A DNA stretch of 64,000 nucleotides, from assembly GCA_016926395.1 (NCBI GenBank), contig JAFGOT010000010.1, positions 13,081 through 77,080 of the forward strand, in the 5' to 3' direction. Origin of the DNA: Candidatus Woesearchaeota archaeon. Its GTDB lineage: Archaea; Nanobdellota; Nanobdellia; Woesearchaeales; SKGA01. Numbering within the stretch: position 1 is the first letter of the stretch; every line of letters starts with the position of its first letter. The notes under the pieces are model-generated. The model did no database searches. It was given only the letters and a program-made list of their open reading frames with translations, and had not been told where the DNA came from. Shown one piece after another: positions 1 to 64,000 of the stretch. A program made the translations under genes and the position numbers.

Positions 1-3000
1 CTCATAGCAGTACGTTTAATTTTACCATCTTCAATATTTTGAATCTCAGATACATCGTTCTTAATACTTTGTATGTCTTTTGAAATACTGGATTTTTCAG
101 CATTTAAACTAGCAACATAAGAATTCAAGTTTTCGACTGTAACTTGATTGCCACTTCCATCGACAATACCATAAGCATTCAATCCTTCTTGAAGAGTTTC
201 TTGTTTTCCTTTTAGAGCTTCAACTTGTCGCTGTTTCGCAAAACTAAGTTCTTCCTTTTGAAGATCTACTGCTTGATCATAAATTTCTTTATCTGCTTGT
301 AAAGAAGTCATTTTATCAGTTAATGTTTTAACTTTTGCAGGATCACCACCACAATTTTCAATTGGCTTTCCCCCACAAACACTTGCTAATTCCTTTTTTG
401 TTGCTTCTATTTCTTCATTTACTTTTTTTAATCCATCCTCAGAACTAGCTAAATCTTTTTCAGCACTTGCAACATCATTTTTTGCCTCATCAATAGCGGC
501 TTTGTCATTAAGACTTTTTGTTTGTTCAACATACGAACCAACAATATTAACTGCTTGTAATACTCCTTCTGGAGAACATAAACCACAATTGTAAACCAAA
601 CAACCCAATTTTAAGAATGAATCTATTCCTACATTTAATTTATCATTACTGGCAGTGCCCGAATCACCACCCAACATTTTTGTCAGAGAACCAATTGGAT
701 TAACTTTTGATCTTAAGCTATTTAACTTTTCGAACAAATTTGAACATAAATTCGTCCACATAGTATCTACACCAGGAACCCAACTAAAACCAACTGCAAC
801 TCCATATACCACCGTCTCAATAGCAGATATAGTTGAAAAAACAGTGTTAAATGTGTTTGATATAGTGCATATCGTGTCAATAATATCTAAATAGGTATGC
901 CAGTCATCAATGCTGTCTTGCAAATCATTTATCTCTCCAACAATATCAGTTAGTTTTTCTTGAGTTGCAATATCGATTGTTCCAAGTTCTTGATTAAATG
1001 TTGGCATACGCACTACTAACTCTTCGAGTTCTGGTTTTGTGTAACGCACAACTCCTCTTTTTTCATAAACTTTGATAGTGCAATTAATAGTAACTGAAGA
1101 ATCTAATAATTGTTCTCGCCCACCTATTGGAACTACAAGTATCGGTTGTTTTGAATGTTCATTGATAAAATATGGTCTTCCTGCTAAATCTTTTGTTCCA
1201 ACACAACCAGTCGTATCTAAATCTACAATTTCTGTGTTTTGATTTTTGAAATTAAAATCTAATGGAAGGTATGCTCTTATTGGCATAAATGTCATCATTC
1301 GTTTGTCAATTTTTTGTGTTGGATTAGAAGTTATAGAAGATAATGATTCTGGTGGAACTTGTGTTTCTGCTTCACATACTTGTATTGGAATTGTTAAGTC
1401 TTCAATTTGGTTTCCAGCTAAGTCTTTGACAGTTACTGCCAAGTCTTCTTTCTCTGCATAAGAAACAAAATTACTTAATTCTAATTTACAAACAAAGATA
1501 TTTCCTTGTCTTTGACAATCATTTTGAAAGAAGTTATCTGTTGTTATTTTTTCTGGACTCGCACTTATTCTTATTATTGGAGAAACTTCATCAGTTACAT
1601 TTATTGTAAGATATGCCTTTTCTCCAGTTATTGGACATAATACCGAAAAGTTAAGATCTGTTTTTGCAACAGGAGGATCTTGGTCAACAATCACTGTTGA
1701 TGAAGATATTCCTTTTAACGGAGAACCAAGCGAATCTGTTGAAGGTGTTGTTAACGCCACTGTTTGTCGTGAACCCGAAGATATCGTTTTATCCACAGGT
1801 AAATAACCATAACAAGTGTAATAGTCGCCAGTATCATTACAAGAAGCCATTTTAATATAACCAAGGGTTGATAACCCTGATGCCGAAACCGTTATTAAAT
1901 AAGGTTTAATTTCAACATCTTGACTGGTTATGTGCATAAATAATTTATTAGCACCACCTTTATAGTAACATGTTCCTTCAAAACAATTTTCTTTTGCATC
2001 TCTTCCAAAATAAGTAACTTCACTCAATTTTGTTTGAATCGCAAAATGAGCAGAAATATTTTTTGTTGATACATGACCTTTGAAATCTGTTGCAGTTACT
2101 TTAATAGGAACTTCTGTTGCACCAGGATTTATTTGTACGCCTTCAAACACGCACTCATACATTAATCCTTGTTTTGTACATCTTGCAGTTCTAGAACTGT
2201 CTTGGCTTTTTAATTCTGGATCTCTTGACAGCGAAGATAAATCTCCAGTTACTAATGTTAAATTATCATCTTTGACCTTTACATAAATATCAGCACTTGG
2301 AACCATCGAAGGTTGTGATGAAATAGTTTCTAATTTTGTTTCTCCTGATAGAACAATTACTTCATCTTGTATTTCAGGGCCTTGAAAATCAACATTAATT
2401 GGTCCGAAATTCAACTGACCAAATTGTCCTAAATTATCTTGTACTATAGCTGTAAAAATGAAGTCGCCACTAACCTTTGGAGGCTTAATTAAAACGGATT
2501 TTTCATAAACACATAATCCTTTTTCACCAATCGTTTCTTTGTAAAAGACATCTTCTTCTGTTGTTACTTCAATCGATTGTATTCCTGCACAATTTTCTGA
2601 ACCCATAAATGCTTCATCATAAGCAGTTATAGTCAAATTCAACTTGTCTCCAACAGGTTCGACAAGAAGTTTTGTTATTACAGGTGCTCTTCCATCAACA
2701 ATAAATGGCCAAGTAAAAATTTGTGTTAATCCTTGTTTGAATGTTAAAACATATTCTCCTGCTTCAGTTGTTGTTTTTTCAAATGTGTGATCACATACAA
2801 AAAGACCTTCGTCATTTTCTACGCAACTCATTGGATAATCTTGATCTCCACGAACAATACTCACTGCCGCATCAGAAACTACGTGAACTTTTGTAATATC
2901 CTCTAACCCTCGGATACCTTTTATTCCATTAGTACCAGTTATATCTACAGTTGTAACAGCGTTAACCATTGAAATCTGCATCAGAAAAATACTTAGAAGC

Positions 3001-3038
3001 AAAAAAAATAATAATTTTCTCTCTATTCGCACACCCAT
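1..3038 (-). CDS. Large secreted/surface protein (>1012 aa, runs off the window start); Ig-like repeats followed by a Cys-containing helical region and a long coiled coil
   Basis: Manual translation from ATG at 3038 (MGVRIERKLLFFLLLSIFLMQISMVNA|VTT, a Sec signal peptide) stays open to base 1. Recurrent D-x-x-x-P-x-I strand starts (DGRAPVI, DFQGPEI, DQDPPV, DEVSPII). TATA box 25 bp upstream. Not in the ORF track because its stop lies outside the window. Confidence 0.85.
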   Translation of the reverse strand, partial: MGVRIERKLLFFLLLSIFLMQISMVNAVTTVDITGTNGIKGIRGLEDITKVHVVSDAAVSIVRGDQDYPMSCVENDEGLFVCDHTFEKTTTEAGEYVLTFKQGLTQIFTWPFIVDGRAPVITKLLVEPVGDKLNLTITAYDEAFMGSENCAGIQSIEVTTEEDVFYKETIGEKGLCVYEKSVLIKPPKVSGDFIFTAIVQDNLGQFGQLNFGPINVDFQGPEIQDEVIVLSGETKLETISSQPSMVPSADIYVKVKDDNLTLVTGDLSSLSRDPELKSQDSSRTARCTKQGLMYECVFEGVQINPGATEVPIKVTATDFKGHVSTKNISAHFAIQTKLSEVTYFGRDAKENCFEGTCYYKGGANKLFMHITSQDVEIKPYLITVSASGLSTLGYIKMASCNDTGDYYTCYGYLPVDKTISSGSRQTVALTTPSTDSLGSPLKGISSSTVIVDQDPPVAKTDLNFSVLCPITGEKAYLTINVTDEVSPIIRISASPEKITTDNFFQNDCQRQGNIFVCKLELSNFVSYAEKEDLAVTVKDLAGNQIEDLTIPIQVCEAETQVPPESLSSITSNPTQKIDKRMMTFMPIRAYLPLDFNFKNQNTEIVDLDTTGCVGTKDLAGRPYFINEHSKQPILVVPIGGREQLLDSSVTINCTIKVYEKRGVVRYTKPELEELVVRMPTFNQELGTIDIATQEKLTDIVGEINDLQDSIDDWHTYLDIIDTICTISNTFNTVFSTISAIETVVYGVAVGFSWVPGVDTMWTNLCSNLFEKLNSLRSKVNPIGSLTKMLGGDSGTASNDKLNVGIDSFLKLGCLVYNCGLCSPEGVLQAVNIVGSYVEQTKSLNDKAAIDEAKNDVASAEKDLASSEDGLKKVNEEIEATKKELASVCGGKPIENCGGDPAKVKTLTDKMTSLQADKEIYDQAVDLQKEELSFAKQRQVEALKGKQETLQEGLNAYGIVDGSGNQVTVENLNSYVASLNAEKSSISKDIQSIKNDVSEIQNIEDGKIKRTAM

Positions 3039-3062
3039 AGGTTAAAAATACAAGAATAAGAG

Positions 3063-3070
3063 TATTTAAA
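3063..3070 (-). promoter_or_regulatory. Archaeal TATA box (TTTAAATA) for the large surface-protein gene
   Basis: Minus strand reads ATAATCTTTAAATACT, 25 bp upstream of ATG 3038. The same motif recurs upstream of several other genes. Confidence 0.6.
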
Positions 3071-3102
3071 GATTATGTTTATAAACAAAGAACGAAAATT
3101 AA

Positions 3103-3648
3103 CTAAAAATCTGCTAGTTCTGCAAATTTAGTGTGTTTTCGATGTTTTTCAAGCCACTTATACACAGATGCATGTGGACTTCCTGTCAATAAGGATTCTA
3201 CAGCTTTTTTAGAAATTGCAACATCATCACAAAATCCAATTATTGTGATTGTTTTTCCATAAACACTTATTGAAGTGTTTGTGAATTCCTCAATTGTTTC
3301 TCTTGCCTTCCCGCCTTTTCCTATGACTCGGCCTCTAAGTCTTAGTTGTTGGTCTTGACTTTTTACAAAATCAGAAAGATTTAACAGTTCTAAAACATAA
3401 TCTTGTTTGAAAAGTCTCATAGCAATTTCAGGGTTAAAACCTCTTCCTACAGCTTTTATAATGTCTTTTAGAACGAATAATTGGATTGAATCAGATCCTG
3501 AAATAACGATATCTCCTTCTTTTGAGTCTATATTTATCTTAGACTTTGTTTGAGATTCAAGTTCCGTTTTGATTTCGCCGTTTTTACCAATTAAAACCGC
3601 TATTCTCTCTTTTGGAATCTTTAATTCATAGGAATATTCGTCAGCCAT
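3103..3648 (-). CDS. KH-domain RNA-processing protein (Dim2/Pno1/Krr1-like, 16S maturation)
   Basis: Two KH GxxG loops (IGKNG, IGKGG); directly downstream of the RIO kinase, the usual archaeal arrangement. Confidence 0.92.
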   Translation of the reverse strand: MADEYSYELKIPKERIAVLIGKNGEIKTELESQTKSKINIDSKEGDIVISGSDSIQLFVLKDIIKAVGRGFNPEIAMRLFKQDYVLELLNLSDFVKSQDQQLRLRGRVIGKGGKARETIEEFTNTSISVYGKTITIIGFCDDVAISKKAVESLLTGSPHASVYKWLEKHRKHTKFAELADF

Positions 3649-3701
3649 TAGATACCAGAAATCAAAGCTCTTTTTTAAAGCTTCCTTTATAAATCAAGAT
3701 T

Positions 3702-4421
3702 TTAGTTTTCTTCTTTATCAATTATCTTAGAATAAACTTCTTCTTGAGATAATTTTACGCCCTGTTTTCTAAAGAATCTACAAATGTTTTCTATGTCTCT
3801 TTTTAGCAATTCTTTAGCGTTTGGAGCTTCCTTAGCTGTTGCTTGGGAAAAATCAATAAAAACAGGTTTTCCGTGTTGCATAAGAATGTTGAATTCAGAT
3901 AAATCACCATGTATAAGGCCTGTTTTGAATAACTGTTTCATCATTTCAACTATTTCATCAAATGTTTCTTGAGGGTTTTCAAGATGGGAGTCTTTTAGTT
4001 GTGGCGCAGCCTCACCTTCATCATCAATAAACTCTGTAACAACAATGTTATCTTTGAACGTCATCGGAGTTGGAACACGTATTAGTTCTCTTGCCTTTAG
4101 CAAGTTTCTATACTCTCTTTGTGTCCAAGCGAAAATTATTCTTCTTTTATCTCCTTTAAGGTTTAAGTATCGAGGGTCTTGAGAGATGTATTCGTACATC
4201 TTGTTGAAGTTACAATTTTCTAATCTGTAAATTTTTATAGCTATTTGTTCGCCTTCTTTGTTTGTAGCTACAAACACATTGGCTTCTTTTCCAAGCGCCA
4301 CAGACCCTTTTAATTCTTCAAAATATCCCTGACTAGCTAAACGTTCAAGATTTCTTAACGTAAATGCATCAAAAACATTACCATATGTTTTCCATGCTTC
4401 TCTACTTCTATTTACAACCAT
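3702..4421 (-). CDS. rio1: RIO1-family Ser/Thr protein kinase
   Basis: GKEANVF, AIKIY, IHGDLSEFNIL and FIDFSQA motifs. Confidence 0.95.
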   Translation of the reverse strand: MVVNRSREAWKTYGNVFDAFTLRNLERLASQGYFEELKGSVALGKEANVFVATNKEGEQIAIKIYRLENCNFNKMYEYISQDPRYLNLKGDKRRIIFAWTQREYRNLLKARELIRVPTPMTFKDNIVVTEFIDDEGEAAPQLKDSHLENPQETFDEIVEMMKQLFKTGLIHGDLSEFNILMQHGKPVFIDFSQATAKEAPNAKELLKRDIENICRFFRKQGVKLSQEEVYSKIIDKEEN

Positions 4422-4583
4422 CTACTAAAGAAAGATATCTTTTCCTTTTTAAAACCACTCATCAAAAACAAGGAACAACAAGATTTGAAATGTCGTGGCA
4501 AAGCGAAGACACCAAAAAAGAAGTAACATGGCCTCTAAATAAGTAGCATATAGAAATTACCTTAAATAAATTGAGAAAAAATG

Positions 4584-4657
4584 TGGGTCGGGGGGGATTT
4601 GAACCCCCGACTTCTCCCTCTTCAGGGGAGCGCTCTGCCGGTCTGAGCTACCAACCC
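4584..4657 (-). tRNA. tRNA-Phe(GAA), intronless, CCA not encoded
   Basis: Minus strand GGGTTGG...CCGACCC acceptor stem, D-arm TAGCTCAGACCGGCAGAGC, anticodon arm CTCCC-CT-GAA-GA-GGGAG, T-loop GGTTCAAATCC. Confidence 0.96.
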
Positions 4658-4773
4658 AATAAAAAAAGAGTTGCAGAGCCTAGGTTTCAAGAATCAGAAA
4701 GTAGTTTATAAAGATTATTATTATCGGGCGTATCTAAGCCCTAAAAAAAGAATTTAAAGAATTAATGGAATTT

Positions 4774-7011
4774 TTAGCTACCAATATTTATTGGTATTGC
4801 TCCTGCCACTAAGTTAAATACGAGTATTGCTCCTCCTGCAAGCATAATATATAGTATTGTTGATTTAGTCATTCCTATTCCTAATGCGTTTTCTTTTCCT
4901 ATTTGATCACCGCCAGTTTCTATTCCGTTTCCTATAACAGTTAGGATGTAAGCTAGTTCAACAACATAAAGACCCACTACAATTTGGAAATGATATGTTG
5001 GTATTCCAGTTCCAAACATAGATAATAATCCCGCTCCTCCACCTGCTGCTCCACCTGCAGATAGTTGTTTCATTCCATCACCTAGTATTCCTAAAATTTT
5101 TGTGATCATGCTTGTTATTCCAACTACAATTCCTGAAATTACAGGTGTTAAGAATTTTACTTGACCTTTCAAACTTCCTATAACATCTCCTAATAAATCT
5201 TGTAGTCGCTCGTCAACTCTATGCATTTGTTTGATATATTCGGAAACATTAATTATCGCTTGGCTAGCTACCAGCGGTCCTTTTTTACTTGATTCGACAA
5301 GAACTTTCATCGAACTTTCTATTAGGTCCGATGGATAATATTGCAAAGCTCCTTTTTCTTTGTCAAATATTGCTTTTTCGACACTCATCCCTAAACGAGT
5401 AATGTTAACGTGAACTAACATGAAAAATTTTCCTGAAACAGTATCTTGCATCATCGAGGCTACTTTTCCAAATGATGTTTCGGCTGGTATTCCATCACCT
5501 ATCCTGCTTCCTAATTGGAACAACGCACTAGAAAATTCAAGTTCTAATTTTTTTGATTGGTCTCTTATTTTCACAATTTTTTGTGATTTCATTTTAAAAT
5601 AAAGACCCATAAAATAACCTATACTTAGAGGTATAAGGAGACTAAACATCATCGCTCCAAGACCAAAAGGCCCTACTAAATCTTCAGTTGCATCCCCTCC
5701 TTCAGTTCTCACTCGGTAATTTAAGAAATAATATTTTGCAGTTCCAGGATCTATAAAATCTGCATTGACTAATTTTAAATTTCCTGAAGGCCCCGGTGCT
5801 AAAGCATAATCTGGAAGACCTACAGAATACCATATTAAAGGTATCAATCCGATTAAAAAAACAATTGCTCCTAAAACAAAACAAACAACTATCGGTTTTA
5901 GATATAATTCTTGTCCGCCAAAATTTATTGTTATGTTCTTAAGTTTTTTTAGTTCGGGGTTTTTTTCTGTTATGTCTTGATCTCCACTTCCACCCGGCCT
6001 TGTAGATAATATTTTTGATCCTAAATAATAAACCGCAATAGGTAATAGAATATTATAGAATGCGAGCAAGTGATACCATCGCATATTATCCATAAAGCTT
6101 ACTACTAATGGTAATAGTACTAATGTTAATATTGGAAGAACAACTCCAAGCATGTTAAGTGTTGTTAATGGTGCTTGCAAGTTGTGTGCAAAGTGAATCA
6201 TTTTTTCATACGTACCATCAAGCATAACAGCTAATGCTTTGTCAAGACTTCCAAGTCGCCTATCATTACTTGATTCATAAAGAGAAGATTGTATTAAGTG
6301 CATACACTCTACAAACTCTTCGTTATTATGACGCCAAGCATTTAAGTAATCATCAAGAGAATCTTTCACTGAATCAAATTTTTCCGTCTCAACATTCCAA
6401 ACAATTTTTCTCATGTCAAGTGCTAATGGAGGCCCTAAATGTTCTGCTGCAAAGTTTATTGCAAGCTCCAAGTTTGATGTGTGTCTCATATATGTTACTA
6501 CATAAAAAACAGCTAGAACCATTTGGTTTGATGCTTTCATCTTCCAAGAACCAGCTAAAGTCATTGGTAAACTTTGTAAAGGTATAAGCATTGCAAGCCC
6601 GCCAAGTAATGCAAACATTACAAAGAATAAGTTTCCTTGACCGCCCAAAGCCATAGGAATAATAAAGAAAATAATCATTGCTGCAAAGATTATTGCTAAA
6701 GGAATTACAAGTGCAGCACTATATACGCCCGTAGGAGTTGTGTTTAGATGACAAGTGTTTATAGCTTCTTGAAGTGCTTGCGCTTTTTTTTCATCTGGTC
6801 TAAAAGGAATTGTTTTTTCTGCAAAATTACAAATTTTTTCGTAAACAGTAAAATTTTTTGGCATGTATTGTTTTTTGAATTCTTCATACGCTCTTGTTTG
6901 TCCAACTTCTTCACTTGCAAATCCGCCGTTGTTTCCAGATAACTCTTGTTCTAATCTTTCTTTAAAAAGTTGAGACAATCGTTTATCCGAGATTTGTTCT
7001 TCGTCTGGCAT
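4774..7011 (-). CDS. Type IV pilus/Tad inner-membrane platform protein (TadB/TadC/FlaJ-like, two T2SSF-type repeats)
   Basis: Polytopic membrane protein with two soluble helical repeats (LELAINFAAEHLGPPLALDMRK; LELEFSSALFQLGSRIGDGIPAE), overlapping the 3' end of a secretion ATPase gene. ATG 7011 preferred over TTG 7026. Confidence 0.85.
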   Translation of the reverse strand: MPDEEQISDKRLSQLFKERLEQELSGNNGGFASEEVGQTRAYEEFKKQYMPKNFTVYEKICNFAEKTIPFRPDEKKAQALQEAINTCHLNTTPTGVYSAALVIPLAIIFAAMIIFFIIPMALGGQGNLFFVMFALLGGLAMLIPLQSLPMTLAGSWKMKASNQMVLAVFYVVTYMRHTSNLELAINFAAEHLGPPLALDMRKIVWNVETEKFDSVKDSLDDYLNAWRHNNEEFVECMHLIQSSLYESSNDRRLGSLDKALAVMLDGTYEKMIHFAHNLQAPLTTLNMLGVVLPILTLVLLPLVVSFMDNMRWYHLLAFYNILLPIAVYYLGSKILSTRPGGSGDQDITEKNPELKKLKNITINFGGQELYLKPIVVCFVLGAIVFLIGLIPLIWYSVGLPDYALAPGPSGNLKLVNADFIDPGTAKYYFLNYRVRTEGGDATEDLVGPFGLGAMMFSLLIPLSIGYFMGLYFKMKSQKIVKIRDQSKKLELEFSSALFQLGSRIGDGIPAETSFGKVASMMQDTVSGKFFMLVHVNITRLGMSVEKAIFDKEKGALQYYPSDLIESSMKVLVESSKKGPLVASQAIINVSEYIKQMHRVDERLQDLLGDVIGSLKGQVKFLTPVISGIVVGITSMITKILGILGDGMKQLSAGGAAGGGAGLLSMFGTGIPTYHFQIVVGLYVVELAYILTVIGNGIETGGDQIGKENALGIGMTKSTILYIMLAGGAILVFNLVAGAIPINIGS

Positions 7012-7015
7012 TTTT

Positions 7016-9385
7016 TTATTCTGCAATTTGTTGTTGTGAATTTTGTTTTAGTTTTATTCTCTTAACTTCTTTTTCAATCCAGTCATTCCATTCAAAATAT
7101 ATCGCTTCGTGATCTTCTTTTCCTGATCGTTTAATTACTTTTTCAACTACTTTATGAAATGTGTCGTTTGCTAAGATTACAAATTCTGCTTCCATCAAAT
7201 CAGGTAACTTTTCTTTCATTGCGATTTCGAATATTCTTTGTTTTACTTTTGCTCGAAGTTGGATATTATCCCACATCGCATCCCAGTTTCCAGTGTATTC
7301 TTTAACTTTCGATGCAATATCTTTTAGTATTTCGCTTTCTCCGTTTAATAACTCTGGTGTTGGTTCTAAAGTGTCTGTTTTTGCGTTGTATTTCATCAAG
7401 TCTACAAAGCCACCTTCTGTTCCGGGATCTTTGTCCCAGTCTTTTCTTACTTCGGTTATTTGTAGCACTCTTCTCATTTTGTGAAGCCCATCGGCTGATT
7501 TTATTGGATTAACAATTATGATTATATCTGTTGCTTTAAACGAAGTATTTGGCACTCCAATATCATTGACTAATCGGTCATAAATACCATAAGGACTATC
7601 ACCGTGAATTGTTCCTGCTACAACATTTGCTGCAGCTCCAACTCTCATTGCTTCATAAAGTGCTTTTGCTTCTCCACTTCTTACTTCTCCAACAATTAAA
7701 GCACTATCTCCAAGACGCAAAGTACTTCGTATACCATCAGCTGCAGTAAATTCCCCGCCTGATTTTCCAAGTGCACTCGCAACTTTTATTGGTTGAATGT
7801 TAAAACCTAATTTTCTCATCGCAGTTCCTGGAAGTTCAAGCGTGTCTTCAACTGTTATAATTCTATGTCGTCTCATTATCTCAATTAATAGCGATGATAG
7901 AAAACTACTTTTACCTGAACTTCTCGTACCACACACAAGAAAAGTTCTTGTTCCATCTATTAAAAAAGACAATAATCCTGCCCCTAAAGGACTAAGCATT
8001 TTGTATTTTAGAAATAAAGGTAATGTCCATGGTTTGTCTCGATGTCGTCTAAATGAGAATGCTAAACCTGAAGGATCAAGTGGTTTTGTTATCGTACTTG
8101 TCCTAATACTTGCACCAGGTAATTCAAGTTCTGTATCAAGAATTGGATTCGCTTCATCAAGTGGTCGACCAGAAATCATTCTTAATTTTGATGCCCAACT
8201 TTCTGTATCACCGATGGTTGGAAAAATATTTGTTATACAATCATCATAATCTGCGTGTACAATAAATATAGGCACTTCTCCAGCTGGAGAGTTAACAGAT
8301 ATGTCCTGCATTTTTTCATCTTGAAGAAGAACTTCTATCAGTCCAAATCCCACTGTATATCTAACAAGTATTGCTGCTAGTTCTTCTACTTGTTTATCAT
8401 CTAGCGTTATATTTCTATAGTTTGCTAATTCAACAAGAAGATCTTTTCCTACATTGTGAAAAACTTCTCTCATTCTTGCAGGGTCGGTGAACTCATCGCT
8501 ATCCGGTTGATGCTCACTCATTATTTTTCTTGCAGTATCAAGTAAGTCATACAACTCTTCAGAAAGTTTAAACTCTGGTGGCATCACATGATATAAATAT
8601 TGAACCGTATCTGGTCTCTCAAAAATTACAACTTCTGTATCTCCAATTGTGTAGTTGTCAAGTTCAACTCCATTTTTTGGATATGTTGCCATAAGTTTTG
8701 TAAACATAAAATCTGGTTTTATTATTGGAAAGAATATTTTTCTGTATGCATCTCTGTTTCCAATTTCGTGTCCTTCAATATATGGTCTTGCTACTAAGAA
8801 AAACTTGGTTCCTTCTAAAAGTTCAAGTATGTGGTCGATTAATTTTACGTAATGAAGTATTCCTTCTGCTAAGTTTAAATCTAGTTCTTTGTCTGCTGCA
8901 ATTTGTTCCCTTCGTTTTATTCTTTTCAGTCTTACAAAACAAGAGATAGGATCTTTTTTTAGTTCTGTAAATAAAACACTGTGAAGTTCGTTGTATTTTG
9001 ATGCCAGTGTTGATGCTGCAATTGATTGTGCTAGAGAAGAATAACTAAACAATTCTTTATTTCTAATTAATTTTACATATAATTTTGCAAGTTCTTGAAG
9101 AAGGGAAACTTGCGTATAATCATACTCATAATTGTGTTTTTGTAAGAATACTAATTTTGTGGCGTTTGGATTTTCTATTAGCATATTTATTGCTTCATCC
9201 ATAGTTACTTCGTCATCTTCAATAGATGGAATTCTACCTCTATTTGCGTAATTAACTAGTATAGAAACGTCATCGCCTTCTCGTTCAACTTCATATTGAA
9301 GTTTCTTCTTTTTTTCGTCAAACGCCATTAAACCACTCAAACCCTCTTTTTGTGACTTTCTAGTAATACTGATATAATTTAGCAT
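7016..9385 (-). CDS. Type IV pilus assembly ATPase (TadA/VirB11/FlaI family) with long N-terminal extension
   Basis: Walker A GTRSSGKS, Asp box TVEDTLEL, LRLGDSALIVGEVRSGEA, TIHG His box. Start may instead be ATG 9328. Confidence 0.93.
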   Translation of the reverse strand: MLNYISITRKSQKEGLSGLMAFDEKKKKLQYEVEREGDDVSILVNYANRGRIPSIEDDEVTMDEAINMLIENPNATKLVFLQKHNYEYDYTQVSLLQELAKLYVKLIRNKELFSYSSLAQSIAASTLASKYNELHSVLFTELKKDPISCFVRLKRIKRREQIAADKELDLNLAEGILHYVKLIDHILELLEGTKFFLVARPYIEGHEIGNRDAYRKIFFPIIKPDFMFTKLMATYPKNGVELDNYTIGDTEVVIFERPDTVQYLYHVMPPEFKLSEELYDLLDTARKIMSEHQPDSDEFTDPARMREVFHNVGKDLLVELANYRNITLDDKQVEELAAILVRYTVGFGLIEVLLQDEKMQDISVNSPAGEVPIFIVHADYDDCITNIFPTIGDTESWASKLRMISGRPLDEANPILDTELELPGASIRTSTITKPLDPSGLAFSFRRHRDKPWTLPLFLKYKMLSPLGAGLLSFLIDGTRTFLVCGTRSSGKSSFLSSLLIEIMRRHRIITVEDTLELPGTAMRKLGFNIQPIKVASALGKSGGEFTAADGIRSTLRLGDSALIVGEVRSGEAKALYEAMRVGAAANVVAGTIHGDSPYGIYDRLVNDIGVPNTSFKATDIIIIVNPIKSADGLHKMRRVLQITEVRKDWDKDPGTEGGFVDLMKYNAKTDTLEPTPELLNGESEILKDIASKVKEYTGNWDAMWDNIQLRAKVKQRIFEIAMKEKLPDLMEAEFVILANDTFHKVVEKVIKRSGKEDHEAIYFEWNDWIEKEVKRIKLKQNSQQQIAE

Positions 9386-9419
9386 ACCATCTAGTTACAT
9401 TATATTGATAAAATGAGAG

Positions 9420-9427
9420 TATTTAAA
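9420..9427 (-). promoter_or_regulatory. TATA box for the ATPase-platform operon
   Basis: Minus strand AATCTTTAAATACT, the same motif as at 3063, 13049, 27183 and 58483. Confidence 0.55.
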
Positions 9428-9452
9428 GATTACTTAAAAAAAACAAAGGACT

Positions 9453-9932
9453 CTATTTACATGATTTTATTTTTTTAACAAAATCATCAATTTTGTCTTC
9501 GTTTTCTCCTTTTCTTACTTCTTTTGTTTTCATTCCAAGAGTTGCTAGTGGCTTAGCATTTAGCACCTCTTGCATTGCTTCAAAGACTTTTTGATCATTA
9601 TCCCCGCCACGAGTTTGAAAAAAAGCAACTTTTTTTAGATTTTTCTTGTTTTGCATAAGAACCGTTCGTATAGCAGGAGTTATTGTTCCTGCCCAGTTTG
9701 GAGTTCCTATGATTACAAGTTCATATTTTGAAAAGTCTTTCTTTAAAGGTTCTATTAAAGTTGTTTTTTTAAGAATTGCATCTCGACCACCAATGATGTA
9801 ACCAAGAGCACCTCCTCTAGATGTCTTGTCGATTATTTCTTCAACATCAGCACCTAATTTTTCTGCTAGTTTTTTAGCTAAAAGATTTGTTGTTCCAGAA
9901 CGTGAATAGTTAATTATTAGTGTTTTTTTCAT
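9453..9932 (-). CDS. Flavodoxin-like protein
   Basis: YSRSGTT FMN-binding loop, IGTPNWAG, AFFQT. Confidence 0.88.
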   Translation of the reverse strand: MKKTLIINYSRSGTTNLLAKKLAEKLGADVEEIIDKTSRGGALGYIIGGRDAILKKTTLIEPLKKDFSKYELVIIGTPNWAGTITPAIRTVLMQNKKNLKKVAFFQTRGGDNDQKVFEAMQEVLNAKPLATLGMKTKEVRKGENEDKIDDFVKKIKSCK

Positions 9933-10038
9933 AAGGACGAAGCAGCAATCTTTAGTTTTTAAGTTTTTGCTTGATGTATTAGAAAAGAATAATTATAAAA
10001 AGCCTGTTTGTTTTAGTTTTAATAAGAGGTGAATAAAC

Positions 10039-10590
10039 ATTCCTAATGAGCCAGAACTTTTTCCTAATCAGCCTGATTTAAACGAGCACATTAGTAAACA
10101 TCAGAAGGAAGACTCCCCTTTTGCTCCAAAAACAGTTAAAGTAACTGATGTTGCAACCAGACTTAAGATTCTTGAAGAAAGATATGTTACTTTAAGAAAA
10201 AAAGCTCAACTTTCTGAACAAAATATTATTGAAGCAGAAAAAGATCATTTTGAAGAAATGCAACTATTAAACGAAAGCCTTCTGGATTTAAAGAAATCAC
10301 TGAAAAGTGTACTTGAAAAAATTAGTATGTTAAGTGATGAGGTTGATAATTTTGCTAAGAGAACTGATATGATTACTCTACAAAGGTATATTGAGTTTTG
10401 GGAACCAATTGATTTTGTTACTCGAAAAGAAGTTAATAATTTTCTAAGACGAAAGTTTAAAGAAGATAATATTCCTATTTCAAAAAAAACAAGTAATGAT
10501 TCTAAAGTTAAAGAAGACTCTCAATCAGAAAATAAAGAAAACAAAAAACCTAAAGTTTCTATTGAAGAAGCTTATCCAGATACTGATTAG
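10039..10590 (+). CDS. Conserved coiled-coil hypothetical protein; likely starts upstream of the called ATG at a non-AUG codon
   Basis: Frame is open from 10033 (after TGA 10030-10032) and reads as protein (DVATRLKILEERYVTLRKKAQLSEQNII). RBS GAGGTGA at 10026-10032. No in-frame ATG/GTG/TTG before 10258. Confidence 0.7.
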   Translation: MPNEPELFPNQPDLNEHISKHQKEDSPFAPKTVKVTDVATRLKILEERYVTLRKKAQLSEQNIIEAEKDHFEEMQLLNESLLDLKKSLKSVLEKISMLSDEVDNFAKRTDMITLQRYIEFWEPIDFVTRKEVNNFLRRKFKEDNIPISKKTSNDSKVKEDSQSENKENKKPKVSIEEAYPDTD

Positions 10591-10601
10591 GATTAATAAG
10601 T

Positions 10602-11027
10602 TTAATTTTGTCTGTTACCAGTTGTTGCTTTCAAATCATCAGTTATTCTTGCAAGATCCGAAACTTTTTCTGTGAATAAAGGCAACACTTTCGCAAAGAC
10701 TTTTTCCATCGCTTGTATCTCTGCTCCAACATCAAGAATGTGTTTATCATATTCTCCGACTTTACCAACAACTGCTTGATGTAATTTATCATACTCTGCT
10801 CTCAAGTCTTTGATTTCTTGTTCCATAGAAGATAATCTACTTTCCGCTACAGATTTCCAGTCAATTATTTTATTAATATCACGTAGAAGATCGTTCCACT
10901 TTTCATCTATTATCGCTTCTATTAATTCTTCATTTGTTGCTTCTGATTGCATTGGCGCTGACATTCCACCCATTGGTGGCATTCCGCCTGGCATTTGTGG
11001 AGGGGGCATCCCCATTGGTTGAACCAT
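10602..11027 (-). CDS. Coiled-coil hypothetical protein with Met/Pro/Gly-rich N-terminus
   Basis: RBS AGGTGA before ATG; heptad-rich sequence (EELIEAIIDEKW...EIKDLRAEYDKLHQ). Confidence 0.8.
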   Translation of the reverse strand: MVQPMGMPPPQMPGGMPPMGGMSAPMQSEATNEELIEAIIDEKWNDLLRDINKIIDWKSVAESRLSSMEQEIKDLRAEYDKLHQAVVGKVGEYDKHILDVGAEIQAMEKVFAKVLPLFTEKVSDLARITDDLKATTGNRQN

Positions 11028-11060
11028 AATTTACTCACCTATCGTATTAAAAGTATAAAT

Positions 11061-11678
11061 TTAACTTGGCTCGCTTGTTCGAGCAATTAATAATATTGTA
11101 AAAAAGGATATTAAAATAATTAAGAGCATCCCTAATATTTTAGGATTAAATAATGTTTGTGTCATGTTTGTTCCAAAATCATTTGTTGCGACACTTGAAC
11201 CAGTGTTAACTGATTGTGTGCCATAAGCACTTGAAGATGCGTTTTGAGTTACAGTGGTCGATGTTTGACCAGTTCCTTGTTCTAAAACCTGTTGTCCAAA
11301 AGAGTTAGATATTGATACTAATAATATTATTACAAAAGTAATTATTAAGACCCATTTTATAGCTCCTTGTTTTATTAAATCTTCAAAAAACTTTTCATCA
11401 GTTGTGAACATTCTGGCTACGAAAAATGATAAAAAGATAAAAACGATTATTACTGTAAACCAAGGTGCCATCGTTGACACCACAGATACAAATCCACTTG
11501 AAAAAGAAGATAAAAATGCAACGGTCAATGCTACAATTGCATATATTCCGTTATGGCCACTTACATCCTTGAAAATTTTTGACATGTTAAGGAAGGCATA
11601 CACTATCAAAAACACAAAAAGGAAAACAAATACGCTTGATACATGTTGAAAAAGCGCTAAATCAAGGAATGTTGCCAT
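11061..11678 (-). CDS. Multi-pass membrane protein (paralogue 1 of 3)
   Basis: Several TM segments; N-terminal F-x-F-LFVFLIVYAFL pattern shared with its two neighbours. Confidence 0.8.
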   Translation of the reverse strand: MATFLDLALFQHVSSVFVFLFVFLIVYAFLNMSKIFKDVSGHNGIYAIVALTVAFLSSFSSGFVSVVSTMAPWFTVIIVFIFLSFFVARMFTTDEKFFEDLIKQGAIKWVLIITFVIILLVSISNSFGQQVLEQGTGQTSTTVTQNASSSAYGTQSVNTGSSVATNDFGTNMTQTLFNPKILGMLLIILISFFTILLIARTSEPS

Positions 11679-11713
11679 TTTATTATTTTATCTCCAAAGT
11701 TTTTAACTCGAAT

Positions 11714-12337
11714 TTATTCTTTTTTACTGCCAACACCAGTTAGGAACTCTTCAATTCCTTTGTTTCTAGCAGCAATTCTTTTTTCTCTTGCAGCAATATC
11801 ATCTGGTTTTTTGCCATCCCCTGTGATGAATTTAATTATTAATCCAAACACTAAGATTGCAACAACTAATGGAATTATTTCGCTGCTTAGTAGTCTGTAA
11901 ACCCAAGAAGGTACATTCCACCATCCAATCGAGCCAATAAATATTAAGATAACAATAACTCCAGATGCCAAAGTAAACCATTTTCCTGGTCCTTTGCTTC
12001 CATCTGCTCTTTTACCAGTCCATAGACCAAGTGTTAGAAGAGTCATTAAGATTGCAACTAGTAATAAACTAACCTGAGGAAGTGCTCGGTTGATTATTTC
12101 TACTGCGTCAAAACCATAATAGTAATTTCCTGTTACGTGCGGTATTACTACTCCAAACGCCATAACCATTGCAATTACTGCAGAGTATTTTTTGTTTTTA
12201 TCGTCATCATCACTTAAGATTTTTGTTTTTTCAAAAATTGCAAAAACTAAAGTGAAAATCAGTATAAATGGTAAAATTACATCTAGTAATCCCCAGTTAT
12301 CTAATGTGTAAATTAAACTTTCAAAGCCGTATGCCAT
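11714..12337 (-). CDS. Multi-pass membrane protein (paralogue 2 of 3)
   Basis: LLDVILPFILIFTLVFAIFEKTKIL; RBS GGTGA before ATG 12337. Confidence 0.82.
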   Translation of the reverse strand: MAYGFESLIYTLDNWGLLDVILPFILIFTLVFAIFEKTKILSDDDDKNKKYSAVIAMVMAFGVVIPHVTGNYYYGFDAVEIINRALPQVSLLLVAILMTLLTLGLWTGKRADGSKGPGKWFTLASGVIVILIFIGSIGWWNVPSWVYRLLSSEIIPLVVAILVFGLIIKFITGDGKKPDDIAAREKRIAARNKGIEEFLTGVGSKKE

Positions 12338-12445
12338 TTTTTTCACCTTTGTAAAAAATGGTGCTCAAAAATCGTGTTGATTTTTGTTGTGCCATTTTTT
12401 TAGCCTTACATGAATATTGAGTTTTTTATTTCTCAATAATTATCG

Positions 12446-13024
12446 TTATTCTTCTTTTTTCTCTTTCTTGCCTTCAGATTTTTTATCAAATCCACCAGTG
12501 ACCCATATCATGAATCCTACAAAGACAAGTATCATCAAGATTGTTGCAACATGAGCACTTTGCCAGTTGTTAACTAAAAAGTCATATATTGCTGCTAACC
12601 ATCCTAGTGCATTAAGCGTGATCATTAATATACCGATTGCCGCTACAATAAAAAAACCAGTTTTCCATCCTTTTTCTAGTTCAAATTCTTTTTGGCCAGT
12701 ATGGGTTATTCCTACTGCCAACATAAAACTAACACCCATAACAACAATAATCATCGTGTTAGCAATTATTTCACTAATTATTCTTACTAGTTGAGCTGAT
12801 GCAATTACAAAAAAACCAATCGTAAAAGCAACCATGCTGTTTAGGTTTTTTCGAGTGTATGTGTATTCCTTTCCGTTGTGTTTTACTACTTCCAAACCTA
12901 ATATTTTTGATTTTTCTAAAAATGCAAATACTAGAGTAAAAATTAATAGGAATGGCAAAACAACATCATAGATTCCAATTTTTGCCATGAAGGCAATACT
13001 TCCAGCTAACACACTCTGCGACAT
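12446..13024 (-). CDS. Multi-pass membrane protein (paralogue 3 of 3)
   Basis: IYDVVLPFLLIFTLVFAFLEKSKIL. ATG 13024 chosen because the TATA box at 13049-13056 is too close to GTG 13039. Confidence 0.82.
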   Translation of the reverse strand: MSQSVLAGSIAFMAKIGIYDVVLPFLLIFTLVFAFLEKSKILGLEVVKHNGKEYTYTRKNLNSMVAFTIGFFVIASAQLVRIISEIIANTMIIVVMGVSFMLAVGITHTGQKEFELEKGWKTGFFIVAAIGILMITLNALGWLAAIYDFLVNNWQSAHVATILMILVFVGFMIWVTGGFDKKSEGKKEKKEE

Positions 13025-13048
13025 CTTCTTTATAACCACGCTTTCGAG

Positions 13049-13056
13049 TATTTAAA
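13049..13056 (-). promoter_or_regulatory. BRE-TATA promoter of the membrane-protein triplet
   Basis: Minus strand CCGAAACCTTTAAATACT (BRE-like CGAAA plus TATA), 25 bp from ATG 13024. Confidence 0.65.
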
Positions 13057-13193
13057 GGTTTCGGCAGGTTTTTAGTTTGAGAAAAAGAAGTAAAGAGCTT
13101 TAAAATGGCAAAAATCAAGTTTTCCACGTTTTTTAAAGAATAAACTTTGACGTGAATACTTTTATAAAGTAGGTCTTATTTATTTGCTTCAGC

Positions 13194-13796
13194 ATGGAAG
13201 ATGGTGTTAAAAATAAAAAGTTATTAATAAAAGCGTTTCAAAGTATTTCCAAGACTTATGAAAATGATGACTCCTTTCGAGAGAAAATAATCAACACCTC
13301 AAGAGAGATAATTAAACCATCCAAACAAGCAATTTATTCTATTCATAGGGATGATGTTGCTCAAGGATTAAAATTAATTAGCTTGGCTGAAAAGAATATT
13401 GAAAATGTTTTCAAAATTTACGCAAAATCAGGCCTTAAAGAAGTTGGCTCTCTAAAAGCAGCTCTTGAAGAGTATGTTGAAGCTAAAGCTTATTTTGTAT
13501 TTGTTAAAGAACAAAAAGTTATTCTTCCATCAGACCTTCCAAAAGTTGTTCATTACGAAACATATCTTTGTGGTATTGCAGATTTTACTGGAGAGATGAG
13601 TAAACGAGCAGTTGTCCTAGCCACCAAAGGCAATTTTGATGAAGTCAAAATTATTAAGAATTCTATCGAAGAAATCCATGAATTATTCTTATCATTTGAT
13701 TTTCGAAGTGGAGAACTTCGAAAAAAAGCTGAAAGCATAAAATATAATCTATCTAAAGTTGAAAGCATATTATACGATATTAGTATGCGACAGTAG
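13194..13796 (+). CDS. Translin/TRAX-family protein (archaeal C3PO-like)
   Basis: All-helical; LEEYVEA and YLCGIADFTGE acidic motifs; LRKKAESIKYNLSKVE C-terminus typical of the family. Confidence 0.85.
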   Translation: MEDGVKNKKLLIKAFQSISKTYENDDSFREKIINTSREIIKPSKQAIYSIHRDDVAQGLKLISLAEKNIENVFKIYAKSGLKEVGSLKAALEEYVEAKAYFVFVKEQKVILPSDLPKVVHYETYLCGIADFTGEMSKRAVVLATKGNFDEVKIIKNSIEEIHELFLSFDFRSGELRKKAESIKYNLSKVESILYDISMRQ

Positions 13797-13805
13797 GTGA
13801 AAAAA

Positions 13806-14414
13806 ATGGCTAAAAAAAGAAGAGTTACAAAAAAATCAAATAAAAGCATGACCATTAAAATCTTAGCAGGCGTTGCAATTCTAGCAATTGCTTTAGTATT
13901 ATTTTTTATTTTAAAATCTGATGAGGCGAAACCGTTGACAGTTACAATTGAAACTAGTATGGGAAATATTGAAGTAGAACTAAACGAAACTGCAGCACCA
14001 ATCACTGTTGCAAATTTTTTATCTTATGTTGATGAAGGATTTTATGATGGTTTAATCTTCCATCGAGTTATTGATGGGTTTATGATTCAAGGTGGAGGAA
14101 TTACTCCAGATGGTAAACAAAAAACAACCAAAGCACCTATCGTTTTAGAATCAGGAAATGGTTTGAAAAATGATCGGGGAACTATTGCAATGGCTCGAAC
14201 AAGTGACCCTAACAGCGCTACAAGTCAATTTTTTATCAACACTGTTGATAACGACTTCTTAAATAAAGGCGCACGTGATGACGGTTACGCTGTTTTTGGT
14301 AAAGTCGTTAGGGGAATGGATGTTGTCGATAAAATCGAAAAAGTCCCAACCATGGCAAACCCTCAAGACTGGCCAGTTGATGAAGTTACCATAATTTCAA
14401 TCAAAAGAAAATAA
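13806..14414 (+). CDS. ppiA: Cyclophilin-type peptidyl-prolyl cis-trans isomerase with N-terminal membrane anchor
   Basis: [38 protein letters not shown]; basic N-terminus followed by a hydrophobic helix. Confidence 0.93.
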
Positions 14415-14483
14415 AGAAATTTTTATTTTAATTACTTATTACAATCGTGGCGTTAGCCAGATAACTTATTGGTGAATAAAAAA

Positions 14484-16190
14484 ATGTATCGAACACACAC
14501 ATGTGGAGAACTACGTGCTAAGCACGAGAATAGTGAAGTAACCCTTGCGGGTTGGGTTCATAAAGTTAGAACTCATGGCGCATTAACCTTCGTTGATCTT
14601 AGAGATCGATATGGTATAACACAAATTACAATTAACTCCGACGATGATTTAGATACTGATTTCACCAAAGAAAGTGTTATTCAAATTAAAGGAGTAGTTG
14701 TAAAAAAACCCGAAGCGAATAAAGCATTAGAGACTGGCGAAATAGAAGTTATTGCTAAAGAAGTTAATGTTCTTAGTAAATCCGAACCTCTTCCAATTGA
14801 TAACAACGCAACTGAAGATAACAGACTAAAATACAGGTATCTTGATATTCGTAACAATGGTGTTATTGATAATTTAGCTTTTAGAAGTGAAGCTGTTCTT
14901 ACAGTAAGAAACTTTTTTAGAAGTGAAAATTTTTTAGAAATTGAAACACCTCTTCTTGTTAAATCAACACCAGAAGGAGCAAGAGATTACGTTGTTCCCT
15001 CAAGAATTAATAAAGGAATGTTTTACGCGCTTCCACAATCTCCTCAGCTTTACAAGCAAATTTTAATGATTGCAGGAGCAGACAAATATTTTCAGTTAGC
15101 AAAATGTCTTAGAGATGAAGACCTTCGAGCAGATAGACAACCAGAACACACTCAAATTGACTTTGAAATGAGTTTTGTTCATCAAGAAGATATTCAAGCT
15201 TTTGTTGAAAGATTAATGAAAGATTTATTCAAAAGAACATTAAACAAAGAACTTGATTCATTCCCTGTATTTTCTTATGATAATGCAATGGCTAGATTTG
15301 GTAGCGATAAACCTGATATTCGTTTTGGTCTAGAATTAACTGATGTTACAAAAATTGGCAAAGAAACTGACTTTGCAGTTTTCAAAGAAGCAGAAGTAGT
15401 CAACGCGATTTTTGTTGAAAAAGATTTTTCTAGAAAAGAAATCGACAAATATACTGATCTTGTTAAAACATACAGAGCTAAGGGTTTAGCTTATTCAAAA
15501 ATTGTTGATAACAAATTCGATGGTGGTGTTAGTAAATTTTTAGACGCATCAGTTCAAGAAAAAATTATCTCTGCAATTAACGCAACTGGAAAAACTGGAA
15601 CGGTATTTTTTGTAGCAGATAGGCTTCGTATCAGTCAAACAGCTCTTGGTCACCTTCGAAACAAATTAGCACTTGATTTAGAGTTATACAATAAAGATGA
15701 TTTCAAATTCTGCTGGGTTAATGATTTCCCTCTATTCTCATATAATGAAGAAGAAGATAAATGGGAACCTGAACACCACATGTTTTCTATGCCTAAACCT
15801 GAATTTGTAAATGATTTCGAATCTCGTCCGGGAGAAGTAAAAGGAGACTTATGGGATCTTGTTCTAAATGGTTGGGAAATGGCTTCTGGTTCTATTAGAG
15901 TAAGTAATCCTAAAGTTCAAGAACGAATAATGAATTTTATTGGTCTTAACAAAGAAGAAGCAAATGAAAAATTTGGTTTCCTTCTTGATGCATATAAGTA
16001 CGGCGGTCCAATCCACGGCGGCATGGGTATTGGTGTTGATAGACTTGTTGCTCTTATGCTTCAATTCACTGATATCAGAGCGGTTATGGCATTTCCAAAA
16101 AACAAGAACGCGCAGTGCCCAATGGATGACTCTCCTAACAAAATCAGCGAGATTCAACTTGACGAACTTAGCATCAGCATAAACAAATAA
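14484..16190 (+). CDS. aspS: Aspartyl-tRNA synthetase, bacterial type (with GAD insertion)
   Basis: MYRTHTCGELR, RLKYRYLDIR, GARDYVVPSR, ALPQSPQLYKQ, CLRDEDLRADRQPEHTQID, HGGMGIGVDRL; about 570 aa. Confidence 0.96.
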   Translation: MYRTHTCGELRAKHENSEVTLAGWVHKVRTHGALTFVDLRDRYGITQITINSDDDLDTDFTKESVIQIKGVVVKKPEANKALETGEIEVIAKEVNVLSKSEPLPIDNNATEDNRLKYRYLDIRNNGVIDNLAFRSEAVLTVRNFFRSENFLEIETPLLVKSTPEGARDYVVPSRINKGMFYALPQSPQLYKQILMIAGADKYFQLAKCLRDEDLRADRQPEHTQIDFEMSFVHQEDIQAFVERLMKDLFKRTLNKELDSFPVFSYDNAMARFGSDKPDIRFGLELTDVTKIGKETDFAVFKEAEVVNAIFVEKDFSRKEIDKYTDLVKTYRAKGLAYSKIVDNKFDGGVSKFLDASVQEKIISAINATGKTGTVFFVADRLRISQTALGHLRNKLALDLELYNKDDFKFCWVNDFPLFSYNEEEDKWEPEHHMFSMPKPEFVNDFESRPGEVKGDLWDLVLNGWEMASGSIRVSNPKVQERIMNFIGLNKEEANEKFGFLLDAYKYGGPIHGGMGIGVDRLVALMLQFTDIRAVMAFPKNKNAQCPMDDSPNKISEIQLDELSISINK

Positions 16191-16273
16191 GTTTATTTTT
16201 TGTTTTTTCTTTTAATTTCATTCTTCCCAAACACTTATAAACCCTCAAAGTCACTTTTTAAGTAATCTGTGGG

Positions 16274-18289
16274 TTGATTGTTGTGAAAAAAAATATTCCT
16301 TTGCGTTCGATAAAATATCAATGGGAGTCCATGATATATCGTGATGATGTAAGTCGTAAAACTTCTTTCGATCGTAAGTTTGGAACTAAAGTTATTTCTA
16401 GAAATGATGACCTAACAGCTAATCTTGTTGAATTCTTTGTTTATGCTAATGACCCTTTCAAAGAAATTTTCTTGGTTGGTTCATTTAATGAATGGGGTAA
16501 AAAGAATTTGGATGATTTCAAATTAACAGTCCAAAATGATGCTTTTCAAATTTTAAGAACTGATAAAGTTAAACATAAAGATCCATATTTATTTTTAGTA
16601 AGAAAAGACGGCCACGAGGAAGTCTTGCGTGATGTTGCTAGTTTTGCTTTTGATGATGATGGCAACTCTATCTTTTGGGATTTTGAAGATCCAACAGCTT
16701 ACAAAAAAGAATATCCTGGTCCTGATACTCTTCATCGTGCTACTAAAATTATTCAAACTGATCTGCCGGGTCTTGTTTCTCGTTGGTTTGAACTTAACAA
16801 AGATACGCCTAACACTACAGAATATGAGGGTGATTTATTTACCTACATTAAAGAATGTGGTGTTATTGAAAAAGTTAAAGATTTAGGTTTTAATACCATT
16901 CAATTTCTTCCTGTTGGTCAATCTATCGATGGTGACAACTGGAAATTTCGTTATTTAGTTCCATATCCTTTTGCTGTTCATAAAGATTGGGGAGATCCTG
17001 ATTCTTTTATGGCGATGATTGATGAATTTCACAAACACGGTATTGCAGTTATTGTTGATTTAATATTAAGTCATTGTCCTCACGTTAATTACAAAATATT
17101 TGGTTTTAACGGTGAAGATGTTGGACCTCACAAATGGCTAACTCAATGGAACGAACCTACATTCCTGCAAGATTACACTCCATGGGGCTCTATGCGTTTT
17201 CGTTACGGTGATGAAAATGTTCGTCGATATTTAACAGAGAGTGCTCTTCATTTTTCTGCAACTTATGGTGTTGATGGTTTTCGTATAGATAATGTTGATG
17301 GTATTCTTCGTCTTGGAGATCATGGTCAAGGTGATGAGAGAGCATATGGTCGTCAGTTTATGAGAGAACTAATCGCCGATGTTTATGATATTAATCCGCT
17401 TGCTTTAATCCATTTAGAATCTCATTATTTTTATGGTGATAACGCTAAAATGCTTGTTCATCCACAGGCTCTAAGTGATAGGGCTTTGGGAGCTACAGCT
17501 TATAACAGTTCAAGAATAACTTATTATTTTCACAAAGAAGTTATGCCAAAATCTGCTGAAGAAATTTCTGTTTGGAAATTTGAAAACATCAGAGAAGAAA
17601 AAGAATGGGGTGCGTCAAATTCTACAATTGCAGATTTTCACAATCACGATGCAGCTGCTGGTTTAATGCATGGGCGAGCAACAGGAAGTTATGCATACGA
17701 TGCTTTGATATTAAAGAATCCATCTCTTCATTTTCACGCTGTTGGTAAAATTAAATTTATGGAAGCAATCATCGCTTTTGGTTGTGAAGGTAGAATACTA
17801 GATTTACTTCAATCATTTTTATTACAGATGGGAACCTTTGAACATGATAGTAGTATTCACTGGGGTCTTCTTAATGATAATCCTGAAAGTGTAAAAGTTG
17901 TTAATTACAAAAAAGCCGTTAATGAACTTCTAGAACGACCAGCATTTTGGGTTGAAAATACTTTGTATAGACAATTTGTTAATGTTGATGAAACAAATAA
18001 AGTTCTTGTCATTCGTCGTGTTGATAAAACACAAGATACGAATGAAGATTATTATATTCTAATTAATCTTTCAAGTAAATCTTGTCCAAACTATGCTATC
18101 GGTGTTGAAAAAAAAGGAACTTATGAAGTTGTTCTTGATAGTGATGCAGAATTTTTTGCAGGAACAAACACCTCAATGTTAAATAAAGAATATGAAAGTA
18201 CTAAGAGTTCTAGTTTTGCTCATTTCTCTTGGGAAATTAAATTAAATAATGTGGCTCCATACCACGTTGTTGTTTTGAAACGAAAATGA
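16274..18289 (+). CDS. GH13 alpha-amylase-family enzyme, 1,4-alpha-glucan branching-enzyme-like
   Basis: TIQFLPV, GIAVIVDLILSH, GVDGFRIDNV (nucleophile D), HLESH (acid/base E), FHNHD (third acid), C-terminal GTYEVVLDSD. Start codon uncertain. Confidence 0.82.
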   Translation: MIVVKKNIPLRSIKYQWESMIYRDDVSRKTSFDRKFGTKVISRNDDLTANLVEFFVYANDPFKEIFLVGSFNEWGKKNLDDFKLTVQNDAFQILRTDKVKHKDPYLFLVRKDGHEEVLRDVASFAFDDDGNSIFWDFEDPTAYKKEYPGPDTLHRATKIIQTDLPGLVSRWFELNKDTPNTTEYEGDLFTYIKECGVIEKVKDLGFNTIQFLPVGQSIDGDNWKFRYLVPYPFAVHKDWGDPDSFMAMIDEFHKHGIAVIVDLILSHCPHVNYKIFGFNGEDVGPHKWLTQWNEPTFLQDYTPWGSMRFRYGDENVRRYLTESALHFSATYGVDGFRIDNVDGILRLGDHGQGDERAYGRQFMRELIADVYDINPLALIHLESHYFYGDNAKMLVHPQALSDRALGATAYNSSRITYYFHKEVMPKSAEEISVWKFENIREEKEWGASNSTIADFHNHDAAAGLMHGRATGSYAYDALILKNPSLHFHAVGKIKFMEAIIAFGCEGRILDLLQSFLLQMGTFEHDSSIHWGLLNDNPESVKVVNYKKAVNELLERPAFWVENTLYRQFVNVDETNKVLVIRRVDKTQDTNEDYYILINLSSKSCPNYAIGVEKKGTYEVVLDSDAEFFAGTNTSMLNKEYESTKSSSFAHFSWEIKLNNVAPYHVVVLKRK

Positions 18290-19455
18290 GATACCATCAT
18301 CAACAAAGCAAACACATCAAGGCAATTCATTCTCTTGGCCTTAACGCTACTTTAATTGGTTTAGCTTATGCCGCCGTAGAAACAGTTTGGTCAATCTATA
18401 TTTATTCTTTTTTTCCAAATGAAAGTCAAATGGGTTTTGTTTCTGCAATTTTTTCTCTGGCAACACTTGCTAGTTTATTGTTTGCATTTCCTTTGTTTAA
18501 AAAATTTAGTCCTCATAAATTATTGTTTGCTTCAGTTGGAATAAACTCAATTATCTTAGCGCTCTTCGCCCACATTCACAGTCCAATAATGCTTATAATA
18601 TTTGGTACACTTAACGCAATACTAATAGGTGTAAGAGTTCAAGCATTTGGTGTTTTATTAAGACATAATAGTACTAATAAAAAAATATTTACTGACGAAA
18701 AGTATGTTTATCTTTTGATGAACATTGGTTGGATCATTGGTCCTTTAGTTGCTGGCTATATTGCAAATACAATAGCGACCAGAGCAGTAATGGTCTTTGC
18801 TTCAATAGCATTACTTCTTTCAGTATATTCAATAACTTACAATCAAAAAACGTTCAGAAAAGAAAAACAGGAACTCAAAGAACACATAAGCATAATTCTT
18901 AATATTAAAGATTTTTTCAGAAATAAAAAAAGAATTCTTGCATATTGTTTAAGTGGTGGTCTTGAGGTTTGGTGGGCAATACCATATATTTTTCTTCCCG
19001 TAATTATGATAGAACTTTACGGATTTAACATTAAAACTGTAGGGATGTTTTTGTTTGCAATAGAAATTCCTTTAATAATTACAGAATATATAATGCAAAA
19101 AAAAGACATAAAGAATATTCGAAAAATAATGGGGATTGGTTTTTTTATAGCCTCAGCAATGGCTCTTATCGCAGGATTAACAGGCAACATATACATTATT
19201 TTAGGTGCTTTTGTAACAGGTAGTTTTGGTATTGGTTTTGTTGAACCAAATGTTGAAAGTTTTTTCTTTAGTATAACTAAAGAAAAGGAAAGTGAAAGAT
19301 TTTATGGTTCTTTTATGACTGCTAAACAAGTTGGTTCTTTTGTTGGAAAAGCAATAGTTGCTACAATTCTTCTTACCCTCCCAATACAAGTAGGTATTTT
19401 ATCTGTTGGTTTAGTGGTTTTTATTTTAGGAATTTGGAGCATTAAAGGAAAATGA
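18286..19455 (+). CDS. MFS transporter
   Basis: About 12 TM helices, 389 aa; ATGA overlap with the GH13 gene. Confidence 0.85.
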   Translation: MRYHHQQSKHIKAIHSLGLNATLIGLAYAAVETVWSIYIYSFFPNESQMGFVSAIFSLATLASLLFAFPLFKKFSPHKLLFASVGINSIILALFAHIHSPIMLIIFGTLNAILIGVRVQAFGVLLRHNSTNKKIFTDEKYVYLLMNIGWIIGPLVAGYIANTIATRAVMVFASIALLLSVYSITYNQKTFRKEKQELKEHISIILNIKDFFRNKKRILAYCLSGGLEVWWAIPYIFLPVIMIELYGFNIKTVGMFLFAIEIPLIITEYIMQKKDIKNIRKIMGIGFFIASAMALIAGLTGNIYIILGAFVTGSFGIGFVEPNVESFFFSITKEKESERFYGSFMTAKQVGSFVGKAIVATILLTLPIQVGILSVGLVVFILGIWSIKGK

Positions 19456-19934
19456 GCGAAACCACTCTTAAAAATATTATTAATCTTCTAAAGTCAAACA
19501 ACATCGAGTTTGTTCATTTTAATCATGAACCTGTTCCTAAAGATTCTCTTGGTGCTTCAAAAGTTAGAGGTTTGAGTCCTGATAGTGGAGCAAAGGCTTT
19601 AATCTTACAAGGTAAAAGTGGAAAATTTTACCAAACTGTTCTTTCAGGTCATTTGCGTTTAGACATTAAAAAAGTAAAAAATTTAACAAGTGAAAAAAAT
19701 ATTTCTTTAGCTTCTCCAAACGACGTCCTTGAAGTTACTGGTTGCGTTATTGGAACAGTCCCGCCAATGGGTGTTTTGTTTAATATTCCTGTTTATATTG
19801 ACCATTCATTATTAGAAAAAAAAGAAGTTGTTTTTTCTGCAGGAACTAGAACCGACACAATCAGAATTAATCCACAAGAATTTGTTAAAATAAACAAAGC
19901 AATTGTTGCAGATATAAGCAAACAAGTAGAATAA
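19452..19934 (+). CDS. YbaK/ProX aminoacyl-tRNA editing domain protein
   Basis: GAKALIL lysine, GCVIGTVPPMG, VYIDHSL, FSAGTRT motifs. Confidence 0.9.
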   Translation: MSETTLKNIINLLKSNNIEFVHFNHEPVPKDSLGASKVRGLSPDSGAKALILQGKSGKFYQTVLSGHLRLDIKKVKNLTSEKNISLASPNDVLEVTGCVIGTVPPMGVLFNIPVYIDHSLLEKKEVVFSAGTRTDTIRINPQEFVKINKAIVADISKQVE

Positions 19935-19936
19935 AA

Positions 19937-20545
19937 TTAAGATTCAGTTTTTGGTTGCATGAATGATCGACTATCTTCAGGTCTCATTCCAGTATAAACT
20001 TGTATTAATTGATAGAGGTCTTGACTTGCTTGAATTATTTCTCCTTTTGCAGCACCAAAAACTCCTCGGTTTATTCTGTTCCAAAATCTAAAGTGAAAGA
20101 ATTTTAGTATTGGGTTTGTTTGCCACTCACTATCTTTTTCTCCCCAATTTGAATGTAAGTAAAACTTAGCTCTTATTCGTATTTCTCCATTATCTAGTTT
20201 TTCTTTACTACCATTAATGATTACTTCTTTTTTTGCCATCAAAACAGTCTTGAACTCTAGTTTAAGATAAAATTTTAAGAATTTTATACTTCGTTCTTTC
20301 TCTAGTTTTGGGTCTCTCATTGCCCTCCACCAGATGTCGTGATTTAGCATGTTTCCTGGCAAGTGCATTTCATGGTAAAACGATTCAAAATCATCTCCAC
20401 CGTTTAGATCATACCATTCATTATCAACCATAAAGTCGTGCATTACTTTGTAGAGTCCTTTTAGGTCAAAGCTTTCCTTTATCGTTAATTCCCATTCACT
20501 AAAAGGCCCTCCTTTTAGGACTGAGAAAGGTATTTTTCCTGCCAT
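19937..20545 (-). CDS. Hypothetical protein
   Basis: 202-aa ORF, co-oriented and adjacent to the MFS gene; no motif recognised. Confidence 0.75.
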   Translation of the reverse strand: MAGKIPFSVLKGGPFSEWELTIKESFDLKGLYKVMHDFMVDNEWYDLNGGDDFESFYHEMHLPGNMLNHDIWWRAMRDPKLEKERSIKFLKFYLKLEFKTVLMAKKEVIINGSKEKLDNGEIRIRAKFYLHSNWGEKDSEWQTNPILKFFHFRFWNRINRGVFGAAKGEIIQASQDLYQLIQVYTGMRPEDSRSFMQPKTES

Positions 20546-20546
20546 T

Positions 20547-21980
20547 TTAGAATTGTTGTCTTTTATTTGATTTTATTACTAGCGCAAAATATACTGGCGC
20601 CACAATTAGTATTAGTATTCCTACGATTCCCTGAAAAACTAATTCAAAGGAGTATGCACTTGCAATCCACGCTCCAATTCCTGATATTATTAGGAAAGGT
20701 ATTGCTGATATTGATCGCAGTGAATGATAAAATGCTTTTCTTTCTGATAAAGATAATAATTTTCTAGTTAAAAGTCCTTGAGCCACACCAAGTATGCTTG
20801 CTCCAATTATTGCAAGTGATGCCGCAACTAATACTGGATAAAATGCTTTATTAAATAATAATATTAAAGGTAATAATGCTAAAAGCAAAGTTCCAAAAAC
20901 AAACATAGGAGCCAATCCCGCTCTTCTTTGAACAAATCTTGTGAATGCAGGTCCAATAAAGGATGCTAGTATTGCAACACCAAAGATTATTGCTACATTT
21001 AGAAAACCACCAAAATAGTATTCCCTAAATAATTTGTAGATAAAATATCCATAAAATGATGCACCAAGTGATTGTACTACGCTTACAAATAATGAAGCCA
21101 CAAATAATAATTTCATTGTTGCGTTTTGAAGAAATATTTTTCTATTGGATTTTAATCCGTGTCTATACTCTCTCCAAAATTCTTTGAAAGGATAATTTTG
21201 TTGTGTTATTTCTCTTGTTGGAATGTTTGATAAAATAAATCCTGATAGAATAAACATTATTGCTGCCAGTTCAAAAATTAAAAAATATCCTGTTAATGGA
21301 ACTATAAATCCGCTAATATCAATGACCGTTCCTGAAGGAAACATCTGTAAAAGCCATCCCGAAACTAAAAAGGCTATTGCAGTTATTAACACACCATAAT
21401 GAGCAACTTCTTTTAGAAATTTTGCTTTTCTTTCATGTTTTATTTGTTGATCCAATAATTGAGTATAAATTTGACCATATGTTACAATTCCAACACTACC
21501 TAATATTACTGATATTGCATATATTGGAATAGATTGTAGTCTTATTCCAAGCACTATTCCTAAGAAACTAAATCCAAAAAATATTCCTGCAAAAGATAAC
21601 ACGTTTTTACTTAAGGTCCTTACTCGTGAATATTCATCAATAAATGCAGATATAAAATCACCTATTACATCTCTAAGTGCATTAACCATTCCAACTAGAA
21701 AAGCTCCAGCTCCACTTAAAAAGAAAAAGATTGTTACCCATTGATGAGCTCCAAGACCATAACCTATTCTGTCAAGAAACTCTTTTAGTGAAAATGCTCT
21801 GTTTAGAAGTTTGTATCTTTTTTTGGTTGATTCAATTAATTTTTCTTGAGATGCGCCAAGTGCCAAATCGGAATCTACAAGATCATCTTTTTGAATTCTT
21901 GATTCAATGTCTTCAAAATCTCCTTGTCGTTCCAGGTCCGCTTCTAGCTTCTTCTCAACATTATTAATATTGTCGACCAT
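20547..21980 (-). CDS. MFS transporter with soluble N-terminal extension
   Basis: About 12 TM helices after an acidic ~70-aa leader. Confidence 0.82.
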   Translation of the reverse strand: MVDNINNVEKKLEADLERQGDFEDIESRIQKDDLVDSDLALGASQEKLIESTKKRYKLLNRAFSLKEFLDRIGYGLGAHQWVTIFFFLSGAGAFLVGMVNALRDVIGDFISAFIDEYSRVRTLSKNVLSFAGIFFGFSFLGIVLGIRLQSIPIYAISVILGSVGIVTYGQIYTQLLDQQIKHERKAKFLKEVAHYGVLITAIAFLVSGWLLQMFPSGTVIDISGFIVPLTGYFLIFELAAIMFILSGFILSNIPTREITQQNYPFKEFWREYRHGLKSNRKIFLQNATMKLLFVASLFVSVVQSLGASFYGYFIYKLFREYYFGGFLNVAIIFGVAILASFIGPAFTRFVQRRAGLAPMFVFGTLLLALLPLILLFNKAFYPVLVAASLAIIGASILGVAQGLLTRKLLSLSERKAFYHSLRSISAIPFLIISGIGAWIASAYSFELVFQGIVGILILIVAPVYFALVIKSNKRQQF

Positions 21981-22103
21981 AAGAATTTTGATGAATTTAG
22001 CGTATATAAAGGCTTCGCTTCAAAAAACGTTGTTCCTATAAAGTAGTTCAATAATTTTTTTCTAGAAATATTTATAAAGCAAATTTCGTAGTTAAAACTT
22101 GTA

Positions 22104-23339
22104 ATGGGAATCGCACGTAGCATTCGTCGAGCAATTGGACGAGGGGAAAAAACTATTCAACCATCTTGGGTTCTAGATTTGAAGAGTAAAGTTCTAAATG
22201 CCCCAAAAATATCATCATATCATAATGGCAAAGAGGAAGTTATTCTTGTTGGCACTCAAGAAGGAAAATTGTATCAAATGCAAAGCAATGGTCGTGTTAT
22301 GTGGACATTTAATGCAGGCAATACATTAAGCGAACAAGAACTAATGTTTGTCGATTCTGAAACAGTCAATAGCATCAACACCGTCCCGTTAGTAGCAATG
22401 CTTGGAACTACTCAAGTCATTTTATTTGGAACTGAATCAGGCTCCCTTTTTTGTATAAACACGGAAGGTAAGCAAATTTGGAAAGGAACAACACAAGGCC
22501 CTATTAGAGGTCAACCAATCCTTAGTAATTTTAAAGGAAAAGAAAGCGTTATTGTTGGTTCAAATGATGGTAATGTCTATTTATTCTCTCACAAAGGAGA
22601 AATTATAGAAGTTATAGAATTAGAATCTCCTGTCGAAACTAGTCCCCTCCATACAAAAGAAATGCTTATTGTTGGAACTAGAGAAGGAGAAGTTATTGCA
22701 ATTAACAAAGAAAGTGAAATTGCTTGGAGATTTAAAACAGAAGATCGGATCACCGCAAATATTATTCCAGCGATTCTTAGCGAAAAAGGTGGCGAAGTTC
22801 TCCTAGTAGCCTCGCAAGACAATACACTGTATGCATTAAATTTTGAGGGAGAAGCACAATGGACTTTTCCAACTGAAGGAGCCCTTATTTCAGAAGTTGT
22901 TGCTCAAGATATAAATGGCGATAACAAAAAAGAAATTATTTTTGGGTCATGTGACAACAAAATTTATTGTATTGATGCTAATGGCGAGCTTATCTGGTCT
23001 TATGAAACTGATTTTTGGGTTACAGCAACGCCTATTGTTGCTGATATTGACAAAGACGGAACAATAGAAGTCGTCGCAGGCAGTTATGACCACAAGGTCT
23101 ATGTTCTTGATAGTCAGGGTGATTATAAATTAGATTATATCCCTGGTCTTGGCGGAGTAGTTAACCAGTCAGGCCATTATTCAAACACGATGCACACAGA
23201 AGTTGGAAAAAATCAAGGAAAACTCTTCTGCACTTATTCGTTAGAAGGAAATATCGTTGGTGCTGCATTAAGTGGCTCTGGAGCAATAATTGCGAACACC
23301 AAACAGGGCAAAGTTTATAATATAAGAGTTGACTATTAA
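22104..23339 (+). CDS. PQQ-like/FG-GAP beta-propeller repeat protein, no signal peptide
   Basis: Repeats of the type VIxVGTxEGxLYxxxxxGxxxWxF; FG-GAP-like loops DINGDNKKEIIFG and DIDKDGTIEVVAG. Confidence 0.85.
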   Translation: MGIARSIRRAIGRGEKTIQPSWVLDLKSKVLNAPKISSYHNGKEEVILVGTQEGKLYQMQSNGRVMWTFNAGNTLSEQELMFVDSETVNSINTVPLVAMLGTTQVILFGTESGSLFCINTEGKQIWKGTTQGPIRGQPILSNFKGKESVIVGSNDGNVYLFSHKGEIIEVIELESPVETSPLHTKEMLIVGTREGEVIAINKESEIAWRFKTEDRITANIIPAILSEKGGEVLLVASQDNTLYALNFEGEAQWTFPTEGALISEVVAQDINGDNKKEIIFGSCDNKIYCIDANGELIWSYETDFWVTATPIVADIDKDGTIEVVAGSYDHKVYVLDSQGDYKLDYIPGLGGVVNQSGHYSNTMHTEVGKNQGKLFCTYSLEGNIVGAALSGSGAIIANTKQGKVYNIRVDY

Positions 23340-23361
23340 GAGTAAAAAGAGGTAATTGGGT

Positions 23362-24177
23362 ATGGTTGAGCCTATAGTAAGAAATAAAGACGAAATCGTT
23401 CGTATCAAAACACACATTCAAGGTTTTGACGAAAAAATGCAGGGAGGAATCCCTAGAGGACACATTACACTTATTGCAGGTTCTGCAGGAACCATGAAAT
23501 CTTCTCTATCATTTAACATATTATATCATGAAGCTCTTTTAAACAACCGTGTTGGATTATATCTATCTCTTGAACAATCATATTCTTCAATTATTAATCA
23601 TGTTATCAACATGGATTATGACCTAACAAAAATTAATTTAGTTGTTGTTAGAGAATTATCTCAACTACCACAAGAAGTTGAAAAAGTAAATGCTTCTAAA
23701 AAAGGAAGTTTAATCATTGTCGACATTGGTTGTGTTAGAAAAGAAATCAAAGATGTCCGAGTTGATGAGAACAGAAGTTGGCTTAATGTTCTTAAAAATG
23801 TAGTTAAAAAAATAAAAGAACAATCAAGACTTGACTTATTTGTATTAGACTCAATGAGTGCTCTTCATACATTATCCAAATTTAAAAATCCTAGAATTGA
23901 AATTTTCTATGTTTTTGAGTTCTTAAGAGATTTAAATATAACTTCTTTCGTCCTAACTGAAACTCCTCTTGACGGTTCTAAGATTGGTGATTTCGATGAA
24001 GACTTTTTATCAGATGGTATCATATACATTAGATTAACATCTTATCGTCGAAAACAAATTCGAGAAATCAGTGTTTTAAAAATGAGAACAACTAGCTGTG
24101 ATCATGACACATATAGTCTTGAATTTAAAGGCGGAAACTTTGTTGCAGCATATGGTGGACAAAACCCACTCATGTAA
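23362..24177 (+). CDS. KaiC/RecA-superfamily ATPase (single domain)
   Basis: KTHIQGFDEKMQGGIP, Walker A GSAGTMKS, LSLEQ, FVLDS, DGIIY, ISVLKMR; RBS GAGGT at 23349. Confidence 0.88.
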   Translation: MVEPIVRNKDEIVRIKTHIQGFDEKMQGGIPRGHITLIAGSAGTMKSSLSFNILYHEALLNNRVGLYLSLEQSYSSIINHVINMDYDLTKINLVVVRELSQLPQEVEKVNASKKGSLIIVDIGCVRKEIKDVRVDENRSWLNVLKNVVKKIKEQSRLDLFVLDSMSALHTLSKFKNPRIEIFYVFEFLRDLNITSFVLTETPLDGSKIGDFDEDFLSDGIIYIRLTSYRRKQIREISVLKMRTTSCDHDTYSLEFKGGNFVAAYGGQNPLM

Positions 24178-24282
24178 ATAACAACCATTCTGTAAATTTT
24201 TTATTTCTAATTTTATACTGTTTATATAATTTAAAAAAGAAATTTGCAAAGCTATTTATACTAAACAAACATCTCTAATTTT

Positions 24283-25512
24283 ATGCGTTTTATTCATGTT
24301 GCTGATTGTCACTTGGATGGTTTTCGTGAGGAGAAATTATCAAAATTAGGATTTCAAAATTTCATTTATATAATTGATAAATGCATTGAAGAAGATATTG
24401 ATTTTTTGATAATTGCGGGCGATTTATTTAACAGCGCTCTTCCAAGAATTGATGTTTTAAAACAAACTATTGCACAGCTTAGAAGATTACAACATAATGA
24501 AATTCCTGTTTATTTTATTCCCGGAAGTCATGATTTTTCCCCCCAAGGTCGAAGCATGCTCGAGATAATTGAGCTTGCAGGCCTTGGCCATAATGTTATG
24601 AAAGGCGAAGTAGATGAAGAAGGTAAACTTCATCTGAATTTAACTATTGATAAAAAAACTTCTTGCCAGCTTGTAGGCATTCAAGGTAAAAAAGGAATGC
24701 TTGATAAGAAATACTATGAACAACTAGCTCCAATAACAATAGATAAATCAAAACCATCCGTATTCTTATTTCATACATCCATCACTCAGCTTAAACCTAA
24801 AGAACTTGACAAAATGGAAAGTTATGATGCAACACTTCTCCCTCCTAATTTTGACTATTACGCAGGCGGTCATGTTCATATAACAGAAGAAATAACACAT
24901 CCAACAAATCCTAAAGCACACATCACATATCCCGGACCGACGTTTCCCAACAGTTTTTCCGAACTTGAAAAATTAAAAGAAGGATATTACATTCTCTATG
25001 ATAACGAAAATGGAAGTGAGGTTCCATGGAAGCGTGTATCAATTCCTTCAAAACGCGTTTTGAGCTTGAATTTTGATGCAAATAATTTGACTCCCCATCA
25101 GGTAGAAGAAAACCTTTTATCTGAAATTGAAAAATTAGAAGTATCAAACTCAATAGTTCTTTTGCGTTTTGTTGGAACTCTTATTGAAGGCAAAACCACA
25201 GATATAGATTTTAAAAATATTTTTCGTGAACTCTACGACAATGGTGCTTACACTGTTTTGAAAAACACACATAATTTAACAAGTAAAATATTTGAAGAGA
25301 ATCAAAGCGACCATTCTTTATCTGCAAAAGAGATTGAAGAGGATGCAATCAAAGAACATCTTAATCAATTCAAACTTCCTGAGAATTTAAACGAACAAGA
25401 AGTTATTAGCGAATTATTACGACAATTAGATCAAGAACCAATCGATGGCGAGAAAAAACACACATTTAATGATAGAATAATAGAACAGTCAAAACTTATT
25501 CTTGAAAAATAA
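24283..25512 (+). CDS. mre11: Mre11/SbcD DNA-repair nuclease
   Basis: Metallophosphoesterase motifs DCHLD, GDLF, PGSHD, FLFH, GGHVH, YPGP, plus capping domain. Confidence 0.88.
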   Translation: MRFIHVADCHLDGFREEKLSKLGFQNFIYIIDKCIEEDIDFLIIAGDLFNSALPRIDVLKQTIAQLRRLQHNEIPVYFIPGSHDFSPQGRSMLEIIELAGLGHNVMKGEVDEEGKLHLNLTIDKKTSCQLVGIQGKKGMLDKKYYEQLAPITIDKSKPSVFLFHTSITQLKPKELDKMESYDATLLPPNFDYYAGGHVHITEEITHPTNPKAHITYPGPTFPNSFSELEKLKEGYYILYDNENGSEVPWKRVSIPSKRVLSLNFDANNLTPHQVEENLLSEIEKLEVSNSIVLLRFVGTLIEGKTTDIDFKNIFRELYDNGAYTVLKNTHNLTSKIFEENQSDHSLSAKEIEEDAIKEHLNQFKLPENLNEQEVISELLRQLDQEPIDGEKKHTFNDRIIEQSKLILEK

Positions 25513-25513
25513 T

Positions 25514-26026
25514 TTATTGTAAAAATTCAACTAAATCAACAAATTCAATTTCTTCTCTTGTTGCTTTCAAATCTTTAAAAGTGAATTCTTGTGTTTGCTT
25601 GTCAAATGCAACGCAACAGTCTTTAACAACAGTTATTTCAAAATCTCTATCGTAAGCATCTTGAACTAAACTTCTAACACAAAGATTTGTTAGTATTCCG
25701 CAAATAACAATCTCATCAACATCTTCTAACTCTTTTTCTAAATTTGTGTTATAAAAAGAACTTATCTTATTCTTTGTAATAATAACATCTTCTTTTTGTA
25801 TATCTATTTCCGACATTATTTTAATATTTTTAGAATTAGGTGCGAAAGCATCATCGGACTCTTCTTCTACGTGTTGGGTAAAAATTATTTTATATCCTTT
25901 CTCTCGACAAAAACTAATTAATTTATTGGTATTATCAAGCTCTTTAGAAATGTCTCCCACATAATAATCAGAGTTCTCATCAAGCCATTCATTTTGATAA
26001 TCAACTAAAATTAACGCTTTTGTCAT
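25514..26026 (-). CDS. Isochorismatase/nicotinamidase-like cysteine hydrolase
   Basis: LILVDYQNEW, KNKISSF, GILTNLCV, DAYDRDF; RBS GGTGA before ATG 26026. Confidence 0.9.
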   Translation of the reverse strand: MTKALILVDYQNEWLDENSDYYVGDISKELDNTNKLISFCREKGYKIIFTQHVEEESDDAFAPNSKNIKIMSEIDIQKEDVIITKNKISSFYNTNLEKELEDVDEIVICGILTNLCVRSLVQDAYDRDFEITVVKDCCVAFDKQTQEFTFKDLKATREEIEFVDLVEFLQ

Positions 26027-26044
26027 ATTGTTCACCTATTGAAC

Positions 26045-27160
26045 TTAAATAATCGCATCTTTTATTTTAATTTTTTGTTCTTGCAGTTGTTTATCAAAAG
26101 AATCATATGTTAACCAAGAAGCATAAGTCCTACTAAATAAATAATAATCAGAATCAGATATAACAGAATCAATCCAAGAGAGGATAGAATCATCAGTATA
26201 AGTTTTATTTGTCAATAAAAAAACATTGCTATTAATTTGATTAATATTTCCTCGAAATGAACCATCTTGAGGTTCTATTAAAAAGGCACCATCCAAATCA
26301 TCCAAATCTGAAGATGATAAAATAGGTTTTTCAGTAAAAGCAAGCATACAACGACCTGCAACATTTCCTAACACAGGGTCATAAAGGGCGCCGCAAACAA
26401 TATTTGGATAAGTAAAATTCTCAATAGTGACTAAAGCCACGTCATCTAAATACCATGTACGAGCGTTATTAAGCCAATATTTTCTAGTGTCCGAATCATC
26501 ATTAGGAAGAGTCCATCCTTTCAAAACAACAGATTTGCCTTCGCATTGAGACAAAACATAATTATATTCTGCCTTATAAAATAATGAATAATCTTCACAG
26601 TCACCACCATTATTATCTAAGAATTCTGTTAAAGAGCTTAGTTTATCTTCTTTACTGTATGTCTCGTTATCATAATGATAACTCAAGTCAAAGTATTCTG
26701 AGTTTAATAAATAAAAACAGCCTAATTTTATTTCACATGTATTTTGCTTAATTTCAAAACAATAAGAATCCAATCGAGATTTTATTCGTTCTTCTGTTTT
26801 CGACTGCCCTAAAACGGAATTTTTCTTATACCAAGATAACGCATTTTGTATTTCTGTTTGATAAGTATTTATCGCACCAATAATGTCAGCAGATTCTTTT
26901 TTTAATCCATCGTAATCATTTTTAGCATCTGCTAAATTAGTTTCCAAATTCAATTTTTGAGAATTTAAAACAGCATAAGAATCATTCAAAGAACTAAATT
27001 TATTTTCTAAAGTAGACAGCTCATATTTATATGAGTCTATAGTTTGATTTAAAGAATTAATTTTTACCATTAAAAAAGCAAACACACAAAGAAACAATAT
27101 CACAAAAACCATAAATAAATCAAAAGAGATTGTTGATTTGGATTTTGTTTTCCTTGACAT
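26045..27160 (-). CDS. Membrane-anchored coiled-coil protein with transglutaminase-like C-terminal domain
   Basis: N-terminal TM, ~90-aa coiled coil, GGDCEDYS motif, LIEPQ. Confidence 0.65.
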   Translation of the reverse strand: MSRKTKSKSTISFDLFMVFVILFLCVFAFLMVKINSLNQTIDSYKYELSTLENKFSSLNDSYAVLNSQKLNLETNLADAKNDYDGLKKESADIIGAINTYQTEIQNALSWYKKNSVLGQSKTEERIKSRLDSYCFEIKQNTCEIKLGCFYLLNSEYFDLSYHYDNETYSKEDKLSSLTEFLDNNGGDCEDYSLFYKAEYNYVLSQCEGKSVVLKGWTLPNDDSDTRKYWLNNARTWYLDDVALVTIENFTYPNIVCGALYDPVLGNVAGRCMLAFTEKPILSSSDLDDLDGAFLIEPQDGSFRGNINQINSNVFLLTNKTYTDDSILSWIDSVISDSDYYLFSRTYASWLTYDSFDKQLQEQKIKIKDAII

Positions 27161-27182
27161 ATATTAAAACTAATCAAAGAAG

Positions 27183-27190
27183 TATTTAAA
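27183..27190 (-). promoter_or_regulatory. TATA box, 23 bp upstream of ATG 27160
   Basis: Minus strand GAAAGATTTAAATACT. Confidence 0.6.
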
Positions 27191-27242
27191 TCTTTCACAC
27201 CAAATAGGATAAATAAAAAAGAAAAAGAAAAAAGTTCAAACC

Positions 27243-28538
27243 TTAAGGTTTGAAACGCAACATTGTACGCGGGAATGGAATACAATCTTTAATATTCTCT
27301 GTTCCAGTTATCCATTGCAACACTCTTTCTGTTCCAACACCATAACCTGAATGAGGAACACTTCCCATTCGTCTAAGGTCCATATACCAAGAGTATTGTG
27401 TGATATCTTCACCATCAGCTGCTAATCGTTCTTCCATATCTTTTACATCAAGACTCCGTTCACTACCACCAACTATTTCTATTCCTATTTGCGGAGCTAG
27501 CATGTCAAAACATAATGCTTCGTCAGGGTTTTCTGGATCACGTGGTTTGTAAAATCCCATTGCTTCAACAGGATAATGTGTGACGCATACAGGAGTATCA
27601 AAGTGACTCATTATTGCTTTCTCTTCTTCAGTACGCAAATCTTTTCCAAATGGGACTTCAATACCATCTTTTTCTTTGATTAAAGCGAGAGCTTCTCGGT
27701 ACTTTATTGTTGGCCATTCCCTTTCTGTCATTGCTATTAGTGCATCAGGGTCTTGTTCCAAAATAATAAAGTCATCTCTACAACGTTCTGCAGTTTGTTT
27801 AATACAATACTTTAGTTCTTTCTTTGCAAATTCACTAACGTCTTTTAGTTTAAACCATGCAGCTTCCATTTCAGCCATCCAAAACTCGCTTAAATGTCTT
27901 GAAGTTTTAGATTTTTCAGCACGAAATGTAGGACCAAAGTTGTAGATTTTTTCTAGTGCAAATATCCCTGCTTCACCATAGAATTGCCATGTTTGTGCAA
28001 GATAAGTTTTTTCTTGATAGTATTTTACTTCAAAAATTGTACTTCCACCTTCTGATTGTGTTGGTTGAAGGATCGGTGTGTCGAATCTAAAGAATCCTTC
28101 CTCTCTAAAGAATTGTTCTCTAGCTTGAACGTATGCACTTCTTATTCTAAGAATTGCTGCTTGCTTTCTTGTTCGAATACTTAAGTGTCTATTGTCAAGA
28201 AGAAATTCTGGTGATTGATCTTGTCCAAGTGGAAAGTCTGCACATTCTCCAACTACAGAGAATTCCTTAACAGCAACTTCATATCCTCCAGGAGCTCTAT
28301 CGTCTTTTTTGATAGTTCCAGATACTTCGATACTGGCTTCTAGTCGTAGTTTATCAGCTACTAAAAATGCTTCTTCGCCAATAACTTCTTTTTCAATCAC
28401 TAATTGAATAATATCAGCAGAGTCTCTAAGAACAACAAATTTTAGTTTCTTACTTCCTCTTTCTCGATATACCCAACCTCTAAGGGAGACTTCCCCAGTT
28501 CCTTGTGATTTTGCTTCTTTTATTGAAATAAATTCCAT
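27243..28538 (-). CDS. asnS: Asparaginyl-tRNA synthetase
   Basis: LRGWVYRER, FLLDNRHLSIR, YLAQTWQFY, GPTFRAEKSKTSRHLSEFWMAE, EIVGGSER, PHSGYGVGTER. Confidence 0.93.
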   Translation of the reverse strand: MEFISIKEAKSQGTGEVSLRGWVYRERGSKKLKFVVLRDSADIIQLVIEKEVIGEEAFLVADKLRLEASIEVSGTIKKDDRAPGGYEVAVKEFSVVGECADFPLGQDQSPEFLLDNRHLSIRTRKQAAILRIRSAYVQAREQFFREEGFFRFDTPILQPTQSEGGSTIFEVKYYQEKTYLAQTWQFYGEAGIFALEKIYNFGPTFRAEKSKTSRHLSEFWMAEMEAAWFKLKDVSEFAKKELKYCIKQTAERCRDDFIILEQDPDALIAMTEREWPTIKYREALALIKEKDGIEVPFGKDLRTEEEKAIMSHFDTPVCVTHYPVEAMGFYKPRDPENPDEALCFDMLAPQIGIEIVGGSERSLDVKDMEERLAADGEDITQYSWYMDLRRMGSVPHSGYGVGTERVLQWITGTENIKDCIPFPRTMLRFKP

Positions 28539-28641
28539 TTAATATCTTCCTCGTTATATTTTATTTTTGTATTATCAAGTAAATATAAATTCTGCTATTG
28601 TATGAACAATTGCTAATAACTCTAAGAATAAGCTTTGGCTC

Positions 28642-28716
28642 TCAATTAATCACACTATAAACTAGGTCAAACGTTGTTTTTCCAGCAATTCTGTCTATTT
28701 TATAGTATGCGTACAT
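28642..28716 (-). CDS. Possible 24-aa small ORF (MYAYYKIDRIAGKTTFDLVYSVIN)
   Basis: ATG preceded by AGGT RBS-like sequence inside the asnS-tgt gap; no homology evidence. Confidence 0.2.
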   Translation of the reverse strand: MYAYYKIDRIAGKTTFDLVYSVIN

Positions 28717-28886
28717 ATTAATTACCTAAATGATTACAATTGCGTGAAGTTCTTCACATACAATTGTTCATTTATGCCAAAAATTGTAGAACAATTATTG
28801 TGCATAAAACACCAAAATGAGCTTCTCATATATAAATGTTAATGCTAAAACAGTTTTTCTGACTTTCTGAATGCTGTTCGGTGTTT

Positions 28887-30098
28887 TCATTCACCTTTCC
28901 AATCAAGAAATATCTTTGCTTGTTCTTTACGCAATTTTTCCATGTATTTTTGTTGAACATTATTTGAAAACTCTTTTGCTTCTTTTCCTGAAAAATAATC
29001 TTTTAAGAAATCTTCTGCGTATTCTTTATACCTTCCTTTCTTTATTGCATCTCGAAGTTCATGTATTAAATTGTTCATAAAATGCAGGTTATGTATTGTT
29101 GCTAGTTTGTATCCTAATAATTCGTGTGTTCTAAGCAAGTGGTGTAGATATGCTCGAGAATAATTTTTACAGGTTTCGCATTTACATCCTTCTTCTATTG
29201 GACCGTGATCGTTTTTGTATGCAACTTTTTTTATCATAAACCGACCTTTTCTAGTTAGCATACTACCATGTCTTGCGTTACTTGTTGGGTAAATACTATC
29301 AAAACAATCAACACCTTCTCCTACTGCTCTAACAACATCTGGTGGACTTCCAAGTCCCATTAAGTACCTGACTTTATGATCGTCAAAATGTTTTACACTT
29401 TCTGCTATTGCGCCCATTAATTCTCCTCGACTTTCACCAATAACTAGACCACCAAGAGCAACGCCATCAAAGTCCATTTCGTTTATTTTATGTGTTGAGA
29501 AACGTCTGTATTCTTCTCTTGTTCCTCCTTGTGCTATCCCAAACAGTAGTTGTTTAGAATCATATTCTTTTTTGAGTTCTTTGTGCGCGATTATACTTCT
29601 TCTTGCCCAGTCGTGTGTTCTTCTTATTGCATCAACGTATTCTTTTCCACTTAGACCATAATGAGCAACATCATCCAGTGTCATCGCAACGTCGCTACCT
29701 AAACGAATTTGGTTCTTCATAGCTATTTCTGGAGTATATATCATTTTCTTTCCAGATTGATCTTTAAACAACGCTCCTTCGTCTGTTTTTTTTATTAAGA
29801 AATCTTTACTCAATACTTGGAATCCACCACTATCTGTAAATATGTTTTTTTTAAAATGCATGAATTTGTGTATTCCACCCGCGCCTTCGACAACGTCAAT
29901 TCCTGGCGATAAAGAAAGAATAAATGAATTTGAAATTATGCTTTCAAAGCCCAATATATCTATATCAGCTCCTTCCATCGCTTTAACGCTCCCTTTTGAA
30001 GCTACAGGCATGAAAAAAGGCGTTATCACAGGCCCGTGTTCAGTGTATAATTTACCTACACGTGCTTTTCCATCTTCATAGAGTATTTCAAACGTCAT
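28887..30098 (-). CDS. tgt: tRNA-guanine transglycosylase, bacterial/eukaryal (position-34) type
   Basis: TPFFMPVAS, TDSGGFQ, GIAQGG, GGLVIGE, RYLMGLG, DCFDSIYPT, Zn site CKCETC...H. About 400 aa with no archaeosine-TGT C-terminal PUA domains. Confidence 0.93.
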   Translation of the reverse strand: MTFEILYEDGKARVGKLYTEHGPVITPFFMPVASKGSVKAMEGADIDILGFESIISNSFILSLSPGIDVVEGAGGIHKFMHFKKNIFTDSGGFQVLSKDFLIKKTDEGALFKDQSGKKMIYTPEIAMKNQIRLGSDVAMTLDDVAHYGLSGKEYVDAIRRTHDWARRSIIAHKELKKEYDSKQLLFGIAQGGTREEYRRFSTHKINEMDFDGVALGGLVIGESRGELMGAIAESVKHFDDHKVRYLMGLGSPPDVVRAVGEGVDCFDSIYPTSNARHGSMLTRKGRFMIKKVAYKNDHGPIEEGCKCETCKNYSRAYLHHLLRTHELLGYKLATIHNLHFMNNLIHELRDAIKKGRYKEYAEDFLKDYFSGKEAKEFSNNVQQKYMEKLRKEQAKIFLDWKGE

Positions 30099-30137
30099 TT
30101 AGAATAAAGAAAAAAACAAAGGAAATTAAAAAAGTAT

Positions 30138-30935
30138 CTACTTTTTCTCATTATCAAGATAAGGTAGAACTTCAGATGCTTTTTTATTTCTAAAAATGAT
30201 TTCACGAAGTGCATGAGTTAATGCAAAAGGTTTTGCTGATTGCCAGATATTCCTTCCAACAGCTATTCCTGTAGCTCCAGTCTTCATTATCCCTTCTGCA
30301 GATTTGACAAAATCATGCGAATCAACTTTCGAGCCACCTGCTGTTAAAACTCTTGCACGACCAGCATTTTTAACAACCCATTTATAGGCTTCAATATCTT
30401 GATTGTATTTTAGCTTTACAAAATCAGCACCTAATTCAAGACCTATTCTTGCGGCGTGAGATAAAACTTCTGTTGTTAAATCGTTTCTTATTGCTTGCCC
30501 TCTTGGGTATGACCAAAGTATTGCGGGGATTCCATAATCGTGTGCTTGTTCAACAATTTTCCCAAACTCTGCAAAACCATCTGCTTCTGTTTCGCTTCCT
30601 GGATAAACTGTATAGCCTACCGCTGCTGCGCCTATTTTCATTGCTCTATCAACAGAACATATTTGTTTTGATACAGGACAACCATGCCCTAGATTTGTTT
30701 TTCCATTTAATTTTACAACTAGAGGAACATCCCTGTATGCTTCATGATAGTATTTTTCAGAAATCCCGCTTTGAAGAATCACTGCATTATATCTTCCTTC
30801 TAAAGCAATATCTAGAATATAATTTGGATCTACGTTTTTTAGATTAAAATCAGTTGGACCGTGTTCCAGACCTTGGTCACACGCAATCATCAATGATTTG
30901 TCATTTCTCATTAAGTGATTTGTCTTAATATTCAT
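30138..30935 (-). CDS. fba: Class I fructose-bisphosphate aldolase (archaeal DhnA/FbaB type)
   Basis: ACDQGLEHGP, VVKLNGKT, WSYPRG, ELGADFVKLKY (Schiff-base Lys), AGGSK, AVGRNIWQ. Confidence 0.93.
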   Translation of the reverse strand: MNIKTNHLMRNDKSLMIACDQGLEHGPTDFNLKNVDPNYILDIALEGRYNAVILQSGISEKYYHEAYRDVPLVVKLNGKTNLGHGCPVSKQICSVDRAMKIGAAAVGYTVYPGSETEADGFAEFGKIVEQAHDYGIPAILWSYPRGQAIRNDLTTEVLSHAARIGLELGADFVKLKYNQDIEAYKWVVKNAGRARVLTAGGSKVDSHDFVKSAEGIMKTGATGIAVGRNIWQSAKPFALTHALREIIFRNKKASEVLPYLDNEKK

Positions 30936-30951
30936 TCAACTCAAACCTCAT

Positions 30952-32235
30952 TTAGTTCTTGACACTTGTCAATAAACAATCAACTATGCTTTTTTTATCT
31001 TCTTTCTCCCTTATAAGCTTTGCGAGGGATTCTTTTCCAAAAACGTGTTCTATCCAATCTGCAAAATGATTGAAATCTTTACCTATATGCTCTAAGACTA
31101 AATCTTCTGGTGCATATTTTAGGAAATATGCCAGTTCTTCTATGCTTCGTATGATTTTTCCGTTTTTTAATCGAAAACCTTTATCTTCTGGAGCTATTGA
31201 AAATGAAGGTAAGTGTTTTTCTGGATCTGTGAATTCTCTAATTTCTTTTTCAGATATTTTTTTTGTTTGTTTTCCATCAAAAACACTCATTTTTTCTTCT
31301 GCTTCTTTTAATGTTAATAATTTATTTTTTGCGCCGTGTTTTGATATGACGCTTTCTGATTGAACGCAACCTAGTTTTAATGATTCTTCAACACATCTAT
31401 TTTGAATTAGACCCGCAACAAATCCTGATGCGAATGCATCACCCGCTCCTGTTGTCTCTACAAGTTTTACAGTCGAAGAAGGACTTATGTGATAAATTAT
31501 TTTGTTATGATAGCAAGTTGAGCCATTTGCACCATCAGTAATAACAACATAATCAGTATCATGCGTGCTTAATGCACTTGCTAATTCTTCTGCACTGGCA
31601 TCTTTTTTATTTAGTAATAATTGTGCTTCTTCTAAATTTAAAACAAGAACATCAAGCAACTCCAATACTTCTCTTAATGCATTATATCCTAATTTTGCTT
31701 GATATGCTGAGGGGTTAAATGCTAGTTTTATTCCTTGACCTTTTGCATATTCAAAAATTGTTTTTAGTGTATTAAATGACTCTTCAACCATCGAAGATGA
31801 GTATATCCATTTTGTTTGTAAAAAAGATAGATTAACATCTTTTGTTTTTAGTGTGTTGTTACAACCTTTGAATGTTAGAATTGTTCTATCGTGTTCTATT
31901 GAATCCAGTATTATTGAATATCCTGTTTGTCCTTCTTTTTTTCCCAAAAAAGTTACATCATATTCTTTTAAAACTTTAATTACTTCTTCTCCGTTTTGGT
32001 CGGTTCCTAACTTTCCTAAGAATCCTGTTTTTAATCCTAAACGAGAAAAGGATGCTGCGGTATTTGTTCCCCCTCCGCCAATTAGAAAGTTCAATTCTTT
32101 AATTAGTATTTTACTTCCTGAAGGATAGGTTATAAAGTCCTCTTCTCCGTCTTTAGTGAGTAGTTTTACAAGTTGAGAATCAGTATTAGCAAACACATCG
32201 ACTGTGGCGCTCCCTATAGTAATAACATCGTACAC
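30952..32235 (-). CDS. PfkB-family carbohydrate kinase with extra C-terminal helical domain
   Basis: GGGGTNTAASFSRLG, ETTGAGDAFASGF. About 90-aa tail FRLKNGKIIRSIEEL...HFADWIEHVF. GTG start with RBS GGTGA. Confidence 0.9.
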   Translation of the reverse strand: MYDVITIGSATVDVFANTDSQLVKLLTKDGEEDFITYPSGSKILIKELNFLIGGGGTNTAASFSRLGLKTGFLGKLGTDQNGEEVIKVLKEYDVTFLGKKEGQTGYSIILDSIEHDRTILTFKGCNNTLKTKDVNLSFLQTKWIYSSSMVEESFNTLKTIFEYAKGQGIKLAFNPSAYQAKLGYNALREVLELLDVLVLNLEEAQLLLNKKDASAEELASALSTHDTDYVVITDGANGSTCYHNKIIYHISPSSTVKLVETTGAGDAFASGFVAGLIQNRCVEESLKLGCVQSESVISKHGAKNKLLTLKEAEEKMSVFDGKQTKKISEKEIREFTDPEKHLPSFSIAPEDKGFRLKNGKIIRSIEELAYFLKYAPEDLVLEHIGKDFNHFADWIEHVFGKESLAKLIREKEDKKSIVDCLLTSVKN

Positions 32236-32339
32236 CCTTCAACTCACCTAATTCAAATGACCTTTATTGATTTATAAATGTTCTGATGTACTAGTTAGTT
32301 GTAATAAGTTTTATAAACCAATAAAATAATGATTAATCC

Positions 32340-33566
32340 ATGAGCATACTTATTCCTGTAAAAAAAGGTCTTGAAGAGCCTATTCAAGCAGTTGGACATA
32401 AGGGACTATTATTTTCTCATCTTGAGGAAAGCATGAAGTTGCCTTTTAGTCTTATTATCTCAGGCAAGGTTTTTGAAGAGTTTTTAGCAGAGAATGGTTT
32501 GACAACAAAATTTAGAGAAAGAGAACATAATATCAAATTAAAAGAAGAAATGATTTCTTTGTTTAAGGACGCAACTCATGAAATTATGTCTGGACAATTT
32601 CCAACTCATACTATAGAAGATTTAAGAGAGTGTTTTGAACTTGCTTCCCTTGATACTTATAATCCTAACCAGAAAAAACTTGAAATTTTAGCGATAAGAC
32701 GTAGTACTGATTACGTTGATGAGGATGATCACATCCCTTCAGCAAAATATACAAAAAATGAGTTTGATGAATTTTTACGAGCAATAAAAACTTGTTTCGC
32801 TAGTCTTTACTCACCAAGCTCTGTGTCTCAACGATTAAAACAAAATATTGACTCATTTAGTTGTGCAATTATTGTTTCTAGAATTCCTAACATGGAAACT
32901 TGTTTTGAAAGTGATTTTTCTTACCATCAAAACACCATTAGAGTGAATAGTTATGTTGGATTTTTAGATCCTACTAAAACTGTTCCGCGTGATTCTTTTA
33001 TACTAAGTTCTGAATTCCTAAAGGTGGTTCATTCAACCATCCTTAGACAAGACATAGTTTCTGTTTTTGATGTTCTTACAAATAGCATCAAACAACAAAA
33101 ATTTGTTTTTCATGGCTCTTCTCAAAGTGCTACCGAACAACTTGTCCTTGAGATTGGTCGTTTAACAAAAAAGATTAGTAGTCAGATGAGTGTTGGCGCT
33201 AGTTTAAAGTCAGAATTCTTACTTGATAAAAATAACCAAATTATTTTTTTAGATGCTTTATTTAAACAAGCAACAGGTGAAGAAAAACCAAATCCCATTG
33301 TTTCACAACCTAAAATTCAAAAAGAGGAATTTTTTGATGCAAAGCCCGAGACCACTCTTGATATAAGTATTAAAGATAATTTTTCTAACGATGAAACCAT
33401 CACATTTGTTGATAGTCTTAAGTCTTTTCTTAAAGCAAACAAGCATAAAAGTAAATTTGGACCAAGTATTGATATTGTTCTTCGTGCTTTAGAAAACGAA
33501 GTTAATAAAGATACTTTACTTCAAGCAGTTGTTGTTGCTAGAGAAATTATTGATTGTTGGGATTAG
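32340..33566 (+). CDS. Degenerate PEP-synthase/PPDK N-terminal (nucleotide-binding) domain protein
   Basis: VGHKG, AIRRST and AIKTCFASLY echo VGGKG, AVRSS and AVKxCWASLF of PpsA. No phospho-His swivel or PEP-binding domain. Confidence 0.65.
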   Translation: MSILIPVKKGLEEPIQAVGHKGLLFSHLEESMKLPFSLIISGKVFEEFLAENGLTTKFREREHNIKLKEEMISLFKDATHEIMSGQFPTHTIEDLRECFELASLDTYNPNQKKLEILAIRRSTDYVDEDDHIPSAKYTKNEFDEFLRAIKTCFASLYSPSSVSQRLKQNIDSFSCAIIVSRIPNMETCFESDFSYHQNTIRVNSYVGFLDPTKTVPRDSFILSSEFLKVVHSTILRQDIVSVFDVLTNSIKQQKFVFHGSSQSATEQLVLEIGRLTKKISSQMSVGASLKSEFLLDKNNQIIFLDALFKQATGEEKPNPIVSQPKIQKEEFFDAKPETTLDISIKDNFSNDETITFVDSLKSFLKANKHKSKFGPSIDIVLRALENEVNKDTLLQAVVVAREIIDCWD

Positions 33567-33569
33567 TAA

Positions 33570-34523
33570 TCAATCCATTTTTTTAAGGATGCTTATTGTT
33601 CTTGTCATCGATTTGTGAACATATATTGGAAATTCTTTATACACTTCAAAATTAGTTTCGTCAAGATATGCATCTATGTCTGTGTCTTCATGCGAACCCA
33701 CTATTATAGTGTCCGTTAATGAATCTGCAACTGCAAAAAAATCACAATACAAATTGACAAGTTCAGAACTTATTTTAGAGTTTTTTCCGTATGGCAAATC
33801 AGTTATTATACATTCAGTCTTTTTTGTTAAACGAAGAGCATCATTTACTTCTAAATCCAAATCTAAATCATAAGCTAAAGCGTTCTCTTTTGCTCGCACA
33901 ACCATTGCTTTATCAATATCACTCCCTTTCACTTTCAAACCCATTAAAGCTCCCTCTATAACTATTCCTCCTGCACCACAAAAGGGATCTAAGAATTCTT
34001 TTTTAGCACCCATGTTTATCATTGCTTTTGCAATCTTCGGGTGTATACTTGTTGGATGATTGTGTTCTTTTAAATGACTTCTTCTATCATGAGGACTGTC
34101 TTTATTTTCAAAAACTAGCTTTGCAAGTCTCACTTCTGTCAGACTCCAGAAAAAGACATATTTATTGTCAGGATTTTTTATATCAACTTTTGGACTTTGT
34201 AATTTGTGATATATTTTATCAGCAAATGCTTTAACATCTTTTGTTATTCCTTCAAAACCAATAACGTCTATTTTGTAAGAGTTTTCAAATTGGCCCGTAT
34301 TTAATTTTTCTAGAACAGCACTCTCATCTCCTGTTTGGAAATAATCAAGAATTTCATATATCTCTCTTGTTAAACCAAGTCGTTTTACTAAAGAAAAATC
34401 AATTATATTTTCTGTAAAAAAATATCCATCCACATAAGGTGTTAATTTAACACTCAAAAGTCGCTCTAATTCTTCACGAGCAATATTTGGATAATCTTTA
34501 CTTATTAAAACAATATAGCTCAT
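33570..34523 (-). CDS. trm11: tRNA (guanine(10)-N2)-methyltransferase, THUMP plus SAM domain
   Basis: HPTSIHPKIAKAMIN, LDPFCGAGGI, GSDID, ITDLPYGK. Confidence 0.88.
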   Translation of the reverse strand: MSYIVLISKDYPNIAREELERLLSVKLTPYVDGYFFTENIIDFSLVKRLGLTREIYEILDYFQTGDESAVLEKLNTGQFENSYKIDVIGFEGITKDVKAFADKIYHKLQSPKVDIKNPDNKYVFFWSLTEVRLAKLVFENKDSPHDRRSHLKEHNHPTSIHPKIAKAMINMGAKKEFLDPFCGAGGIVIEGALMGLKVKGSDIDKAMVVRAKENALAYDLDLDLEVNDALRLTKKTECIITDLPYGKNSKISSELVNLYCDFFAVADSLTDTIIVGSHEDTDIDAYLDETNFEVYKEFPIYVHKSMTRTISILKKMD

Positions 34524-35020
34524 TTTTTCTTCGAGATTTTAGTTTCTGTTGATTCTTTTTTGGAGATGCTTTTGTTAATAAAAATAAGTGCAATTACAAA
34601 CAACACTATTCCAAGACCCGCCGCAACTAAAGAGTTAGCTTCGTTAAATCCCCAAACCAATCTTATTATGTTTATTGATACACCAAAGAAAAGACCATAG
34701 CTTATTATTGGTGCAATATTTTTTGCTAATAAAAGAACCACTAAGGTGATTATGCTAAGTATACTAACAATCACAAACACAGTTGTTTTCTCTTTTTGTA
34801 TTTGAACATTATATTCTTCTTGACAAGCTAATACTTTATCATTCTGAGCTACTTGTTCCTCTTCTGTTGCATTAACCTTTTGTATGTAAGGATAGCGTTC
34901 ATAGCAAGTATTTTGCGTTCCATCAACAAAAGTGTTTGCCACTAGAAATGTTAATGGAGAAAAAACAAGGATTAAAACCAAAATATAACCGATTGATTTT
35001 ATTATATCAAGAGAGCTCAT
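34520..35020 (-). CDS. Membrane protein, about 4 TM helices
   Basis: Hydrophobic segments around a small Cys-containing loop. Confidence 0.75.
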   Translation of the reverse strand: MSSLDIIKSIGYILVLILVFSPLTFLVANTFVDGTQNTCYERYPYIQKVNATEEEQVAQNDKVLACQEEYNVQIQKEKTTVFVIVSILSIITLVVLLLAKNIAPIISYGLFFGVSINIIRLVWGFNEANSLVAAGLGIVLFVIALIFINKSISKKESTETKISKKK

Positions 35021-35140
35021 TTACAGTCACCTCATTAGAAATTAATTTTGCATATAATAAATGTTTTGAAAATAAAGTAAAAATGAAAGCTTAATTGACT
35101 CCAAGCTCTCTAAAATAACGCAATTGAATCTTTGCAAGGT

Positions 35141-35632
35141 TTAGTATTCCCAACCGTTTTCTTCTTCAAATTTTTCCTTTGCAAAGTCTCTAAGCATATT
35201 TACAACAAATCCATAAAAATTCTTTTGAAATTCGTAGTACTGAGTTATTATATCAATATTTACTATTTCTTCTCGACCATCTATTTGAGTCATTATCGCT
35301 ACGTGTCGTCTGTATTCTTGCTCTTTATCATAAGGTGCTCGATGAATTTTTCTTAGTAAGAAATAAAGGTCTATATTATCTTGTACTTCTTGTTGCGGAT
35401 ACATTTTTTTTACAAGATTACCTTTTTCTATTGGTGTTTGAGGGTTTTCTTTTAGATTTTTTGTATCTCTTGCATAAGATAATAAAGCAGTAATTAAGTA
35501 ATCATATGCATCTATCATTCTTGATAGAGTATTAAGTAGGACATCGGCAGTTCTTGTATATTTTAAACTAACATAAATTAAGTGATCTGCTCGTTTTAAC
35601 TCTTCTCCTGCATCTTCTAAGTGTTCAATCAT
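35141..35632 (-). CDS. Conserved hypothetical protein (paralogue A)
   Basis: ELKRADHLIYVSLKY...LLNTLSRM; ATGA overlap with the upstream paralogue. Confidence 0.78.
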   Translation of the reverse strand: MIEHLEDAGEELKRADHLIYVSLKYTRTADVLLNTLSRMIDAYDYLITALLSYARDTKNLKENPQTPIEKGNLVKKMYPQQEVQDNIDLYFLLRKIHRAPYDKEQEYRRHVAIMTQIDGREEIVNIDIITQYYEFQKNFYGFVVNMLRDFAKEKFEEENGWEY

Positions 35633-36096
35633 TTTTCCACCAGGCCAAATATTTTTGTTGTTAATTTTTTAGTATTATGAATCTGTTCCCCTACAAGTAA
35701 AGGATCAATTTTTTGCATTTTGTAATCGTCTTCACAAATAATAAATGAGTCTTTTCTACTAAATACCACTGCACTTTCTTTGTGCTGATCGACCAAATCA
35801 TGCACTGTTTTTATTGTTTTTATCTCGCCCTCACTTAAAACAATTTGTGATTGTAATAAATCTTCAAAGGAATTTAGTTTTGACATAAAAGAAGTGTCCG
35901 CTTTTATTAAGTTTGAAGGGAGAACTGATTCGAGCAAATTCTCGTGCGATTGTTCTAAATTTGATAATACGCTTAGTAGCATTTTTGGGTCTTTTATCAA
36001 GGGATAGGTTACCTCCAATAAGTGTTCTGCTAGGTGCAGCTGATATACTGCTTTTTGTAAATGAGTTATTGATATTGATAACTTATTCAACATCAT
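35629..36096 (-). CDS. Conserved hypothetical protein (paralogue B)
   Basis: QLHLAEHLLEVTYPL...LLSVLSNL aligns by eye with paralogue A. Confidence 0.78.
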   Translation of the reverse strand: MMLNKLSISITHLQKAVYQLHLAEHLLEVTYPLIKDPKMLLSVLSNLEQSHENLLESVLPSNLIKADTSFMSKLNSFEDLLQSQIVLSEGEIKTIKTVHDLVDQHKESAVVFSRKDSFIICEDDYKMQKIDPLLVGEQIHNTKKLTTKIFGLVEK

Positions 36097-36445
36097 CTTC
36101 CTCAGCGCTAAGTTTTAATATAGCTTCTGCAAGGTCACCGTTTGATTCTTCAATTGCTTGACGTGCATCTTCTCGAGTTACGCCAGTCTGTTCTACTACA
36201 GTATCAATATCATCTTCACTAATATCTACCATCGCGTCTCTTTCAACTATTTGAGCTTCACCCACAACTTGGTAAGTTTCTTGGCCCATCATGTTAACTT
36301 TAGAAACGTCAGGATTATTAATTATAATATCTCTGTCAGCTAATCTAATAATTACTTGTTCGGCATCAATTTGATCTTGTTGAATGCCCATTTTTTTCAT
36401 AGCTTGTTTCATCTGTCTAGAATTCATGTTCATTCCTGGAATCAT
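36083..36445 (-). CDS. nac: Nascent polypeptide-associated complex protein
   Basis: MKQAMKKMGI, VIIRL, NPDVSKVNMMGQETYQVVG, C-terminal UBA domain (EDDIDTVVEQTGV...GDLAEAIL). Confidence 0.95.
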   Translation of the reverse strand: MIPGMNMNSRQMKQAMKKMGIQQDQIDAEQVIIRLADRDIIINNPDVSKVNMMGQETYQVVGEAQIVERDAMVDISEDDIDTVVEQTGVTREDARQAIEESNGDLAEAILKLSAEEDDVE

Positions 36446-36467
36446 TTTTGACTACTCCACACTAATT

Positions 36468-36620
36468 TTAAAGATTGTTTAATAGAATCACTACAATTGC
36501 GATTAATATTGTAATACCAATTATTGCCTGTGGCGATATAAGTATTTTTGACTTGGATTCTTCATAAAAAGAAGTTAGACCTGCCCCGCTTGAAGGCATT
36601 CTTATTTTATCATCAGCCAT
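36468..36620 (-). CDS. secG: Preprotein translocase subunit Sec61beta/SecG (50 aa; below the ORF-track cutoff)
   Basis: Manual translation MADDKIRMPSSGAGLTSFYEESKSKILISPQAIIGITILIAIVVILLTIF; AGL-x-x-[FY] and ISP motifs, single TM, RBS GGTG. Confidence 0.9.
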   Translation of the reverse strand: MADDKIRMPSSGAGLTSFYEESKSKILISPQAIIGITILIAIVVILLNNL

Positions 36621-36746
36621 TTTTTACACCGTAAATTAAAAAGACCCAACAATTAAAGTTATTGCTTGTCTCTATAGGTTTAGTAGAAAAGAAAGCTACT
36701 TTATAAACCTTTTCTAGAAAAGAGCTTAAGAGGTGTTTTTAGGGCT

Positions 36747-37172
36747 TTATTCTTCTAAATAATCGCAATTTCGGTCGCAAGTAGCAAATCCTGTCAGACC
36801 ATCAACTTTAACAACGGTTTCAAAAGAAGGATTATCATATTTTGATACTACCACTTGAGCTAACCAGTTACCATCAACAACATTAACATTTACCAATGTT
36901 GCTTGCCAACCATTTGCTCTTAAATGACCATTTACAAAATTTAGCGCTTTTGTCTCTGCATCTTTTTGTAGAATTACTATTTGTTTTTCGAACGTACAAG
37001 AGTTATAATTTGTAGTTTGTCGTCCATCAGGACAGAAATATACTAAATTATCTGAAGTCGCGACCTGTCCTCCTCCAAAACTACCATCTGAGCAAAGGTA
37101 TATTTCTTGGGTTCCACATGCAGTTAAAATTAGTGTTAAAGTCACCAATATCAGCAAAATCACTCTTTTCAT
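36747..37172 (-). CDS. Putative lipoprotein
   Basis: Lipobox-like LTA|CG after a basic/hydrophobic signal; several Cys pairs. Confidence 0.75.
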   Translation of the reverse strand: MKRVILLILVTLTLILTACGTQEIYLCSDGSFGGGQVATSDNLVYFCPDGRQTTNYNSCTFEKQIVILQKDAETKALNFVNGHLRANGWQATLVNVNVVDGNWLAQVVVSKYDNPSFETVVKVDGLTGFATCDRNCDYLEE

Positions 37173-37255
37173 ACAATAAACTTAGAACTTATTCTTTTTA
37201 AATATGTTGTTTAATTTTCAAAGCAACGTTTATAAGTTGATTTTAATTCTTAATT

Positions 37256-37703
37256 TTGTAGGGGTTGTATGTCAGTTCAGGACATATGTCTTAGGAAAGT
37301 CCGCCCACCAAGTCATAGGAATTTCAATCTCTGATTGCTAAAACCAATGACGAGTTGGCTCAATTTACTTGAGAATCATAATATGGTTGGCAACCGTACA
37401 GAAAAACACTCCTTTTGGATTATTAGTTTTTGGTATTGATAAAGAACATTTATCATAACAGAAACCAATGCACAACACAAAAGTAATTTTGTCGTTGATG
37501 TATGGAATGATGAGCGCGAAGCACTTGGCGACAAGTTGTGAGTTAACCCTCGGACGTCTCCAAAAGTGAAGATGAAAAGTGCGTCCCCAATTGGTGCAAG
37601 TCTGTATAGGCGCTTAGTAGAATCTGGCAATTTGATATCGCACGTGCTTGAAAAGTGGCATTTGTTTGATCATCACAGAAGGCGGCTTATTCAATCTCTA
37701 CAA
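37256..37703 (+). ncRNA. rnpB: RNase P RNA (archaeal type A-like), about 448 nt
   Basis: AGGAAAGTCCGCCCACC (CR-I), two ACAGAAA elements, GTGCAAG, ACAGAAGGCGGCTTA (CR-V). P1 pairing between TTGTAGGGGTTG and CAATCTCTACAA. Confidence 0.92.
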
Positions 37704-37704
37704 T

Positions 37705-39801
37705 TTATTTTTTAATAACTTCTAAGTCTTCAGAACCTTTTTTTCTAGATTCTTCAAATTTCGAAAATCCAACCACTAATCCACCAATTAAAGGAATGAA
37801 CAATAAAGGCAAAAGCGTTCTCCAGTCAAAATCAGGTTTTACATCATCTGATAAAAGAATGGTGTTCCCTGTTAGACTAACATTTTTCTCAACTCTATAA
37901 GAAAGTTCCACAGGTTCGTCAACGTTTTCTAAATGCCACATTATAACAGGATCGTCTTCCAATATTATAGGTTGTATGCTATAAATTAAATCTTGAGCAC
38001 TCAAAGCTACTTCTTTTGGAATTACTTCAACAACATCTATACTGGTTTGATTTTGAATTGGCTCTACACGTATAACCACTTTTGTTGAGATATCTTCTTG
38101 AGTTTTTTCTGATTTTTTTTCTTCTTGTTCATAAACTACTTTTTTCTGAATACGGACTTTTTCATTTGCTTTCTCTTGCTGTTGGTTTATGTTTGTTTTT
38201 AGAACTTTTTCTCTTTGGAGTATTTTTGTTAAGTCATCTCTTGATTGGTTTGTTAAATTTACACTTGGTGTTTCTATTTTTGATTCTGTTATTTGCGTAA
38301 AATTTCGTGGTTCATTTGTTTCAATTCGTATGATTTTTTCTGGTTGTTTAGCTACTAGCTGTGTTGCTTTTTCAGGAATTTTAACTTTTTCTTTCAAGGT
38401 ATCACCAAATCGTTCAACAGAATACTTTGAAAGGTTTGTTTTGTTAGCTAACGTTTTTTCTTGAGTAGGTAATTGTTTTATTAAATATAACGTGCTATTA
38501 TCGTCAGTTATTTTAACAGGAGTTGAAATAATTGTAGAATTTTGAGTTGTGTTATTGGTTATGTTTTCAAAAGTTAAATCATCGTTTGTTGTATTAATTG
38601 TAGAGTCATCGTCTTGTGTCTCGTTCGTTATATTAGTAGTTGAATTAATTTCAGTTGGATTTATTGTTGTGTTAACAACGCAAACACCATTACAAATAAA
38701 ATCTTCTTTACAATAATACATTTGATTATCGCAAAATTCTCCAGCACCAACAATCACCGGTTGAGAGTTGGTAAGGCTTAACTCGCAAACACCATTTAAG
38801 CATGCTAAGTTATCACCATCACATTTATAATTCTGGTTATTACAATATTCTCCAAGACCCACATAAAAAATATTATCAACTAAATTTTTACAAATATAAT
38901 CAGCGCCACATTCCAAACCAATCGCACAAACTTCATATTCTTCGTAACAAGATTCTCCATCGTTTTTTGTTATTAGTATATGTTTACAGATATTATCCCT
39001 ACAAATATACCCTGATTCACAAGGCAGACTTGTTGATGAGCATGCCAAACCTGCAAGAATGTATTTTGTTTTACAAACATTATTCATACACACTTGATTA
39101 ATAGCACACGAGGGACTGCAATAATCTAAAGGATAAACTTTCACTCCAAAAGTATTTATTTTTTCTCCTGAGAGGTACAAATTAAACAAAGTATCCTTTT
39201 GTATTGAACAATGAAAAATTTGCTCTTGAGTAATTTCATCAATATTATTTGTTTCAAAAGAACAAGCAGGATCTAAAGATAGTTCTCGTAACTCATCAGA
39301 TACTTGTCTTGTTTGAATGTTAAACTCTTTCCCTATAAAAACATATTCAGGGCTGTTTGTATCAACGGTTGTTTTTAGTGTCGTTTCAACAATTTGAACA
39401 GTAAAATGTATTATTTCTCCATTTATATTTCGAAGACCTATCTGCGAGTCTTCATTCAGATTTATTGCCCACCTAGCAACCACTCCATCCGCAGAGACGG
39501 CCATGGATTCAGGAGAATATGTCTTTCCATCTAAAGATGCAAGTTCAAAGTTATTTTTTGCACTTGCTCTTGGAGCAGATAAAGAAACTGTCAAAACATC
39601 CCCTTCGTTAAGAACTGTTAAATAAGTTAGAGTTAATTCGTTTTGACCAATAACCGGATCAATATATTTTACTACACTTTGCGTATAACCTTCAGTCTTT
39701 GTCGGGTTAGAATTAACAGTTATCAGTGCATTGACTAAAAACAATGTAAGTAGAAAAAAAAGTATAAAAAATAAAAATATAAAACTTTTTTTACGATTCA
39801 T
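37705..39801 (-). CDS. Membrane-anchored surface glycoprotein with Cys-rich repeats
   Basis: Signal peptide; about five G-x-x-C...C...C...C repeats; Thr/Asn-rich linker with many N-x-S/T sequons; C-terminal domain, TM and basic tail. Confidence 0.82.
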   Translation of the reverse strand: MNRKKSFIFLFFILFFLLTLFLVNALITVNSNPTKTEGYTQSVVKYIDPVIGQNELTLTYLTVLNEGDVLTVSLSAPRASAKNNFELASLDGKTYSPESMAVSADGVVARWAINLNEDSQIGLRNINGEIIHFTVQIVETTLKTTVDTNSPEYVFIGKEFNIQTRQVSDELRELSLDPACSFETNNIDEITQEQIFHCSIQKDTLFNLYLSGEKINTFGVKVYPLDYCSPSCAINQVCMNNVCKTKYILAGLACSSTSLPCESGYICRDNICKHILITKNDGESCYEEYEVCAIGLECGADYICKNLVDNIFYVGLGEYCNNQNYKCDGDNLACLNGVCELSLTNSQPVIVGAGEFCDNQMYYCKEDFICNGVCVVNTTINPTEINSTTNITNETQDDDSTINTTNDDLTFENITNNTTQNSTIISTPVKITDDNSTLYLIKQLPTQEKTLANKTNLSKYSVERFGDTLKEKVKIPEKATQLVAKQPEKIIRIETNEPRNFTQITESKIETPSVNLTNQSRDDLTKILQREKVLKTNINQQQEKANEKVRIQKKVVYEQEEKKSEKTQEDISTKVVIRVEPIQNQTSIDVVEVIPKEVALSAQDLIYSIQPIILEDDPVIMWHLENVDEPVELSYRVEKNVSLTGNTILLSDDVKPDFDWRTLLPLLFIPLIGGLVVGFSKFEESRKKGSEDLEVIKK

Positions 39802-40781
39802 TTTTTCTTCCTAGTATTAATAGTGCCAAAGTAAATTATAATCAAAACAACCAAAGGAATTAAGATTAAAGGCATCAATATTTTTTTTAAATCTGTTTTG
39901 TCTTGTTCATTAATTGCACCAACTAACAAAATGGTATTCCCTGTCAAATCTTCATCTACCAAACCTTCTTTTTCAATTTCATAAGATAATTCATCCGTGT
40001 TTGAATCTTCAATGTGCCACATTATTAATGGATCATTTTCAAGAATGGTTGGTTCAACTGAAAAATGAATTAAAGAAGCGTCTTGTGCAACAGATTTATC
40101 AATATTTTCTATAATATATATTTCGTTGTTCTTGGCATTATCTAACTTGAAAGTGGTTTTAGATTTTGTTATAATTAAATTTCCTTCATAAGTTAATACT
40201 TCTTTCTCGGTCTCTTTTGTTATTTTTGTCGTTTTAGCATTTTCTATCATTAAAGCAAATTCATCCTCAGATATATCAATTCCTTGTTCTGATAATTTTT
40301 CTCGTATTTCAAAAGAGTTTTCTGGTATTTCAATCGTTAAAGGAATTGTTTTTTCAACAACATTTCTATCCAATAAATCTCTTGCTTTTACATTTAAGGA
40401 AAAATTATTTTCGTATTCAATTTGATTATCTGATTTTATCGCAAAATCAAGATCTAAACTTTGCGTAGCATATATTGGCCATTCAAATATTAAATAAGAT
40501 TCATTTCCAGGAGCGTCATCTAAAGCATAAAAGTCTTTGTCAAGCTCAACACCATCCACGCTTAAAGTCAAATCACCATTAAAACCTGTTTTTGGGAAAA
40601 ACATCGCGCCAGCCACTATATTGCTCTTTTCTAATGTGGAATTTGGTATGCTCAAATATAATAAACCTGAATTAACAGATAATAAATCTCCATTTTCTAG
40701 GAAAAAATTGTAATCTAACGTTTGAGCCATAACTGCTGGCGCCAATAGAATAATCATCAATAATACAACTAACCGTCTCAT
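39798..40781 (-). CDS. Membrane-anchored surface protein sharing its C-terminal module with 37705..39801
   Basis: Signal peptide (VMA|Q); EPTILENDPLIMWHI...LTGNTILL; C-terminal TM and RKKK tail. Confidence 0.8.
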   Translation of the reverse strand: MRRLVVLLMIILLAPAVMAQTLDYNFFLENGDLLSVNSGLLYLSIPNSTLEKSNIVAGAMFFPKTGFNGDLTLSVDGVELDKDFYALDDAPGNESYLIFEWPIYATQSLDLDFAIKSDNQIEYENNFSLNVKARDLLDRNVVEKTIPLTIEIPENSFEIREKLSEQGIDISEDEFALMIENAKTTKITKETEKEVLTYEGNLIITKSKTTFKLDNAKNNEIYIIENIDKSVAQDASLIHFSVEPTILENDPLIMWHIEDSNTDELSYEIEKEGLVDEDLTGNTILLVGAINEQDKTDLKKILMPLILIPLVVLIIIYFGTINTRKKK

Positions 40782-40865
40782 TGTTATCTATTTGACAAAA
40801 AACGATTTATATAGTTTTCGTGTTTGTGAAAGTTTTTAAATGATAATATACAATATAAGGATATT

Positions 40866-42356
40866 ATGCTAAAAAAGAGGTTTGGTGATTGGAAAGTTGG
40901 CATTGAAGAAATTATTCTCTTTTTAATCATCATTCTTAACGTTTTTGATGCAATAGAACACCTTCCAAGCACATTAGATTACATTAAAAAAATAATTTCT
41001 TGGGCTGCTTTAGGATTTATTTTTTACAGAGCCAAACCTACGAAAATAATTTTTGGCACATATCAAAAAGGAATAGAAGATATCATGTTAATTTCAGGAT
41101 ATTTTCTAATTTTAATTAAAGATCTTGTTTCGTATGCAATGAGTTCTGTCAATGATGCTTCAAGCTTTCTTGTGCCTTTTTTTAATGCTTTAATTAAGAA
41201 CCAAAGCAGTATTGAGATTTTTGGTATTTACGCCGGAATGTTGCTTATTTTGGCCGTTAGTATCAACATGATTCTTAAACACCCTATAAGAGGCCCTAGC
41301 GTCATGCACATAATTCATGAAGACGGTCCTATTCCAAATAACTTCAAAGATTTTTTTCATAGATTATTAACTAGTTTTGCAGTCCTTGTTGCTTTTTATT
41401 TGATTGTGTTTAATTTAGTTATGGAGTGGCTCGCTATTGCAATTGATGCTCCATTACTTATGATTGCTCTTGGAACATACATTTTTTTTATTATCAAACA
41501 TCGAGAAAAATTCAATTCTCGTTCTTTTTTATCCAAATTTGGTGATTTTGGAAGTTCGTTCTATGAGGATGTAATAAAGCATTTTACGTATAAAAAAACA
41601 ATTTTAAGGGCTTTATTTGCGATGTTAGTTTTGCATATTGCTACTGAATCACTTCATTTTATTTGGCCTTACGTTTTTGGCGTTGCAGATTCTCTTTATT
41701 TTGGCCTTTTAAGTTCTCCTCATCTTTCAATGTTTCAAGTTTTTGCCTTAGACTCCATTGCAACAGATTTCCTTGGAAATGCACTTTTGTTTGTCACAAT
41801 AGCTGGCAACATAATAGCCATCTTATTCTTGCTTTTAGCTCCTGGCTATTTGTGGTATTTAATTTACAAAAATAAGAAATTTACTCTTAGTAAAATGCAG
41901 ATAGGTATTTTAATTTCATCTTTATTAATGTTTATCCTTTCTCCCGCATTTAAGATTCGACCTTTAACTAACGAAGCGCTTATTGGGGTTAATATTTCAG
42001 GTCATTCAATTGTTCAAAACTCAATTATCGGCATTCCAGCCACTGTTTTAATTGCTTTATCAGTGGGCCTAATTTGTGCACTATTGTCAACAGATATCTC
42101 CAAAGAAAAAAAGATTATGAGGCTAATAACGATTGTTACTCAGATTTTTTTCACAATATACATTGCTTTGTTTACATATTCAATAAGCAATTATTATATT
42201 CAATCGATTATTTATTTAAGTACAATCAAAAAATATGTTCTTTTGATAATATTTGCATTATTTTTTATTATCACAGTCTTATTTTATTTGTTTGGAACGA
42301 TTGGATTTATCAAAGATACATCCGCTCACGCTAAAGAGCATTTGACAGCCAAATAA
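40866..42356 (+). CDS. Polytopic membrane protein, unknown function
   Basis: 496 aa with more than 10 hydrophobic segments. Confidence 0.8.
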   Translation: MLKKRFGDWKVGIEEIILFLIIILNVFDAIEHLPSTLDYIKKIISWAALGFIFYRAKPTKIIFGTYQKGIEDIMLISGYFLILIKDLVSYAMSSVNDASSFLVPFFNALIKNQSSIEIFGIYAGMLLILAVSINMILKHPIRGPSVMHIIHEDGPIPNNFKDFFHRLLTSFAVLVAFYLIVFNLVMEWLAIAIDAPLLMIALGTYIFFIIKHREKFNSRSFLSKFGDFGSSFYEDVIKHFTYKKTILRALFAMLVLHIATESLHFIWPYVFGVADSLYFGLLSSPHLSMFQVFALDSIATDFLGNALLFVTIAGNIIAILFLLLAPGYLWYLIYKNKKFTLSKMQIGILISSLLMFILSPAFKIRPLTNEALIGVNISGHSIVQNSIIGIPATVLIALSVGLICALLSTDISKEKKIMRLITIVTQIFFTIYIALFTYSISNYYIQSIIYLSTIKKYVLLIIFALFFIITVLFYLFGTIGFIKDTSAHAKEHLTAK

Positions 42357-42394
42357 ATAGTTTTTTTAATAAGTAAGTAGTTTTAATAAACAAA

Positions 42395-43027
42395 ATGAAC
42401 GACCAAGTTAATATAATTGAGCTTAACGATGCTAGTTCTCTTGCTAAGATTATTTCCAGTAAAACCGCTCAAGAAATCATAAAATTCATTGGAGATAATG
42501 AAAAATGCACCGCTACAGATATTAAAGAAAAATTGAATCTCCCAGCATCCACCGTCCATTACAACCTTAAAGCATTAATTGATAGCAAAATTATTGATGA
42601 CTCAGAATTCTCCTACAGTTCTAAAGGAAAACAAGTTATTCATTATTCTTTAACAAATAAAATATTGATTATTGTTCCGCAAAAACAAAATATTTCTGCT
42701 CAACTAAAAGCATTCATCCCCGGTCTTCTTACAGTAGGAGGGATTATTGGATTATCATTAATCATAAAACTTTTCAAAAATGGAAGTAGTAAACTAGTTC
42801 TTAGCGAATCAAGCAGCGATTTAATGGTTGCAACAATGAATGAAGCAGGATTAGCTAAGGCTGCTCCAATGATGGCTGACATGTCCGTCCAGAGTATTAC
42901 CACTAATTCTGTTCCGTGGTATTTTAGTAGCGAATTTCTAATTGGACTTATTGTTGCTAGTGCTTGTTTAGTTGGAACATACATGTTGTTTAAGTTCATC
43001 CAGAAAAAAAGAAGAACTCATCAATAA
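42395..43027 (+). CDS. ArsR-like winged-HTH regulator with C-terminal TM helices
   Basis: TATDIKEKLNLPASTVHYNLKALIDSKII HTH; two hydrophobic segments follow. Confidence 0.82.
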   Translation: MNDQVNIIELNDASSLAKIISSKTAQEIIKFIGDNEKCTATDIKEKLNLPASTVHYNLKALIDSKIIDDSEFSYSSKGKQVIHYSLTNKILIIVPQKQNISAQLKAFIPGLLTVGGIIGLSLIIKLFKNGSSKLVLSESSSDLMVATMNEAGLAKAAPMMADMSVQSITTNSVPWYFSSEFLIGLIVASACLVGTYMLFKFIQKKRRTHQ

Positions 43028-43072
43028 GTGGGAACATCAAATTTATAAACCAATTATTCTCCTTTTACATGT

Positions 43073-44047
43073 ATGCAAGAGCCAGTATTCAAAGTCAGAG
43101 GAGTCAGTAAAGCGTTTAATGAACACGTGGTTCTTGACAACATTGACTTAGATATTTATTCTGGCGAAATTATTGGCATAATTGGTGCTAGTGGCGCAGG
43201 TAAAACCACTTTTCTTAACACCCTAATCGGTTTCTTAAGACCTGATAAAGGCGACATTCAATTCCGTTTAAATCATCTTCTAGCATATAAAAATTCATAT
43301 ATTTACAGATCCGTTTTCAAAAAGCAATCTCTTGTTAAACAAGTTTATGGCTTTGCATCACAAGTTCCATCGTTTTATGATGATTTAACTACAAAGGAAA
43401 ATCTTGAGTATTTTGGTCTTTTATACAATCTTTCAAGAGACGCGATTAAATCAAATGCAGAAACACTCCTAAACTTAATGGACTTAAAAGATGCATCTAA
43501 TACTCTTGCAAAAAATCTTTCGGGTGGAATGGAGCGACGTCTTGACATCGCCTGTGCTTTAATGCACGACCCAGATGTTCTGATTCTTGACGAACCAACA
43601 GCCGATCTTGATCCTATGCTTAGAAATCACATCTGGCAGCTAGTTAGAAAAATCAATCAAAAAGGAACCACAATAATTTTATCAAGCCACCATTTAAGTG
43701 AACTTGAAGCTTTATGTAATAGAGTCGCAATAATAAAAGACAGTAAAATTCTTGCTGTTGGCAAACCAGAAGAGATAAAAAAACAATTCATGGTTGAAAA
43801 GGAAATTATCTTACAAACCAACCCCGGAGATTACAAAAAAATTGTTAAAGAACTTTCTAAAAAAGATATTTCTAGAATACGAATTTCAAATCACACCCTT
43901 CATATTCATTCAAGCAAACCGGAACACGTAATGCTTGATGTAATGACTACTCTTAAAAAAAGTAAAGAAGATCTCACATTCATTAATGTTACTAGCGCAT
44001 CTCTAGATGATGTCTTCATATCTATCTGGGAGGATAAAGAAGAATGA
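43073..44047 (+). CDS. ABC transporter ATP-binding protein (exporter type)
   Basis: GASGAGKT, LSGGMERR, ILDEPTADLD, SSH. Confidence 0.95.
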   Translation: MQEPVFKVRGVSKAFNEHVVLDNIDLDIYSGEIIGIIGASGAGKTTFLNTLIGFLRPDKGDIQFRLNHLLAYKNSYIYRSVFKKQSLVKQVYGFASQVPSFYDDLTTKENLEYFGLLYNLSRDAIKSNAETLLNLMDLKDASNTLAKNLSGGMERRLDIACALMHDPDVLILDEPTADLDPMLRNHIWQLVRKINQKGTTIILSSHHLSELEALCNRVAIIKDSKILAVGKPEEIKKQFMVEKEIILQTNPGDYKKIVKELSKKDISRIRISNHTLHIHSSKPEHVMLDVMTTLKKSKEDLTFINVTSASLDDVFISIWEDKEE

Positions 44048-46047
44048 AATTTTTTAGGACCATAGCAAAAAATTTCAGAGTTTTATTCAGACTCAAAACC
44101 GCTTTAGTTGCAATAGTTTTTGGTCCTTTATTTGTTATATTCTTAATTGGATTTGCATTTAACTCATCTAACGCAATTCAGTTAACAGTTGGTTATCATG
44201 CTCCAGATAACAGTCAATTAACAACCGATTTTATCTCCTCTTTAGATAATAAATACACAACCAAGAGTTTTGAAATTGAACGTGATTGTCTTAAAGAACT
44301 AGAACATGGTTTAGTTCACACATGTATATTCTTTCCACCTAATTTCGAAATCACACAAGGAAAAGAAAACAATGTAACCTTCGTTGTCGATAAGTCAAGA
44401 GTTAATCTTGCATATACAGTTATTGAAGGTGTTTCAGAACAAATCGGCATTAAAACGGATGAATTAAGTAAAAGCCTTACTGAAACCCTTACATCAACTT
44501 TGACAAAAACTGGCACTGTTGTTGATAGCACCATTGGTTCTCTTATTAAAATTAAAAAGGATATGAATGATAATGTCAATGATGCTAAAGTTATTAGTGA
44601 TGATTTAAATGAAATAAAACTTGAAGTTAAAGATTTCTCATTTACAGGAACTTCAGAAATAGCCTCCATAGATAATAGTTTAGACGATATTCAAGATGAA
44701 GTCGAAACAGTTCTTAAAGAAATAAACACCACCATAAATTCATTAAACACGACAGATTCAAAATCAGGAATAATTTCTGCAATAAATGATCTAAATGAAT
44801 TTGTGTTTACAGAATATAATGATTCCACAACACGTCTTTCTAATTTAACAACCAAAATATCTGCTGTTCAAACAGAGTTAAATACTGTTGAAGACCAAAT
44901 TAAAACAGCTAAAGAAAACACAGACAATAGTCGTGAGAAAATAGATGCTCTTAGAACACGCCTTAATAGTATTAATTCAGAAGTTGATGGAGTAAAGTCA
45001 AACCTTGAATCTCTTTCAAGAGATGTTAGTTCTATTGAAATAACTTCAAGTGATCAAATTGTTAATCCTATCAACACAAAAATTGAAACTATAAGTTCAG
45101 ATAATAACCAACTTATTTCTCTTCTTCCATATCTTTTAATGTTGATAATTATGTTTGTTGGTTTAATGCTTGCTAGCACATTGGTTGTTGTTGAAAAGTC
45201 AAGTAGGGCTTCATTTAGAGTATTTACGACTCCTACAAAAGATGAATTTTTTATCCTTACAACTTTTGTTACTGCATTTATCATAGTTATTGCGCAGTTA
45301 GCAATTATTCTTCTAGCAGTTTCTTATTTCTTAATTGATGTTTTCACTGCAAACATTGGACTTAACATATTGATTCTTGTTCTTGCAACAAGTATATTCA
45401 TCATGCTTGGTATGGCTATTGGTTATCTAATAAAATCACAACAAGGAGCAAATATGACAAGCATAAGCATAGGTGCTCTTCTTTTGATGCTTTCCAACTT
45501 TGTCCTTCCTGTAGAAAGTATTGTTCCTGGACTTAGGTTTATTGCAGAATATAATCCGTATGTTCTTGCTTCAGAAACATTTAGACGAGCAACAATATTT
45601 TCTATGCCTCTTAATGAAATGCTTTTTGAAATAGGCGTTCTGTTTGCTTTCACAGTAGTTATTTTCATACTAATAGTTATATTCCAAAAACTTGCTAAAG
45701 CACGTTATTTCAACAAAAATCAACATGCAAAAGCTAAAAAAATAGAAGAGAAAAAAGGTCTTTGGATAAAAAACGTTCTTGTAAATAATGAACTTGAATT
45801 TATAGAAGAAGTTAATAAATTAAGTAAAGAGGGGTATCATCAATTTATTAGAAAGAATAGTATTAAAGTAGGAAAATTCATTAAAAAAGAACTTAACAAA
45901 CCTCAGATTGCAAAGAGAGTTCGAAAGTTAAGTCAGAAAGAATTGTTAAATGTTATTGTAAAAGATAAACAAGATATTCTAGCAGAAATTAAAAAGAAAC
46001 ACGAACAACGTATGAAAGAACAAAAATCAAATTATCATAAAGATTAA
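44044..46047 (+). CDS. ABC-2 type permease with long extracellular coiled coil (YhgE/Pip-like architecture)
   Basis: N-terminal TM, ~300-aa heptad region, about 6 C-terminal TMs (YNPYVLASETFR), basic cytoplasmic tail. Confidence 0.85.
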   Translation: MKFFRTIAKNFRVLFRLKTALVAIVFGPLFVIFLIGFAFNSSNAIQLTVGYHAPDNSQLTTDFISSLDNKYTTKSFEIERDCLKELEHGLVHTCIFFPPNFEITQGKENNVTFVVDKSRVNLAYTVIEGVSEQIGIKTDELSKSLTETLTSTLTKTGTVVDSTIGSLIKIKKDMNDNVNDAKVISDDLNEIKLEVKDFSFTGTSEIASIDNSLDDIQDEVETVLKEINTTINSLNTTDSKSGIISAINDLNEFVFTEYNDSTTRLSNLTTKISAVQTELNTVEDQIKTAKENTDNSREKIDALRTRLNSINSEVDGVKSNLESLSRDVSSIEITSSDQIVNPINTKIETISSDNNQLISLLPYLLMLIIMFVGLMLASTLVVVEKSSRASFRVFTTPTKDEFFILTTFVTAFIIVIAQLAIILLAVSYFLIDVFTANIGLNILILVLATSIFIMLGMAIGYLIKSQQGANMTSISIGALLLMLSNFVLPVESIVPGLRFIAEYNPYVLASETFRRATIFSMPLNEMLFEIGVLFAFTVVIFILIVIFQKLAKARYFNKNQHAKAKKIEEKKGLWIKNVLVNNELEFIEEVNKLSKEGYHQFIRKNSIKVGKFIKKELNKPQIAKRVRKLSQKELLNVIVKDKQDILAEIKKKHEQRMKEQKSNYHKD

Positions 46048-46467
46048 ACTTGCAACTAACAATACTAAATAAAAAACGTGTTCTGTAATGCTCCCAACTT
46101 TTATAGGTCCTTGTATTTTAAATCCAAGAATATGAATTCCTTCTTTAGTTATTGCATCCATAACTATGTGAAGGGTAAATCCAGATGCAAAAACAATCCC
46201 TGCTATTGGTTTAAATAATAATCCTAAGAGTAAAGAAAATAAAACTAAAGCAAATATGGAGTGAAAGAAACCTCTGTGTTTAAAGATAAAGGAAATTATT
46301 TTTATTTTTCGTCCTAAAATTGATCTGGCACTATCTACATCAGGAAATAAAGAACCTATTACAAAAAGAAATAACAAGAATACATTTGTAATACTATCAT
46401 AAGAATAAATTGAAAAAAATAAAACAGCCAAAAATACCGCTGCGGCTAAATGTGTTCTTCCAAGCAT
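46027..46467 (-). CDS. Membrane-bound metal-dependent hydrolase (YdjM-like)
   Basis: GRTH, GSLFPDVD, HRGFFHS, LHIVMDAIT motifs. Confidence 0.88.
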   Translation of the reverse strand: MLGRTHLAAAVFLAVLFFSIYSYDSITNVFLLFLFVIGSLFPDVDSARSILGRKIKIISFIFKHRGFFHSIFALVLFSLLLGLLFKPIAGIVFASGFTLHIVMDAITKEGIHILGFKIQGPIKVGSITEHVFYLVLLVASLIFMII

Positions 46468-47588
46468 TATAAATCGCCATCAATATCATCGATTGAAAGT
46501 AATTCTTCATCATCTTCAGATATTAATTCTTCAGTCACATTGGTTGCAGATAAATCTTCTTTTTTACTTGATTCTTCCACAGGCCTTTTATTATCTTCTC
46601 GCGGAGAAGATTTTATTTCTGGTTGAGGATTTCTATTAACATTATACAATACTAGTTCGTTGTTGTTATATGTCTCGTTGTGTTTTACTCTTGCTCTCGC
46701 AGTAATTATTCTTCCTAAAAGGTCGGTTTTTACCTCTTCCAACAATGAAGAATCATCTTTTAGTTTTAGAACTTCTTCTTCAGATTTTTCTAATAGTTGA
46801 TTTATTTGCTCTTTCCAAAGAGATGCTCGTAAGTTATCAGTCCCATCATCTAGAAAAAGATTCATAACATAATTGTAAGCCACAGTTTGTTGTTCCCCAT
46901 GTTCTGCGCAAGTAAATACGTCTAATTCTTGTCGCATTCGTTTATTACATGTAGGACACACTTCAAAGAAACGAGGATCATAAACTTGAACTATTGTGGC
47001 CGTAATACTAACAAATGCATCATCGGAAGTTATTTCATTTAATTTTTTAGCAGGAGTTTCAGGAACTTGATTTTCTGTTCTTTCCATCACGTCAACGGTT
47101 CTTCCCGGAGGATTTATCACGCAATGAGATGAGTTGCCCATATGTAATTCAATATATCCTTGTTGGTTTTCTTTTGAGTATGCTGATTGGACTTCAACAA
47201 CATCTCCTTCATTTAGTTTTTCAAAGTATGCTGTTTTTTCATTCCAAAATGTTAATCTCATGTTTTTTGTTTCATCACCAATTAGAACGTTTGCAACTTT
47301 TCCAGATTTATCTTCACCAAATGTTCTAAGTTCATACTTTTTTACAACTTTACCAAGAACAGTAACATTTTTCATTCCAGCTAAGACATCCTTTAGTTTC
47401 ATGTCTGTGCTTGGAGCAGAACCAAGCTGCAATCCTAGTTCATTAGCAATTATGTGTAAAGCGCCATCTTCAGATATTAATCCGCCAAGGGAAGAAAGTT
47501 TTGCGCTAACCTTTTTATCTAGGTCTTCTTTTGTGATTTTTCCAGTTTGAAGAATTTTATCTACAAGTACTTGTGTATCAGTCATCAT
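46467..47588 (-). CDS. rpa: Replication protein A (OB-fold ssDNA-binding protein with Zn finger)
   Basis: GLISEDGALHIIANELG, OB fold KVANVLIGDETKNMRLTFWN, CPTC...CAEH. Confidence 0.9.
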   Translation of the reverse strand: MMTDTQVLVDKILQTGKITKEDLDKKVSAKLSSLGGLISEDGALHIIANELGLQLGSAPSTDMKLKDVLAGMKNVTVLGKVVKKYELRTFGEDKSGKVANVLIGDETKNMRLTFWNEKTAYFEKLNEGDVVEVQSAYSKENQQGYIELHMGNSSHCVINPPGRTVDVMERTENQVPETPAKKLNEITSDDAFVSITATIVQVYDPRFFEVCPTCNKRMRQELDVFTCAEHGEQQTVAYNYVMNLFLDDGTDNLRASLWKEQINQLLEKSEEEVLKLKDDSSLLEEVKTDLLGRIITARARVKHNETYNNNELVLYNVNRNPQPEIKSSPREDNKRPVEESSKKEDLSATNVTEELISEDDEELLSIDDIDGDL

Positions 47589-47676
47589 AATTACCCCAAT
47601 ACCTCTATAAGGTTTAATATTGTTAAGCTTATGTAATTATGGGTTGTTTTTAAGTCTTGTGCCTTGGTGAACAGTG

Positions 47677-48276
47677 CTATTTTTTATTTAAAAGCTTATT
47701 TATAAAGGCCGAGTCGTACCCTCGCTTGATTAAAAGGTCTTCCAACTGGTTCTCAGTGTATCCTCGTTTTCTTAAATTATTAATATAAGGACTTAAGCTG
47801 ATTATTTGTTTTTTTTCATCACGCAAAATAGCTAGTTTGTGAGCTATAACCAAAACAACAACAATCAAAATCAAAATAATTCCAAAGATACTAGCAAAGA
47901 GAATCCAATTATTGCTAGGAATATTTCTTTCCTCATTTCGGGGCTCATCAGATATAACGACAATTTCTGTTTGAAAATCAAGATTCGTGTTGTTTTTTTC
48001 TTCTAAAGAAATGTTGTTTTTATTTGAAGCAGATTCGTTAACAACTAAAACAGCAGTATCAACTGCATTATATTCATCTCCAAAATCGCCCTCACAATAA
48101 AGATAATAGTCATCGCCCACCAAATCATAGTAATTTTCTGGATCATCTAAACAAAATGATTGGTTCCATTCCATCAGCTCCCCATTTAATGTTTGAACTT
48201 CAAAGGAATTAACAGAGTGAAAAGACAAAATTAACATAATAAAATAGACTAATCCGAAAAAATATTTTGTTTTCAT
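47677..48276 (-). CDS. Secreted membrane-anchored protein, last gene of the pilin/hydrolase run
   Basis: Signal peptide, acidic ectodomain, TM, cytoplasmic YI...GY...L...GY helical tail; ATG lies 1 bp after the hydrolase stop. Confidence 0.75.
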   Translation of the reverse strand: MKTKYFFGLVYFIMLILSFHSVNSFEVQTLNGELMEWNQSFCLDDPENYYDLVGDDYYLYCEGDFGDEYNAVDTAVLVVNESASNKNNISLEEKNNTNLDFQTEIVVISDEPRNEERNIPSNNWILFASIFGIILILIVVVLVIAHKLAILRDEKKQIISLSPYINNLRKRGYTENQLEDLLIKRGYDSAFINKLLNKK

Positions 48277-48277
48277 T

Positions 48278-51200
48278 TTATACTAAAAAGGTTTCATACC
48301 CATATTTTGAACTTATTTGATCTACTCCTTGAGCAACTAGCCCTTCTTGGTTTAAATCAATTTGTTGATATACTAAAATCGCTGGTTTGTAGTATTTTCC
48401 CATCACATTGTATTTACTAACGACATAAGAAGTATCTCCATCAACAAGCATTATTTTTGAGTTAGCATTTACACTTGTAGAAGATCTAACTGCATCATTA
48501 AATGCAGATATTAACTCTTGATCTTGTTCTATCAAAGCTCGCGTATCTTCTAGGTTGGTAATGTCATATCTATAAGTATCACGAAGTTTTGCTAACACAT
48601 CATAACCTGAATATTTACAAAAACGATCAGTTTCAGTTCTTTTGCTTTCGGCAATATTGAATTGGTTGGTCCCATACTCGAAATGCCAATCTTCATTTCC
48701 ATACCTTACAAATCCCAAAGAACACATTATATCTTCCATCAAAAGGGGATTTACTCCTTTTTTAGTAACCGCATCTTTCATTTCAATATCAATAGCGCCT
48801 GAAACCATGTGAGGACATAATTTTTGACCTTTAGGATTCGGATCACATGCTAAACTAGTATCGTAACCATTGGCAACAAATAACTTTTGTTGAATATCAT
48901 AAGTCCTATATGCTTGAGTTATAGATATTTCTAAATTTAATGGTTCTAAATAAAGTTGAGAAAGTTCATGTAATTTTAAGACCAATTCCTTATTTCCCGC
49001 ACATATTTTTCCAACACGCGTATTTTTTTCATCACAAGTTACTCGAGGTATATTTGCTATTCTATACAAATTTTCTCCTGTCGTTGGATGTTTTATTCCG
49101 GGATAGACTTCAAGTTCAATATCAGTATCATCAAACTTTGCAATTTCTGGTTTTGCAGCTTTTCCGTATAATTCTTCTAGCGTAATTTTTGGCTGATAAA
49201 AATTTTTACATACTAAACCTGAAATATATGATGATTCAGGAATTACTTTTGAAACTAAGCTTCCTGCCGTCATATCAGGCATTGGAAGGCCCTCCCAGTC
49301 AAAAGATTTGTTGTTTTCGTAAGCATCGAAGGAAGTTATTTTATAATAATAAGACATTCCTGGTTCGAATGGAAAATCTCCCCCATAAAATCTTAGTCTT
49401 GCATAATAAGTTATTTTAGAGTTTGTCGTTGTCTTGTAAAGAACACCAATCGTGTCTGCTTTTGATGGGTCTTCTATTTCTATTGCATCTATTGAATAAA
49501 ATTCATAATCAAAATAATTATTTGTTGAGTCTTTGTTTGTAGATATTTCTAGAGCAAATTTGTCTACAAAATGATCATCAATCGGAACATCCCAAGAGAG
49601 CATTGGAACGATGTCCTCAAGACAAGACGAGTAAGATGTTTTTCCATACGTTAGTTCTGGCGCTTTAGTATCATTTAGATAAACTGAGAAATCAATCGTC
49701 TCATCAGAAAAGGTTGTATGTGCTTGTAACCTAAAGTTGTGTTTGTTATCTTTACAAGATAATTGACCATAACCTTTTTTGTAAGGAACCCATTTCATAT
49801 CATTTTTTCCTTTAACAACAGCTAAAGAATCAAAGTCAACACCAACTTCCATAGATTTATCTTTAACAGGTCTTTCTATATCAAAATAAGTTTTATTTTT
49901 TTGATTATCATAAGTAATTTCTAAGTATTCTACATCGGAGAAGTCAAAAACAGCATCCGCAAGGTTCGCTATTGCTTTTAATGGTGCAAAGGCGATTTCT
50001 GATAAAACACTTATTGTTCCATCTTCTTTTTCTTCAGTTGTTTCGACAATATAAAATTTTACTGGATTAAAAGGAAGAGACAGTAAATATTTTTGAGTAT
50101 CTGAGTCAAGACCATAACTATCTCTATCACCTACATAAACCACGCCTGATTTTTCAAGGCGTATTGCAAAATCTTTCGTTGGTTTTTTCAATTGCGTGTT
50201 CAACTTTAATTCACAAGTGCAGCTTTCCTGACCATTTTCATAACAATCATATATTTGATCTATAAAATCATATCCAACAGCATTTTCTTCATCATCTATT
50301 GTTATTTTAATTTGATGTTTAGAATTAAAATTACTTATTTCATTTTTTATACATACATCTAATTTATCAGTACATTTTTCAGTCACATAATTTACAAAAG
50401 AATTTATTTCATCTAATTCTTCAAAGTTAATCTTGTCTTCTGTTATGAATTTTGGATTTATTGTAAAATAACTATTAGATTTTACTCTAGACCCACTAAC
50501 TCCCGCCATTAAAGATCCTGAGCACTGTTCTTGCAAAGCTTTTGCAACCAAATTAGGATATAAAAATATTTCATCATGTTTTGCTTTTTTCTCAAACGCG
50601 CCGCCCAATCTTGAAGCTCCCGTTTGTACATCTTCGTAAGTTATATCACTCCATTGCAAAGTAGAAGGTGGACGACCTAATCTTGCACTAGCGGCTTCTT
50701 TAATATATTTAGTGGTTGTTCCTCCTGAATTGTATGCCATTGCAACAAAGTAAAAGTTAGGATTTTGAGGATCAACTATTCTCGTGTCTGTCATCAAAGA
50801 ATTAAGCAAAGCAGCACCAGTCATTATTCCTTGTCTTGTATCTCCTGCTTTTAATTCCTCATACGAACAATATTCATTTGGTTGTCGATTTATTGACTCA
50901 CAAGTTATTGGTGCAATTTGCATCACTGTGCACATTCCAACCTCATTACAATTACCTTTACCAGGAGATCCTCCTCCTGACAAATATAAGTCTGCAGCAG
51001 ACCCTCCATTTACTTCTGTATTCATTATTGCTAAAATTAGTTCTGCAGGAACTTTAGGATATTTTTCGTGTGCTTCTAGAACATATTTTAATGAATCATG
51101 AGAATTTAAACTTCCTATTAATTCACTAACTGATTTTCTTGAGCCACTAAGTTGATTATTTATTTGTGTGAAGTCAACAGGAACAACACAATCACCACCT

Positions 51201-52387
51201 GATGACTCTTCAAAACCAGGTAGATTTTCTAACCCAGAATTAGAATATTCTAATCTTAAAACCAAATTAATTTCTGTTTCTTCATTCTTGAAAAAGGAAC
51301 TTGATAACGTTTCTCTTACAAGTCCTGACTGTGGACTAGAATGAACAATTTCATCATTCCCAACATAAACCATCATGTGCGTTGGTATTCCATCTTCAGG
51401 ATAAGTGAATAATATGTCTCCTGGAAGTGCGTTTTGTATTATGTTCTCTTTCGTACAAGAATCCCCTTCACAAACTATGTTTCCTTTTTTTGCGTCTTCA
51501 AAATATTCTTGGGTTGTTTTTCTCGTTTCAAAGAAATTTACTGTTGTGTGTTTTCCAAGCCACCACAAAAAACCCGCACCATCAAATCCTGGCTTTGTAA
51601 ATTCGCCAGTTTCTTCATTGACACTTTGTAATTCTACACCATAAAAAATATCTGCTAATAATGAATCCGCGTAGCTATAAGGTGATGATCCTCCTTTAAC
51701 ATATTGCATTGAAGTTCCTGATGATTTGTAAAATTGCTCAAAGTATGTTGCTCCTTGTGAAAAACAATCTCCTGAAGAGCAAACAAAAGTTCTTTCGTCT
51801 TTGTATGTTCCAAACAAACCTACAGGGTACTTAACTGCTTTAGATTCATCAAATGTTGCTTTTGAAGTTATAGGTATGTTTAGATTTTGGACCGAACCTT
51901 CAATTCGGATTTTATCTTTTTGAAGATTAGAATCTCTTTTTGATGTAATTATATCAATATAAGTGTTTCCTGCCAGAGAATAGTCTTTGTAACCAGATAA
52001 ATAATTGACTATTGTTCGTCTATAATAGTTTGTATAGCTCTCTAAAAAATCAGGTTGACAATTATCATTTTCAGAATTGTAATTTGGATAAAGATGAATA
52101 CCGCATTTTTTGAATTGTGGTTTTCCTGTTGTTTGAAATTCATATATACCGCTATTTTTGAAGAGCAAATCTTTTGCTAAGTTTTTAGAGTATTCTCCGC
52201 TTAATTCAACATAATTAGTTACTGCTTCTGATTGTTCATTAGCAAACAAGATATCATATTGTTTTAGACCAATAGGAGTCTCTAAAGGACTTCCACCAAA
52301 TACATCAAACACTCCTCCAAATATCATCAAGAGTAAAAAGACAACCCCAAATATGGGCCATGGATTAAATGCTTTTTTGTATTTCAT
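48278..52387 (-). CDS. Multidomain peptidoglycan hydrolase-like protein: class III signal, NlpC/P60 (Cys lost), SLT/lysozyme-like, Ig/Fn3-like, M15 Zn-peptidase
   Basis: KKA|FNPWPIFGVVFLLL. GFDGAGF...PGDILF...HMMVYVG...IVHSS. AELILAIMNTE...MQI...AMAYNSG. AYRT...Q...PHMVSGAID...EDWHFE. Confidence 0.85.
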   Translation of the reverse strand: MKYKKAFNPWPIFGVVFLLLMIFGGVFDVFGGSPLETPIGLKQYDILFANEQSEAVTNYVELSGEYSKNLAKDLLFKNSGIYEFQTTGKPQFKKCGIHLYPNYNSENDNCQPDFLESYTNYYRRTIVNYLSGYKDYSLAGNTYIDIITSKRDSNLQKDKIRIEGSVQNLNIPITSKATFDESKAVKYPVGLFGTYKDERTFVCSSGDCFSQGATYFEQFYKSSGTSMQYVKGGSSPYSYADSLLADIFYGVELQSVNEETGEFTKPGFDGAGFLWWLGKHTTVNFFETRKTTQEYFEDAKKGNIVCEGDSCTKENIIQNALPGDILFTYPEDGIPTHMMVYVGNDEIVHSSPQSGLVRETLSSSFFKNEETEINLVLRLEYSNSGLENLPGFEESSGGDCVVPVDFTQINNQLSGSRKSVSELIGSLNSHDSLKYVLEAHEKYPKVPAELILAIMNTEVNGGSAADLYLSGGGSPGKGNCNEVGMCTVMQIAPITCESINRQPNEYCSYEELKAGDTRQGIMTGAALLNSLMTDTRIVDPQNPNFYFVAMAYNSGGTTTKYIKEAASARLGRPPSTLQWSDITYEDVQTGASRLGGAFEKKAKHDEIFLYPNLVAKALQEQCSGSLMAGVSGSRVKSNSYFTINPKFITEDKINFEELDEINSFVNYVTEKCTDKLDVCIKNEISNFNSKHQIKITIDDEENAVGYDFIDQIYDCYENGQESCTCELKLNTQLKKPTKDFAIRLEKSGVVYVGDRDSYGLDSDTQKYLLSLPFNPVKFYIVETTEEKEDGTISVLSEIAFAPLKAIANLADAVFDFSDVEYLEITYDNQKNKTYFDIERPVKDKSMEVGVDFDSLAVVKGKNDMKWVPYKKGYGQLSCKDNKHNFRLQAHTTFSDETIDFSVYLNDTKAPELTYGKTSYSSCLEDIVPMLSWDVPIDDHFVDKFALEISTNKDSTNNYFDYEFYSIDAIEIEDPSKADTIGVLYKTTTNSKITYYARLRFYGGDFPFEPGMSYYYKITSFDAYENNKSFDWEGLPMPDMTAGSLVSKVIPESSYISGLVCKNFYQPKITLEELYGKAAKPEIAKFDDTDIELEVYPGIKHPTTGENLYRIANIPRVTCDEKNTRVGKICAGNKELVLKLHELSQLYLEPLNLEISITQAYRTYDIQQKLFVANGYDTSLACDPNPKGQKLCPHMVSGAIDIEMKDAVTKKGVNPLLMEDIMCSLGFVRYGNEDWHFEYGTNQFNIAESKRTETDRFCKYSGYDVLAKLRDTYRYDITNLEDTRALIEQDQELISAFNDAVRSSTSVNANSKIMLVDGDTSYVVSKYNVMGKYYKPAILVYQQIDLNQEGLVAQGVDQISSKYGYETFLV

Positions 52388-52390
52388 TTT

Positions 52391-53008
52391 TTATCGACGT
52401 ATGTTTGTTGAAAACGTATTTGAATCTCTTTTTTCATCAGTAGTTTTTATTTTGAACAAAATATATTTGTCAGTAGGATTAAATTGATCTCCTTTTTCGT
52501 AAAAAGGAATTTGTAATTCGACATCTACCTGTGCTTCATCAGAATAAACTATTCCCTTGTCTTGTAGGGATTCTGAGCTTGTTGCCCACGTACTTGCAAC
52601 TATAACCTTGTCTTGTTCTTGACCTAAAAAATAATAGGTAAAAGACGCCTCGGATTCAAACACCCCAGTTCTTAGGTGTGGTTTTATTGAGACTTCAGCC
52701 AAATCATACAACGCACGTCTTAATTCATTTTTTTCAGTGTAGTTGTTTAGATTAAAGTAATAATTAGCCCAATTTGCAACCTCTCTTGTTTCACCCTTGA
52801 ATTCCATTGGTGTTTGCAAATAAGTTCTTGCTAATTGTATTGTCTGGTATCCTTCTTTTAGACTAGCTACTTGTTGATAATTATCTTGTTTTTCTCTATC
52901 AGACATATTCATCATCAAAAAAAGACCAATAATAACTAAGGCTCCGCCTACTAAAAAGTAAAACCATTCTGAAGTATAGTCTCCTTTCTTGTTATTTTTT
53001 ATTCTCAT
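52391..53008 (-). CDS. Type IV pilin-like protein
   Basis: NNKKG|DYTSEWFYFLVGGALVIIGLFLMM, with Glu at +5. Confidence 0.8.
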   Translation of the reverse strand: MRIKNNKKGDYTSEWFYFLVGGALVIIGLFLMMNMSDREKQDNYQQVASLKEGYQTIQLARTYLQTPMEFKGETREVANWANYYFNLNNYTEKNELRRALYDLAEVSIKPHLRTGVFESEASFTYYFLGQEQDKVIVASTWATSSESLQDKGIVYSDEAQVDVELQIPFYEKGDQFNPTDKYILFKIKTTDEKRDSNTFSTNIRR

Positions 53009-53484
53009 GGTGTAAAGTATATCATTCCAGGTTTCATTGTTCCGTCATCTTTTGCCACGATTACATATCTTGCATAAGCAATTTTAGAAACAAAGGGATT
53101 TCCTATCAGAGCCGTTGTTTTAGGAAAATCTCCCTCAATTACGGGTTTTACAGTTATCGTAAATGCTTGTGGATAATTAGACTTAAAACAGGCATCAAGA
53201 TTTTCATTAGTTACTTTTCTTAAATCAATTACGTTTTGTTTAATCATATTTGTTTGTGGATCTTCATAAGCAAAGCAAATGTTTGTTGCTCTTGCTAACT
53301 TAAAATCTGCATCGATAGAATCATGAACTTCCGTTTTTGAATCCATATTTCTAACTACAAGGATGACAAATGCTGTGATTAAAGCCCCAACAAATAACAC
53401 CCATATGACATAGAAGAAAAACTTGTTTGTAGAAAGAAATCCTTCATGGTCATCTCCTCGTTTATTTTTTAGTAGCTTTTTCAT
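53005..53484 (-). CDS. Type IV pilin-like protein
   Basis: KNKRG| followed by a short polar stretch and hydrophobic helix FFFYVIWVLFVGALITAFVILVV. Confidence 0.72.
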   Translation of the reverse strand: MKKLLKNKRGDDHEGFLSTNKFFFYVIWVLFVGALITAFVILVVRNMDSKTEVHDSIDADFKLARATNICFAYEDPQTNMIKQNVIDLRKVTNENLDACFKSNYPQAFTITVKPVIEGDFPKTTALIGNPFVSKIAYARYVIVAKDDGTMKPGMIYFTP

Positions 53485-54359
53485 CGACCAACACCGTAAT
53501 ATTTTGAAAGTGAATAAGATATTAAATAACCCATTTTTCTTCTAATCGTATCTTCGCCAAATATTTTTTTGTTTTCAATGCTGTTTGCTAAACTAAACTC
53601 AATAACTTCCTTTTGACCATAATTTTTTGATATTGGAACAGTTAAAAGATTAAGTTCATTTTCTAGTAGTTTTTGCATGTTCTCTGCGATTGCTTTTGTA
53701 TCTTCCTCACCATCAGTCGAATAATAAATAATATTTTTGTCATTAACCAAACCGTCATGAGAACTTATTTTAACAGTTAAGGAGTTCGTATCGCCTGTTT
53801 CGAAATTTCGTTTTATTTCCTCTTTAACAATAATTGATAATTTTTCTAATGTTAAATCAAAACTGTTTACTCCCGTTGTATCAAATTCAACAGTTACATT
53901 TGGTTTTTCTTTTGATGTAACTTCAAGGACGTCAACCGCTTGAGTTGATTTAAAGTCCCCTAGTTTTATCTCATCTCCGGATTTAATTATATAAAAATCA
54001 GAAACATCTACATCTTGTTCTTTTGGAATACTCACTCCCTCTCGCAGAGTAAAATATCTTTTGTTAAACGAAAAATCGGTTTCTGGAGGTATCTCTCCAT
54101 CTTGAACTAAACTTATAGAATCTCCGTTTAATTTAACAGTATAACCATCTAATGTTTCAGGGTACTCATATCTAAAATCATAAGCTGTTGCTTGTGCAAT
54201 TTCCATCGTTCTTGCAACGTCTTCTGCAGTTACTGCTTTTTCAACAAGTAAAGGGTTTGAAGATTGACCCATAACGGTTCCAAACATAAGGATTAAAACA
54301 CCAATTAGTACAAACTCTCCAACTAAATATACTTGTGTTGATTTTGCACTTTTGTTCAT
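53481..54359 (-). CDS. Pilin-like membrane-anchored protein with possible degenerate Amidase_3-like C-terminal domain
   Basis: Basic N-terminus with atypical cleavage site, hydrophobic helix. C-terminal IIYY...KAIAENMQKLL...VIEF...MGYLISYSLSKYY pattern. Confidence 0.65.
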   Translation of the reverse strand: MNKSAKSTQVYLVGEFVLIGVLILMFGTVMGQSSNPLLVEKAVTAEDVARTMEIAQATAYDFRYEYPETLDGYTVKLNGDSISLVQDGEIPPETDFSFNKRYFTLREGVSIPKEQDVDVSDFYIIKSGDEIKLGDFKSTQAVDVLEVTSKEKPNVTVEFDTTGVNSFDLTLEKLSIIVKEEIKRNFETGDTNSLTVKISSHDGLVNDKNIIYYSTDGEEDTKAIAENMQKLLENELNLLTVPISKNYGQKEVIEFSLANSIENKKIFGEDTIRRKMGYLISYSLSKYYGVGR

Positions 54360-54373
54360 AAAAACCCCTCTTT

Positions 54374-55750
54374 TTAAGAAACAAAATTAATTAAACTATT
54401 TCCTTCGTTATCTATCTCAGATTTCAGTTTATAATTTGCAGATTCAATAACTAAATTTCCTGCACTTGTTCCTGTGATTGTAATACTATCTTTTTGCACT
54501 CCTTTAACACGAGGCATTGGATAAGGAAAAGATGTTGATGCTAAAACATCTTGTTCTTTTCTTAACTCTATTGTTGTTATTCCTGTTTTGTTATGAAAGT
54601 AGATATTGTATTCTTTTGATGTAGGAACTGATAAAAATACATTTACAAAATTTGTCTGTAATTGATATATACAAATATTAATATCAGGATTGTTCTTTCT
54701 ACAAAGAAGAAAATTTGTTTGAAGTTCCTTATCTAAATAGTTAAAACTTTGAATAACTTTATTTGTTTTCTCTAACTCTATTTTTTGTTTTTTAGCATTC
54801 TCAATTCCGTTTGTGTAAAGACATTTTGGTTGTATGCAAACACCTGTTATGTTTGTGTTAGGTATTTTCTCAAAAGTTATATTATAAAGAGGCACGCTAA
54901 GAATTTTTTCGTCTCTCTCTTTATTTGTTTGAGGTATTCCCATCCCGCCTATAACAACTCCGCCTTCCCAGAAATAATTATTTTTTATTACAAGTCTTCT
55001 TTTAGTCATTCCATCTCTATAGAAATTTCCTAAGTCAACTAGCACAGGAGCAGCACCTCCTGAGGAAACATATTTATGTTCATCAGGTTCAAAAATACTT
55101 GCCATCGTATCTCTAGCAGTTGTTTGTAATCCCATTGGTATTTCTAAAGGAAGTAACTGTGAATCAAAATCATTAAATTCTTTATCTAAGCCTCGCGAAT
55201 TTGCAAATATTGTGTTTGGGTTAGGTGCTTCTAAACATTGCATTTGAGAATCTTCCCAACTACCAAACACAGTTGTTGAAGGATAAATTCCAAGGGATCT
55301 AATATATGGAGATTCCATTTTTTGTTCCCAGAATTTTGCATTAGAGCTGTAACAAACACACGCTTTATTTTGACAAACTTCCAAATCAGGTCTTTTGAAA
55401 ACAAAATCTCCATTAATAAGAATATCATTAATATCTGTCGTCAAAGGATTAGAGATTCCTGAATATTTTATTTTTATTGGACCGACTCCTTCTGAGAAAA
55501 AAAGAAAAGCATCACCTGTAGCACCAACTATTACTTGAGTACTAATGTTTGGTTTTGCTGGATCATCTAAATTTTCTAAATATGCATTAAATGAAGTTAG
55601 TTTTCCTGAATTATCAAAGTGCTTTTTTGATAGTAGAGGATTGCTATGCGCCACATTAAAACAACCAACAGTTAACAATGCAATCATCACTAAAGAGAGT
55701 AATATTCCCATTGGAATGCCAGACCCTTTTTGATAATTAACAAACGTCAT
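54374..55750 (-). CDS. Large type IV pilin-like protein (minor pilin/adhesin)
   Basis: YQKG|SGIPMGILLSLVMIALL; CQNKACVC Cys cluster. Confidence 0.75.
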   Translation of the reverse strand: MTFVNYQKGSGIPMGILLSLVMIALLTVGCFNVAHSNPLLSKKHFDNSGKLTSFNAYLENLDDPAKPNISTQVIVGATGDAFLFFSEGVGPIKIKYSGISNPLTTDINDILINGDFVFKRPDLEVCQNKACVCYSSNAKFWEQKMESPYIRSLGIYPSTTVFGSWEDSQMQCLEAPNPNTIFANSRGLDKEFNDFDSQLLPLEIPMGLQTTARDTMASIFEPDEHKYVSSGGAAPVLVDLGNFYRDGMTKRRLVIKNNYFWEGGVVIGGMGIPQTNKERDEKILSVPLYNITFEKIPNTNITGVCIQPKCLYTNGIENAKKQKIELEKTNKVIQSFNYLDKELQTNFLLCRKNNPDINICIYQLQTNFVNVFLSVPTSKEYNIYFHNKTGITTIELRKEQDVLASTSFPYPMPRVKGVQKDSITITGTSAGNLVIESANYKLKSEIDNEGNSLINFVS

Positions 55751-56415
55751 TATTTTGATTTATCCTCAGCAGCTTTTTCTTCCCTCATCCTGGAACAAGT
55801 GTCAGGATCAGTCTTACAACCTGTTGGTTTTTGGTTATCTGTTTCTAATAAATCAGAAACAAATTGTGTATATGTACACTCTTCGGTCGCAGGAAGCGAT
55901 TTTGGAATGCACAAGTCTTTAAGTTCAGCATTCGGAGTAAAATCTACAAATTCAAAATTATAATCTGCCAATTTTATGCTTTGAGAATTTTCTTTTTGAA
56001 ATAAATCATAAAGAGTATCTACTTCGGATTCACTAAGTCTCAAGTATGGTTTTGGGTTTTCTATTAAAACATTTGTTTGGCTTAATTTACCATCAAAATA
56101 TCCATTTAGATAACCTGCTTCTTTCCCGTGCCAAGGCTTAATATCTGTAGCGTACAAATCTTCTTTTATCAAATAATACCTTTCGCTCGTTTTTCCGCCT
56201 GTGATTTCCCTATCACAAGCACAAGTTCCTTGCACACTTTCTAAGTAATCTGTCACTCCGTCATTATCAGTATCTTGAAACTTTGAGAATTCTGCAACTT
56301 GACCCCATGAGGAACCAACACCTTTGCCATATATCAATGCATAACCACCAATTGCTAGCACAATAATAAATATAGTTATTACCAATTGTTCCATTGCACC
56401 CTTATTGTTCATCAT
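55750..56415 (-). CDS. Type IV pilin-like protein with DxDxDG Ca-binding motif
   Basis: NNKG|AMEQLVITIFIIVLAIGG; DTDNDGVTD...CACD. Confidence 0.8.
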   Translation of the reverse strand: MMNNKGAMEQLVITIFIIVLAIGGYALIYGKGVGSSWGQVAEFSKFQDTDNDGVTDYLESVQGTCACDREITGGKTSERYYLIKEDLYATDIKPWHGKEAGYLNGYFDGKLSQTNVLIENPKPYLRLSESEVDTLYDLFQKENSQSIKLADYNFEFVDFTPNAELKDLCIPKSLPATEECTYTQFVSDLLETDNQKPTGCKTDPDTCSRMREEKAAEDKSK

Positions 56416-56430
56416 CTTAATATCACCTGT

Positions 56431-57354
56431 TTAATCAATTTGTACTACCATGTGTTCTCGAATTAAATCATCTATCAATTCAGGACTAGTCAAACCGTTT
56501 CCATCAACCTCAATAGGGGCTTTGTTTGTTAGCTCGGTTGCGGTAATTCCTGATTGTGGGAAAAAAACAACATAATTATCTAATCTGTAAATCAAAATAT
56601 AATCATTACTCCGTTCAGCAATAGTTCTCCCTTCTAAATCATTTTGATAATCATCATAATAAATTTCCGATTTCTTTTCTGTTGAAAAAGCAAACGTCTT
56701 TACAACATTTCGTTCTAGAATTTTATCAAGAGAATAATACGGATCATCCTTTAAATCATTGGGTTTATTATTATTAATTGGAAATCCGGTAGTGTGATAC
56801 AAAAATATTGGTTCGTCGTTTTTGTTCTCTCCTCTAGACATCACAACAAATTTTTTGTCGTTTAGTAAAGAACGGATTGTAATTCTGTCAATATCATTAT
56901 CAAACAGCGCTGCTTCAAAATAAGCTGCTGAACCTGTTTGCAACGACTTTAAATCGTTTGCTCTAAATAATCTGTCTGCATCACGCGATGAGTAAAGTCT
57001 CATCTCACCATCAACTTCAACAAAACCTATCAAATATTTATCCTCTAAAACATCTCTCTTTACTAAGAAAAACTGTCCTTTTTTAACTGGACTTGGTAAT
57101 TGTTTTGTTAAATAAGAATCATCAAGTAATTTTTTAACTATTTCAAAAGAATATATTTTTGCTTCCGTAGAAACAGGTTCTTTAGCGGCAAATATTTTTT
57201 CAGGCAGGTATTTTTCCAAGGATGCTTTTGATTCAATTTGTCTTTTCAAATCACCAACAGCATTAGGATATATTAAAACAAAAACCATGAAACCTATGAC
57301 TACTGCAATAAGAGAAATCAGTAAGTTTGAGATTGCGCGTTTATTATTAATCAT
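56431..57354 (-). CDS. Type IV pilin-like protein
   Basis: MINNKRA|ISNLLISLIAVVIGFMVFVL; ATG 57354 preferred because it overlaps the upstream gene's end. Confidence 0.78.
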   Translation of the reverse strand: MINNKRAISNLLISLIAVVIGFMVFVLIYPNAVGDLKRQIESKASLEKYLPEKIFAAKEPVSTEAKIYSFEIVKKLLDDSYLTKQLPSPVKKGQFFLVKRDVLEDKYLIGFVEVDGEMRLYSSRDADRLFRANDLKSLQTGSAAYFEAALFDNDIDRITIRSLLNDKKFVVMSRGENKNDEPIFLYHTTGFPINNNKPNDLKDDPYYSLDKILERNVVKTFAFSTEKKSEIYYDDYQNDLEGRTIAERSNDYILIYRLDNYVVFFPQSGITATELTNKAPIEVDGNGLTSPELIDDLIREHMVVQID

Positions 57355-57553
57355 TTGTCGATCCAAATAGGCCTCCTGTATAATCAACTAGGTTGTCAAC
57401 ATTTCTATCAAATAATCCATGTTGACTTGCAATAAACATCGCACCAACCAACAACAGTACAACCATAAATAAAATCCAAAGTAGAAGTTGATTGCCTTTA
57501 GTATTATGAAACACCCAGTTTCTTCTTATTAAAAATATTAGGTCTCTAATCAA
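57347..57553 (-). CDS. Small type IV pilin-like protein (68 aa)
   Basis: HNTKG|NQLLLWILFMVVLLLVGAMF; ATGA overlap with the upstream gene. Confidence 0.72.
   Translation of the reverse strand: MIRDLIFLIRRNWVFHNTKGNQLLLWILFMVVLLLVGAMFIASQHGLFDRNVDNLVDYTGGLFGSTND

Positions 57554-64000: not shown

What the first reader, a model, noticed from the sequence alone, without database searches (positions are those of the whole stretch)
48278..52387. 1369-aa tri-domain murein hydrolase with its own pilin-like N-terminus
Seen: MKYKKA|FNPWPIFGVVFLLLMIFGG, then an NlpC/P60-like domain (about 51240-51720). An SLT/lysozyme-like domain follows (about 50520-51130) with catalytic Glu in AIMNTE plus MQI and AYNSG motifs. 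After an Ig/Fn3-like spacer comes an M15 Zn-peptidase (about 48600-49000) with R...Q, H-x6-D and ExWH intact. Established: SLT cleaves the glycan backbone and M15 cleaves D-Ala-containing stem peptides; these bonds occur in bacterial murein and not in archaeal pseudomurein or S-layers. Inference: a single pilus-incorporated enzyme that cuts both glycan and peptide to open a local hole.
Basis: partly seen in the sequence, partly recalled or inferred. Interest (0 to 1): 0.85.

Follow-up and report, generated by a model that had tools for sequence, protein, structure and literature searches.

The report
Pilin-type archaeal carrier of bacterial-wall hydrolases
A tiny DPANN (Woesearchaeota-type) archaeon with no bacterial-type wall genes of its own encodes a 1369-residue surface protein with a pilin-like leader, two apparently active bacterial-wall-cutting domains and a third that has lost its catalytic residue; it points to contact with or attack on bacteria, though this class of protein is already reported in these archaea.

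Summary
The ORF (48278-52387, minus strand, 1369 aa) is real.

- **Domains:** Profile and fold searches confirm three murein-hydrolase folds at the stated positions.
  - NlpC/P60 passes Pfam's cut-off and has fold Z 13.7.
  - SLT passes Pfam's cut-off, and its Glu458 aligns with the catalytic Glu of MltC.
  - The M15B/VanY-like zinc peptidase is sub-threshold alone. A 33-member family profile hits VanXY/LdcB at E 1e-12, and the fold matches LdcB, VanY and VanX.
- **Correction:** The NlpC/P60 nucleophile Cys is replaced by Gly270, so this domain is probably non-catalytic. It is still under purifying selection.
- **Leader:** The leader is conserved across 44 relatives as [K/R][K/R]-[G/A] plus a hydrophobic helix, the class III (prepilin) signature. 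The genome has an A24 prepilin peptidase.
- **Context:** In 20 of 20 related loci the gene directly follows a chain of pilin-like genes.
- **Wider class:** The leader plus about 170 residues forms a carrier. It was found once per genome in 137 of 200 sampled genomes of the order, with M23, SLT, Amidase_2 or NlpC/P60 in the next slot.
- **Own wall:** No murein-synthesis genes were found in this genome.

Large extracellular SLT proteins of Woesearchaeota are already published (Castelle 2021; Vigneron 2022). This scan has found the same class on other DNA at least seven times. Pilus incorporation is untested.

The parts
52289..52387 (-). Residues 1-33: class III (prepilin-type) signal-like leader. 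It reads MKYKK-A, then FNPWPIF and a hydrophobic helix.
   Evidence: It is the only TM-like segment of the protein. The [K/R][K/R]-[G/A/S] motif before the hydrophobic core is conserved in 41 of 44 family members. The model shows a helix at residues 10-29.
51788..52288 (-). Residues 34-200: N-domain, the 'carrier' module. It has a long helix (39-77) and a mixed alpha/beta part, and belongs to no known family.
   Evidence: It is conserved in all family members. Model positions 1-175 match once per genome in 137 of 200 genomes of the order. There was no convincing PDB fold match and no Atlas hit.
51239..51787 (-). Residues 201-383: NlpC/P60 fold with Gly270 in place of the catalytic Cys. His337 and His349 are retained. 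Probably non-catalytic.
   Evidence: Pfam E 4e-8, above the cut-off. Fold Z 13.7, rmsd 2.4 A over 127 residues to 6bim, with LytE and 7cfl close behind. Cys->Gly is seen. dN/dS is 0.12.
50513..51115 (-). Residues 425-625: SLT (GH23-type) lytic transglycosylase domain with catalytic Glu458, VMQI and AYNSG.
   Evidence: Pfam is above the cut-off. All 10 family SLT domains hit PF01464. The profile aligns the invariant Glu with the catalytic Glu of MltC (4c5f, E 3e-4).
49208..50470 (-). Residues 640-1060: two conserved Cys-rich middle modules (mid1, mid2) of unknown fold.
   Evidence: They are conserved across the family. There is no Pfam or PDB sequence match. Only weak Ig/Fn3 leads came from the Atlas.
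48602..49135 (-). Residues 1085-1262: M15B/VanY-like (LAS fold) zinc peptidase domain with R1161, H1193, D1200, E1232 and H1235.
   Evidence: 94 relatives were found. The listed residues are invariant or nearly so. 31 of 33 relatives hit Pfam VanY. The profile hits VanXYc and YodJ at E 1e-12. The model has pLDDT >90, and Foldseek's top hits are LdcB, VanY and VanX.
48281..48601 (-). Residues 1263-1369: C-terminal tail found only in this protein and its 78%-identical orthologue. Function unknown.
   Evidence: The deep search matched only query positions up to ~220 of 319 in all other proteins. The model has low pLDDT here. dN/dS is 0.20.
52391..62643 (-). Upstream same-strand cluster of 15 ORFs. 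Each has one N-terminal basic-G/A motif plus a hydrophobic helix (pilin-like), and the last one ends 3 nt before the hydrolase start.
   Evidence: 13 of the 15 pass a criterion met by 11.3% of ORFs genome-wide. The same arrangement is seen in 20 of 20 related loci.
47677..48276 (-). Downstream 199-aa ORF, starting 1 nt after the hydrolase stop. It has a Sec-type signal, an ectodomain, one TM helix and a conserved cytoplasmic tail.
   Evidence: It is 46% identical to the ORF at the same position in L007, and only the tail is conserved in L004. It has no Pfam family.
7016..9385 (-). T2SSE/PilB-FlaI-type secretion ATPase. It is the candidate assembly motor and lies about 39 kb from the hydrolase.
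   Evidence: Pfam PF00437, E 7e-15.

Best explanation
The protein is exported through the archaeal type IV pilin-like route and displayed on the cell surface together with the products of the ~15 upstream pilin-like genes. There it acts on the murein of a bacterial partner or prey on contact.

Proposed steps:
- The A24 prepilin peptidase probably cuts the class III-type leader after Ala6.
- The hydrophobic helix and the ~170-residue N-domain form a conserved carrier.
- The SLT domain cleaves the glycan strand, with Glu458 as the acid catalyst.
- The M15B-like zinc domain trims or cleaves D-Ala-containing stem peptides.
- The NlpC/P60 domain has lost its nucleophile (Gly270). It most likely serves as a stem-peptide-binding or structural module, like M. 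tuberculosis RipD.

Shown: the domain identities, the state of the catalytic residues, the conserved operon position, the carrier's spread, and the lack of detected murein-synthesis genes in this genome. Inferred: leader cleavage, surface or filament location, the bacterial target, and substrate specificity.
For: - **Domains:**
- **Catalytic residues:** Glu458 is invariant in 10 of 10 SLT domains. The M15 residues R, H-x6-D and E-x-W-H are invariant or nearly so in 33 sequences.
- **Dead NlpC/P60:** across 21 loci the nucleophile position is Cys in 13, Ser in 5 and Gly in 3. The domain is still constrained (dN/dS 0.12 against 0.09 for SLT and 0.08 for M15). RipD appears among the fold hits as a precedent.
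- **Leader:** 37 of 44 members have G, A or S right after the last basic residue, and 4 more have K-G just upstream. Gln is the commonest +1 residue. PF01478 is present in the genome at E 3e-15, and a T2SSE ATPase lies in the window.
- **Operon:** in 20 of 20 loci the hydrolase follows a pilin-like chain with a gap of -11 to +39 nt. The base rate of the criterion is 11.3%. Synteny holds down to 33% identity.
- **Carrier:** 137 of 200 genomes of the order match, 135 of them once. Among 18 sampled carriers, the next slot holds M23 in 8 (plus one sub-threshold), SLT in 3, Amidase_2 in 2 and NlpC/P60 in 1.
- **No own murein:** no Mur_ligase_M, transpeptidase or FtsW/RodA was found.
- **Literature:** Woesearchaeota and Pacearchaeota encode large extracellular SLT proteins thought to target bacteria (PMC8204110, PMC9723730).
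Against: - No experiment supports any of this, and no cleavage or localisation data exist.
- This protein's leader has Asn and Pro at +2, +3 and +5 (FNPWP), which is unusual for a pilin helix. The model breaks the helix at residues 30-38 rather than forming one long pilin-type alpha-1 helix.
- The N-domain shows no pilin fold and no homology to the neighbouring pilin-like proteins (hhalign probability <1%).
- The M15 domain's nearest solved relatives are carboxypeptidases and dipeptidases, which do not break cross-links.
- The genome is only 82.5% complete, so the absence of wall-synthesis genes is not proof.
- The assembly ATPase is about 39 kb away, not in the operon.
Confidence: 0.6

Rival explanations
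1. The protein is a plain membrane-anchored or bindosome-like surface enzyme. The N-terminal helix only tethers it, cleaved or not, to the archaeal membrane, and it never enters a filament. The pilin-like neighbours form a separate structure that merely brings the cells together.
For: - The model breaks the helix at residues 30-38, and the N-domain has no pilin fold.
- There is no homology to neighbouring pilin-like proteins.
- Prolines follow the putative cleavage site.
- A 1369-aa cargo is very large for a filament subunit.
- From my own knowledge, untested here: class III signals on non-filament proteins are known, such as the Sulfolobus sugar-binding proteins.
Against: - The gene is tightly coupled as the closing gene of the pilin-like chain in 20 of 20 loci.
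- The carrier is single-copy across the order, which fits a dedicated minor or tip subunit.
Confidence: 0.27
2. The protein is a scavenging enzyme. It digests wall debris of dead bacteria to supply amino sugars and amino acids to a metabolically poor cell, without contact with living bacteria.
For: - The genome is small, about 1 Mb.
- The literature proposes that DPANN recycle cell material (PMC9723730).
Against: - The protein is tethered rather than free.
- It sits in an operon with surface-filament genes.
- No AnmK, needed to use the anhydro-MurNAc made by lytic transglycosylases, was found. The genome is incomplete, so this is weak evidence.
Confidence: 0.09
3. The protein is a housekeeping autolysin that remodels the archaeon's own wall so that its pili can pass. 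This would be analogous to the lytic transglycosylases attached to bacterial secretion and pilus machines.
For: From my own knowledge: bacterial T4SS, T3SS and flagellar systems carry dedicated SLT-type enzymes. The operon link with pilin-like genes is formally compatible with this.
Against: - No Mur ligase, PBP or SEDS genes were found.
- SLT and M15 chemistry targets MurNAc-GlcNAc bonds and D-Ala-containing stem peptides. These are absent from archaeal envelopes, including pseudomurein (established knowledge).
Confidence: 0.03

Closest known systems
[quoted passage not shown] 2021, PMC8204110; also AR20 in Castelle 2015 and the Lake A MAGs of Vigneron et al. 2022, PMC9723730)
   Same: Same lineage, same large extracellular design, same SLT domain, and the same proposed target (bacterial walls).
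   Different: As far as I could read, those papers report the SLT domain only. They do not report the class III-type leader, the conserved carrier N-domain, the position at the end of a pilin-like operon, the swappable first-slot hydrolase (M23, SLT, Amidase_2 or NlpC/P60), the M15 domain, or the loss of the NlpC/P60 nucleophile.
RipD (Rv1566c) of Mycobacterium tuberculosis, a non-catalytic NlpC/P60 domain (PDB 4lj1, 4jxb)
   Same: An NlpC/P60 fold without the catalytic Cys. The entry titles describe it as adapted to bind peptidoglycan. It appears among the fold hits.
   Different: RipD is a small bacterial periplasmic protein acting on the cell's own wall. Here the dead domain is one module of a multi-enzyme archaeal surface protein. 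Binding was not tested.
VanY / VanXY / LdcB (YodJ, DacB) M15B zinc carboxypeptidases (PDB 4mph, 4mur, 4ox3, 5hnm) and the phage M15 endolysin Ply500 (2vo9)
   Same: Same LAS fold. Same Arg, H-x6-D and E-x-x-H residues.
   Different: About 17-18% identity. The domain is below Pfam's cut-offs on its own. It is fused behind 1080 residues of other modules, and its specificity (carboxypeptidase or endopeptidase) is unknown.
MltC-type family 1 lytic transglycosylases (PDB 4c5f, 9vi7)
   Same: The catalytic Glu, the (G)LMQ motif and the AYNxG motif all align.
   Different: Val rather than Ser follows the Glu (TEV against TES). A Cys-rich insert lies between the Glu and the MQ motif. The sequence match is weak (E 3e-4).
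Archaeal class III signal-peptide proteins that are not filament subunits (Sulfolobus bindosome sugar-binding proteins), and large bacterial minor pilins that sit at filament tips (GspK, CofB/TcpB). Both are recalled from my own knowledge.
   Same: A prepilin-type leader on a large non-pilin cargo, encoded with pilin genes.
   Different: None of these carries peptidoglycan hydrolase domains. No fold similarity was shown here.

Membership tests
NlpC/P60 (PF00877) cysteine peptidase | Sequence match above Pfam's gathering score | tested here: met
   33.5 bits against a cut-off of 23, residues 264-369.
NlpC/P60 (PF00877) cysteine peptidase | Papain-like alpha+beta fold | tested here: met
   Z 13.7, rmsd 2.4 A over 127 residues to 6bim. 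LytE, 7cfl and MepS score Z 12-13.6.
NlpC/P60 (PF00877) cysteine peptidase | Catalytic Cys nucleophile | tested here: not met
   Gly270 aligns with the LytE Cys. The position is Gly in P0001, P0002 and P0004, and Cys in 13 of 21 family loci.
NlpC/P60 (PF00877) cysteine peptidase | Catalytic His and third polar residue | tested here: met
   His337 (THM) and His349 (IVHS) are retained.
SLT / GH23 family 1 lytic transglycosylase (PF01464) | Sequence match above Pfam's gathering score | tested here: met
   23.8 bits against 21.3 for the whole protein. 28.6 bits for the domain alone. 10 of 10 family domains match.
SLT / GH23 family 1 lytic transglycosylase (PF01464) | Catalytic Glu, plus the (G)LMQ and AYNxG motifs | tested here: met
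   Glu458 is invariant and aligns with the Glu of the MltC MQTES motif. MQ and AYN-G are conserved.
SLT / GH23 family 1 lytic transglycosylase (PF01464) | Lysozyme-like fold | not tested
Peptidase M15B (VanY/LdcB type; PF02557, PF01427) | Sequence match above Pfam's gathering score | tested here: not met
   15.0 bits against 27 (PF01427) and 12.5 against 25 (PF02557) for this protein. However, 31 of 33 aligned relatives match VanY (best 1.7e-18), and the family profile hits VanXYc and YodJ at E 1e-12.
Peptidase M15B (VanY/LdcB type; PF02557, PF01427) | LAS (Hedgehog / DD-peptidase) fold | tested here: met
   The model core has pLDDT >90. Foldseek's top 24 hits are all M15 enzymes at probability 0.99-1.00, with TM about 0.5 normalised to the target.
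Peptidase M15B (VanY/LdcB type; PF02557, PF01427) | Zinc ligands H-x6-D and a distal His, a catalytic Glu (E-x-x-H), and a substrate-binding Arg | tested here: met
   H1193, D1200, E1232, H1235 and R1161 are invariant or at least 90% conserved in 33 sequences. They are present in the large family members except for E1232 in P0012.
Archaeal class III signal peptide / type IV pilin-like protein | A short basic stretch ending in G/A at -1, followed by a hydrophobic helix | tested here: met
   The leader reads KK-A, then FNPWPIFGVVF.... 41 of 44 family members carry the motif.
Archaeal class III signal peptide / type IV pilin-like protein | A cognate prepilin peptidase and an assembly ATPase in the genome | tested here: met
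   PF01478 at E 2.8e-15 on contig 9. PF00437 ATPase at window 7016-9385.
Archaeal class III signal peptide / type IV pilin-like protein | Cleavage by the peptidase and polymerisation into a filament | not testable with these tools
   This needs biochemistry or imaging.
Archaeal class III signal peptide / type IV pilin-like protein | Pilin-type globular domain packed on a continuous alpha-1 helix | tested here: inconclusive
   The model shows helix 10-29, a break, then helix 39-77 at moderate pLDDT. No pilin appears among the fold hits, but the NlpC/P60 domain fills that list.
fam00969, large extracellular SLT proteins of Woesearchaeota/Pacearchaeota (Castelle 2021) | A large extracellular protein with an SLT domain in a Woesearchaeota or Pacearchaeota genome | tested here: met
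   The protein is 1369 aa with a single N-terminal TM and an SLT domain. Relatives lie in records named Woesearchaeota, Nanobdellota or Nanoarchaeia. Direct membership of the published cluster could not be checked.

The most novel reading that the evidence does not exclude
The leader plus the ~170-residue N-domain is a dedicated, single-copy minor pilin of a Woesearchaeal type IV filament. It sits at the filament tip and presents interchangeable murein-hydrolase heads (M23, SLT, Amidase_2, NlpC/P60, M15, YkuD, SGNH). This would be an archaeal 'pilus-tip drill' for breaching bacterial walls, and it would imply that most of this order lives on or preys on bacteria rather than archaea.
Probability: 0.3. 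Interest if true: 0.8.

Novelty: new variant of a known kind. Interest (0 to 1): 0.55.

Why it matters
The hosts of most DPANN archaea are unknown. Here a conserved, single-copy, pilin-type carrier almost always bears enzymes specific for bacterial murein. It is present in about two thirds of the sampled genomes of the order. That gives a concrete molecular handle on the question. The protein could be used as an antigen or probe to find the partner cells, and its domains can be assayed on sacculi of candidate hosts. The repeated loss of the NlpC/P60 nucleophile, with the domain still constrained, also gives a natural series in which a hydrolase turns into a likely binding module.

Tried and rejected
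- **Middle region (640-1060).** Pfam gave nothing significant. A six-sequence profile against PDB sequences gave only villin at E 0.63. The Atlas gave Ig/Fn3 and phage tip-J Ig leads at scores <=0.81, within the tool's stated chance range. The 'Ig/Fn3 spacer' stays unverified.
- **N-domain.** There was no Atlas hit. The only PDB fold matches were Z~5 helical ones. hhalign against the 14 neighbouring cluster proteins gave probabilities below 1%.
- **NCBIfam and PHROGs.** These returned only weak echoes of the same three domains.
- **Promoter and terminator scan.** It uses bacterial consensus patterns and found no more sites than in shuffled sequence, so it is uninformative for an archaeon.
- **Word-indexed homologue search.** It found only 3 relatives. 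The exhaustive search and the genome scans were needed to see the family.
- **Paralogues.** None of the family domains recurs in this genome.
- **Compensation idea.** I considered whether loss of the NlpC/P60 Cys always goes with gain of M15. It does not: M15 occurs with both Cys and non-Cys members.
- **Literature.** The 2026 survey of archaeal T4F systems does not mention hydrolase-bearing pilins and finds DPANN poor in recognisable T4F systems.

Full report
**Observation.** The minus-strand ORF 48278..52387 encodes 1369 residues. Its only TM-like segment is at the N-terminus, residues ~8-33. Pfam places NlpC/P60 at 264-369 (E 4e-8) and SLT at 440-564 (E 3.5e-5), both above the curated cut-offs. 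At the C-terminus there are only sub-threshold hits to Peptidase_M15 and VanY.

**Organism.** The window has 32% GC and encodes an RPA-type single-strand-binding protein next to the gene. It belongs to a 1.02-Mb assembly of 40 contigs that is 82.5% complete. Full-length relatives of the protein lie only in records named Candidatus Woesearchaeota, Nanobdellota, Nanoarchaeia or Nanoarchaeota, or in auto-labelled MAGs. Bacterial hits cover only the ~100-residue NlpC/P60 core. Earlier notes of this scan also call the genome Woesearchaeota.

**M15 domain.**
- An exhaustive search with residues 1051-1369 found 94 relatives, matching query positions ~40-210.
- In an alignment with 32 of them, R1161, H1193, D1200, E1232 and W1234 are invariant, and H1235 is at least 90% conserved.
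- 31 of 33 members match Pfam VanY, best E 1.7e-18.
- The family profile hits VanXYc (4mur, 9e-13), YodJ/LdcB (4ox3, 1e-12), Ply500 and VanX.
- The AlphaFold model has pLDDT above 90 over the domain.
- Foldseek returns LdcB, VanXY, VanX, VanY and phage M15 endolysins at probability about 1.0.

The M15 call is therefore sound. However, the nearest solved relatives are carboxypeptidases and dipeptidases, so cleavage of cross-links is not established.

**SLT domain.** Ten family SLT domains all match PF01464. Their profile aligns the invariant Glu (Glu458 here) with the catalytic Glu of MltC, and the MQ and AYNxG motifs align as well.

**NlpC/P60 domain.**
- The fold is clear: Z 13.7 at rmsd 2.4 A over 127 residues, with LytE, MepS and CwlO among the hits.
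- The nucleophile is missing. LytE GFDCSGF aligns with GFDGAGF here, so the position is Gly270.
- Across 21 family loci this position is Cys in 13, Ser in 5 and Gly in 3. The same-genus genome has Ala. Several Ser members have also lost the catalytic His.
- Against the 78%-identical orthologue, dN/dS for this domain is 0.12, compared with 0.09 for SLT and 0.08 for M15. dS exceeds 1, so these ratios are rough.

The domain is kept but is probably not a peptidase. RipD, a non-catalytic NlpC/P60 domain described in its PDB entry as adapted to bind peptidoglycan, appears among the fold hits.

**Leader.** In 44 non-identical family members, the last charged residue before the hydrophobic core is Lys or Arg in 39. 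The next residue is Gly (20), Ala (14) or Ser (3). Four more members carry K-G just upstream. Gln is the commonest +1 residue. This is the signature of archaeal class III (prepilin) signals. The genome encodes an A24 prepilin peptidase, and the window holds a T2SSE-type ATPase.

This protein's own leader (KKA, then FNPWP...) is atypical in carrying Asn and Pro after the putative cleavage site. Its subfamily shares that feature.

**Genomic context.**
- Fifteen ORFs upstream (52391-62643), all on the same strand, each have one such leader. 13 of the 15 pass a criterion met by 11.3% of ORFs genome-wide.
- The last of them ends 3 nt before the hydrolase start.
- In 20 of 20 related loci with upstream DNA, the hydrolase directly follows such a chain, with a gap of -11 to +39 nt.
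- The order 'cluster, hydrolase, RPA, YdjM, ABC transporter' persists down to 33% identity.

**A wider class.**
- A profile of residues 1-400 matched 137 of 200 sampled genomes of the order, 135 of them once. Among genomes at least 90% complete, 100 of 152 matched.
- Three of the matching genomes (G111, G120, G182) are unpublished. Only that tally rests on them; without them it is 134 of 197.
- Only four genomes match the full chassis. The rest match positions ~1-175, that is, the leader plus the first part of the N-domain.
- In 18 sampled proteins of that kind, the slot just after this carrier holds Peptidase_M23 in 8 (plus one sub-threshold), SLT in 3, Amidase_2 in 2 and NlpC/P60 in 1. YkuD, GDSL/SGNH and 3D domains lie further along.
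- Within the NlpC/P60-headed branch, the later modules also vary: SLT or another lysozyme-like module, M15, Amidase_2, SGNH, YkuD.

**Target.** No Mur ligase, PBP transpeptidase or FtsW/RodA was found in the genome. There is no other VanY-type domain, no paralogue of any family domain and no AnmK. These absences carry the caveat of 82.5% completeness. SLT and M15 chemistry is specific for murein (established knowledge). The target is therefore most likely a bacterial wall.

**What stays open.**
- The N-domain has no fold match, no Atlas hit and no homology to neighbouring pilin-like proteins.
- The model breaks the N-terminal helix at residues 30-38.
- The middle region and the C-terminal tail have no assignable fold.
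- Cleavage of the leader, filament incorporation and substrate specificity are all untested.

**Comparison with the literature.** Castelle et al. [quoted passage not shown] Vigneron et al. 2022 (PMC9723730) make the predation argument. Strock et al. 2025 (PMC12352652) show that archaeal peptidoglycan hydrolases kill bacteria, and they cite the Woesearchaeota case. I found no paper that links these proteins to class III signals, to a carrier domain or to pilin operons.

Within this scan the same class has been reported at least seven times on other genomes. My results agree with those notes.

**Verdict.** This is a well-resolved member of a published class. Two points are specific to this protein: the loss of the NlpC/P60 nucleophile and a verified M15B-like domain. 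It also adds further evidence for an unpublished organising principle: a pilin-type carrier with exchangeable murein-hydrolase heads that closes a pilin-like operon.

Noticed in passing
L002:1291-2868 (-) = G000 contig 6, about 14483-16060: A second SLT protein in the same genome (525 aa). It has canonical QES, GIMQL and AYNWG motifs but no signal peptide or TM segment, and it is not part of a pilin cluster. Its role is unknown; a mobile-element or viral origin is possible.
   Followed up: partly
window 47677-48276 (-): A 199-aa ORF starts 1 nt after the hydrolase stop. It has a Sec-type signal, an acidic ectodomain, one TM helix and a conserved cytoplasmic tail (RGY...FINK). It is 46% identical at the same position in L007; only the tail is conserved in L004, and it is absent in L006. 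It could be an accessory or anchoring partner.
   Followed up: partly
window 59344-59604 (-): An 86-aa Cys-rich ORF with a textbook class III leader (KKG, then TELSMNVIIIAAIAIL...). It is the smallest member of the cluster and a candidate major filament subunit.
   Followed up: no
window 62654-63907 (-): A 417-aa ORF at the head of the cluster. It has repeated Cys-rich GVDCGG-C units, one central TM helix and a long Gln/Lys/Glu-rich tail. No family was assigned.
   Followed up: no
whole genome G000 (contigs 15 and 19 above all): 117 of 1036 gene-like ORFs (11%) pass a loose pilin-like N-terminus test. 25 of them are on contig 15 and 20 on contig 19. Several proteins of more than 1000 aa on contigs 4, 24 and 37 also pass. 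The test also catches some ordinary membrane proteins.
   Followed up: partly
L006:14284-14949 (+): In the relative that carries P0004, a Polysacc_deac_1 gene lies two genes downstream of the hydrolase. This is the peptidoglycan/chitin deacetylase family.
   Followed up: no
P0006, P0007, P0009, P0012, P0017, P0030 and P0003, at the position of the SLT domain: These family members carry a different Cys-rich module with a DPALLxTHxxxESSxG motif where this protein has SLT. It looks like another lysozyme or transglycosylase-type domain, but Pfam does not recognise it.
   Followed up: no
L072:471-5033 (-) = G127, same genus: The same-genus orthologue (1520 aa) has Ala at the NlpC/P60 nucleophile position and a GDSL/SGNH domain in place of this protein's later modules. 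The cargo therefore differs even within a genus.
   Followed up: partly
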